Below the pieces are notes generated by a model that saw only the letters and a program-made list of their open reading frames with translations, ran no database searches and had not been told where the DNA came from. The translations under genes were made by a program, and so were the position numbers. A stretch of DNA of 64,000 nt from Eledone cirrhosa (Eukaryota): assembly GCA_964016885.1 (NCBI GenBank), contig OZ024740.1, forward strand, positions 219,790,001 to 219,854,000. Reading direction: 5' to 3'. Shown piece by piece: positions 1-64,000 of the stretch; position 1 is the first letter of the stretch; every line of letters starts with the position of its first letter.

Positions 1-283
1 AGGTGGTGGTGGTGGAGGTGTTGGTGGTGGTGGTGGTGGTGGTGGTGGTGGTGGTAGTGGTGGTGGTGGTGGCGGCGGTGGTGGAGGTGGTGGTGGTGGT
101 GGTGGTGGTGGCGGTGGTGGTTGTGGTGGTGGTGGTGGAGGTGGTGCTGGTGGTGGTGGTGGAGGTGGTGGTGGTGGTGGTGGTGGTGGTGGTGGTGTTG
201 GTGGAGGTGGTGGTGGTGCTGGAGGTGGTGGTGGTGCTGGTGGTGGTGGTGGTGGTGGTTGTGGTGGTGGTGGTGGTGGTGGT
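1..283. repeat. (GGT)n trinucleotide microsatellite
   Basis: Near-pure GGT run; explains the poly-V and poly-W ORFs. Confidence 0.97.
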
Positions 284-349
284 TTCTGTTGTCTAAGAAG
301 CATAAGCCTGTATCCCTACTATTATGTACAAACTTATGAACTTTACAGT

Positions 350-563
<214 letters not shown>

Positions 564-702
564 CATCATTTTGTTTTAATTTATCGTTTTCGGTATGCCT
601 GACCGATTTAACTCACTCAATATGCAAATTAGGCAGCTCAGCCGTTAATTTTCATAAGGAAAGTATATACTTTCGAACGTTCAACTATCTGGCAGATGGG
701 TA

Positions 703-747
703 AACGGTGCTGATGATAGCTAACAAGCTTGAAACTAGTACATCGTT
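703..747 (+). ncRNA. Type I hammerhead ribozyme motif (copy 1)
   Basis: aacggtg-CTGATGA-t-agct-aaca-agct-t-GAAA-ctag-TA-catcgtt; helix I 7 bp with one GU; palindromic CTAG helix III loop; predicted cleavage after 740; U.U at the base of helix II is non-canonical. Confidence 0.8.
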
Positions 748-1168
748 CCTGTGTCAGTGTTGAACAAAAAGGTGACGTGGTTGCCTTAACACCGTATGGC
801 ATAAATTCAGGCTGTTCAGTTTGTTTACAAACGAACAAAGCGACGTTAGCGCCGCTAAACTGATACGTGCATATATGTATGTGTACCTGTATGCATATGT
901 ATGTATATATGTATATATATATATATATGTGCATGCTACTGTACGTCTGTATACATATATGTATGTACGTATACATGCATACTTGCATTTAAGTAAGTGC
1001 CATACTAAGAGTGAGAAATGAAATTTTGTTTTCATTTTGTTTTAATTTATCGTTTTCGGTATGCCTGACCGATTTAACTCACTCAATATGCAAATTAGGC
1101 AGCTCAGCCGTTAATTTTCATAAGGAAAGTATATACTTTCGAACGTTCAACTATCTGGCAGATGGGTA

Positions 1169-1213
1169 AACGGTGCTGATGATAGCTAACAAGCTTGAAA
1201 CTAGTACATCGTT
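1169..1213 (+). ncRNA. Type I hammerhead ribozyme motif (copy 2)
   Basis: Identical to 703-747, 466 nt downstream; predicted cleavage after 1206. Confidence 0.8.
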
Positions 1214-1501
1214 CCTGTGTCAGTGTTGAACAAAAAGGTGACGTGGTTGCCTTAACACCGTATGGCATAAATTCAGGCTGTTCAGTTTGTTTACAAACGA
1301 ACAAAGCGACGTTAGCGCCGCTAAACTGATACGTGCATATATGTATGTGTACCTGTATGCATATGTATATATATATATATATGTGCATGCTACTGTACGT
1401 CTGTATACATATATGTATGTACGTATACATGCATACTTACATTTAAGTAAGTGCCATACTAAGAGTGAGAAATGAAATTTTGTTTTCATTTTGTTTTAAT
1501 T

Positions 1502-1804
<303 letters not shown>

Positions 1805-2094
1805 GTGGTTCAGTAGATTCGTGGTTTACTGAGGAAAGTATCAATATCAGTGACATGGATCCTGAGCCATCCATCTGTGAAACGATCATAACTGTGTTTA
1901 ATCAATAAAGACCTTAATGTGAAACCTCATTTTGTATTTAATATATATATATATATATATATATGCAAAAGTTTTATTTAAAATTGTTGAGTTACAACAA
2001 GTAAATATTTTATAACTGATATAAAGCACTCAACAAGTTTTGGAGTAGATATACGATATTAAACAAATGGAAACTATATTTATAAAACCATATT

Positions 2095-2160
2095 TATTTC
2101 ATTATACATATTTCGGGGATACCATATTAAAAATATGGCATGCCTTCTTCAGATAAAATA
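2095..2160 (-). ncRNA. Type I hammerhead motif in a Penelope-type pLTR remnant (about 1966-2210)
   Basis: Minus strand: tattttat-CTGAAGA-aggcatgccatatttttaatatggtatcccc-GAAA-tatgta-TA-atgaaata; 8-bp helix I; same family at 53977, 62025 and 62140. Confidence 0.72.
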
Positions 2161-2293
2161 CAATATATAAACAGTTTTATAAATAATTTTGACGTACCAT
2201 AAATATTGAGCAACCATTATGTAGGGAGCTGGTTATATATATGTATGTATCTAAAAAGTTAACAGAAATAACAACACAATATATATATATATT

Positions 2294-2346
<53 letters not shown>

Positions 2347-3399
2347 TAAACAATAATCAAAGCTATGTTCAAATCAGTTTATTGCTGACAATCATTTCTT
2401 CCAAACTGTCGTTTGGAATCATCAGAGTTTAGCTGGATGAATGTTGTGAAGTCGTGATCGCCACTTTAACAGGGTAGTTGAATGAAGGTCGTTAGTTGCC
2501 AGTGTGATAAAATGATAGTATCCCCGTTGGATTATCTTGTCAACATAGACGTGAGGGAAGGTCCCCCGATCCATTCACCATCTCTGTATTTACAATATTC
2601 CTTTCGTCAGGTCGCCAATTCCAGCAGCATGGATTAAAGATGTTATTGAGACACGAGTAACATAATAACGACTTCAACCGCAGTAATTAGAGATGAAATG
2701 TTTGTTTATTTATATGGTTGAAGTTACAGATAAAAAGAGGTTACAAAAGGGAATGTGCCATTGCGCCGAAAAGTCGGCGAGGCTAGGGTGCAATATCTCA
2801 CCGTTACATTATGCGTGTTGCTGGTTCGAAGTTTCTGGTACAAGAGAGAGATTCTTCAAATCTTCGTGGGGAATTTCTTCCTCAGGGCGCGTAGGGATAC
2901 ATCCTCTTCTACTGGCGCTGATTGGCTGGACTGAGCCAAATCACGCACAGAGAATGTATGTGAGCCCGCGGAATGTATGTCACTACAGGAGCATTAGCAA
3001 TGTTTGTACAAATAATTAACCTCCTATTCAACTGAACAATCATATAGATACATGGATATTAATGTTGCCAACAACAGTTTCGTATTTACAGAGTGGAATG
3101 GATGCAACATAGATTTCAAGAGAATTGTACAATTATTAAAATTAAAAATTAAAAATTAAAAGTTGTTTCCTTCCAGTATATGCCTAACGCATTTTCACTC
3201 TCTATACCCTTGCATATGTACTGCTAGTGTCCTCGTTTCACAAGTAACTTTCTACCTTAATGTCTCTAATTGTTATACTAATCTCTGCCGCATGCATTCC
3301 ACTCTGTGCCTGTTTGACTTTTAATTTTTAATTTTAATTATTGTACAATTCTCTTGAAATCTATGTCACATCCATCTTGAAATCAATGTCGCATTTAGA

Positions 3400-3560
3400 A
3401 ATTACAACTGTAATAGCTGCCAATCTGGTGGGTGTTCTGTTTATACATATGAATATGGGGCAACAACGAGGAAAGCTCATCAGAACAATTCCCATGAAAA
3501 TATTTATAAAATAGGCAAAGATAGGTTGTATAGATGCAGCGATACCTGAGGTGTAGGCCC
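3400..3560 (-). mobile_element. Degraded non-LTR retrotransposon (LINE) ORF2 C-terminal fragment
   Basis: Peptide LFYKYFHGNCSDELSSLLP resembles the C-terminal motif of CR1/L2/Jockey-group LINE proteins. Confidence 0.5.
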
Positions 3561-3774
3561 AGCTGCTGTGCAGCTATAGCAAAGGTGCAGACATGGCTGG
3601 TATCTAGGCACGACTGTGTTGCAGCATTGTCTGAAGTACAGGTATGACAAAGGTACAGACATGGCTCATGTGTAGGCTGTACTACTTCTTCAACAGCCAT
3701 TCCCCTCTTCTTTTCTGCTATATTATCCCTCCCAACTTTTTTACTTCATTCTCTATTTGATTTCTGCCATTTCT

Positions 3775-5005
3775 GAAGTGTAGTTATGACTAATGTGCAG
3801 GTATGGCTTTGATACAAGCATATCTATGTAGGTATGTAGGTATATGTCTTATGTAAGGGTATGACTGAGGGGGAGGTATGACTAAGGTGTAGGTATGTCT
3901 TATGTATAGGTATGACTGAGGTGGAGGTATGACTGAGATGTGTAGGTATGTCTGAAGTGTAGTTATGACTGAGATGTACGTATGACTGAGGTGGAGGTAT
4001 GACTGAGGTGGAAGTATGTCTGAGGTGTAGGTATGACTGAGGTGGAAGTATGTCTGAGGTGTAGGTATGACTGAGGTGTAGGTATGTCTGAAGTGTAGGT
4101 ATGACTGAGATGTACGTATGACTGAGGTGGAAGTATGTCTGAAGTGTAGGTATGACTGAGATGTAGGTATGACTAAGGTGGAGGTATGATTGAGGTGGAA
4201 GTATGACTGAGGTGGAAGTATGTCCTAGGTGTAGGTATGACTGAAGTGTAGGTATGTCTGAGATGTAGATATGTCTGAAGTGTAGGTATGACTGAGGTGT
4301 AGGTATGACTGAGGTGTAGGTAGGACTAATGTGGAGGTATGTCTAAGATGGCGGTATGACTGAGGTGGAAGTATGAATGAGGTGGAGGTATGACTGTGGT
4401 GGAGGTATGTCTGAAGTGGAGGTATGTGTGAAGTGGACATATGATTGATGTGGAGTTATGACTGAGGTGTAGGTATGACTAATTTAGAGGTATGACTGAG
4501 ATGTAGGTATGACTGAGGTAGCAGTATGACTAAGCTGGAGCTATGTCTGCGGTGGAAGTGTGTCTGTGGTGGAGGTATGACTGAGGTGGAAGTATGACTG
4601 AGGTGGAGGTATGACTGAGATGTGTAGGTATGTCTGAAGTGTAGTTATGACTGAGATGTAGGTATGACTGAGGTGGAAGTATGACTGAGGTGTATGTATG
4701 TCTGAAGTGTAGGTATGTCTGAAGTGTAGTTATGACTGAGATGTAGGTATGACTGAGGTGGAAATATGACTGAGGTGTAGGTATGACTGAGGTGTAGGTA
4801 TGTCTGAGATGTAGATATGTCTGAAGTGTAGGTATGACTGAGGTGTAGGTATGTCTGAAATGTAGGTATGACTAAGGTGTAAGTATGACTGAGATGGAAG
4901 TATGACTAATGTGCAGGTATGTCTGACGTGGAAGTATGACTGAGATGGAGATATGACTGCGGTGTATCTATGTCTTATGTATAGGTATGACTAAGGTGGT
5001 AGTAT
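3775..5005. repeat. 17-bp minisatellite (gtatgactgaggtgtag)
   Basis: Degenerate tandem units visible directly. Confidence 0.9.
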
Positions 5006-5082
5006 GCCTTTGATGCGGCCATGTCAGAAGTCCTCTCACCCCATGTGTACCCAGTTTAGAAGAATTTCACCAGATCTCTGCA

Positions 5083-6690
5083 TGATGATAAAATATGTAA
5101 ACCTCCCTACTGCTGATGCCATAATAAAATATAACATGACTACTTTCCTATAGCTGGTGCCATGATAAAATATGAAAACCTCCCTATAGCTGGTGCCATG
5201 ATAAAATATGACAACCTCCCTAGTGCTGGTGCCATGATAAAATATGACAACCTCCCTGGTGCTGGTGCCATGATAAAATATGACAACCTCCCTAGTGCTG
5301 GTGCAATGATAAAATATGACAACCTCCCTAGTGCTGGTGCAATGATAAAATATGACAACCTCCCTACTGCTGGTGCCATGATAAAATATGACAACCTCCC
5401 TGGTGCTGGTGCCATGATAAAATATGACAACCTCCCTAGTGCTGGTGCAATGATAAAATATGACAACCTCCCTAGTGCTGGTGCAATGATAAAATATGAC
5501 AACCTCCCTAGTGCTGGTGCAATGATAAAATATGACAACCTCCCTAGTGCTGGTGCAATGATAAAATACGTGGTAACTTTCCTAGTGTTGATGCCATGAT
5601 AAAAAATGATATGACAACCTCCTAGTACTGGTGCCATGATAAAATATGACATGACAACCTTCCTATTCCTATTGCTGGTGCCATGATAAAATATGATAAC
5701 CTCCCTAGTGCTGGGGCTATGATAAAAAAATATGGCAGGACAACATCCCTAGTGCTGGTGCCATGATAAAAGATGACAACCTCCCTACTGCTGGTGCCAT
5801 GATAAAAGATGACAACCTCCCTACTGCTGGTGCCATGATAAAATATGACAACCTCCCTAGTGTTGGTGCCATGATAAAATATGACAACCTCCCTAGTGTT
5901 GGTGCCATGATAAAATATGACAACCTCCCTACTATTGGTGCCATGATAAAATATGACAACCTCCCTAGTGTTGGTGCCATGATAAAATATGACAACCTCC
6001 CTAGTGTTGGTGCCATGATAAAATATGACAACCTCCCTACTATTGGTGCCATGATAAAATATGACAACCTCCCTAGTGTTGGTGCCATGATAAAATATGA
6101 CAACCTCCCTAGTGTTGGTGCCATGATAAAATATGACAACCTCCCTACTATTGGTGCCATGATAAAATATGACAACCTCCCTAGTGTTGGTGCCATGATA
6201 AAATATGACAACCTCCCTAGTGTTGGTGCCATGATAAAATATGACAACCTCCCTACTATTGGTGCCATGATAAAATATGACAACCTCCCTAGTGTTGGTG
6301 CCATGATAAAATATGACAACCTCCCTACTATTGGTGCCATGATAAAATATGACAACCTCCCTAGTGTTGGTGCCATGATAAAATATGACAACCTCCCTAG
6401 TGTTGGTGCCATGATAAAATATGGCAGGACAACATCCCTTGTGCTGGTGCCATGATAAAATATGACAACCTACCTAGTGCTGGTGCCATGATAAAATATG
6501 GCAGGACAACATCCCTAGTGCTTGTGCCATGATAAAAGCTGACATGACAACCTCCCTATTGCTGGTGCCATGATAAAATATGACAACCTCCCTAGTGCTG
6601 GTGCCATGATAAAATATGACAACCTCCTTAGTGTTGGTGCCATGATAAAATATGACATGACAACCTCCCTCTAGTGCTGGTACCATGATA
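5083..6690. repeat. 36-bp minisatellite (catgataaaatatgacaacctccctagtgctggtgc)
   Basis: Tandem units; explains the 12-aa periodic ORFs. Confidence 0.95.
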
Positions 6691-7504
6691 TAATGCATGT
6701 TGCACTCTGTAGCATTCATGATCATTGGCTTTGATTGAGAATTGACTTGGTCCGTGACAACCTGTCAACCCTTACTAGCAGGGAAAGGAAATATAAAATG
6801 ATTGTAATAATGATGACAATGATGATATATATACATGTATATGTATGTGTTTGTACAAATAGAATTTGCGTTATGGATAAGACTAGTGGAAAGAATACTC
6901 AGTCAACTAAGATTATCCTTGCAGTTTCAAGGCCAAAACTCCCTTTAGAGTAGTTGAAATCGTGAGAATAATTATCACTAAAGACATGGTGATGTTATAT
7001 TTTCAAAGGAGCATACGTTAACCAAACCTGTTTTATTTTTTTCTAAATAGTGCTGAATCCTGGGACCCCTGCTAGATACTATGACTGGCACCTCCTCCCA
7101 CTCCTGCTGCATATAAGATCTTACTGAGAATAAAAATAAAACATGAAAACTAACAAAATCTTTCTATGCTAATTGTTGGGGAGAAAGACTTCCAATTAGA
7201 TTATATTGTCTTGAACCTCTCTACGACCATATTTCTAATGAAATACACTGCCCGTGTATTTCATTTAAAGTTTAACCCTTTAGCATTTACATTACTCTAT
7301 ATTTACTATTATATATTCACAGTAAAGGCTTTACCTCACATAATTATCTCACATGATATTGAATCTATGAGATATTGATGTTATTTATGTTGAGAACAAT
7401 ATCCTCAATGTCAGCATAAGTGGCCAGTTATGGTCGGTTTGAACAGAAAGAGGTGAGAGAATTCTGGACGGATACAGCTCGTTTAAATGCTAAAGAATAT
7501 TACC

Positions 7505-8305
7505 TGACAACCTCCCTAGTACTGGTGCCATGATTAAATACATAACAATCTTCCTAGTGTTGGTGCCATGATAAAATATGTCATGACAACCACCATAGTG
7601 CTGGTGCCATGATAAAATATGTCATGGCAACCACCATAGTGCTGTGCCAGGATAAAATATGTCATGACAACCACCATAATTTTGGTGCCATGATAAAATA
7701 TGTCATGACAACCACCATAGTGCTGGTGCCAGGATAAAATATGTCATGACAACCACCATAATTTTGGTGCCATGATAAAATATGTCATGACAACCACCAT
7801 AGTGCTGGTGCCAGGATAAAATATGTCATGACAACCACCATAATGTTGGTGCCATGATAAAATATGTCATGACAACCACCATAGTGCTGGTGCCATGATA
7901 AAATATGTCATGGCAACCACCATAGTGCTGGTGCCAGGATAAAATATGTCATGGCAACCACCATAGTGCTGGTGCCATTATAAAATATGTCATGACAACC
8001 ACCATAGTGCTGGTGCCATTATAAAATATGTCATGGCAACCACCATAGTGCTGGTGCCAGGATAAAATATGTCATGGCAACCACCATAGTGCTGGTGCCA
8101 GGATAAAATATGTCATGGCAACCACCATAGTGCTGGTGCCAGGATAAAATATGTCATGGCAACCACCATAGTGCTGGTGCCATGATAAAATATGTCATGG
8201 CAACCCTCCTAGTGCTGATGCCATGATAAAATATGTCATGGCAACCCTCCTAGTGCTGATGCCATGATAAAATACATGACAATCTCCCTAGTGCTGGTGC
8301 CATGA
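7505..8305. repeat. 41-bp minisatellite related to the 36-mer
   Basis: catgataaaatatgtcatgacaaccaccatagtgctggtgc; period 41 (7567, 7608). Confidence 0.92.
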
Positions 8306-9015
8306 TGCAGGTGGTGCCATGATGCAGCTGGTTTAATTGCTAAAGGGTTAAGGGGTTTACTTGTATAATTATTTTTTTCATTTTAATTATGATGTTTGAG
8401 GTGTAATGTAAAAGTGTCTTAGATAAAATTATGATGGGAGGTTTTAGTTTAAATATGAACACTTCAAAACAAGAATGTTTGTCATAAAACCAAAGTAGTT
8501 ACAGTGAGGTTGGTATCAAAAGATAAATCTCTCCTTGATTAAGCACATATATTACTTATGATTGGTTTAAAAGTTTCTTTAGACTGCAAAATAGCTGAAG
8601 ATAATAAGAACCATCTGCTACAGGAAGAAGACAGCTGGAATTCTAACAGTCATTTCTAGCTACTGATTGGTAAATAATTCATAGCCATCAAACTAAACTG
8701 AATTTAAAGTAAACTTATCAGAAAAAAAGGCATATATATATTTGTGACAAACTGAACAGAACAAAGCAGAATATTGCTATTGCGTTAATCAAATAATCCA
8801 GTCTAGACAGAATGATTCCAAATATTATCGGTTTATCTGACGTGGTCTGTGAGAAAACGTCCAACCCATGTCAGCATGTAAAAATGAACATTAATTGATG
8901 GTGATTTCTATCAAATACCAACAAGTTCTGATAAAGATTTTTTTTTATTCAGACCAGACTACACAGTTAAAACTAAAAATAATCTTTATATCACCAGTTG
9001 GGTTCCTAACACAAT

Positions 9016-9016
<1 letters not shown>

Positions 9017-9087
<71 letters not shown>

Positions 9088-9094
9088 ACTCTCA

Positions 9095-9174
<80 letters not shown>
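9017..9174. repeat. (CT)n microsatellite
   Basis: Direct reading of the sequence. Confidence 0.95.
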
Positions 9175-9177
<3 letters not shown>

Positions 9178-9329
9178 CTTTGCTCCTTTGCACATATATG
9201 TATGTGTGGTGCAAAAAGAAAACGGAAACAACAAAGCAAACAACACTGTAAAATTAGAAAATATATATTATTTTAATGCTTGACATAGAAAGGAAAGGAG
9301 TCTTTATGTTTATATATGTGTGTCTGTGT

Positions 9330-9945
9330 GTGAACGAATTGAGAGAGAGACTGAGCATAAGAGGAATCAAATGCTGTGTGCAGGAGAGCAGGTTGCGTTG
9401 GTATGGACATCTGATGCGTATGAAGGATGACAGCCGCATAAAAAGGTGCAGAGTACTAAAAGTCGATGGAAGCCTAGGAGTGGGGAGACCCAACAAGACC
9501 TGGGATGAGGTGATAAAAGCTTACGTTGCCCAATTGCACTTCTCAAAGGCGATGACACAGGACTGAGACGTCTGGCATTACACAGTAATACAGAAGACCC
9601 GACTTCCCATGGGTACATGCTGAAAATGAAGCATATAGAGAGTATGTCCCTACCCCCTATCCCCTCTCCCACTGCAAAGGGGTCGAGGAGGTGTCATGAC
9701 AAAAAAGCACCCAGTCATCACTGTAAAGTGGTCGTGTAGGTGCCATGGTAAAAAAGCACCCAGTACTCACTGTAAATGAGGTTGGTGTTAGGAAGGGCAT
9801 CCAGCTGTAGAAATCAAGCCAAAATCAGTTGCTGTATGGGCAAGACAAGGTCACCCAACCTGGTATTACCCACAACAGGACAACCCGTCTAACCCATGCT
9901 AGTATGGAAGAATGGACATGAAATGGTGATGATGATGGTGATGAT
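9330..9945 (+). mobile_element. RTE-clade LINE 3' fragment
   Basis: ELRERLSIRGIKCCVQESRLRWYGHLMRM...GRPNKTWDEVIK is a typical RTE ORF2 C-terminus; the 3' UTR ends in a (GAT)n tail. Confidence 0.85.
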
Positions 9946-10129
9946 TAGTTTAATGTTTGATATAGTAGGAAAAGAATCTTTATGTTTTGGACACTGTTCC
10001 TTCATCAGAAGATAGAATGAGAAATAAAAGATGAAATAGAAAGATAGAGAGTGAGACGAGGAAGGAACTGGAAAAAGATTTTTTGAGACAAAACGTGTAT
10101 TCAGTCAGCTATATATATACAGAAGACTC

Positions 10130-10612
10130 ACCTTCCCTTACATACAAACTTAAACCTACAATCAGTAGGCACCTCTTAACCCAATATACACCCCACCCCA
10201 CACACCCTACCCCATCCTCCAATTTCCGTCCACTGTAAAGTAGTCACGTAGGTGACATGACAAAAAGCACCCAGTCCACACTGTAAAGTGGTCGTGTAGG
10301 TGACATGACAAAAAGCACCCAGTCCACACTGTAAAGTGGTCGTGTAGGTGACATGATAAAAAGCACCCAGTCCACACTGTAAAGTGGTCGTGTAGGTGAC
10401 ATGATAAAAAGCACCCAGTCCACATTGTAAAGTGGTCGAGTAGGTGACACAGTAAAAAGGCTCCCAGCCCACACTGTAAATGTGATTGAAAACCTGCGAG
10501 AAACAGTTCTATACGAACAAGACTCGGCCTCCCAACCAATCTAGCTTCAAGTGGGACAAAACCGTCCAACCCATGCTAGCAGGGAAAATGGGCATTAAAC
10601 AATGATAATGAT
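10130..10612 (+). mobile_element. RTE 3' UTR fragment with an internal 48-bp tandem repeat (about 5 units, 10231-10480)
   Basis: cactgtaaagtggtcgtgtaggtgacatgacaaaaagcacccagtcca tandem; same tail as the other RTE copies. Confidence 0.75.
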
Positions 10613-10680
10613 ATATATATCATATATATATATATATATATGTATATGTATGTACATATTGTGTGTGTTTATAGAGTCAA

Positions 10681-11190
10681 AATAATTGTTTCTACTTTTG
10701 GCACAGGGCCAGCAATTATCCAGTACATTACTGGTACTTTATTTTATCGACCCCCGTAAGGATGAAAGGCAAAGTCAACCTCGGCGGGATTTGAACTCAG
10801 ATCGTAAAGAGACGTAACTATGCTGGAAAGCATGGCGTCCGACCCTCTACCGATACTGCCAATCCACCAAAATAATATTTGTTATTGATAGTGGCTGTTT
10901 ACTTTGAAGTTTTCAGATAATACTTGTTTCACGAAACAGTTTTGAGCAGGGCGTAGTATTGGTGAAACTTTCACGTAAATATCTGCTATTAATAATAATA
11001 ATTGTTTCTACTTTAGGCACAAGGCCAGCAATTACTCAGTACATTACTGGTACTTTATTTTATCGACCCCGTAAGGATTAAAGGCAAAGTTAACCTCGGC
11101 GGGATTTGAACTCAGATCATAAAGGGACGTAACTCTATGCGTCAAAGCATGGCGTCCGACTCTCTACCGATACAGCCAATCCACCGCCCT
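10681..11190 (-). mobile_element. Two copies of tRNA-derived SINE family B (10681-10870, 10995-11190)
   Basis: Minus-strand B-box-like gagttcaaatccc followed by ctttgcctttcatcct...gtcgataaaataaagtaccag; more copies at about 15615, 20900, 44820, 55140 and 56470. Confidence 0.8.
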
Positions 11191-12336
11191 TAATAATATA
11201 TGTGTATATATATGTGTGTGTGTGTGCACATATATATATATATATATATAAACATACATATATGTGTATATAGACAGGCCAAACACACATGCAAAAACAG
11301 AATTTTTTATATTATCTTGTTTTATTTTTGAGATTTTGAGAAAAAAAAAAAAAAAAAAACACACTTCTTCATGGCATTAGTTTATTTACTGTTTATATTG
11401 ATAGTATTTACTATAATGCGAAAAAGTTCCAAGACAAGAATGATATATGAGGACCAAATGTTAGTGTTTTAGCTTTGAGCATTTGTATAAAATCTAATGT
11501 CAACACTGTTTTCTGCTGCATTAATTTTCCCACTCATTCAGTGTTATATTTCAAATTTATTCACCTCTGACATTCTTCACTAATTTGTTCTTTCTTTTAA
11601 TGTCATTTCTACAAATTCTTCTAGTTGTATATGTGTGTGTGATAAAATATTCAGTTATTATCAGAATTTGCTGACCATTGACGAACCACATAAAAAATTA
11701 AACATGCAAAACTGCTCATGTGTTAGTCAGCATAGCTTAATCATCATCATCCTCATCATCAACGCCGTTTAACGTCCATTTTTTCATGCTAGCATGGGTT
11801 AGATGAACTGTCCTGTTGTGAGACAAGCCAGATCAGATGACCATGTCATGATCATACAGAACTGATTCTGGCTTGGTTTCTACAGCTGGATACCCTTCCT
11901 AACGCCAACCACATTTACAGTGTGTACTGGGTGCTTTTTGTCATGGCACCAAAATGGCCACTTTACAGTGTTGACTGGGGGCTTTGGTGGGGGAGGTATG
12001 TGGGGATTGGAGAGGTTGATCTAGTGTGAGGCACTTATCCTGTGAAGGGTGTGATGTAGGGACATGTATGAAGGGTAGAGTGAATCAGTTATATTTACAG
12101 CTGGCTCTGTGAAGTATAAGTGAAAATTTTTCATCTTCTTTGGATTTGTTAATTCTGAAACAATTGAGTCGATGATATAAAAAATGTTTCACCAAATAAT
12201 TTACTGTTTAGAATTTTAAAATGTTTAATCTAGCATATACTCTATCTTCTAGTTTTGTTGTAACATTATACTTGTGGTTGAAAACCTTTTCAGTTGTATC
12301 ATCATCATCATCATCATCACCACCACCACCACCACC

Positions 12337-12370
<34 letters not shown>

Positions 12371-13084
12371 TTTTATGTCTATTTTCCATGCTGGCATGTG
12401 TTAGACAGGGTGTTATAGTCCAATTCAGAGTTTCTGCTATTCAAAATGGGTTGTGGGACCACACAACACTTTTATGTTCCAATTTTTTATTTGGTTTCTA
12501 CAGATAGATGCCCTTACTAACACCAACCACATTACAGAGTGTATCTATGTGTGCATGGACCCATAACTCCTGATGGTGTAGTAGGGGCGCCATGATGACT
12601 TTAAACTTGGGGGAACTTTCTAGGTGCAAATCCCACAGTCATTTGTGACTGAAGGGAGTCTTTATTTTATATGATCATACAATGAACTCTGCTCTCAGAA
12701 TGACATATGAGTGATCAGCTATTCTTTCAGTTGAATAACCTACTCATTGAACTAAAGAGGAAAGTGGGTGAGAATTCCACAGATATGTGTACTCTTAATG
12801 TAATTCTCAAATGGAATCAGAGTGACACAATGTGATAAAGCTGCATTTTTGAATTATAAGAACAGTCCATCTGACAGGCTTCCATACATATTCCAGTTTT
12901 ACTCACAAGTCTTGAATGATTCCAAGGCTTGGAGGAAAGTCTCTTGTCCAAGATGCTAAACAATACAACCAAACCTGGGACCTCATGATTGCAAAGCAAA
13001 TTTTTTATGGCCAGACCCACATCCATTAGGCTTTTATAAGCAACCATTAACTATAACTATTTCTCTCTATATATATATATATAA

Positions 13085-13550
13085 CAAAAGGTTGATTGTA
13101 TGATGCCTGTGTGAGATGCACGATGATGCATGGTAATGAAACATGGCAACTATAGAGGATATGTGAAGGCTGGAGAGAAATGAAGCAAGCCTGTGCGAAT
13201 GTATGTGCAATGTTAATGTGTGTAAACGACCAAGAATGGACAAGTTGAAAGAGAAACTGTATAAAAGGAATAAACTGTAGTATGCAGGAGAGAAGACTGC
13301 ATTGGTATGGCTATGTATTGTGCATGGATGATAACCGGTGGGTGAAGAGGTGCCAAGAAATCCAAGGAAGATGCAGTAGAAATAGACAACGGAAAACATA
13401 GGCAGAGGTGGTGAGAGCTGACCTCAGATTGCTGAAGCTCACACAGGAGATGAAGAAGGTCCATGATAAATGGAGAGATGCTGCGCTGAAGAGAACCCAT
13501 CTCACCCTTGCAAGCAAAGAAAAGCGGATGTAAAATGACGATGATAATGA
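13085..13550 (+). mobile_element. Degraded RTE LINE fragment
   Basis: Homologous to 9330-9600 and 46470-46700 (caggagagaagactgcattggtatgg); (GAT)n-like end. Confidence 0.7.
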
Positions 13551-13974
13551 TATTATTATATTTAATATAATTTTGTAGAGTGTACAACATAAGCAATTTA
13601 AGCTTAACTGCATCGTCAGCCTTTTTAATTAGGTAGTTGGTTTGTATACTAACTCTGTTTTATTTTAATTAAGTAACTTATTAGGAAAGGTAGCAAATGA
13701 GTGAACCCTGTTTAGCCATTCTCACCAGATCTAATAGCATTGGTCATATGTTCACTTAAGTTTTGAATTCTGAAGTAGCAGATATCAACCATAGTGATTT
13801 CCGTTTCTTATTTTCTCAGATTCCATTGAAAAACTTTGGTTCTTTATTAAATTATGTAATCTTCTACCATTAGAAGAAAAAATCCTGATTATGTTCGGTA
13901 TTCAATACCAGGGGTAGTGTAGCCAGCTGTAATACCATAAAAGATATTTTGCTATATATATATATAAGTGTGTA

Positions 13975-14311
13975 TATCCTTTGTCTGTGTTTACATTTGT
14001 TGAACCCCTTTGACCATGTGATTTGCACCTAGAAAGTTTCCCCCCAAGGCACAAGGTTGTTTGAGGAAGACCAGTAGTCACCCATGCATACCAGCCTCCC
14101 CTATCCATGCCACCGATGATGTCCAAGGGAAAGGCTATGGCTGATACAGCTTGGCACCAGTGACGTCGTAACTAATTTCTACAGCTCTGTAAACTGGAGC
14201 AATGTGAAATAAAGTGTCTTGCTCAAGGAAACAATGCAACACCCGGTCCGAGAATCGAACTCACAACTTTTGATTGCAAGCCCATATTCTAACCACTAAG
14301 CCATGCACCTT
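13975..14311 (-). mobile_element. tRNA-derived SINE family A
   Basis: Minus-strand head ggcttagtggttaga...gagttcgattctc, then ccttgagcaagacactttatttcac; homologous to 51720-52045. Confidence 0.8.
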
Positions 14312-15555
14312 GTGTTTACATGTGTCTGTTTATGTTCAAGTCCACTAACTTAGTGACTCAGCAAAAAAGAGATCAATAAAATAAATACTGGGATCAATAT
14401 GATGGCTTAAATTAAGTCATTGCCCCAGCATGATTGCAATATATGGACTGAAACAAGTTAAAGAATAAAATCAGAACAGGACTGCTTTCAAATTCGTGGG
14501 AGCTAAGAAGTTTTTTAAGGTGGTGAGGAAGCATTAGGTATTGATATTCATGGGGACCTCTTTGGTTCTCCAGGCCTTGAGCTGATGTGTTAGCTGACAG
14601 TTTACACAGCAAGGCCCACAAGCAAATTTTTTGGGGGAAGAATAATTCGGCACAGTTGTGACGTAAGCTGGACACTGCATTCTCCAGCACCTGATTTCTT
14701 CCTATGGAGCTATTTCAAAGTAAAAGTTTATGTTAACTAACCTCCGACACTTTAACAGCTAAAGAACTATATTCAAGTCCAACTAAGAACATTGGAGTAT
14801 AAAACACTTAGAAGGGGGACGTTTATGTAAAGCAGAAAATAAATGCCATTTACAAGATGTGATTTTTCACATTTAGCATACATTTATTTCCTATATATAC
14901 TGTTCCACACTGTAAACATGGTTGGTGTTAGGAAGGACATCCAGCAGTAAAAACACCCCCGCCAAAATCCAGTTCTATTTGAGCAAGGTATGGCAGGGCC
15001 AACTGGCCAGATTTGTTTCATAAATTGGACCACCTGTCTAGCCCATGCAGGTATGGAAAAATAGACATTAAATCGTGGTGGTGGTATACTGTATATGATG
15101 CTATGATCTTTTAAATATAACGGTGTTATTAAATATTGAAACCTCTTTGCGACTTTTCACCCACCCTATTATTTTTGGGTTTAGCTGAGTAGGTTCAGAA
15201 TAACAAAGACTATTTACCTTACTTAAGAGTAAAGAATATAGACAGTTGATGAAGCCTGTTGGCTTATAATGGTGAACAATATTAGTGTTTTCTTCTGGTT
15301 TACAGTTATTCATTACATTACTACTCTCTGGCTTTTATTCACTGTTTTACAATAACATGCATTAACTTTAAATTGATCTGACATTGATGAGAAATGGAAC
15401 ACAGCTGTTGTGATATAATGATTTATCATATCTATCTATCTATCTATTTATCTATACACTTATTTATCTCTTTCTCTATCAACTTATCTATACCTATCTA
15501 TCTACCTACTTATCTATAATCTTATTTACCTCCCTACTTCTCTCTCTCACTCTCA

Positions 15556-15588
<33 letters not shown>

Positions 15589-15795
15589 CATGTATATATA
15601 TATAAATTTAATAATAGTTTCTGATTTAAGCAAAAGGCCAGCAATTTGAGAGGAGGAGGAAAGTTGATTAAATCAACCCCAGTACATTACTGGTGCTATA
15701 TTTTATCATTTTATTGATCCCGTAAGGATGGAAACCAAAGGTAAAGGGTAAAATAAAGTACTTGAGACAAAAATATTTACCTCAAAATATTTCAT

Positions 15796-15886
15796 GATTC
15801 TTACTGCAGTTTCGTCCTGAAGCAAAAGATCAGTATTCTAATAATTTTGTATAGAGGATTATAAGAACAGGACTCTTCAGAAAATC
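15796..15886 (-). ncRNA. Type I hammerhead motif with a 48-nt insert in loop 2
   Basis: Minus strand: gatttt-CTGAAGA-gtcctg-[48 nt]-caggac-GAAA-ctgcag-TA-agaatc; all three helices pair; palindromic helix III. Confidence 0.78.
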
Positions 15887-16657
15887 TTCTCAAAACCTGA
15901 AGTAACCGATGTCTTCTTTAAAAGGGATAACCATCACGTGGTATATATTTCACAAGAAGGGAAGTAACAAATGGACTGTTGGCAAGCAGATGGTGTCTTT
16001 AGAAATAGCAGTTCGTTTTAGCCTGTTTTATTCTACCTTGTAGAGGTATATATATATATTCGTAAATGTTAGTATATAGATACATTTAAAAGTGTCCATT
16101 AATTACAGTTTTTGCTCAATGAATGAATTAACTAAAATCATTAATCAATTAGTCAGAGCATTATAAAATCAATAATTGGTAAAGTAAATATATATATATA
16201 ACTAATAAGACTTTTTTTTACCTCTGTTTGTTGCCTCCTTGAACTATATATATATAGTACAAATGTTTGAATTTGTAAAGCCAAAACAATGCAGGTATGG
16301 ACATAGAATAAAAAATGCAAATGACATTGTTGACAATTAGTCTTTTACCTTAGATTTATTTAAATGTCCTTAATTTTCGAGATAATATCTCTTCTTCGGA
16401 GGGAAGTAAAGCGGTTAAACCAGTGTTCTAAATAGCTTGCCAAGTCATGCTGACAGGAAATGGTATAAAGTATCTGTTCTATCTCTAATGTCAAAGAGTT
16501 AAGGTTAGGTGGATAAAGAGTAGTCTCCCTTTAAAAGGGGTTTTTTACATGTCTGTTTAAGTGTGTGGGAGAATGCGTGAATGTGTAAGTATGTGTGTGA
16601 GTGTGAGAAGATATGTCTATACGTAAATGTGGGGGATAGATGGTCTCTCATGTTAGA

Positions 16658-17014
16658 CACTCCACCAGACATGACAACCGCTGCAGGCTAGCCAACTGCC
16701 CTATCAACGACACAGACCTATGCCACCAGGCTTACGTCGTATACAGACTAGAGTGCGACAAATGCAGCAACTTCTACGTAGGTAGCACTACCAGACCACT
16801 CCACATAAGAATAAAAGAACACCTCAATACTAACGCTTCCTCATTTAAGAAACACCTAGTGAAATGCAAAAACACCGACAAAACCATAACAGTTAGGATA
16901 GAAACTAAGGAAAGAAACCTCGGCAATCTTAGAATTAAGGAAGCACTAATTATAGACAAAAGACAACCACCAATCAATAATAGACTAGAACTCAACACCC
17001 AATTTATAACTTGA
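16658..17014 (+). pseudogene. Penelope GIY-YIG endonuclease domain fragment
   Basis: CxxxxC...VVYRLECDKCSNFYVGSTTRPLHIRIKEH...LRIKEALII...PPINNRLE; the first residues of the listed ORF come from the inverted arm. Confidence 0.88.
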
Positions 17015-17406
17015 TAGAGCATCTAGCCGCATACTTACACCCCCCTCCCACACCCACGCACACACACACGCACGCACACACACACACACACACACTTACA
17101 CCTCCACTTATTCTCTCTCACACACATACACACACAAAGACCAGTTCTAACACGAGAGAACATCTATCCCCCACATTTACGTATAGACATATCTTCTCAC
17201 ACTCACACACACACACATACTTACACATTCACGCATTCTCCCACACACTTAAACAGACATGTAAAAAAAACCTTTTAAAGGGAGACTACTCTTTATCCAC
17301 CTAACCTTAACTCTTTGACATTAGAGATAGAACAGATACTTTATACCATTTCCTGTCAGCATGACTTGGCAAGCTATTTAGAACACTGGTTTAACCGCTT
17401 TACTTC

Positions 17407-17441
17407 CCTCCGAAGAAGAGATATTATCTCGAAAATTAAGG
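17407..17441 (+). ncRNA. Variant or degenerate minimal hammerhead in the Penelope pLTR
   Basis: cct-CCGAAGA-a-gagat-att-atctc-GAAA-at-TA-agg; the core U4 is C in both inverted arms, so it is probably inactive. Confidence 0.5.
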
Positions 17442-17595
17442 ACATTTAAATAAATCTAAGGTAAAAGACTAATTGTCAACAATATCTTTTGCATTCGCAT
17501 TTTTTATTCTATGTCCATACCTGCATTGTTTTGGCTTTACAAATTCAAACGTTTATACCTCAGTACACAATGCTTCAAGTGAACTATAACTTCCT

Positions 17596-17633
<38 letters not shown>

Positions 17634-18084
17634 GGCCCCAAAATCAGTGGCTATGCTGTGAGATGGGTCAGGCTCCTGATATCAGTGCCTCCTAGTACCG
17701 GGCTCCTAAACTATGGCTCTGCCGTGAGATGGGTCAGGCTCCAAAACTGTGATTCCATTGTGAGAAGGGTTCAGCACAGCCAACTAACCTGTCCCTCCTC
17801 ATGACAGAGCAATCCAGTCTCATGCAGTAAATGTGGTTGGTGTTGGGAAGGGCATCCAGCTGTAAAATACCCAGCCAGATTTATAGTCCTCACTGGAGCA
17901 AGGTGCAACATAGCCAACCCTGACCAGACTTGCTTCGCAGCATGGACCACCCGTCTAACCCATGCAAGCATGGAAAAATTGACGTTAAACAGAAATGATG
18001 ATATATGTATACTATGTACCATTGACTCCTGTATTTGTTTGTTTGTCATTTTGAACTATATATATATATATACATATATATATG

Positions 18085-18129
<45 letters not shown>

Positions 18130-18188
18130 CAAGGCTCTGATACCATCAACACTATAAACACAGAGCTGGCATATCTAAGAACTGACTA

Positions 18189-18244
18189 ACTGCCTGATGA
18201 GGTCATAGCCATTCAATGGCTATCATCGAAATACATATAGCAGT
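18189..18244 (+). ncRNA. Type I hammerhead motif in a short insert (about 18125-18290) within (TA)n
   Basis: actgc-CTGATGA-ggtcatagccattcaatggctatcatc-GAAA-tacata-TA-gcagt. Confidence 0.8.
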
Positions 18245-18285
18245 AAATAAAGGATTATGAGTTCATGCAATTGACTTCTGTTTCG

Positions 18286-18341
<56 letters not shown>

Positions 18342-18352
18342 TATATATATAT

Positions 18353-18537
18353 ATAGGAAAATGTTTAACCCCGACGGCAGAGCTCAAGCCGTTTCGACGT
18401 CCAGGAATAGCCGTCAAAACGGCTTGAGCTCTGCCGTCGGGGTTAAACATTTTCCTATTACCCACTCTACTACCCTAAGTATTGAGTACTCTGGTGCGTT
18501 ATGGTCCATCTAGTTCCTTACCACACTTCCTTCATTA
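18353..18537 (+). mobile_element. Fold-back mini-element family B (inverted repeat 18353-18458 plus tail)
   Basis: About 47-bp inverted arms; relatives at 18784-19028, 38566-38731 and 36420-36514 (-). Confidence 0.7.
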
Positions 18538-18552
18538 TATATATATATATAC

Positions 18553-18746
18553 ATTTAATATAGAAATGGCTTCTACAGGACTAGAACTGTTTCATTCGGA
18601 GGAAATCATCAGAAAGCTTTCTGATGATTTCCTCCGAATGAAACAGTTCTAGTCCTGTAGAAGCCATTTCTATATTAAATTACTTTTACTCTGCTATGTA
18701 TTGAGTACCTTACTTACTGTGGTTATCCCCGATTTAACCTGGGATC

Positions 18747-18750
<4 letters not shown>
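18553..18750 (+). mobile_element. Fold-back mini-element family C: perfect 128-bp palindrome (18553-18680) containing a hammerhead core, plus tail
   Basis: Arms are exact reverse complements about aaag|cttt; CTGATGA...GAAAC at 18621-18644; relative at 35816-35990. Confidence 0.8.
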
Positions 18751-18783
<33 letters not shown>

Positions 18784-18788
<5 letters not shown>

Positions 18789-19025
18789 AACAAGTAGGAC
18801 CCCGACGGCTGGGCTCCAGCCATTTCGACGGCTAATTCTGGACTAATTCTTAGTCCAGAATTAGCCGTCGAAATTCTGGACTAAGAATTAGTCCTGGATT
18901 AGCCGTCGAAACGGCTTGAGCTCAGCCGTCGGGGTCCTACTCGTTCCTATTACCCACTCTACTACCTTAGTATTGAGTACTTTGGTGCGTTATGGTCCAT
19001 CTGGTTCCTTACCACATTTCCTTCG

Positions 19026-19028
<3 letters not shown>
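18784..19028 (+). mobile_element. Fold-back mini-element family B with nested hairpins
   Basis: Inverted arms within 18784-18950; shared tail cccactctactacc...gtattgagtac. Confidence 0.7.
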
Positions 19029-19103
<75 letters not shown>

Positions 19104-19112
19104 GTATATATA

Positions 19113-19480
19113 TATAAGATCAAAAGATGGTTAAAAGAGTTCCATGTATTTTATTATGCACATTTCAAAAACAAATATCATCATGAGATGACATTTGCGT
19201 TTTCGTCAGATAAAATAGGGATACATGATATGAAGGTTAAAAAACACTTGTGAATAATGAAGTTTTAAATCAACATATCCCTATTTTATCTGACGAAAAC
19301 GCAAATGTCATCTCATGATGATATTTGTTTTTGAAATGCGCATAATAAAATACATGGAACTCTTTTAACCATCTTTTGATCTTATATTATTTATACTCCA
19401 GTCCTACAAACTGTAGAGTGCTACTTATCCGATATCTGCATTGCTTTATTGTACTACAATAAAACTCACCTCCTACATAT
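19113..19480 (+). mobile_element. Fold-back Penelope pLTR remnant with two opposed hammerheads
   Basis: About 110-bp inverted arms at 19113-19223 and 19276-19386; homologous to the pLTR at 62262-62400. Confidence 0.8.
19282..19352 (+). ncRNA. Type I hammerhead ribozyme motif (mirror copy on - strand at 19147-19217)
   Basis: tattttat-CTGACGA-[long helix II]-GAAA-tgcgca-TA-ataaaata; perfect 8-bp helix I; palindromic helix III. Confidence 0.85.
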
Positions 19481-19884
19481 ATATATATATATATACCAGA
19501 TAATTCTACCTACACATCTCCCTATTCATTTCTATGTGTCTCTTCCTAGCTATTTACCAAACGGGAGTGTCCCATTACAGGTAATACATTGTTAAGCAAT
19601 GTCAGCCTACTCAGATGCTCCATGTATATACTGTACTGTGTCAAGGTCTTGTTTACATGTACAGAGTGTCAAACCTCTGTTGCTGCTTACTTTACCAAAA
19701 GCTTAATGCTGTGCACTCACATACACACAAATCCCCACACACCCACACACAAAAGTGCATGTAAACACATGCATGCACACACACACACGAGTACAATTGT
19801 GTAAATATGTGTATATTTACATTTATTATGTTCACTTATATATGTCTATCCTGTATGTAACTATATATATATATACGGCAAAGT

Positions 19885-20460
19885 ATAAATGAATTGAGAG
19901 AGAGACTGAGCATAAGAGGAATCAATGCTGTGTGCAGGAGAGGAGGTTACATTGGTATCGACATGTGATGCGTATGAAGGATGACAGCTGCATAAAAAGG
20001 TGCAGGCACTAGAAGTCAATGGAAGTGGAGTGACCCAAGAAGACCTGGGATGAGGTGATAAAAGCCGACCTTACCCAATTACACCTCTCAAAGGCGATGA
20101 CACAAGACCGTGACCTCTGGCGTCACGCAGTAATACAGAGTACCCGACCTCCCATGGGTACAAGCTGAAGCATATAGACAATATGCCCCCACACCCCCCA
20201 CTGCAAGGTGGTCGTGGAGGTGCCACGGCAAAAAAGCACCCAGCCCACACTGTAAAGTAGACTTGTAGGCGCCACGTAAAAGCACCCAGCACTCACTGTA
20301 AATGAGGTTGGTGTTAGGAAGGGCATCCAGCTGTAGAAATCAAGCCAAATCAGTTCCTGTATGAGCAAGGCATGGTCAGCCGACCAGACACTGCCCACAA
20401 CAGGACAACCCGTCTAACCCATGCTAGCGTGGAAGAACGGACGTAAAACGATGATGATGA
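19885..20460 (+). mobile_element. RTE LINE 3' fragment
   Basis: Highly similar to 9330-9945; (GAT)n tail. Confidence 0.85.
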
Positions 20461-20570
20461 TATATATATATATATATATATATGTAAAAGGTCAACAGAA
20501 ATAACAACACAATCAGTACAGTATATGGAAGGAATATATTAGGTTAATGCTTGAAATAGCAGGAAGAGGG

Positions 20571-20607
20571 TCTTAATGTTTCGGACGCTAGTCCTTCATC
20601 AGTAGAA
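20571..20607 (-). ncRNA. Degenerate minimal hammerhead of a further pLTR-like family
   Basis: Minus strand: CTGATGA-a-ggac-tagc-gtcc-GAAA-catt-aaga; relatives at about 9978-10012 (-), 20740-20775 (-) and 33691-33730 (+); helix I is weak. Confidence 0.55.
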
Positions 20608-21119
20608 AGAATGAGAAATAAGATAGAGTGAAGGGATGGGTGGGGTATATATATGTATAGTTGAAAAGGAACCAATAAAACACAGGAGGCAATTGTACAC
20701 AGTTATATTAGGTTCACGCTTGGTAGAAGTGAAAGAAGTTTCAATGTTTTGGACATAAGTCCTTCATCAGGAAAGTTCGGATAGGGGGAGAACAGGAACT
20801 CTGAGAGGGTGTAAGAAGGGTTTTAAAGGCGGAAGTTAAAAAGAAAGAAATACATATATATATATATATATGTATGTATGTCGTAATAATTATTTCAACA
20901 TTTAGCAGAAGGCCAGCAATTTGAAGGGAAGTGGAAAGTCAATTGAATTGACCCCACCACATTACTGATACTTTATTTTATCAACTCTGCAAAGATGAAA
21001 GGCAAAGCTAACCTCGACTGGATATGAATGTAAAGTACTGTATCTATATGCCACAAAGCATGTAGTCTGACACTCTATCGATATTGTCAATCCACTGCCC
21101 TTATATGTTGTAATAATAA

Positions 21120-21445
21120 TCATCACCGTCATTTTTTATATCTTTGTTTTTCCATGTTGGCATGGGTTCAACAAGTCCTCTCCAGTACAGCATCTTGTTA
21201 CTTGTATCTTTTCTTTGTGAGGTTCAGTCTCTAAATCTGCTTCCAGCAATTCTCTGCACATCTTTCTTGGTCTTCCTCTTGTTCAGTGCCCTTCCATATG
21301 GAACACCTGGCATTTCTTTACCCAAAATTCCCCAGCAATACTCATAATATATCTGTACCAGCATAACCTTATCTCTTGCATGTTACATCTGATTCCTTTT
21401 ATGCACAGATATTCTCTCAATTCACCCAAGCTTTATCATTCATGA
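21120..21445 (-). mobile_element. Old RTE LINE fragment
   Basis: Weak homology to the RTE C-terminus and tail. Confidence 0.5.
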
Positions 21446-21469
21446 ATAGATATATCTTATATATAAATA

Positions 21470-21504
<35 letters not shown>

Positions 21505-21547
21505 GAAAAGTATAGAAATTATTGTAGCAAGAAGCAGTATTCCATAA

Positions 21548-21624
<77 letters not shown>

Positions 21625-21629
<5 letters not shown>

Positions 21630-21988
21630 ATAATATATATATATATATATATAAGATATATATATATATATATATAAGATAATATATATATATATAAGAT
21701 AATATATATATAAGATAATATATATATATATAAGATAATATATATATATATAAGATAATATATATATAAGATAATATATATATATATAAGATAATATATA
21801 TATATATAAGATAATATATATATAAGATAATATATATATATATAAGATAATATATATATATATATAAGATAATATATATATAAGATAATATATATATATA
21901 TAAGATAATATATATATATATAAGATAATATATATATATATAAGATAATATATATATATATAAGATTATATATATATATATATATAAG

Positions 21989-22020
<32 letters not shown>
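21625..22020. repeat. Compound (TA)n-AGATAA minisatellite
   Basis: taagataa separated by variable TA runs. Confidence 0.9.
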
Positions 22021-22023
<3 letters not shown>

Positions 22024-22089
22024 GTTTACATATACATTGGGAGAGGAAATGGTATATATTTTATTTAATAATTCTAAGGACATGATTTA

Positions 22090-22158
<69 letters not shown>

Positions 22159-22377
22159 ATAATATTTTAAACTTCTATATAACAATCATATCTTATATTA
22201 TCTATATTTCTATATTCTTTTCATCTAAGAACTTTACATTTTTCTATGTAAATGTGTATTATATTAAAATGAAAATTTTATGAACTTGTATATATATTTA
22301 TTGATGTCCATACAGCCTTATACATCTCTTTCCTTATTTTTGATGTGTCTGTGTGTATGTATAGGTAAGTCTATGTG

Positions 22378-22569
22378 TGTGTGAACATGTTTTCATGTGT
22401 TGTGTTATAGATATGTAAATATGTCAGTGTCTGTATGTGTTTATGGTGTGTAGAGGCAAGTTTGTGAGCATATGAGAACGTGTTATGTATGTGTGTGTGT
22501 GTGTGTGTATGTGTGTGTGTGTGTGTGAATATGTTTGCATGTGTTGTGTTGTTTATATGTGTATATGTG

Positions 22570-22610
<41 letters not shown>

Positions 22611-23130
22611 GTGAACATGTTTGCATGTGTTGTGTTGTTTATATGTGTATATGTGAGTGTGTGTGTGTGTGTGGATGTGTGTGTGTATGTATGTGTGTGT
22701 GAACATGTTTGCATGTGTTGTGTTGTTTATATGTGAATGTGTGAGTGTGTGTGTGTGTATGTATGTGTGAACATGTTTGCATGCGTTGTGTTGTTTATAT
22801 GTGAGTGTGTGTGTGTGTATGTATGTGTGTGTGAACATGTTTGCATGTGTTGTGTTGTTTATATGTGAATATGTGAGTGTGTGTGTGTGTGTGTGTGTGA
22901 ACATGTTTGCATGTGTTGTGTTGTTTATATGTGAATATGTGAGTGTGTGTGTGTGTGTGTGTGTGTGAACATGTTTGCATGTGTTGTGTTGTTTATATGT
23001 GAATATGTGAGTGTGTGTGTGTGTGTGTGAACATGTTTGCATGTGTTGTGTTGTTTATATGTGAATATGTGAGTGTGTGTCTGTTATGTATATGTGTGTT
23101 TGAACATGTGTTGTGTTATTTATATGTGAA
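22378..23130. repeat. About 55-80-bp (GT)n-containing tandem repeat
   Basis: gtgaacatgtttgcatgtgttgtgttgtttatatgtg repeated about 11 times. Confidence 0.88.
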
Positions 23131-23174
23131 TATGTCTGTGTATGTATGTGTATGTATTGAGTATATTCAACTTT

Positions 23175-26100
23175 ATGTGTATATGTGAATGTGTTGTGTA
23201 TGTGAATGTGTTGTGTATGTGAGTGTGTTGTGTATGTGAGTGTGTTGTGTATGTGAATGTGTTGTGTATGTGAGTGTGTTGTGTATGTGAATGTGTTGTG
23301 TATGTGAATGTGTTGTGTATGTGAGTGTGTTGTGTATGTGAATGTGTTGTGTATATGTGAATGTGTTGTGTATGTGAATGTGTTGTGTATGTGAGTGTGT
23401 TGTGTATGTGAATGTGTTGTGTATGTGAATGTGTTGTGTATGTGAATGTGTTGTGTATGTGAATGTGTTGTGTATGTGAGTGTGTTGTGTATGTGATGTG
23501 TTGTGTATGTGAATGTGTTGTGTATGTCAGTGTGTTGTGTATGTTAATGTGTTGTGAATGTGTTGTGTATGTGAGTGTGTTGTGTATGTGAGTGTGTTGT
23601 GTATGTGAATGTGTTGTGTATGTGAATGTGTTGTGTATGTGAATGTGTTGTGTATGTCAGTGTGTTGTGTATGTGAATGTGTTGTGTATGTGAGTGTGTT
23701 GTGTATGTGAGTGTGTTGTGTATGTGAGTGTGCTGTGTATGTGAATGTGTTGTGTATGTGAGTGTGTTGTGTATGTGAATATGTTGTGTATGTGAGTGTG
23801 TTGTGTATGTGAGTGTGTTGTGTATGTGAATGTGTTGTGTATGTTAATGTGTTGTGTATGTGAATGTATTGTGTATGTGAGTGTGTTGTGTATGTGAATG
23901 TGTTGTGTATGTGAGTGTGTTGTGTATGTGAATGTGTTGTGTATGTGAGTGTGTTGTGTATGTGAATGTGTTGTGTATGTGAGTGTGTTGTGTATGTGAA
24001 TGTGTTGTGTATGTGAGTGTGTTGTGTATGTGAGTGTGTTGTGTATGTGAATGTGTTGTGTATGTGAGTGTGTTGTGTGTGTGAGTGTGTTGTGTATGTG
24101 CTGTGTATGTGAATGTGTTGTGTATGTGAATGTGTTGTGTATGTGAGTGTGTTGTGTATGTGAGTGTGTTGTGTATGTGAATGTGTTGTGTATGTGAATG
24201 TGTTGTGTATGTGAATGTGTTGTGTATGTGAATGTGTTGTGTATGTGAATGTGTTGTGTATGTGAGTGTGTTGTGTATGTGAATGTGAATGTGTTGTGTA
24301 TGTGAATGTGTTGTGTATGTGAATGTGTTGTGTATGTGAATGTGTTGTGTATGTGAATGTGTTGTATATGTGAATGTGTTGTGTATGTGAATGTGTTGTG
24401 TATGTGAATGTGTTGTGTATGTGAATGTGTTGTGTATGTGAGTGTGCTGTGTATGTGAATGTGTTGTGTATGTGAATGTGAGTGTGTTGTGTATGTGAAT
24501 GTGTTGTGTATGTGAATGTGTTGTGTATGTGAATGTGTTGTGTATGTGAATGTGTTGTGTATGTGAGTGTGCTGTGTATGTGAATGTGTTGTGTATGTGA
24601 GTGTGCTGTGTATGTGAATGTGTTGTGTATGTGAATGTGTTGTGTATGTGAGTGTGTTGTGTATGTGAATGTGTTGTGTATGTGAATGTGTTGTGTATGT
24701 GAATGTGTTGTGTATGTGAGTGTATTGTGTATGTGAGTGTGTTGTGTATGTGAGTGTGTTGTGTATGTGAATGTGTTGTGTATGTGAATGTGTTGTGTAT
24801 GTCAGTGTGTTGTGTATGTGAATGTGTTGTGTATGTGAGTGTGTTGTGTATGTGAATGTGTTGTGTATGTCAGTGTGTTGTGTATGTGAATGTGTTGTGT
24901 ATGTGAGTGTGTTGTGTATGTGAGTGTGTTGTGAGTGTGCTGTGTATGTGAATGTGTTGTGTATGTGAGTGTATTGTGTATGTGAGTGTGTTGTGTATGT
25001 GAGTGTGTTGTGTATGTGAATGTGTTGTGTATGTGAATGTGTTGTGTATGTGAGTGTGTTGTGTATGTGAGTGTGTTGTGTATGTGAATGTGTTGTGTAT
25101 GTGAATGTGTTGTGTATGTGAATGTGTTGTGTATGTGAATGTGTTGTGTATGTGAATGTGTTGTGTATGTGAATGTGTTGTGTATGTGAATGTGTTGTGT
25201 ATGTGAATGTGTTGTGTATGTGAGTGTGCTGTGTATGTGAATGTGTTGTGTATGTGAATGTGTTGTGTATGTGAGTGTGTTGTGTATGTGAATGTGTTGT
25301 GTATGTGAATGTGTTGTGTATGTGAATGTGTTGTGTATGTGAATGTGTTGTGTATGTGAGTGTGCTGTGTATGTGAATGTGTTGTGTATGTGAGTGTGCT
25401 GTGTATGTGAATGTGTTGTGTATGTGAATGTGTTGTGTATGTGAGTGTGTTGTGTATGTGAATGTGTTGTGTATGTGAATGTGTTGTGTATGTGAATGTG
25501 TTGTGTATGTGAGTGTATTGTGTATGTGAGTGTGTTGTGTATGTGAGTGTGTTGTGTATGTGAATGTGTTGTGTATGTGAATGTGTTGTGTATGTCAGTG
25601 TGTTGTGTATGTGAATGTGTTGTGTATGTGAGTGTGTTGTGTATGTGAATGTGTTGTGTATGTCAGTGTGTTGTGTATGTGAATGTGTTGTGTATGTGAG
25701 TGTGTTGTGTATGTGAGTGTGTTGTGAGTGTGCTGTGTATGTGAATGTGTTGTGTATGTGAGTGTATTGTGTATGTGAGTGTGTTGTGTATGTGAGTGTG
25801 TTGTGTATGTGAATGTGTTGTGTATGTGAATGTGTTGTGTATGTGAGTGTGTTGTGTATGTGAGTGTGTTGTGTATGTGAATGTGTTGTGTATGTGAATG
25901 TGTTGTGTATGTGAATGTGTTGTGTATGTCAGTGTGTTGTGTATGTGAGTGTGTTGTGTATGTGAGTGTGTTGTGAATGTGAGTGTTTTGTATATGTGAA
26001 TGTGTTGTGTATGTGAATGTGTTGTGTATGTGAGTGTATTGTGTATGTGAGTGTGTTGTGTATGTGAGTGTGTTGTGTATGTGAATGTGTTGTGTATGTG

Positions 26101-29100
26101 AGTGTGTTGTGTATGTGAATGTGTCGTGTATGTGAGTGTGTTGTGTATGTGAGTGTGATGTGTATGTGAGTGTGTTGTGTATGTGAGTGTGTTGTGTATG
26201 TGAGTGTGTTGTGTATGTGCTGTGTATGTGAATGTGTTGTGTATGTGAATGTGTTGTGTATGTTAATGTGTTGTGTATGTGAGTGTGTTGTGTATGTGAA
26301 TGTATTGTGTATGTGAGTGTGTTGTGTATGTGAGTGTGTTGTGTATGTGAGTGTGTTGTGTATGTGAGTGTGTTGTGTATGTGAATGTGTTGTGTATGTG
26401 AATGTGTTGTGCATGTATATGTGCTGTGTATGTGAATGTGTTGTGTATGTGAATGTGTTGCGTATGTGAATGTGTTGTGTATGTGTATGTGAATGTGAAT
26501 GTGTTGTGTATGTGAGTGTGTTGTGTATGTGAGTGTGTTGTGTATGTTAGTGTGTTGTGTATGTGTTGTGTATGTGAGTGTGTTGTGAATGTGTTGTGTA
26601 TGTGAATCTGTTGTGTATGTGAATGTGTTGTATATGTGAATCTGTTGTGTATGTGAATGTGTTGTGTATGTGAGTGTGTTGTGTATGTGAGTGTGTTGTG
26701 TATGTGAGTGTGTTGTGTATGCGAATGTGTTGTGTAGGTGAATGTGTTGTGTATGTGAATGTGTTGTGTATGTGGGTGTGTTGTGTATGTGAATATGTTG
26801 TGAATGTGTTGTGTATGTGAGTGTGTTGTGAATGTGAGTGTGTTGTGAATGTGTTGTGTATGTGAATGTGTTGTGTATGTGAGTGTGTTGTGTATGTGAG
26901 TGTGTTGTGAATGTGTTGTGTATGTGAATGTGTTGTGTATGTGAGTGTGTTGTGTATGTGAGTGTGTTGTGTATGTGAGTGTGTTGTGTATGTGCTGTGT
27001 ATGTGAATGTGTTGTGTATGTGAATGTGTTGTGTATGTGAATGTGTTGTGAATGTGTTGTGTATGTGAATGTGTTGTGTATGTGACTGTGTTGTGTATGT
27101 GAATGTATTGTGTATGTGAGTGTGTTGTGTATGTGAGTGTGTTGTGTATGTGAGTGTGTTGTGTATGTGAGTGTTTTGTGTATGTGAGTGTGTTGTGTAT
27201 GTGAGTGTGTTGTGTATGTGAGTGTGTTGTGTATGTGAGTGTGTTGTGTATGTGAGTGTGTTGTGTATGTGAGTGTGTTGTGTATGTGAGTGTGTTGTGT
27301 ATGTGAGTGTGTTTCGTATGTGAGTGTGTTGTGTATGTGAGTGTGTTGTGTATGTGAGTGCGTTGTGTATGTGAGTGTGTTGTGTATGTTCTGTGTATGT
27401 GAATGTGTTGTGTATGTGAATGTGTTGTGTATGTGAGTGAGTTGTGTATGTGAATATGTTGTGAATGTGAATGTGTTGTGTATGTGAGTGTGTTGTGTAT
27501 GTGAGTGTGTTGTGTATGTGAATGTGTTGTGTATGTGAGTGTGTTGTGTATGTGAATGTATTGTGTATGTGAATGCGTTGGGAATGTGAGTGTGTTGTGT
27601 ATGTGAGTGTGTTGTGTATGTGAATGTGTTGTGTATGTGAATGTGTTGTGTATGTGAATGTGTTGTGTATGTGAGTGTGTTGTGTATGTGAATGTGTTGT
27701 GTATGTGAGTGTGTTGTGTATGTGAATGTGTTGTGAATGTGCTGTGTATGTGAATCTGTTGTGTATGTGAATGTGTTGTGTATGTTAATGTGTTGTGTAT
27801 GTGAATGTATTGTGTATGTGAATGTGTTGTGTATGTCAGTGTGTTGTGTATGTGAATGTGTTGTGTATGTGAATGTGTTGAGTATGTGAGTGTGTTGTGT
27901 ATGTGAGTGTATTGTGTATGTGAGTGTGTTGTGTAAGTGAATGTGTTGTGTATGTGAATGTGTTGAGTATGTGAGTGTGTTGTGTATGTGAGTGTATTGT
28001 GTATGTGAGTGTGTTGTGTAAGTGAATGTGTTGTGTATGTGAATGTGTTGTGTATGTGAATGTGTTGTGTATGTGAGTGTGTTGTGTATGTGAGTGTGTT
28101 GTGTATGTGAGTGTGTCGTGTATGTGAATCTGTTGTGTATGTGAGTGTGTTGTATATGTGAATGTGTTGTGTATGTGAATGTGTTGTGTATGTGAGTGTG
28201 TTGTGTATGTGAATGTGTTGTGTATGTGAATGTGTTGTGTAAGTGAATGTGTTGTGTATGTGAATGTGTTGTGTATGTGAATGTGTTGTGTATGTGAGTG
28301 TGTTGTGTATGTGAGTGTGTATGTGTATGTGAATGTGTTGTGTATGTGAATGTGTTGTGTATGTGGGTGTGTTGTGTATGTGAATATGTTGTGAATGTGT
28401 TGTGTATGTGAGTGTGTTGTGAATGTGAGTGTGTTGTGAATGTGTTGTGTATGTGAATGTGTTGTGTATGTGAGTGTGTTGTGTATGTGAGTGTGTTGTG
28501 AATGTGTTGTGTATGTGAATGTGTTGTGTATGTGAGTGTGTTGTGTATGTGAGTGTGTTGTGTATGTGAGTGTGTTGTGTATGTGCTGTGTATGTGAATG
28601 TGTTGTGTATGTGAATGTGTTGTGTATGTGAATGTGTTGTGAATGTGTTGTGTATGTGAATGTGTTGTGTATGTGACTGTGTTGTGTATGTGAATGTATT
28701 GTGTATGTGAGTGTGTTGTGTATGTGAGTGTGTTGTGTATGTGAGTGTGTTGTGTATGTGAGTGTTTTGTGTATGTGAGTGTGTTGTGTATGTGAGTGTG
28801 TTGTGTATGTGAGTGTGTTGTGTATGTGAGTGTGTTGTGTATGTGAGTGTGTTGTGTATGTGAGTGTGTTGTGTATGTGAGTGTGTTGTGTATGTGAGTG
28901 TGTTTCGTATGTGAGTGTGTTGTGTATGTGAGTGTGTTGTGTATGTGAGTGCGTTGTGTATGTGAGTGTGTTGTGTATGTTCTGTGTATGTGAATGTGTT
29001 GTGTATGTGAATGTGTTGTGTATGTGAGTGAGTTGTGTATGTGAATATGTTGTGAATGTGAATGTGTTGTGTATGTGAGTGTGTTGTGTATGTGAGTGTG

Positions 29101-32100
29101 TTGTGTATGTGAATGTGTTGTGTATGTGAGTGTGTTGTGTATGTGAATGTATTGTGTATGTGAATGCGTTGGGAATGTGAGTGTGTTGTGTATGTGAGTG
29201 TGTTGTGTATGTGAATGTGTTGTGTATGTGAATGTGTTGTGTATGTGAATGTGTTGTGTATGTGAGTGTGTTGTGTATGTGAATGTGTTGTGTATGTGAG
29301 TGTGTTGTGTATGTGAATGTGTTGTGAATGTGCTGTGTATGTGAATCTGTTGTGTATGTGAATGTGTTGTGTATGTTAATGTGTTGTGTATGTGAATGTA
29401 TTGTGTATGTGAATGTGTTGTGTATGTCAGTGTGTTGTGTATGTGAATGTGTTGTGTATGTGAATGTGTTGAGTATGTGAGTGTGTTGTGTATGTGAGTG
29501 TATTGTGTATGTGAGTGTGTTGTGTAAGTGAATGTGTTGTGTATGTGAATGTGTTGAGTATGTGAGTGTGTTGTGTATGTGAGTGTATTGTGTATGTGAG
29601 TGTGTTGTGTAAGTGAATGTGTTGTGTATGTGAATGTGTTGTGTATGTGAATGTGTTGTGTATGTGAGTGTGTTGTGTATGTGAGTGTGTTGTGTATGTG
29701 AGTGTGTCGTGTATGTGAATCTGTTGTGTATGTGAGTGTGTTGTATATGTGAATGTGTTGTGTATGTGAATGTGTTGTGTATGTGAGTGTGTTGTGTATG
29801 TGAATGTGTTGTGTATGTGAATGTGTTGTGTAAGTGAATGTGTTGTGTATGTGAATGTGTTGTGTATGTGAATGTGTTGTGTATGTGAGTGTGTTGTGTA
29901 TGTGAGTGTGTATGTGTATGTGAATGTGTTGTGTATGTGAGTGTGTTGTGTAAGTGAATGTGTTGTGTATGTGAATGTGTTGTGTATGTGAGTGTGTTGT
30001 GTATGTGAGTGTGTATGTGTATGTGAGTGTGTTGTGTATGTGAGTGTGTTGTGTATGTGAGTGTGTTGTGTATGTGAGTGTGTTGTGTATGTGAGTGTGT
30101 TGTGTATTTGAGTGTGTTGTATATGTGAATGTGTTGTGTATGTTAATGTGTTGTGTATGTGAGTGTGTTGTGTATGTGAATGTGTTGTGTATGTGAATGT
30201 GTTGTGTATGTGAATGTGTTGTGTATGTGAATGTGTTGTGTATGTGAGGGTGTTGTGTATGTGAGTGTGTTGTGTATGCGAATGTGTTGTGTATGTGAGT
30301 GTGTTGTGTATGTGAGTGTGTTGTGTATGTGAGTGTGTTGTGTATGTGAATGTGTTGTGTATGTGAATGTGTTGTGCATGTATATGTGCTGTGTATGTGA
30401 ATGTGTTGTGTATGTGAATGTGTTGCGTATGTGAATGTGTTGTGTATGTGTATGTGAATGTGAATGTGTTGTGTATGTGAGTGTGTTGTGTATGTGAGTG
30501 TGTTGTGTATGTTAGTGTGTTGTGTATGTGTTGTGTATGTGAGTGTGTTGTGAATGTGTTGTGTATGTGAATCTGTTGTGTATGTGAATGTGTTGTATAT
30601 GTGAATCTGTTGTGTATGTGAATGTGTTGTGTATGTGAGTGTGTTGTGTATGTGAGTGTGTTGTGTATGTGAGTGTGTTGTGTATGCGAATGTGTTGTGT
30701 ATGTGAATGTGTTGTGTATGTGAATGTGTTGTGTATGTGGGTGTGTTGTGTATGTGAATATGTTGTGAATGTGTTGTGTATGTGAGTGTGTTGTGAATGT
30801 GAGTGTGTTGTGAATGTGTTGTGTATGTGAATGTGTTGTGTATGTGAGTGTGTTGTGTATGTGAGTGTGTTGTGAATGTGTTGTGTATGTGAATGTGTTG
30901 TGTATGTGAGTGTGTTGTGTATGTGAGTGTGTTGTGTATGTGAGTGTGTTGTGTATGTGCTGTGTATGTGAATGTGTTGTGTATGTGAATGTGTTGTGTA
31001 TGTGAATGTGTTGTGAATGTGTTGTGTATGTGAATGTGTTGTGTATGTGACTGTGTTGTGTATGTGAATGTATTGTGTATGTGAGTGTGTTGTGTATGTG
31101 AGTGTGTTGTGTATGTGAGTGTGTTGTGTATGTGAGTGTTTTGTGTATGTGAGTGTGTTGTGTATGTGAGTGTGTTGTGTATGTGAGTGTGTTGTGTATG
31201 TGAGTGTGTTGTGTATGTGAGTGTGTTGTGTATGTGAGTGTGTTGTGTATGTGAGTGTGTTGTGTATGTGAGTGTGTTTCGTATGTGAGTGTGTTGTGTA
31301 TGTGAGTGTGTTGTGTATGTGAGTGTGTTGTGTATGTGAGTGTGTTGTGTATGTGCTGTGTATGTGAATGTGTTGTGTATGTGAATGTGTTGTGTATGTG
31401 AGTGAGTTGTGTATGTGAATATGTTGTGAATGTGAATGTGTTGTGTATGTGAGTGTGTTGTGTATGTGAGTGTGTTGTGTATGTGAATGTGTTGTGTATG
31501 TGAGTGTGTTGTGTATGTGAATGTATTGTGTATGTGAATGCGTTGTGAATGTGAGTGTGTTGTGTATGTGAGTGTGTTGTGTATGTGAATGTGTTGTGTA
31601 TGTGAATGTGTTGTGTATGTGAATGTGTTGTGTATGTGAGTGTGTTGTGTATGTGAATGTGTTGTGTATGTGAGTGTGTTGTGTATGTGTGTATGTGAGT
31701 GTGTTGTGTATGTGCTGTGTATGTGAATGTGTTGTGTATGTGAATGTGTTGTGTATGTTAATGTGTTGTGTATGTGAGTGTGTTGTGTATGTGAATGTAT
31801 TGTGTATGTGAGTGTGTTGTGTATGTGAGTGTGTTGTGTATGTGAGTGTGTTGTGTATGTGAGTGTGTTGTGTATGTGAGTGTGTTGTGTATGTGAGTGT
31901 GTTGTGTATGTGAGTGTGTTGTGTATGTGAGTGTGTTGTGTATGTGAGTGTGTTGTGTATGTGAGTGTGTTGTGTATGTGAGTGTGTTGTGTATGTGAGT
32001 GTGTTGTGTATGTGAGTGTGTTGTGTATGTGAGTGTGTTGTGTATGTGAGTGTGTTGTGTATGTGAGTGTGTTGTGTATGTGAATGTGTTGTGTATGTGA

Positions 32101-33530
32101 GTGTGTTGTGTATGTGAGTGTGTTGTGTATGTGAGTGTGTTGTGTATGTGAGTGTGTTGTGTACGTGAGTGTGTTGTGTATGTGAGTATGTTGTGTATGT
32201 GAGTGTGTTGTGTATGTGAGTGTGTTGTGTATGTGAGTGTGTTGTGTATGTGAGTGTGTTGTGTATGTGAGTGTGTTGTGTATGTGAGTGTGTTGTGTAT
32301 GTGAGTGTGTTGTGTATGTGAGTGTGTTGTGTATGTGAATGTGTTGTGTATGTGAATGTGTTGTGTATGTGAGTGTGTTGTGTATGTGAATGTGTTGTGT
32401 ATGTGAGTGTGTTGTGTATGTGAGTGTGTTGTGTATGTGAATGTGTTGTGTATGTGAATGCGTTGTGAATGTGAGTGTGTTGTGTATGTGAGTGTATTGT
32501 GTATGTGAATGTTTTGTGTATGTGAGTGTGTTGTGTATGTGAAGGTGCTGTGTATGTGAATGTTATCTGTATGTGAATGTGTTGTGTATGTGAATGTGTT
32601 GTGTATGTGAGTGTGTTGTGTATGTGAGTGTGTTGTGTATGTGAATGTGTTGTGTATGTGAGTGTGTTGTGTATGTGAATGTGTTGTGAATGTGTTGTGT
32701 ATGTGAATGTATTGTGTATGTGAGTGTGTTGTGTATGTGAGTGTATTGTGTATGTGAATGTGTTGTGTATGTGAGTGTGTTGTGTATGTGAATGTGTTGT
32801 GTATGTGAGTGTGTTGTGTATGTGAATGTATTGTGTATGTGAATGTGTTGTGTATGTGAGTGTGTTGTGTATGTGAGTGTGTTGTGTATGTGAATGTGTT
32901 GTGTATGTGAATGTGTTGTGTATGTGAGTGTGTTGTGTATGTGAATGTGTTGTGTATGTGAATGCGTTGTGAATGTGAGTGTGTTGTGTATGTGAGTGTA
33001 TTGTGTATGTGAATGTTTTGTGTATGTGAGTGTGTTGTGTATGTGAAGGTGCTGTGTATGTGAATGTTATGTGTATGTGTATGTGTTGTGTATGTGAATG
33101 TGTTGTGTATGTGAGTGTGTTGTGTATGTGAGTGTGTTGTGTATGTGAATGTGTTGTGTATGTGAGTGTGTTGTGTATGTGAATGTGTTGTGAATGTGTT
33201 GTGTATGTGAATGTATTGTGTATGTGAGTGTGTTGTGTATGTGAGTGTATTGTGTATGTGAATGTGTTGTGTATGTGAGTGTATTGTGTATGTGAATGTG
33301 TTGTGTATGTGAGTGTGTTGTGTATGTGAATGTGTTGTGAATGTATTGTGTATGTGAATGTGTTGTGTATGTGAGTGTGTTGTGTATGTGAGTGTGTTGT
33401 GTATGTGAATGTTTTGTGTATGTGAATGTGTTGTGTATGTGAGTGTGTTGTGTATGTGAGTGTGTTGTGTATGTGAGTGTGTTGTGTATGTGAGTGTGTT
33501 GTGTATATGAATGTCTTGTGTATGTGAGCG
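23175..33530. repeat. 10.3-kb 17-bp satellite (gtgttgtgtatgtgaRt)
   Basis: About 600 tandem units; two main variants, gaat and gagt. Confidence 0.97.
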
Positions 33531-33821
33531 TGTGTTCAGATAATATTTCGAAAATCTTCTGCAGTATTGTTATAAAGTATTATTTCATGAATTCATGTTC
33601 ACTCTTGTGTATATTTATATGTTTTAGCTGATAAAATCTCTGTTGCTATTATATTCCTCTACCTTTCTATTTCTTCTTCCTTTCTCATTCTATTTTCTGA
33701 TGAAAGACCAGCGTCTGAAACGTTAACACACTTTTGCAAATATATCAAGCATAAAACTAATATATTTTTTTATTGTACTGTATTGTATGCTTTGTTATTT
33801 CTGTTTACCTTTTGCATATAC

Positions 33822-33872
<51 letters not shown>

Positions 33873-34327
33873 TGTGTGTGTATTATATCATCATCATTTG
33901 CTACCCACTTTCCCTGCTAGCAAGGGTTGGACAGGTCTTCACAGACCATATCAGCACAGAATTGGGACAACTGTCTTCCCAGATAGGCTGGGAATTCACA
34001 TCTCATTTTCATATGCTTTCATGTTCTACCAAGGGCATTTATCGTGACACCAGCACTAGAGAGGTTGTCATATCTAGTGCTGATGCCATGACAACCTCAA
34101 TAGTGCTGGTATATATGTATATAAACTAATCTAAAAATACTAAAGAATCAATGCATTTTCAAACTGATATATGTTTCAGCCGACCTAAGCTTCATCCCGG
34201 GGTCATAGAACTGCAGTTCAAAAAACCTCAACATTTTTTATTTTAAAATTTCAAAATAAATTTCTTATATTTTTTAACTTTTTTTTATAGTTTTATAATT
34301 TAACCTTCAGGAGTTGGTTGAAGGTCA

Positions 34328-34383
<56 letters not shown>

Positions 34384-34385
<2 letters not shown>

Positions 34386-34727
34386 TCATCATCATCATTT
34401 CATTTTACGTCCGCTTTTTCCCTGCTTGCAAGGGTGGGACGGGAACTAATTCTGGCTTGATTTCTACAGCTGGATGCCCTTCCTAACACCAACCTCATTT
34501 ACAGTGAGTGCTGGGTGCTTTTTTTCCCGTGGCGCCTCCACGACCACTTTGCAGTGGAATGATAGGGACCCCAGTCCCTATCATCTCATTTCTACAGCTG
34601 AGTAAACTGGAGCAATGTGAAATAAAGTGTCTTGCTCAAGGAAACAACACATCACCCGGTCTGAGAATTGAACTCACAACCTTTTGATTGCAAGGCCAAT
34701 GCTCTAACCACTAAGCCATGTGCCTCC
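34384..34727 (-). mobile_element. tRNA-derived SINE family A with an RTE-type 3' tail
   Basis: A-box ggcttagtggttaga and B-box gagttcaattc; tail shared with the RTE 3' UTR. Confidence 0.88.
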
Positions 34728-35429
34728 ATATATATATATATATATATCATCATCATCATCACTACTGTTTGATGTTACTGTTCTATGCTGACATGGGTTG
34801 GATATATTGTCACATTCTGGGATTTGACCAGTCAGAGGCCCATGTCTTGCTCATTCATTCCAGTTTGGCTTAGTTTCTATGGCTAGATGTCCTTCCTAAA
34901 GCCAACCACTTCATAGTGTATGTTGGCAGTGTTTAACTGTGGCTATATGATTGTGTGTCTCTAAAGCACTCAATATCGATGTTCATGTGAAGCAAGGGTT
35001 TTAAGTTAAATCTCTCTCTCTCTCTCTCTGTCAGTTATATGTATGTGGTGTATATATATATATATATATATATGTGTGTCTGTGTGTGAATGTATGTATG
35101 TTTCAGTAATGATGGTTGTGCCAATGAGTACTCAATACCATAGTAGAGATTAATATAATCTTTAGTAAGGCAAAACTTTAGCCTTGCTTACATTTACTAA
35201 GGAATTTCTCTTGTGAATACAGAGGAGAAAATGCCAGGGGAGCAAGACTTAAACTTTATATATAAATATAAATATATATAAATATAAATATATGTTAAGA
35301 AACAGTGAGTGGGTTTGAAATTATTAGAAATGTAAGCTATCGCCGTATTTTCACTAAAGAAATTAAAGAAATTATTTAGCCTGATAGTGGGGTTAAGAAC
35401 CCTCGGAGAAATGGAAAAAGATGAGTATT

Positions 35430-35770
35430 GGAGGCACATGGCTTAGTGGTTAGAGCATTGGCCTTGTAATCGAAAGGTTGTGAGTTCAATTCTCAGACCG
35501 GGTGATGTGTTGTTTCCTTGAGCAAGACACTTTATTTCACATTGCTCCAGTTTACTCAGCTGTAGAAATGAGATGATAGGGACTAGGGTCCCTATCATTC
35601 CACTGCAAAGTGGTCGTGAAGGTGCCACGGCAAAAAAGCACCCAGCACTCACTGTAAATGAGGTTGGTGTTAGGAAGGGCATCCAGCTGTAGAAATCAAG
35701 CCAGAATCAGTTCCTGTCCCACCCTTGCAAGCAGGGAAAAAGCGGACGTAAAATGAAATGAAATGAAATG
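35430..35770 (+). mobile_element. tRNA-derived SINE family A with an RTE-type 3' tail
   Basis: Near-identical inverted copy of 34384-34727. Confidence 0.88.
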
Positions 35771-35815
35771 AATTGACCTAATAATTATAAATATATATAT
35801 AAATACTGTATATAT

Positions 35816-35990
35816 ATATAGAAATGGCTTCTACAGGACTAGAACTGTTTCATTCAAAGGAGATTTCCTGAAATTTGAATGAAACAGTTCTAGTTCTGTA
35901 TAAGCCATTTCTATATTAAATATTTATACTCTGCTATATATTGAGTACCTTACTTACTGTGGTTACCCCCTGATTGAACCCAGGATACAT
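35816..35990 (+). mobile_element. Fold-back mini-element family C
   Basis: Inverted arms within 35816-35916; homologous to 18553-18750. Confidence 0.72.
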
Positions 35991-35998
35991 ATATATAT

Positions 35999-36250
35999 AT
36001 GTAATCTGAATTTTTTGAATATTAATAATAACATTCGATTTGTTTGAAATTATGCAAACAAACCTCAATTTTATAGCCATGCCAGCATGCCAGCATAAGA
36101 GCAAGAATGAAGTGTTCATTCTACTGACATGGCTATAAAATTGAGGCTTGTTTGCATAATTGCAAACGAATCGAATGTTATTATTAATATTCGGAAAACT
36201 CAGATTACATTTATTGTATTCAGCCATGTAGAGCGAAGTTTTCTTTTTTA
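35999..36250. mobile_element. Fold-back element with about 90-bp inverted arms plus tail, unclassified
   Basis: atgtaatctga...gccatg / catggc...tcagattacat; flanked by TA runs. Confidence 0.65.
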
Positions 36251-37136
36251 TATATATATATCATCATCATCATCATCTTTGTTTAACGTCCATCTTCCAC
36301 GCTAGCATGGGTTAGACGGGAGTTGTCCCACTTGAGGCAAGGTTGGTCGGGTAACCGTGTCTCGCTCATATAGGACTATCTGGCAGGTTTTCTACGGCTG
36401 GATGTATATGTGTATAACAAAGGAGGTGTGGTAAGGAACCAGATGGACCATAACGCATCAGAGAACTCAATACTTAGGGTAGTAGAGTGGGTATGGGGTT
36501 AAACATTTTCCTATATATGTATATATAGATCAAGGAAACAAAAAACGAAACAAACAAGAGAATGCAATAACATAAAGTCATGTTAGTTTCACGCTTAGAG
36601 GAAGAAGAGTGAGTTAACTAGGAAAAACACAAAAGATATATATATATATAAGGCCCGCCTTGCATAAGTACAAAGCGAAACCTAACAAAATACACCCACG
36701 TCCCACTAACCCCACCCCATCCATATCACCCCCTTAAATGTAAAGTTATGTTGGTACCACAACATCCAGCCCAAAACAAATGAGGTCGTGTAGGTGTCAC
36801 GACAAAAAAACACACAGTCCACGCTGTAATGTGGCCGTGTAGGTAACACGGTAAAAACCTCCCAGTCCACACTGTAAACGTGGTTGGTGTTAGGAGGGGC
36901 ATCCAGCCGTAGAAAACCTGCCAGACAGTCCTATACGAGCAGGACAACAAATCTTGCCTCAAGTGGGAAAACTCCCGTCCAAACCCATGCAAGCGTGGAA
37001 GATAGACGTTAAACGATGATGATGATGATGATTTATACATTCAAGTAATTTGAATTTGGTGCAAATACATATATACCACCATCATTCTTAGGACCATATA
37101 TGTATGTGTGTGTGCTCATATGTGTGTATATATATA

Positions 37137-37171
<35 letters not shown>

Positions 37172-37180
37172 GCATGTGTG

Positions 37181-37227
<47 letters not shown>

Positions 37228-37236
37228 GTGTGTGTG

Positions 37237-37268
<32 letters not shown>

Positions 37269-37290
37269 AGTGTACATATATATATATATA

Positions 37291-38157
37291 CAGGGTGCGG
37301 ACGATATCTGTTCGCAAGATTACTGTCTAGGAAAAAATAACACAGTAGTTTTATTTTTTAAGATATATTTATCAAACTTGGGTCAGTTTGTCTTCATGAC
37401 TTGTTCCTTTGATCTCACTCGATAAACCCGCCATTCGCTTTGATGACGGCCTCGGAACCGGCTACAGGCCTTCGTCATTGTCTCCCGGCTTAGGCACTTG
37501 CGATCCTGGCCTTCAGATCGTCTTTCATATTGGAGCTAGATCTGTTGGTGTCTCATTCCACTGTGCCCCACACAAAGTTGGCTGGGTTGCCGTCAGGCGA
37601 GCTGGGAGGCCAGATGTCAGGTGAAGTGTGGTCGACGAAGTTCTCTGACAGCCAGGCTTGGGTCTTTCGGCTGGTATGGCAGGGCACTGAGTCTTGCTGT
37701 CACACGTACGGCCTACCTGCAGCTACCTGGTCGATCCAGGGCTTTACTACCTCGCTCAGAACGCGGATGTAGCCATCGGTGTTCAGCTTGAGGCCCTCAG
37801 GGAAGAAGTGAGGTGGGATGACGTCACCTTGACTGCTGATGACACCTAAGACCAATGTTGTCGCTGGAAACTTTGTCTGCATGACTCTGGGCATGTCTTT
37901 GGATGAGACAGTGAGCCACCTGTTGTTCTGGGAGTTGATCTTCTGGTCTTATTTGTCCTCCTGGCGCGGATTCCAAGAAGAACTCTGTGTCTCCTCCACA
38001 AATTTGGAGGTTCAAAATTATTCATAATCAATTATTCTGAAAATAAATAATGGAAATATAGTCACTATTTTTGTGAAGACAAGAGCGACAACGGAAGTAA
38101 AAAAATTTGCATAAAATTAGCAGTTGAAAATTGCGAACAAATATCGTCCACAACCTG
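37291..38157 (-). mobile_element. Internally deleted Tc1/mariner DNA transposon (maT/DD37D-like) with transposase pseudogene
   Basis: 27-bp TIRs cagggtgcggacgatatctgttcgcaa / ttgcgaacaaatatcgtccacaacctg with TA flanks; peptide TKFPATTLVLGVISSQGDVIPPHFF...YV*QQDSVPCH...WPPSSPD. Confidence 0.88.
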
Positions 38158-38506
38158 TATATATATATGTGTGTGTGTGTGTGTGTATGAATATATATAT
38201 ATGTGTACATAAATATGTATGTGTATATATATATGTATGTGTGTATATATATATGTGTGTATATATATATATATGTGTATGTGTGTATGTACTTATATAT
38301 ATGTGTGTGTATATATATATATATGAATGTGTATATATATGTATGTGTGTATGTATGTATATATATATATTTGTCCCACCCTTGCAAGCAGGGAAAAGTG
38401 GACGTAAAATGATGATGATGTATGTGTATGCATATGTGTATATATATGTATATGTGTTTATATATATGTATGTATGTGTATATATATATATAAATGAAAG
38501 GTACAG

Positions 38507-38565
<59 letters not shown>

Positions 38566-38570
<5 letters not shown>

Positions 38571-38731
38571 AACAAGTAGGACCCCGACGGCTGAGCTCAA
38601 GCCGTTTCGACGGCTAATTCTGGACTCAGCCGTCGGGGTCCTACTCGTTCCTATTACCCACTCTACTACCCTAAGTATTGAGTACTTTGGTGCGTTATGG
38701 TCCACCTGCTTCCTTACCACATTTCCTTCGC
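38566..38731 (+). mobile_element. Fold-back mini-element family B
   Basis: Inverted arms within 38566-38654; same tail as 18784. Confidence 0.7.
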
Positions 38732-38942
38732 TATATATATATATATGTATATATGTGTGTGTGTATTGAAGTAGTTTTTATTTAAATTTCGTATGACAAG
38801 CTGCAGATCAATAAAGCAGACAGGATAATGTCTGCTGTTGATTGTTGGTTGTGTGGTATAAAGCTGGCAACTATGTCGGCATTGAGGCTGCAGTTGTGAA
38901 TGGAGACAGACAACTCTCCGTAAAACTGATACAAGTGTTGTG

Positions 38943-39573
38943 CTGGTGGTGTGGTGGTGGTGGGGGGGGGGGGGGGCATTTGTGGTGGTGGTGGTGCAGT
39001 TGGGGGTTGTGGAGGTGGTGCTGGTGCTGGTGCAGTTGGTGGTTGTGGAGGTGGTGGTGGTGGTGGTGCAGTTGGTCGTTGTGGAGGTGGTGGTTGTGGA
39101 GGTGGTGGAGGTGGTGGTGGTGGTGGTGCAGTTGGTGGTTGTGGAGGTGGTGGTGGTGCAGTTGGTGGTTGTGGAGGTGGTGGAGGTGGTGGTGGTGGTG
39201 GTGGTGGTGGAGGTGGTGGTGGTGGTGGTAGTGGTGGAGGTGGTGGTGGTGCAGTTGGTGGTCGTGGAAGTGGTGGTGGCAGTGGTGCAGTTGGTGTTTG
39301 TGGTGATGGTGATGGGGTGGGGGGGGGGGGTATTGGGGGTGATGGGGCGGTGGGTATTAGTGGTGATTGGGGGGGGTAATCGGTGGTGGTGGTGGTGGTG
39401 GTGGTGTCGGCGTTGATGGGGGGAGGGGGGGTATGACAGTGGTAGTGGTGGTTGTGTTGGTGGTTGTGGTAGTGGCAGTGAATAAGGTTGTGGTAGTGGT
39501 GGTGGTGGTGGTGGTGGTGGAAGGAAGGGAAGTGTGGTTGGTGGTGAGGAAGGGTGGTGGTGGTGGTGGTGGA
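38943..39573. repeat. Degenerate (GGT)n tract
   Basis: Direct reading of the sequence. Confidence 0.92.
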
Positions 39574-39711
39574 GACTAAGTTTCCCCTGAAATTCCAGTA
39601 CATTCTTCTTCCCAAAGTCTCTCTCTGCTCAACTGCAACACAGGAGTTGAGGATAAGGAAATGGGATTTACTGACTAAATGTGGTTGTTAAGAGAATCTT
39701 AAGCCATTATT

Positions 39712-39712
39712 A

Positions 39713-39749
<37 letters not shown>

Positions 39750-40582
39750 GTGCTCACTATCACTAACATCATCTTCACTGTCACTAACGCTGTCATCATC
39801 ATCATCATCTTCATCACCACCATCATCACCAATGTCACTAACATCATCACCATCATAACCATCATCATAATCACTATCACTAATATCATTTCTACTGCAA
39901 TCATCACTGCCATCATCACCACCATCACCATCATCATAATCACAACCAGCACCACCACCATCATCACTGTCATCATCATCATCATCATCACCATCATCAT
40001 CATTATTATCACTGTCATCATCATCCTCATCACCAACACTGTCACTACCACCACCACCATCATCACAACCACCACCGCACCACCAACACCACCACCATTA
40101 TCACTGTCATCATCATCATCATCATCATCATCATCACCAATACTGTCACTAACACCATCATCATCATCTCCACCACTACCATCACCACCATCATCACAAC
40201 CAGCACCACCACCATCATCACAACCACCACTACCACCACCACCACCACCACCACCACCATTATCACTGTCATCATCATCATCATCATCATCATCACCAAC
40301 ACTGTCACTAACACCATCATCATCTTCACCACTACCATCACCATCATTATCACAACCACCACCACCACCACAACTACCACCACCACAACTACCACCACCA
40401 CCACCACCACCACTACAACTACCACCCCACCACCACCACCACCACCACAACTACCACCCCACCACCACCACCACCACCACAACTACCACCACCACCACCA
40501 CCACCACCACCACAACTACCACCACCACTACCACCACCACCACCACCACCACCACCACCACCACCACCACCATCATCATCAT
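39712..40582. repeat. Degenerate (CAT)n/(CAC)n tract
   Basis: Direct reading of the sequence. Confidence 0.92.
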
Positions 40583-41198
40583 TGTATTCCTCATTATCAT
40601 TCTAAGCATAATAAAACCTCTTATAATCCTTATCACCAACACTCACCATCTTCATCATAAAAAAATATTGATAGCTCTTCCTATGACAAATACAGGTTTA
40701 TGACTTAGGAAAGTAAAATGTGTAACACTTGCAGAATGTTAGATGTTACTAGTGGAAAATTTTCAAATTTCTGTCTCAAATTCTTTCCCTGCCTTCAATG
40801 TTGTCATCATCATCATCACAGTTTAACATCTATTGTCTATGCTGGCATAGGTTAGCTGGTTATCATATACTGAGGTTAGACTGACTGATCAGGTGAAAAT
40901 ATCTTGCTCTTATGCTCAAGTTTTGGCTTGGTTTCTGTAGCTGGATATGCTTCCTAACACAAACCACTTTACAGTAGGCACTGGGGGTATTTTATCATGA
41001 CTCCAGCACAACCACTTTACAGTGTCAACAGTGTCAACAGTGTATTTTTCATTGTGGTACCAGTACTACCACCTTACAATGACAGCTGGATACTTTTTGT
41101 TATGTCACCAACACTGCCACCTTACAGGGAGGCCTGGATCCTTTTTATCATAGTATTATTTTATCATTTTGAACACAAAGTGGAATTACTTTCAATAG

Positions 41199-41264
<66 letters not shown>

Positions 41265-41564
41265 TTTAAGACTTGTAAATCAAATATAATCATCATCGTC
41301 ATGATCAATTTACATTAATTTTTTTATGTAGGTTGCACAGGTTATTACATTCTGAGGCTAGAATGTGACAGCCTGGAAATCCACCCTAAAACGATGATGA
41401 TGATGATGACGACGGTGGCGGCTGTTGTTGTTGTTGTTTAGTTGTAGACAAAGCCATGACAAAGTCCTGTAACACTCAGTTTATAAGTGGGATTATCAGT
41501 TTATAACAAAGATTATACTCCTTTGTATCTGTGTTAACTAGTACCAGGGGTTGTTGCTGGTGCT

Positions 41565-42045
41565 AATTTAGAATATCTTTGTTGAAAGGTCTTCCAGTTA
41601 TTTAGCCCCTGGTCAGTCTGAATCTAGGAGGTCTTTGATCAAAGGTCTTCCAGTTATTTAGCCCCTGGTCAGTCTTGATCTAGAATATCTTTGATCATAA
41701 ATGTTCTAGTTGTTTATCCCCAGGTTAGTTCTGGTCAAGAATACTTCTGATTAAAGGTGTTCTAATTGGTTAACCCTACATCAGGTCTAATTCAGAATAC
41801 ATTCGATCAAAAGTGATCTTGTTATTCAGCCCTAGGTTAACTATGATCAAGAATACTTATGACTGAAGGTGCTCATGTTTAGCCCCAGGTCAAGCCAAAT
41901 CAAGAATACTCTGATCAAAGAGGTTCTTTCAGAAAACCTTTAACCTAATATGTTCTAATTGATTAACCCCAAGTAAACTCTAATCAAGAATTCTTTCAAT
42001 CAATGTTTGAATTGTTTAGCCCTAGGTCTTCCTTGATCAAGAATC
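41565..42045. repeat. Old degenerate 56-bp tandem repeat (about 8 units)
   Basis: tttagcccc at 41601 and 41657; gatcaagaata recurs. Confidence 0.75.
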
Positions 42046-42520
42046 ATCATCATCATCTTCGTTTAACGTCCATTTTCCACGCTAACATGGGTTAGACGGG
42101 AGTTGTCCCACTTGAGGCAAGGTTGGTCGGGTGACCATGTCTCGCTCATATAGGACTATATGGCAGGTTTTCTATGGTTGGATGCCCTTCCTAACACCAA
42201 CCATATTTACAGTGTGGAACTGGGAACTTTTTACCGTGTTACCTACACAGCCACATTACAGTGTGGACTGTGTGTTTTTTCTCGTGACACCTACACGATC
42301 TCGATCTCGATCTCATTATCTCATTTATTTGGACTGGATGTTGTGGTACCAACTTTATAGAGAGGGGGTGGTGTTGGTGGGAGTGGGAGGATAGGGTAGG
42401 GGTAGTGGATTGGGGTGTATATTTGGTTAAGAGGTGCCTACTGACTGTAGGTTTTGCTTTGTACATAAGCAAGGCGGGTCTTCTGTATTACTGCGTAGCG
42501 CCAAAGATCTCGGTCCCTTA
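42045..42520 (-). mobile_element. RTE 3' UTR fragment
   Basis: (ATC)n-gtttaacgtcc...ggatgcccttcctaacaccaacc; also at 36260, 36655 (+), 46003, 52378 and 60062. Confidence 0.75.
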
Positions 42521-42972
42521 CAGCCAGGAACAGCTTTTTTTTTTTTAGTTTAGGTGGAATAAACAAGCCACATTAAAAGTAACAACCATATTTGATGGCA
42601 TATAAAATGCACAGTTTTTTGTTTTTAAATATTATTTTAAAATACCATTTATGTCTTATATGTAAAGTTGAGCAACATATTCTAATAATATTGGCTGTCT
42701 ACTCACAATTACACATTTTCTCTTAATATCTCTGTTGAAATAAAGGTGGGTCATATATGCCCATAGGTTTCATATGCCAACAAATACAGGAATTAACTAA
42801 TATGGGGATACCCCAGGCATGGACAATGGAATGAGACAATCTACTCCCGTGGTTTGAATAAAAGTTTGGAATTCAGTTTGGAATCCCTAGAATATTACTG
42901 AATATAACAAGCACCTTAAGAAGGCTAGAGGGTACGGTGACTGAAACTTTGGAATTATAAAAACTATAGTAA

Positions 42973-43537
42973 AGGTGCATGGCTTAGTGGTTAGAGCATT
43001 GGCCTTGCAATCGAAAGGTTGTGAGTTCAATTCTCAGACCGGGTGATGTGTTGCTTCCTTGAGAAAGACACTTTATTTCACATTGCTCCAGTTTACTCAG
43101 CTGTAGAAATGAGATGATAGGGACTGGGTTCTCTATCATTCCACTGCAAAGTGGTCGTGGAGGTGCCACAGCAAAAAGCACCCAGCACTCACTGTAAATG
43201 AGGTTGGCGTTAGGAAGGGCATCTAGCTGTAGAAATCAAGCCAGAATCAGTTCCCATATGGGAAAGATAAGGTCAGCTGACCTGCCAGCTGACCCCTTAA
43301 CACCACTACCACTACCAACACAATGGAGGAGGTCAGCTGTACTTAAACAAAAACAACTACAACAGATTGTCTTGCCTCAGAAAAATGTCTATAGACTTTT
43401 GACTGAGGAATGTTCTCACAACTCAAGACATGGTAAGCCAACCGGACACTGCCCACAACAGAGCAGCCCGTCTAACCCATGCTAGCATGGAAGAACAGAC
43501 GTAAAACGATGATGATGATGATGATGATGATGATGAT
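42973..43537 (+). mobile_element. SINE family A copy with an interrupted tail
   Basis: Head and body match 35430. Confidence 0.8.
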
Positions 43538-44819
43538 AGTAATGTAGTTATGTAGGTGACACGACGAGAAGCACCCAGCCCACACTGTAAATGTGGTTTG
43601 CATTAGGAACGGCATCCAGCTATAGAAACCTATATGAGTAAGACATGGTTACCTGACCCAACTTACCTCAAGTGGGACAACCTGTCTAACCCATGCTAAC
43701 ATGGAAAATGGACATTAAACAATGATGATGATGATGATGATAGTAAAGATAGTAGTCTGAATAAAACAGTTTATAATTGTGATTAGCTATTTTTTTTTCT
43801 TTTATCCGACATAGTGTATTTATGACTGAAATATCTAATGTGTCCTTTCAACAAGCTGTAGATGTGAGTGAGATTTGGGTGTCATTTCTATCAAGTTGAG
43901 CAACCATGTAACAATGTGTTAGTGTTTATAGTTTAAAGAAGAATCTTTAACATGTGTATCAGAGTCAAGGTGAAACATTTATCCTTTTGATATCAAACCA
44001 GTTGAAATTGCCCCTGTTTATACAATTCTCAGCTGTTTATTTTAAAGTATTTATATTTATCTAAAAACCTTCCAGCATAATTTTATGTAAGAACCTTTGT
44101 TATGCTATGCTCCAAACATTACCTCAAAAATGAGAAAGTTAGTTATATTACTAAATCACTTGAAATTCTTGATTTGTTTCAAAATTATTGAAAATGTTAT
44201 AAACTGTCATTTATCATCATCATCATCATCGTCATCATATAACAGCTACTGGAAAGGGTTAAAATTGATAAATAGTTGAGAAGCTACTGGAGATTCTAGG
44301 TGTGTGTGTAGTTACATGATAGGAAGTAATCAATCAAAATAATCTTCCCTGTGTGTAGGGGTTGGTTGGAACGGAGTTGTTTATTTTGGATACATAAATA
44401 TATTCTTTGTGCTTCAGGTAAGATCAAAGTTGTATATTTTCATTTTTACTCCAAACTGATAAACAATTCCAGTTTCTGATATTTTATCATTTTAAATGAT
44501 GAGGGGGGATGAGGAACTGGTAGATGATGTGGGGATGGGCGCCGTGGTGGTGGTGGCAAGTAGTCATGGTGGTGGAGGTGGAGGTGGTAGTTGTGATAGT
44601 GATATTTGAGGTGGCAGTATTTAAGGTGGTGATAGTTGTGAAGAGCGATAGAGGATGTAGAGAGAGAGGGGGGGGAGTGAGTGAGTGAGTGGCGAATTTT
44701 TAATTAATTTTGAAAATATTCAAGAATTTAAAGAGATTTAGTAATGTAATTAACTTTGTCATTATCAAATTTGTGTTTGGAACATAACAATTATTGTTAT
44801 ATAACATTATGATGGAATA

Positions 44820-45003
44820 TTGGCAGTATTGGTAGAGGGTCGGACACCATGCTTTACAGCAAAGAGTTACGGCCCTTTATGGTCTGAGTTCAAATCTCGC
44901 CGAGGTTAACTTTGCCTTTCATCCTTATGGGGTCGATAAAATAAAGTACCAGTAATACACTGGGATAATTGCTGGCCTTGTGCCAAAAGTAGAAACAATT
45001 ATA
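44820..45003 (+). mobile_element. SINE family B
   Basis: Reverse complement of 10681-10870. Confidence 0.8.
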
Positions 45004-45298
45004 ATGGAATATTTTTAGCTAAATATATGTACTATAAAATAAAGAGCTTTGTATTGTAGAATTGGAGGCAGTTTCAGGTGGTTTGATATTAAAAAGGTTA
45101 ACATCCTGTACTGTATGAAACCACATCAACAAGACATTATTGAAAAATACAAAACAGCACTATGACTGCATCACATGAAAAATTAAAGTCTTTATTTTAG
45201 TTTACACTAATTTTTCACAACAATCTGTCCACTAGTAAAGATATAAACATATGAATTAACAAAACCGTTTTTAGATATTTTCTGCTAAATATTTAGAG

Positions 45299-45614
45299 CA
45301 ATGATTCCCAATGTGTGGTGCACACCCCACTGTGGATCAATTTGAACATTTAAGGGGGCCATTCGAAAATGATGTTAATGAGAACAAACCTCAAGTTTTA
45401 CTTTATTACTTTTACACCAAGGCAATTTTGGTGCCCATTGTTGTCAGAAGCTCCTGTCTCACCTCCTCCATTTGTTATTATACATTTGGCACTACTTATA
45501 CACCAATTTGTTTACACTTTGCAGTTGATTATTGTTGTTTTCATGTCAAATGGCGAGATAACAATTTTTTAGATGTTGAGGTGGGGCATGGTGCACAAAA
45601 GGTTGGGACCACTG
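45299..45614. mobile_element. hAT-type MITE
   Basis: TIRs caatgattcccaa / ttgggaccactg; 8-bp TSD atttagag / ctttagag. Confidence 0.7.
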
Positions 45615-46002
45615 CTTTAGAGGATATTAAGAGTTAATTCTACTTGGGAACTTGTGTCTATCACACTCCTACAACACCATGGGTTGCTGGCACAGAATCA
45701 TTTGCTATTCACAATTGTTCAAATAATACTTAGTGCTGGTGCTAGAGTGTGAGAAAATCTTGTAATTGAGACACAGTTCCTTGACCTGTATAGTCGAAAA
45801 AAATAAATTAAATTAATCTAGTCTAGACCAATATTTTAGAACAAAATTTGCTTAATGAGGACAACAATTCAAGCAGTTGAAGCAGATATTTAAGCAGCAT
45901 GTCCTTGAAGACTGATATGAAAGTATATTCCACTTCTCTGAACCACACAGCTGACAAAATTTCACCAAGTTTGTACTACAAATATATACTACAAATATAT
46001 AC

Positions 46003-46960
46003 CATCATCATCATCATCATTTAACATGCATCTTCCACGCTAGCATGGGTTGGACGGGTTTGTCCCACTTGAGGCAAGATTGAGTGGGTGACTATGTTTC
46101 GTTCGTACAGAGCTGTTTCTTGCAGGTATTCTATGGCTGGTTGCTCTTCCTAACACCAACCACATTTACAGTGTGGACTGGATGCCTTTTTTCATGTCAC
46201 CTACATGACCACTTTACAGTGGACCGAAGTGGTAAGATGGAGAAGGGTGTATATTGGGTTAAAAGGGGCCTACTGACTAGGTTTAAGTTTGTATGTAAGG
46301 GAAGGAGGGTTTTCTGTATAAATGCACAGTGCCAAAGATCTCAATCCAGTGACATTGTCTTAGAGAGGTGTAAGTAAGCAAGGTCAGTTTTTCTTGGCCT
46401 ACCCACTCTGTAGCTTCCATCAATTTTGATCGCTCTGCACTTTTTTATACAGCTGTTGTCCTTCATATGCATCACATGTCCATACCAATGCAATCTCCTC
46501 TCCTGACACAACATTTGATACGTCTTATGCTTAGTCTCTCTTTCAATTTGTTTATGCTTTGCTGTTTGCGTACATCACTATTACACATCCATCGGAGCAT
46601 GAAAGCTTTGTCTCTTTCTAATCTACACAAGTCTTCTGCACACAACACCCAGGTCTCACTACCATGTAACATTGCCATTTGTATACAAGCATCATACAAT
46701 CTGCCTTTCATTCTTAGAGAAAAACCCTTTGTGGCCAACAGTAGTATTAGCTCTCTGAAATTTTTCCATCCCTTTCTAACTCTGGCTACTGTACTTTCAG
46801 AACACCCTCCGCCACTGCTGATTTTGTCACCCAGGTAACAGAAAGTGTCTACCATTTCTATAGAACCATCTGGGCAGTTGAAGGAGTTAGTATCCAGTGG
46901 GCACTCGCTACTTACTGCACCTGAGTATCGTCCACATATAAAATCTACATTCTTAGATAG
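46003..46960 (-). mobile_element. RTE LINE fragment (RT C-terminal region plus 3' UTR)
   Basis: VDTFCYLGDKISSGGGCSESTVARVRKGWKNFREL...KGRLYDACIQMAMLHGSETW. Confidence 0.9.
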
Positions 46961-47049
46961 CTTATATGTATATATGAGCACACAAAAGATGTAGTGAGAT
47001 TAGAAGCATGCTATCAAAGAATGTAGGTTTTTATATGTAGCTGATGCAC

Positions 47050-47478
47050 AGGTGCAGTAAGTTGCAAGAGCCCACAGGATATTAGCTCCTTCAAATGCCC
47101 AGAGGGTTCTGTAGAAATAGTTGACAGTTTCTGTTACCTGGGTGACCAAATTAGCAGTGGAGGTGATTGTTGCGAAAGTACAGTAGCCAGAGTAAGAACA
47201 AGATGGAGAAAGTTCTGGGAGCTACTACTGCTGCTAGCTACAAAAGGTTTTTCCTTCAAAATGAAGGGAAGATTGTATGATGCATATATCACGACAAAAA
47301 GCACCCAGCACACACTGTAGGTGTGGTTGGCATTAGGAAGGGTATCTAGCTGTCGAAACCAAGCCAGAAACAGTTGTGTGTGAGCAAGACATGGTCACCT
47401 GACCTGACTTGCCTCAAATAGGACAACCCGTCCAACTCATGCTAGCATGGAAAATGGACGTTAAACGATGATGATGGT
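47050..47478 (+). mobile_element. RTE LINE fragment, inverted relative to 46003-46960
   Basis: gacagtttctgttacctgggtgaccaaattagcagtgg (DSFCYLGDQISS), joined to the tail. Confidence 0.82.
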
Positions 47479-47620
47479 GGTATATATATTTATGAAGTAG
47501 AGGATCCTTTACCTCACTAATATACCCACTCTGCATCATACCATGTATTAAGTACTACTTTGATTTGCGGTCCTCCCGGTCTCCCTAGCACAGAAAAAAA
47601 AATATATATATTATATAAAG

Positions 47621-47693
<73 letters not shown>

Positions 47694-47979
47694 GAGAGAG
47701 ACACAGAGAGAGAGAATAAACAATTATTGCAAAAAGAAATACAAAACAAAGACTAATATTTATACTGCTTCATTCTGATTAGATTGAAGCCCCTTTCAGT
47801 AACCTCTTCTTCAAATTCCATATCTTTCACATTAAAAACTACATTAAAATAATTTGGCACACTTTTCAGAACGATGAAGTTCTTTGGCCTGGAGGTGTCA
47901 CTAGGAGATTAAAAATTGTTCACACTATTTTGATATATGGAACACTTTACTATGTGCCAACATATTTTTATGAATAGAG

Positions 47980-48036
<57 letters not shown>

Positions 48037-48133
48037 CACACACGCATATATATATATATATATATTGTTGTATATACATATCATCATCTTCATCATCATC
48101 ATCATTTTACGTCCGCTTTTCCCTGCTTGCAAG

Positions 48134-48192
<59 letters not shown>

Positions 48193-48200
48193 ATATATTG

Positions 48201-48248
<48 letters not shown>

Positions 48249-48722
48249 GAAAGGTATAGAAAGTATTGTAGCAAGAAGCCAACAGTATTCCATAATATAT
48301 CATCATCATCATTTCATTTTATGTCCGCTTTTCCCTGCTTGCAAGGGTGGGACGGGAACTGATTCTGGCTTGATTTCTACAGCTGGATGCCCTTCCTAAC
48401 ACCAACCTCATTTACAGTGAGTGCTGGGTGCTTTTTTACCGTGGCACCTCCATGACCACTTTGCAGTGGAATGATAGGGACCCCAGTCCCTATCATCTCA
48501 TATATATATATATATATATATATTTTATGGTGAACTAACTGTTGTGTAACCACTTCTACCTAGTCTCTCAGACTGAGTGCGCTACCACATTACCTTCCAG
48601 TGTTCCACCACTATATATATATATATATATTCTTATATAAATATATATACATTGTTATATATATACATTATATATATATAGATTCTTATATAAATATATA
48701 TACATTGTTATATATATACATA

Positions 48723-49484
48723 TCCTGTCTGGCCCTCTGGAGAATAGAGGAAATGTGTTTCCTTGAAAACTCGTATGACTCTAAAACCCGGTCCGTCTGT
48801 GTGGTTACATACAGACTAGCTGACACTCACTGTAAAGTGTCTAGTGAAAAACTGAGTACATGTACATATGTATACATGTGTGTATTTATAGGCATACTAA
48901 TACTTCCGTATACATATGTAGATGTACACTTTAACTTAATTGTTTAAGCGTCAGTCATACAAAAGTGAGTTAGAAGCGAAACGAAATTTAATTTCGTTTC
49001 GTTATTTGTTTTTATCGTTTCCGCTGAACCGGTGCGTACAATGACTCACGTTCTATGCAAATTAGTCTACCCACTACTAATTTTCATAGAAAAAGCATAT
49101 AACGATATGTGCTTTTACAATTCTCCAGAGAAGCCGGAAGATGGGTAAATATTGCTGATGAGATGTAATAACATCGAAACTAGTCCAATATTCCTGTCTG
49201 GCCCTCTGGAGAATAGAGGAAATGTGTTTCCTTGAAAACTCGTATGACTCTAAAACCCGGTCCGTCTGTGTGGTTACATACAGACTAGCTGACACTCACT
49301 GTAAAGTGTCTAGTGAAAAACTGAGTACATGTACATATGTATACATGTGTGTATTTATAGGCATACTAATACTTCCGTATACATATGTAGATGTACACTT
49401 TAACTTAATTGCTTAAGCGTCAGTCATACAAAAGTGAGTTAGAAGCGAAACGAAATTTAATTTCGTTTCGTTATTTGTTTTTAT
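48723..49484 (+). mobile_element. 1.6 tandem units (469-nt period) of a hammerhead-bearing retrozyme-like element (family A2)
   Basis: 48723-49015 repeated at 49192-49484; 29-nt flanking direct repeat tatatatacattgttatatatatacatat (48695-48723 and 49482-49510); homologous blocks to 567-1504. Confidence 0.82.
49148..49192 (+). ncRNA. Canonical type I hammerhead ribozyme motif
   Basis: aatattg-CTGATGA-gatgt-aata-acatc-GAAA-ctag-TC-caatatt; perfect helices I and II; GUC cleavage after 49185; helix I extends (agatggg/cctgtct) past a TA bulge. Confidence 0.92.
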
Positions 49485-49599
49485 ATATACATTGTTATAT
49501 ATATACATATATATATATTTTTTTTTATATAAATATATATATATTGTTATATATATACATACATATATATTGTTATATATATACATACATATATATATA

Positions 49600-49697
49600 T
49601 AGGGTGTCCCAAAAAATGTATATACACTATGATTACCTGTACAGGCAATATTTATTAGAATGCAGTTGAAGTGTGTATACATTTTTGGGACACCCTG
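49600..49697. mobile_element. 98-bp Tc1/mariner-type MITE
   Basis: TIRs agggtgtcccaaaaaatgtat / atacatttttgggacaccctg with TA flanks. Confidence 0.78.
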
Positions 49698-49702
49698 TAT
49701 GT

Positions 49703-49753
<51 letters not shown>

Positions 49754-49870
49754 TATCATCATCATCATCATCATCATCAGCGTTTAACGTCCGTGTTCCA
49801 CGTTTGCATGGGTTTGGACGGGGGTTTTCCCACTTGAGGCAAGAGTGATTGTCTTGCTCGCATATATATG

Positions 49871-49916
<46 letters not shown>

Positions 49917-50264
49917 CATGCACATAAGATGACTGGCAAGCATAGCTTGTAGCAATTATTTCGCTGTTGTAATATGCCTTTTCTCTATTTCTGTTGATGT
50001 TACTTCAAATATGATTTTGCTCTGTCTGTACACCACACACTTTCATAATAAACAGTATATCCAATAATACTTTTACAAAACCAACCGAGAATTCTCTCAT
50101 TATACTAATAAAAGTAGCAGCTGTAGGGACAAAATATATTTAATTGTAAACTTTATGACACACACATTCACTGATACACAAGCATATATATATACAGAGA
50201 GAGAAAGAAAGAAAGAGATAGATTGATACATAGTTGTAAATATATATATATATATATACATATA

Positions 50265-50334
<70 letters not shown>

Positions 50335-50385
50335 TATATAGTGGCAGAACACTGGTAGGTTATATACATATATATATATATGTAC

Positions 50386-50442
<57 letters not shown>

Positions 50443-50685
50443 GTAGAACACTGGTAGGTTATATACATATATATATGTACATTATATATATATAGAGAGA
50501 GAGAGAGGTGGATAGATAATCTGCTTTTGTTAGATAAGATAGTGGCACTTAAAGATATGTTAAATGTAGTATTTAGGAAAAGTTAATTATTCCTGAAGAT
50601 TCTGTTGTGGAGAAACAGTAGCTAAACCTTTCAATATAAAGATATAAAGATGGGAATAGGCAAGTAATGATGTATTAAAACATCA

Positions 50686-50723
<38 letters not shown>

Positions 50724-50910
50724 GCTTATATACATATACACACACACAGACACATACACATGCACACACACATGTCGCTTAATTTCACAGAAGAGCTGGG
50801 GAAGGACTGAGATAATTGGATAGATGCTGTGCTGGAAAGAACCTGCCCCCACCCACACAAGCATGGAAAAGCAAACATAAAATGGCGACGATGATGATGA
50901 TGATGATGAT

Positions 50911-50957
<47 letters not shown>

Positions 50958-51169
50958 CAAGATACTATTTATAGTTATGTATGTATATACTATACTATAA
51001 ACAACTATACACAGGGAAGGTCAGTAATTTATTACTACCTTATTACCAGTAAGAGAAATAGCTCAATGTAATAGCTCTGAGGACTCCAAGCCTTAGTTTG
51101 GAAGAAACAATTGTCAGCGATTAAATGTTTTAAATCATAACTTTGATACTTGTGTATTCTATATATCAT

Positions 51170-52045
<876 letters not shown>

Positions 52046-52550
52046 TTAATATATATATATATATTATTGGCACAGATTAAAGGTTTAAGCAAACAATAGC
52101 TGCTTTTGCTTTTTTATTGGATCTTCTCAAATATTTGCTCTATAGTTTTATATATAATGTTTCATAAATGTATTTCATCATCATCATAAACACTGTATTT
52201 TCTACACTTGCATGAGTTAGATAGGTTGTCACTTTATGAGACAAGTCAGTTCAGGTGACCATGTTCATATGAAACTATTTCTGGCTTGGTTTCTATGGCT
52301 AGATGCCCTTCCTAACGCCAGCCACATCACAGTGTGGACTGGGTGCTCTTTATTGTGACACCAAAACTGTTAATATATCATCATCATCGTTTAATGCCCA
52401 TCTTCCATGCTAGCATGGGTTGGACGGTTTTATCCCACATGAAGCAAGATTGGTTGGGTGACCATGTCTCGTTTGTACAGAACTGTTTCTGGCAGGTTTT
52501 CTATGGCTGGATGCCCTTCCTATTACCAACCACATTTACAGTGTGGACTG

Positions 52551-52589
<39 letters not shown>

Positions 52590-53340
52590 GGAGAGGGCCT
52601 CCAGTTGGGACAATGACCAACAACCACTCTTGTATTGGTACCATGAAAAGGTGGTTGGTGACAGAAATGGCACTTCTCTGTAGAAATTGTGCCTAAAAAG
52701 GGTTGAGAGAGCCCTTGAGTTGTGTCACAGCACGACAACCTCTCTAGTATTGGTGACCTATATGATAAACACATCCAATACATGCTGTCAAGTGGTTGGT
52801 GATAGAAAAGGCATCCAACCATAGAAAACTTTCCAAACAACACATTGGGAGGACACTTCAGTTGTGTCAAAAACATTACAACATTAAATGATGATGCTGA
52901 TATTACAATAGTAATATGTAGGTATAGATGTATTAAGATACCATGCAAAAGATACAAGGTTTTATTGCTCTCAGGTACTTCTGTCCACTTTTTCCATCTC
53001 CAGATGTAGTTCACTCAATTTAGTTCCCTCAACTATTATTTATAGTGATCAATCATATCATAATCATTCCTGTGTTTGGGATGCTCACATCTCAAATTTC
53101 CCCACTGCTTCATATATCAACAGTTATTTACATTTCCTGCTCCAGGCTTATAGTTTTCAAAAAAATGGAATTGGTTGCTGGTGGCTCCTAGCCCAGTATT
53201 CAAGAGATGTGGGGTTCGATTCCTTGAATGTGACATGAATGTGTTCACTTTTTTCCATATCTGGGGGTATTTTACCACATTTTCTCAACTATTATTTATA
53301 ATGATTGACAATATTGTAATCATTTATGCATTAGGACACT

Positions 53341-53372
<32 letters not shown>

Positions 53373-53909
53373 CAGTGGCGAAGGGTAACCTGGAAAGCAA
53401 GGCATGCAGTCCAATGGCCATGGCGGAAAGTGAGGCTGTGCAGCCTTACTCCCCCCCCCCAATTCCCTTTAAATGACCCCCCCCCCCCCCGGTCAAAGCC
53501 GCATGTATTGTTATCTAGTGTGTGTGTGCGTATTATCTTTTTATGTGTCTACGATTTAGTAAGCAGTCAAAATTCTACTTGTCCCAAAGCTGTCGTGTGT
53601 TTATGTGTGTGTGTGTGTGTGTGTTTGTGTGTGAGTGTGTGTTTGTGTGTGTGTGTTATCTTTTTGTGTGTCTACGATTTAGTAAGCAGTCAAAATTCTG
53701 CTTTCCTCAAAGCTGTCGTGTGTTTGTGTGTATGTGTTTGTGTGTATGTGTATGTGTGTGTGTGTATGTGTGTGTGTGTTATCTTTTTTGTGTCTATACA
53801 TTTTAGCAAGCAGCCAAAATTCTGCTTGCTTCAACCGACACAATTGATCAACTCAAGATTCTATAACGCATGCACGACATGCGTTGCATGCACGGACCCT
53901 TCGCCCCTG
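53373..53909. mobile_element. MITE with short TIRs and internal GT-rich subrepeats
   Basis: cagtggcgaagggt / acccttcgcccctg, inserted in (TA)n. Confidence 0.65.
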
Positions 53910-53976
53910 ATATATATATATATATATATATATACAATATTAAATAAATGGAAAACTATATTTATAAAACCATATT

Positions 53977-54042
53977 TATTTCATTATATATATTTCGGGG
54001 ATATCATATTAACAATATGCTATGCCTTCATCAGACAAAATA
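53977..54042 (-). ncRNA. Type I hammerhead motif (family of 2095)
   Basis: Minus strand: tattttgt-CTGATGA-aggcatagcatattgttaatatgatatcccc-GAAA-tatata-TA-atgaaata. Confidence 0.72.
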
Positions 54043-54836
54043 CAATATAAACAGTTTTATAGATAAATAGATTCGACATACCGTAATAACACCGACTTCA
54101 TTTGAAGAGGTTTACGCTGGCAGTAATATTGTAAATATACTCCAAATATTTGTCGAGTGCTTTTATATCAGTTATAAATATTTACTAGTTGTAACCCAAC
54201 AATTTTAAATATAACTTTACATGTATATATATATATATATATAAATGAAAATAGAGAAATTAATGTGAGCAAGAAGCCAACAGTATTTCATAATATATAA
54301 GTGACTATAATGTCAAGATGGAAAATATTTAACGTAAGATATGGGAAAATAATTCAAACTCAATTAAAAAAAAAAAAAAAAAAAAAAACGCGGTTGGTGT
54401 TAGGAAGGGCATCCAGCCGCAGAAAACCCGCCAGGCAGCCCTATACGAGCGAGACATGGTCACCCGCCCAATCTTTCCTCAAGTAGGACAATTCCCGTCT
54501 AAACCCATGCTAGCGTTAAACGGTTAAACCCATGATAGACGTTAAACGATGATGATGATGATGATGATGATGGTGATGGTGTTGATGATAATGATGATGG
54601 TGGTGATGATGATGATGATGATGATGATAATGCCAATATATATATATATAAATGTGTGTGTACATATATGTATTTATTCAAGCATCAATATATAGATATT
54701 TTATTAAGATCCCAAGATAGAAAGATTTATAGTCTAAGACTGATGATATTGATTGAAAACAAGAACAGTATTGGTAAGACTTGTTATAATAGAGATTCAT
54801 CTTTACTGTGGAATATTTTTTACTCCTTATTATTAG

Positions 54837-54954
54837 GTATACACCCCTTGACTATGCTTTGATGGAAGAACATCATGATGTTGCTCAATACATGATTGAA
54901 CAAGGTGCACTGTCAATTATTGGTATCCAAGATATTGCTGCACAGAAAATACAG
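54837..54954 (+). CDS. INVS: Internal exon of an inversin-like gene (last ankyrin repeat plus start of IQ motif)
   Basis: Pyrimidine-rich acceptor ...ttattag|G and donor CAG|gtaaat; YTPLDYALMEEHHDVAQYMIEQGALSIIGIQDIAAQKIQ closely resembles vertebrate inversin as recalled (YTPLDYAL...GALSIAAIQDIAAFKIQ). Confidence 0.9.
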
Positions 54955-56469
54955 GTAAATAGTTTCCTGTTGCTGTTTTGCTTTTGTTTGTTTATTTGTT
55001 AGTTTTTGTGTGTGTGGGGGGGGGGGGGGGGTTATGTTGTCTTAGACACTTGACAGAGTTGTAGAAGCACCATCATATAAAATACCTTAGGCATTTTTAA
55101 CCTGGAAGAGCTCATTCTTCTCCAGAGAGAGAGAAAGAGAACCCCAGTGCTAAACTGATATTTTATTTGACCTTGTAAGAATAAAAGACAAAGTCAACCT
55201 CAGCAGGATTTGAACTGAGTTCAAATGCTGAGGGCCAAAGTTAATACTTGAAAGGCATTCTATCTGATGGTTTAATGGCTCTGTCAGTTTACCACCTATC
55301 TTAATGCTGCGTGTATCCAGTTTAGATTAGGCACATCATATTCTTGTGTGTTGTAAGTGGCAACTAAAAATAGGTTGGTATCAAGAAAAGCATCCAGACA
55401 TAAAATCATTGTCTCAAAAAAGACCCCCCCCCCCTGATGAGTATAAAGCTTATCACAAGGTCTACTAATCCTTGACTAATCCTTGCTTTAACAGAGAAAA
55501 TAGACATAAAACACGTGTTGTATTTTTTTTATATTAGAATGTGAAAAATGTACAAAGTGTAAAATATTTCTTTCTTCAGAAATCGTGTTTTCCGTTCTAG
55601 TAAGGAAAGGTTTTGGTGGAAAACATTGATTTTTTTTTTCTTCAGTAAATTAGTTTCATAGCATTATCACATGAGTTAAAGTTAAGGTGTGATCAAACAA
55701 CAGTTCTGTTTACATGCTAACCAACAACAATTAGCGATATGAACACTATACTGTTGTGTGTAGGAAGCGAGAATGTATGCAGATATGTGCAGCATTGCAT
55801 TCAATGTGTGCAGAAGTGCAATGTTATGGCATTACATGATCTCATTGTGAGAAAATAGCAGGAAATCATGATTTTAATGGAAAATTAACAACAACAACAA
55901 CAAAATATATATTTTTAAAATGCTCTTTATCCTCTTTATGTTTAATAGCTTTCTTCACCTAATTCCTGTACATATGTATCTATTTGAATCTAATTAATTA
56001 AAGCCTACATTTACCTATTTCACTTATGATTAAGTTCCCACTGATAATTGTAATATTGCAATCAAATAAGAGTAAATTCATTTCTGATGCTGAGATGAGT
56101 GGGTTGGGTTATTAGGAAAAATATTGATTAAACATCATATAAACATTATCTTTTACTACTGATTCTAATATATATGATGTAGCCTGTCTGAGTGGTGCTT
56201 TCAGTTGTTGGTGATGTGAGCTGGAACTTATCGTAACTTTCAAGGCAGTAAAGCAGCTGGTGTGATAGTAATGATTTCAGTTGGTCTATCACAGGTGTTT
56301 TGCCTATTAAAGAATTTGAATTCAGCACTTTAGCCCTCTGGTGCTAAATGTTCTTGGTATTATGATACAAAGCCATCTGCATTAGAGCGTTTATATTTTG
56401 ATTTAAATAGAAAACTCCCATCAAAATGTTTTGCAAGAACCTTTGTTAAGTTATGATTCAAATACCAGC

Positions 56470-56790
56470 TTAATAATTGTTTCTACTTTTGGCACAAGGC
56501 CAGCAATTACCCAGTACATTACTGGTACTTTATTTTATCGACCCCGTAAGGATGATAGGCAAAGTAAACCTCAGCGGGATTTGAACTCAGATCGTAAAGG
56601 GACGTATAATAATTGTTTCTACTTTTGGTACAAGGCCAGCAATTATCCCAGTGTATTACTGGTACTTTATTTTATCGACCCCGTAAGGATGAAAGGCAAA
56701 GTTAACCTCGGCGGGATTTGAACTCAGATCATAAAGGGCCATAACTCCTTGCTACAAAGCATGGCGTTCGACCCTCCACTGATACTGACA
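56470..56790 (-). mobile_element. Tandem SINE family B copies
   Basis: Two units homologous to 10681-10870. Confidence 0.8.
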
Positions 56791-56899
56791 AAATTGTATA
56801 AAAAAACCTCTGGTCGTTTGGTACCAAGTGGTTTAAAGAAAATAATCTTACTTGAAGTGTGATTCTGTTTAGGGTTAGCTACATTGTATTAGTCACTGT

Positions 56900-57192
56900 A
56901 TCAGTGAGCTGCTCAACATTACCAAACTTAGACCAATTACATCAATAGTCAAGTCAAGAGTACTCAAACTATACAGTCATATAAAAAGATCAACTGCTGG
57001 TGTGAGTAGGTTATGTCTGGAAGGAAGGTTGGCTGGTAAGAGAAGTAGAGGCTGGCAGCCAAAACGATGGCTTGACAATGTCAACTTATGGACTGGACTT
57101 GATTTTTGCTCTTTGAATTCTGCTGCTGGTGATCAAACTTTGTGGAGAAAAATATTTCGTGTTGATGTGCAGTCTGCATCTGGCGGAGTTTA
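56900..57192 (+). mobile_element. RTE-type LINE C-terminal fragment (different family)
   Basis: CLEGRLAGKRSRGWQPKRWLDNV motif. Confidence 0.65.
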
Positions 57193-57409
57193 GTGTCACA
57201 AGAAGACATTGTATTGGGTATAAGCTATAAATTGAAACAAAGTATACTTTGCTGTACTCTGGTGAAACCAACTATGTAGATGATGATGTTAATTTTCCCC
57301 AGGTTAACATTGATCAAAGATGGCATTCCATCTTTTTATGTGAATCTAGCACTACATGTGATTTGATAATCCATTTACCTATTTCACTGTTGCAATCATA
57401 TCTATATCT

Positions 57410-58390
57410 ATGTTGCTATTCTATATATTTCTATGTTGTTATTCCACATATTTCTATGTTGCTATTCTATATATTTCTATGTTGCTATTCTATATATTAC
57501 TATGTTGCTATCGCACGCATTACTATGTTGCTATCGCACACATTACTATGTTGCTATCGCACGCATTACTATGTTGCTATCCCACACATTACTATGTTGC
57601 TATCGCACACATTACTATGTTGCTATCCCACACATTACTATGTTGCTATTCCACACATTACTATGTTGCTATCGCACACATTACTATGTTGCTATCCCAC
57701 ACATTACTATGTTGCTATTCCACACATTACTATGTTGCTATTCCACACATTACTATGTTGCTATCGCACACATTACTATGTTGCTATTCCACACATTACT
57801 ATGTTGCTATTCCACACATTACTATGTTGCTATCGCACACATTACTATGTTGCTATCCCACACATTACTATGTTGGTATTCCACACATTACTATGTTGCT
57901 ATTCCACACATTACTATGTTGCTATCCCACACATTACTATGTTGCTATTTCACACATTACTATGTTGCTATCGCACACATTACTATGTTGCTATCGCACA
58001 CATTACTATGTTGCTATTCCACACATTACTATGTTGCTATCGCACACATTACTATGTTGCTATCGCACACATTACTATGTTGCTATCGCACACATTACTA
58101 TGTTGCTATCGCACACATTACTATGTTGCTATCGCACACATTACTATGTTGCTATCGCACACATTACTATGTTGCTATCGCACACATTACTATGTTGCTA
58201 TCCCACACATTACTATGTTGGTATCCCACACATTACTATGTTGCTATCCCACACATTACTATGTTGCTATTCCACACATTACTATGTTGCTATTTCACAC
58301 ATTACTATGTTGCTATTCCACACATTACTATGTTGCTATTTCACACATTACTATGTTGCTATCGCACACATTACTATGTTGCTATTCCAT
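57410..58390. repeat. 23-bp minisatellite (cacattactatgttgctatcgca)
   Basis: About 42 units; explains the three long periodic ORFs. Confidence 0.95.
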
Positions 58391-59014
58391 TTACCTCTAC
58401 ATTGCTATCCTGCCTATTTATATGATACTATTCCATCTATGATACTAGTCTTCATTTCGAGGTTATCGTGTCCGTAAAACCTTCACCGAGAGGAAACGTC
58501 TTCTTATGAAACACGAACAGTTAAAGAAAGAAGTAGCCAGGTAAGCTATAAATACAGAACTTTGTAAAATACCAAATGAAATATTTTGAATATTTTTTTA
58601 CAGATTGAAGTCAGGTTAATATTTAAACTTTTCATCAAAGCAAAAGTAATCAGAAAGTGAAGAATTGGGTTCTTTGATATAAATAATTAGTGAGTGGTAA
58701 GGTTAGCTGGTATTTCTGTAAATATTATGTAAGTAAAGAAATGTGTGATTCTGTTTTTTTTTTTACAGTATTATTAGTATTGCAATGTCTGTATATGCTG
58801 AACACAGGCATGGCTGGGTGGTTGAGAGGTTCATCTGCAACTACATAGTTCTGTGTTCAATTCCACTACATGGCATTTTAGGGTTTTAGACAAGTGTTTT
58901 CTACCGAATTCAAGTGAGTGAAATTTAGTAGACAGAAACTGTGGAAGCCCGTCATATATAATTATGTGTATGTGTGTGTGTGTGAGTACGTGTGTGTACA
59001 TGGGTATGTGTGAA

Positions 59015-59380
59015 CAGCAATGTTGCATGGAAGTGAGACCTGGGTTCTGTGTACAGAGGATCTACAAAGATTGGAAAGAAATGAGTGTACATGCACGCTC
59101 CACTGGGTGTATAATAGGAGTGTACATGAATGAGGTAACATCAATGAACTGAGTGAGAAACTGGGTATAAAAAAGGTCAGATGAAGTGTGCAGGAAAGAA
59201 GACCGGACATGTGATGCATATGGAGGATGACAGCTGTATAAAAAGGGGCAGGACACTAAATGTTGATGGGAACTATGGAAGAGGATTTCCTAGGAAAACT
59301 TGGGATTATATAGTAAAAGCTGTTAAACCTCACAAAGAATATGATGCATGGTCAAGTTCTCTGGTAATATGCCATATTGC
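59015..59380 (+). mobile_element. Degraded RTE LINE fragment
   Basis: HGSETW...GHVMHMEDDSCIKR...GFPRKTW. Confidence 0.75.
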
Positions 59381-59955
59381 AGAAGGCCTGCCTTGCTATG
59401 TGTATAGGAGGTGACAAGTGTGGAGAGGGCAGTAGTCTGAACCAATCTTCTCCCTATAGCTTCCCCCATCTAAATACTCATCCAACCCCTTCCTCCCCCT
59501 TATTATTTAAGTACCTCCCCACTCCCTCCATCCCCATCCTGTACACTTCCCCCCCCCCCCTCACTATCTAAGCATTCCTCATTAGACCCCACCCCCACCA
59601 CCCACCACTAACTTCCTCTATCTCCAGCTCACCTTGCACATCCAACCCCCCCCCCTCACTCACAGCAGGGAAAGAAGATAGTTCCCACCCCACTCCACCT
59701 GACCCCTTCACATGATCAACTTCTTCTAGCATGGAAAAGCTGTCCCCCCCACTTCACCCCTCCCCCTTACTCATGACAACATATAAAGATAGATGCCCCA
59801 CCCTATGCCTACATGGAAAGCTGGACATTTCCCAATTTGTATCATGATAAAAATCTTGATTATGGTTTGGAAAGATATCTGACCAGGGAGGCCATGTTAA
59901 AACAAAAAACAATGTATAAACTAGATGTGGTCTTCTGTCTGACCTTGACTTAGAT

Positions 59956-60513
59956 CAGAGGTTCTCAAAGGGGGCTGAGAAGGTTCAGGGGGCTCTGGGG
60001 CATAAGGGGGCAGTGTGGGGCAGTGGAGATGATATAATAGTATATTAAATATCAAATGATACATCATCCTCATCATCATCATCATCATCATCGTTTAACG
60101 GCCATTTTCCACGCTAGCATGGGTTAGACAGGAGTTGTGCCACCTGAGGCAAGGTTGGTCGGGTGACGGTATCTCGCTCATATAGGACTATCTGGCAGGT
60201 TTTCTACGGCTGGATGCCCTTCCTAACACCAACCACATTTACAGTGTGGAACTGGGAGGTTTTTACCGTGTTACCTACACGGCCACATTACAGCGTGGAC
60301 TGTGTGTTTATTGTACATAAATATAGTACAATAGAAAATATATAATATTCATGTATACATAGTATATATATTATTTATTATATATAAATTAATGGTTTTA
60401 TTTATTGTCTATTATTTACAACTTGCATGAAGCAGCTCTCTCTGGAAATAGGGGTGGGGCACTGAGGGTATTTTGTGGCCATGAGGGGGGGGGGGGATAT
60501 TTGAGAACCTTTG
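59956..60513. mobile_element. hAT-type MITE with a nested RTE 3' fragment (about 60062-60310)
   Basis: TIRs cagaggttctcaaa / tttgagaacctttg; perfect 8-bp TSD ACTTAGAT. Confidence 0.82.
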
Positions 60514-61145
60514 ACTTAGATCATGAGAAACCTTCTGGTTTATGAAGTCATGAGAAATAAATGTTTAGCAGTGATGAGGATGTACACCACCTTCCAAACC
60601 CCTGATACACCTTTTCCTGCTCAACCCATGCAATGAAAGCCAGACATGCTCCACCTCTGCTCTCCCACAGTGGTAGCTGTCTGATAGTTGATGGTAGTGA
60701 GCAGGGGGTTCAGTAGAAAGTCATTTCAGCAGCATGATGGAAAAGCAGTAAGGATGTGTCATAGGAAAACAGAACAAATAGTGGATGAAACTGAAAAGAG
60801 TGGTGAATATCAATGATGATGATGATGATGATAATGATGATGATAATGATAATGTCACAGAAACAACTGTGAGACAGGCATGCAATCTAAGGGAGGTAAT
60901 TGTTTTAATTACTAACACATACAACAAAAAGTGCTTCCTGTTTAAAAATGATACATAGGTGAAGTTTCAAGTCTGTCAACCAACACAAGAATGTAGCCTC
61001 CTGTCTACCCAGTATGACAATCCATCTGGCCCAGGCCAGCTTCATTCTTAATGCCTTTCTTTGCTTACACAAACAAAGCCTGCTGAAGAATGAATATAGT
61101 TAGTTATTCAAGGAAATTTAGGTACAGATTCTTATATATATATAT

Positions 61146-61199
61146 ATATTGTCTATATGCTTCAGCTTGTACTCATGGGAGGTCGGGTACTCTGTATTA

Positions 61200-61267
<68 letters not shown>

Positions 61268-61602
61268 TAATACAGAGTACCCGACCTCCCATGAGTACAA
61301 GCTGAAGCATATAGACAATATGCCCCACACCCTCCCACTGCAAGGTGGTCGTGGAGGTGCCACGGCAAAAAAGCACCCAGCCCACACTGTAAAGTGGACG
61401 TGTAGGCACCATGGAAAAAGCACCCAGCACTCACTGTAAATGAGGTTGGTGTTAGGGAAGGCATCCAGCTGTAGAAATCAAGCCAAAATCAGTTCCTATA
61501 TGAGCAAAGCATGGTCAGCCGACCAGACACTGCCCACAACAGAACAACCCGTCTAACCCATGCTAACATGGAAGAACGGACGTAAAACGGTGATGATGAT
61601 GA
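61146..61602 (+). mobile_element. RTE 3' UTR fragment with a palindromic 5' fold-back
   Basis: 61146-61321 is a palindrome centred on (TA)n. Confidence 0.8.
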
Positions 61603-61861
61603 TATATATATATGGCTGATTGAACACAGATGCTTTTTCTGGAAAATGTTTTTTTTTTCCATTCCTTCTTCTTCTTCTCACTCTATCTTTTATTTCTCAT
61701 TCTATTAATTATAAAGGACTAATGTTTGAAATGCTAAGACTGTTTCCCAACTATATCAAACATTAAACTAATATATTTCTTCATTATATTGCATTGTTTG
61801 CTTTGTTGTTCCCATTTACTTTTTGCATACATACATATGTGCATCTGTGTGTCTCTCTCTC

Positions 61862-61894
<33 letters not shown>

Positions 61895-61897
<3 letters not shown>

Positions 61898-62248
61898 AAA
61901 GTTCTATTTAAATTGTTGGGATACAACAAGCAAATATTTTTATAACTGATATAAAGCACTCAACAAATATCTGGAGTAAAAATACGATATTAACAAATGG
62001 AAACTATATTTATAAAACCATATTTATTTCATTATACATATTTCAAGGACACCAAGTTAAATTATGGTGTGCTTTCATCAGATAATATAGATCAGTTTTA
62101 TAAATAAATATTGACATATGTCAATATTTATTTATATTATATTTTATCTGATGAAAGCACACCATAATTTTACTTGGTGTCCTTGAAATATGTATAATGA
62201 AATAAATATGGTTTTATAAATATAGTTTCCATTTGTTAATATCGTATA
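61895..62248. mobile_element. Fold-back pLTR remnant with opposed hammerheads (62025-62089 -, 62140-62204 +)
   Basis: Inverted repeat centred on gacat|atgtc (62117/62118); + copy: tattttat-CTGATGA-...-GAAA-tatgta-TA-atgaaata. Confidence 0.78.
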
Positions 62249-62295
62249 TATATATATATAAGAAGAAATTAAAAGATGGTTAAAAAAGTTCCATG

Positions 62296-62366
62296 TATTT
62301 TATTATGCGCATTTCAAAAACAAATATCATCCTGGGACGATATTTGCGTTCTCATCAGATAAAATA
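62296..62366 (-). ncRNA. Type I hammerhead ribozyme motif in the Penelope pLTR
   Basis: Minus strand: tattttat-CTGATGA-gaacgcaaatatcgtcccaggatgatatttgttttt-GAAA-tgcgca-TA-ataaaata. Confidence 0.85.
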
Positions 62367-63299
62367 GAGAGACATGATATGATGCCTAAAAAAACACTTG
62401 TGAACAAGGTAGTGTCTAGTCAACATATGATAAATAAATTTAAAAGGATATAGAAGATTGGAAATAAGGGAAGGAACGGGAAAAGGGGAAGGAAGAGGAA
62501 GAAAGAAAAAAGGAGAGGATAACGGAGGAAGAGTATAAGAAGGACGGAGGGGAGAGAGAGAAACATTTAAACTGAAAAACGCTGTCACCACTGAAAAATA
62601 ACTGAATAACGGTTGTAAATTTATAAATAAATAAAAAAAATAAAAAACTGATGAGGTTTATGATTGATGATGTTTATGATTGATGATGTTTATGATTACA
62701 GATATAGAAATTAAGTATACTGAAGGATTTACTAAAAGGTGCGAAAAAGTTTTGTTAAAATGTATTATTAAAATAAAATAAAGTAAAATAAGATAAAGTG
62801 AATAAAAATAAAATTAAATGATTTATAAGCTTAGAAGACGATATAGGGTCCTATTTTGTTTAAATAGATTGTAATTGAAAAAGTATTTCTGTGAAAAAGT
62901 AATTATTTAAGCAAAGACAAGCACGGAAAGAGAGAAGAAAAAAACGAGGAAGAAAAACAAATGACGTCAAAATTTGTTTACAAAATTCAACTAATGTTAA
63001 TATTAATAAATTTGAAGTAAAAAATTGGGAAATAGAACGGTTTAAGAAAAAGTAATATTGAGAAGAAATAATATAAAGAAAGATTAACTATTTTAAAAAA
63101 AATAGTTTGTATCCCCAAGAAGATAAAGGAGTTTGCTATAGTGAATTAAAAATTAGGGGACCAAAAACGTCATAGTATGAATAAACTTTGTAGAATGTAC
63201 TGAAAAAAGGGTATTTGTGTAAAAAAATATATATGTGTGAGAAAAAGTTTTTAATCTTAATCAAGGAGTAAGATATTAGCTGTATACTTTGTGAAATGA

Positions 63300-63700
63300 C
63301 CTAAGCGATTTATGGATGCAAAGCGAAAATAAATCTGTGCGTCTATTTATTATAGAGTTAATGGTAAATTAGAGATAATGGTAAATGTTTCCGCTAGACA
63401 TAAATTACAAGTTCTAGATATGGAAGCGTTGGATTATGGAGAAGCATTGCATATTTTACGCCAAGAAATTTTGTAATTAATGTTTTTGTCTTTTAAGGAC
63501 CAGATGAGTTCTGAGAGTGCAGTGTTTGTTCTTTTAAGTGGGTATCTAAAAGACGAAGAATGGTTATATAGTCTTGCCTTAAAGGAAGTAGAAGTAGAGC
63601 CAATGTAGGTATAGGAATTGGTACTAGTTATCACCTTACATTCGTATACTAAATTTTTATCGAGACTAATTATTAAGAGGACATTTAGTTCTATTATGGC
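63300..63700 (-). pseudogene. Penelope GIY-YIG endonuclease fragment
   Basis: NLVYECKV...YIGSTSTSFKARLYNH...TALSELIWSLK...ISWRKI, then a stop, followed by CNLCLAE. Confidence 0.85.
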
Positions 63701-64000
63701 AATTGCATTTACGATTAATGTTATTAACAGAGTTATTTGCAAGTGGCCCAGAATTATTTATAAAACGAATTGTAGTGGAGGAATTAACTAAAGGAGATGC
63801 TAATGTTTCTTGATTTAGATTACTATTAGAAGCATTCATCGAAATTACGTTTGACGTCGTATTTATATTTAAGTTATCTTGTCTAGAGTTTACATTGATG
63901 TCGGACCTTATAGTGTTATTACTACAACCGTTATACAGTTATTTTTCAGTGGTGACAGCGTTTTTCGGTTTAAATATTTATCTCTCTCTCTCTCTCTCCT

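Follow-up and report, generated by a model that had tools for sequence, protein, structure and literature searches.

Non-coding hammerhead retrozymes of Eledone cirrhosa with insertion ends of the Penelope type

Introduction

Metazoan non-LTR retrozymes, found in coral, mussel and axolotl and including satellite 2 of the newt, consist of low-GC tandem units with a canonical type I hammerhead (PMC7229834, in the part compared here). The same part describes a very short palindromic helix III, copies that range from monomers to long arrays and number in the thousands, several families per genome, and a predicted circle that is highly self-paired. The repeat families of Eledone cirrhosa described below share all of these features. 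They share a detail with axolotl HHR_Amex2 as well, which has U.U at the base of helix II, as does our family A. Differences from that account lie in the unit, which is 466-469 bp here and 150-450 bp there, and in the fixed, paired 3' ends and inverted arms, which we find in Eledone and which are absent from the account as compared. In addition, expression and cleavage have been demonstrated for the retrozymes of PMC7229834 and are predicted for the Eledone families.

The second point of comparison is the Penelope-like elements with a pseudo-LTR (pLTR) and a tail, as described in the consulted parts of PMC3846280 and PMC8557442. Their arms lie head to head and their tail is one-sided; in PMC3846280 it is present on one of the inverted repeats. 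Together with the lizard element PAc Poseidon, they resemble our families in their AT-rich or (TA)n targets, two fixed 3' ends, an upstream hammerhead, occasional target duplications, and short overlaps at the inner junction. In vitro, the protein of PAc Poseidon introduces nicks on each strand of AT-rich DNA; two internal starts of reverse transcription, used on both nicked strands and with no strand difference in the start, define the genomic tail, and insertion is independent of ribozyme cleavage (PMC11167929). Unlike the Penelope-like elements of these sources, the Eledone families have a tail of 59-69 nt rather than 30-40, end sites 230-310 nt downstream of the cut, a canonical rather than a minimal ribozyme, and tandem units with neither a reading frame nor a coding body.

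A preprint on vertebrate retrozymes (bioRxiv 10.64898/2026.07.22.740005), in the part compared, likewise proposes dependence on Penelope-like elements, of which retrozymes would be non-autonomous derivatives, and describes monomer, dimer and multimer organisation; the Eledone families fit this proposal. It argues from co-occurrence and from pLTR homology in Xenopus and includes no mollusc, whereas our case is built on an insertion footprint; in its in vitro assays, one of nine predicted Xenopus retrozyme dimers was cleaved. Arguments on how retrozymes move in animals have so far relied on co-occurrence and, for frogs, on sequence resemblance to the terminal repeats of Penelope elements. In Eledone, thousands of young copies bear the Penelope-type insertion footprint itself. 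Dimer-type hammerheads, one-sided tails and the retrozyme class are all known, and the finding extends this picture rather than overturning it. A literature search whose scope took in the main account of PMC7229834 listed no cephalopod retrozyme; among the titles it returned on Penelope tails, inversion and twin priming, none concerned a counted rule of long/short pairing.

The stretch of DNA analysed here, called the window, comprises 64,000 nucleotides of E. cirrhosa (GenBank assembly GCA_964016885.1, contig OZ024740.1, positions 219,790,001 to 219,854,000, forward strand). It lies on the contig labelled C1 in our searches, which covered a genome of 3.0 Gb. The window holds insertions of two retrozyme families, A and B (Table 1). 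An initial annotation, made from the letters of the window, had proposed that the second is a diverged relative of the first whose hammerhead covaries with it and which spreads by retrotransposition from self-cleaved RNA.

Table 1. Features of the two retrozyme insertions in the window (window coordinates)
Feature	Position	Strand	Remark
Family-A retrozyme insertion	566..1504	+	466-bp unit x2, two hammerheads
Family-A predicted cuts	after 740 and 1206	+	in insertion 566-1504
Family-B retrozyme insertion	48723..49484	+	762 bp: a full unit of 469 bp, then 293 bp; lacks an inverted arm
Left 29-nt repeat copy	48695..48723	+	possible target-site duplication within TA minisatellite
Right 29-nt repeat copy	49482..49510	+	exact match to 48695-48723
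Blocks common to families A and B, upstream of ribozyme	49012..49088	+	includes octamer-like ATGCAAAT at 49055-49062
Long closing stem continuing helix I	49121..49213	+	would link both ends of a cleaved monomer
Type I hammerhead motif	49140..49198	+	sole complete hammerhead of insertion 48723-49484
TA bulge	49146-49147	+	in hammerhead motif
Helix I	49148-49154/49186-49192	+	in hammerhead motif
CTGATGA core	49155-49161	+	in hammerhead motif
Helix II	49162-49166/49171-49175	+	loop AATA
GAAA core	49176-49179	+	in hammerhead motif
Palindromic helix III ACTAGT	49179..49184	+	likely partner: identical palindrome in a second ribozyme copy
Predicted cut	after C49185	+	in hammerhead motif
Short fixed 3' end site	49410..49418	+	unit positions ~225-233; internal in the window copy
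Tail separating the two end sites	49416..49484	+	~69 nt; perfect hairpin just 5' of long end
Long fixed 3' end	49484	+	unit position ~299 past cut; abuts TA-rich target

Two related insertions

The family-B insertion is built on a unit of 469 bp: positions 48723-49015 recur at 49192-49484 with 1 mismatch in 292 compared positions. Repeat comparison inside the window thus confirmed the unit lengths of 469 and 466 given initially, and the homology of the two families also held. A global alignment of A with B has 300 identical columns out of 440 (68%; shuffles reach 55% +/- 2), and local alignment of the complete unit gives a z value of 22. Taken separately, the blocks that precede the ribozyme reach 9.3, but the 120 nt that follow it only 1.9. 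Seven of the eight colinear blocks first listed are exact and colinear in both families; in the remaining one, catac.aa.agtgag, family B lacks one base. The family-A insertion stops at the site homologous to the long end of B and is followed by (TA)n.

The window copy of family B ends at the long site, without an inverted arm, and has a single complete ribozyme, so it could not release a monomer alone. It would also be classed as not active under the two-ribozyme rule in the consulted part of bioRxiv 2026.07.22.740005. We infer that its last position, 49484, is the distal start of reverse transcription; the equivalent of the short site at 49410-49418 serves as the end of the opposite arm in inverted insertions. 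The 5' end of the copy, 48723, had been placed within about 6 nt of the cut and is measured at +7 from the predicted cut. The flanking 29-nt repeat is exact, as described, but taken alone it is no proof of target-site duplication, because its 17-nt core occurs five times in about 1 kb of degenerate TA minisatellite.

Hammerhead structure and conservation

With its closing stem, the hammerhead region folds at -36 kcal/mol (z -5.75). The Rfam model Hammerhead_HH9 matches 49137-49207 with an E value of 7e-6 and 31.8 bits, under its gathering score of 52, and an Rfam scan of the whole window gave no match at or above gathering score. The NUH rule requires a base other than G at position 17; among the 44 distinct hammerhead sequences listed, that position is A, C or T in every one.

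Covariation in the helices, as described in the initial annotation, was borne out across 14 subfamily sequences. These represent three families and about seven subfamilies, so that cells overcount events and relatedness can by itself beat shuffles; with that reading, 92.9% of cells are paired and 11 of 17 pairs show change on both sides, none of 500 shuffles scores as high, and structures slid out of register are 33-49% paired. Invariance of the remaining parts held for the TA bulge and the AAYA loop. It did not hold for every part of the core: family B has GUC as its cleavage triplet, family A has GUA, and GUU is found in further subfamilies, while the basal pair of helix II is G-C in B, against U.U in A. 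CTAG has the sequence described, but it is not an ordinary loop; it forms the centre of a palindromic helix III, which had been overlooked.

This helix consists of one or two pairs around a palindrome, ACTAGT in families A and B and ACGCGT in a third family, C. Pairing of ACTAGT with a second copy would give a 6-bp duplex with a computed energy of -5.4 kcal/mol. Under a search pattern that allowed three palindromic and six non-palindromic helix III centres, all 100 matches listed were palindromic, 96 of these belonging to the one family C. The palindrome suggests that two ribozymes work together as a dimer, which would agree with the usual metazoan type I hammerhead, whose very short palindromic helix III works in this way (PMC4209133, in the part consulted). 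Folded as circles, the monomers of A and B reach z values of -9 to -13 with 66-69% of bases paired; for family C, z is -3.8.

Families, copy number and arrays

Exact family-B hammerheads number 9,305 in the genome (control 0). An exact pattern with helix III ACTAGT, searched genome-wide, has 23,648 matches (control 0) and one with other helix III centres 18,814 more (control 41), so that the two related patterns together exceed 42,000. Family C, which supplies 96 of the 100 matches listed for the latter pattern, has a tandem unit of 310 bp. Its layout follows that of A and B: it has the TA bulge, a basal pair of helix II that is either U.U or A.U, the palindrome ACGCGT, and GUA as triplet; it has a closing stem of 16 bp, and its arrays also occur head to head, for example at L052/L053 (C1:5544272-5546336) and at many other loci.

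Family B comprises at least three subfamilies, with median distances between loci of 3-9%. Copies range from partial monomers to arrays of more than 18 kb, and the GC content of the unit is 0.36-0.37. No conserved reading frame was found in the units, and the longest stop-free frames fall below the shuffle mean in four of five B arrays. An apparent relic frame of 84 codons across the ribozyme of subfamily B1 was put down to chance, as 30% of shuffles match it and it is absent from B2 and B3. By its sequence features the element is a metazoan non-LTR retrozyme, a class already known: the unit carries a canonical type I hammerhead, short tandem units occur in many copies, and the sequence is low in GC and non-coding. 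Elements of this class lack an LTR, a primer-binding site and a polypurine tract, and their target duplications, where present, exceed 4 bp; the unit ends in Eledone are not LTR-like.

Fixed 3' ends and head-to-head arms

Family-B insertions end at one of two sites about 69 nt apart, mostly adjoining (TA)n. In a hand tally of loci chosen by internal sequence, 30 of 33 outer ends lay at unit positions 226-233 or 299-303 past the cut; the ends of family A fall mostly near 251 and 310. Across the genome, TA adjoins 2,307 long ends and 204 short ends of the strict pattern, with controls at 0. We fetched 130 TA-joined loci from C1 and the start of C2, a set that overlaps with the internally chosen one, and dropped L157 and L229 as duplicates of L156 and L228. 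The preference for TA is built into the remaining 128 loci, as they were chosen by a TA-joined end.

The two ends are paired by a strong rule. Of 98 loci anchored on a long end, 8 ran off the fetched sequence. An arm in head-to-head position is present in 66, another 9 keep a very small piece of the short end in inverted orientation, and 15 lack an inverted arm. Where the partner end is visible, it is the short site in 50 of 53 cases, another long site in none, and elsewhere in 3. Among the 30 short-anchored loci (1 ran off, 19 inverted, 10 not inverted), the 19 inverted ones have 16 long partners, 1 short and 2 elsewhere. Long is thus paired with short in 66 of the 72 inverted insertions with both ends seen (Fisher p 1.5e-14). 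At the inner junction, where the two arms meet, they overlap in 40 of 85 cases, abut in 16, and are separated by a gap in 29.

These insertions have the footprint of the Penelope type: two fixed 3' ends, a tail on one side, head-to-head arms, and an AT-rich target. The fixed paired ends, which the initial annotation had overlooked, are the tail signature of Penelope; they agree with the two internal starts of reverse transcription of the lizard element and link the retrozyme to Penelope-like machinery. Long direct repeats that include letters other than T and A flank 5 of the 104 loci with both flanks (L139, L166, L169, L220 and L233), the clearest being about 55 nt at L169; TA targets hide the remaining target duplications. 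The 29-nt repeat of the window copy fits with these long repeats, though it lies in a minisatellite.

An inverted duplication of the flank was rejected as a rule, since a scan of the 104 loci gave inverted matches of only 6 letters. By eye, a stretch of flank is inverted beyond the insertion at L128 (7 nt past TA) and at L048/L053 (about 30 nt), perhaps from strand switching in a TA palindrome.

Coding Penelope-like elements

The genome contains 10,596 GIY-YIG candidates. One family has a frame of 938 aa with matches to reverse transcriptase (RT) and GIY-YIG, the RT match falling below the Pfam cut-off, and it has a cysteine motif before the endonuclease, like Neptune and Nematis in the consulted part of PMC8557442. 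Its loci include L101:2809-5622 (-), L102, L106, L109, L110 and L112. The 3' repeat carries a hammerhead-like motif with the palindrome ACCGGT, and the family has two ends about 62 nt apart that run into (TA)n. A long and a short end lie on opposite strands at L106, L112, L182 and L281. In the hammerhead-like motif of this family, UUGANAA replaces CUGANGA, which swaps the 3-8 pair; related hammerhead-like motifs occur in other coding families as well.

A coding partner would be recognised by a terminal repeat shared with A, B or C. Among 40 GIY-YIG loci compared by blastn, drawn from the 150 that were scored among the 10,596 candidates, none had one; the matches that did appear were nested insertions or simple repeats. 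At L112 the candidate partner was set aside, as family A starts past the TA-joined end of the coding element itself. A further 20 loci, taken at array ends and at rare hammerhead variants, had no attached Penelope frame, and no frame with RT and GIY-YIG was found inside the units or attached to them, so that the units do not qualify as autonomous Penelope-like elements. At L191, L192, L193 and L217, family-B insertions sit in (TA)n directly past the 3' end of a coding Penelope-like element, a nested use of targets.

Proposed mechanism

Family B is a non-coding 469-bp non-LTR retrozyme with thousands of insertions, in our judgement very probably copied in trans into (TA)n by the RT and endonuclease of a Penelope-like element. 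In this process, arrays would be transcribed, and adjoining ribozymes, held together by their palindromic helix III, would excise monomers for ligation into stable circles. The Penelope protein would nick both strands of a TA-rich target; it would prime the cDNA of one strand from the long start site and that of the other from the short. Both cDNAs would extend for a variable length, usually past the ribozyme site, with a circle or an uncut multimer as template. Finally, the two cDNAs would join head to head, often at a short overlap; alternatively, one arm would be missing and a target duplication left behind, as may have happened in the window copy.

More tentatively, a Penelope-type dimer bound to one circle, or to identical circles, may prime both nicks, with fixed roles of the strands as long and short. 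If so, the 66/72 long/short pairing would preserve in the genome the trace of a two-start reaction whose asymmetry published in vitro work has not resolved, and the footprint of the copies would be direct evidence for mobilisation of animal ribozyme circles by Penelope-like elements. The two exact predicted start sites of reverse transcription, together with the strong long/short rule, make mobilisation testable in vitro with a 469-nt RNA.

RNA template and alternative explanations

Where the arms stop on their 5' side speaks to the template. The 5' ends of 204 arms are scattered round the unit. None lies at +1..+3. The interval +1..+20 holds 15, where 8.7 would be expected (p 0.03), and the flanking windows hold fewer (3 and 5); of all 24-nt windows, 5% reach the number found near the cut. 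The highest peak, at unit positions 251-274 (about 48967-48990 in the window), has 23 ends in 24 nt and coincides with the tail hairpin. The cut site itself is crossed by 151 of 200 arms, and of 270 approaches only 15 stop at +1..+20. Since most arms cross the cut and 5' ends are scattered, most templates were probably circles or uncut multimers rather than cut linear monomers, and in most copies the ends are not determined by ribozyme cleavage. Retrotransposition, as first proposed, is supported as the mode of spread, but a 5' end close to the cut is not supported as a sign that the template was self-cleaved RNA.

The same counts also suit Penelope-driven insertion from an uncut read-through transcript of an array, with a ribozyme that is dispensable or rarely fires and with no circle. 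Long homogeneous arrays are present as a possible source of such transcripts, and ribozyme mutants of the lizard element inserted unimpaired in vitro (PMC11167929). We regard this as the strongest competing account, though an unlikely one. Across the three families, compensatory changes have preserved the core, bulge, loops and long closing stem, which requires selection on the RNA fold; the monomers are also very stable as predicted circles. The weak excess of stops just inside the cut (hazard ratio 2.0 for the stopping rate at +1..+20, p 0.012, in a window chosen after the first 71 loci had been seen) fits the use of some cut templates. The similarity of the two arms is compatible with a single circle and with a homogeneous source array alike: in the six loci with full units in both arms, these units differ by 0-0.4% in four and by 1.2-1.5% in two, and in none of the six is another locus as similar as the opposite arm.

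A different reading takes the units for solo or tandem pseudo-LTRs of a 5'-truncated coding Penelope element that has yet to be found, amplified as a satellite. It draws on the match in end anatomy between our insertions and the coding elements, on how common solo pLTRs are (PMC4209133 and PMC3846280, in the parts consulted), and on the share of GIY-YIG candidates covered (150 of 10,596 scored, 40 loci examined). The arms themselves make it improbable. More than one unit long in 105 of 204 cases, they simply repeat the unit, whereas a coding parent would contribute its own 3' UTR past one length; the units have no conserved reading frame; and among 34 non-inverted B arms, none had a piece of Penelope frame on the same strand within up to 1.5 kb upstream, so that copies occur free of coding Penelope bodies, as the initial annotation expected.

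Reverse transcription of self-cleaved linear RNA, with 5' ends that mark the cut, is highly improbable and is refuted as a general rule, since no arm of 204 begins at +1..+3, the highest 5'-end peak lies elsewhere, and three quarters of arms cross the cut, although the start of the window copy at +7 and the 15 ends at +1..+20 mean that it may apply to a minority of copies, perhaps including the window copy.

Promoter test and other repeats

Newt satellite 2, as cited via the consulted part of PMC2220036, and the octamer-like block of the unit prompted the idea of an internal promoter of the snRNA type. A profile was built from 9 distinct upstream regions of U1 and U2 genes, and 8 of the 9 true promoters scored 16-36 bits when left out. 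The best scores of the A, B and C units were -4 to -10, no better than shuffles, and the idea was dropped. The 12 snRNA genes examined have no octamer in the adjacent 330 bp.

The U1 and U2 genes (L301-L334) lie in tandem arrays and have in common ATTAAA near -90, TCAGT near -57, and a TATA-like element near -30. A TATA-like element is unusual at U1 and U2 genes.

The window contains further repeats. One with a hammerhead-like core and a longer helix II is present in three copies, at 2152 (-), 54034 (-) and 62148 (+); these are likely terminal repeats of another Penelope-like family. Weaker hammerhead-like motifs occur at 18194, 18621, 20602 and 37836. Long minisatellite arrays with 17-bp units occupy 23178-33527 and 3858-4998, and others have units of 36 bp (5085-6657) and 23 bp (57408-58389).
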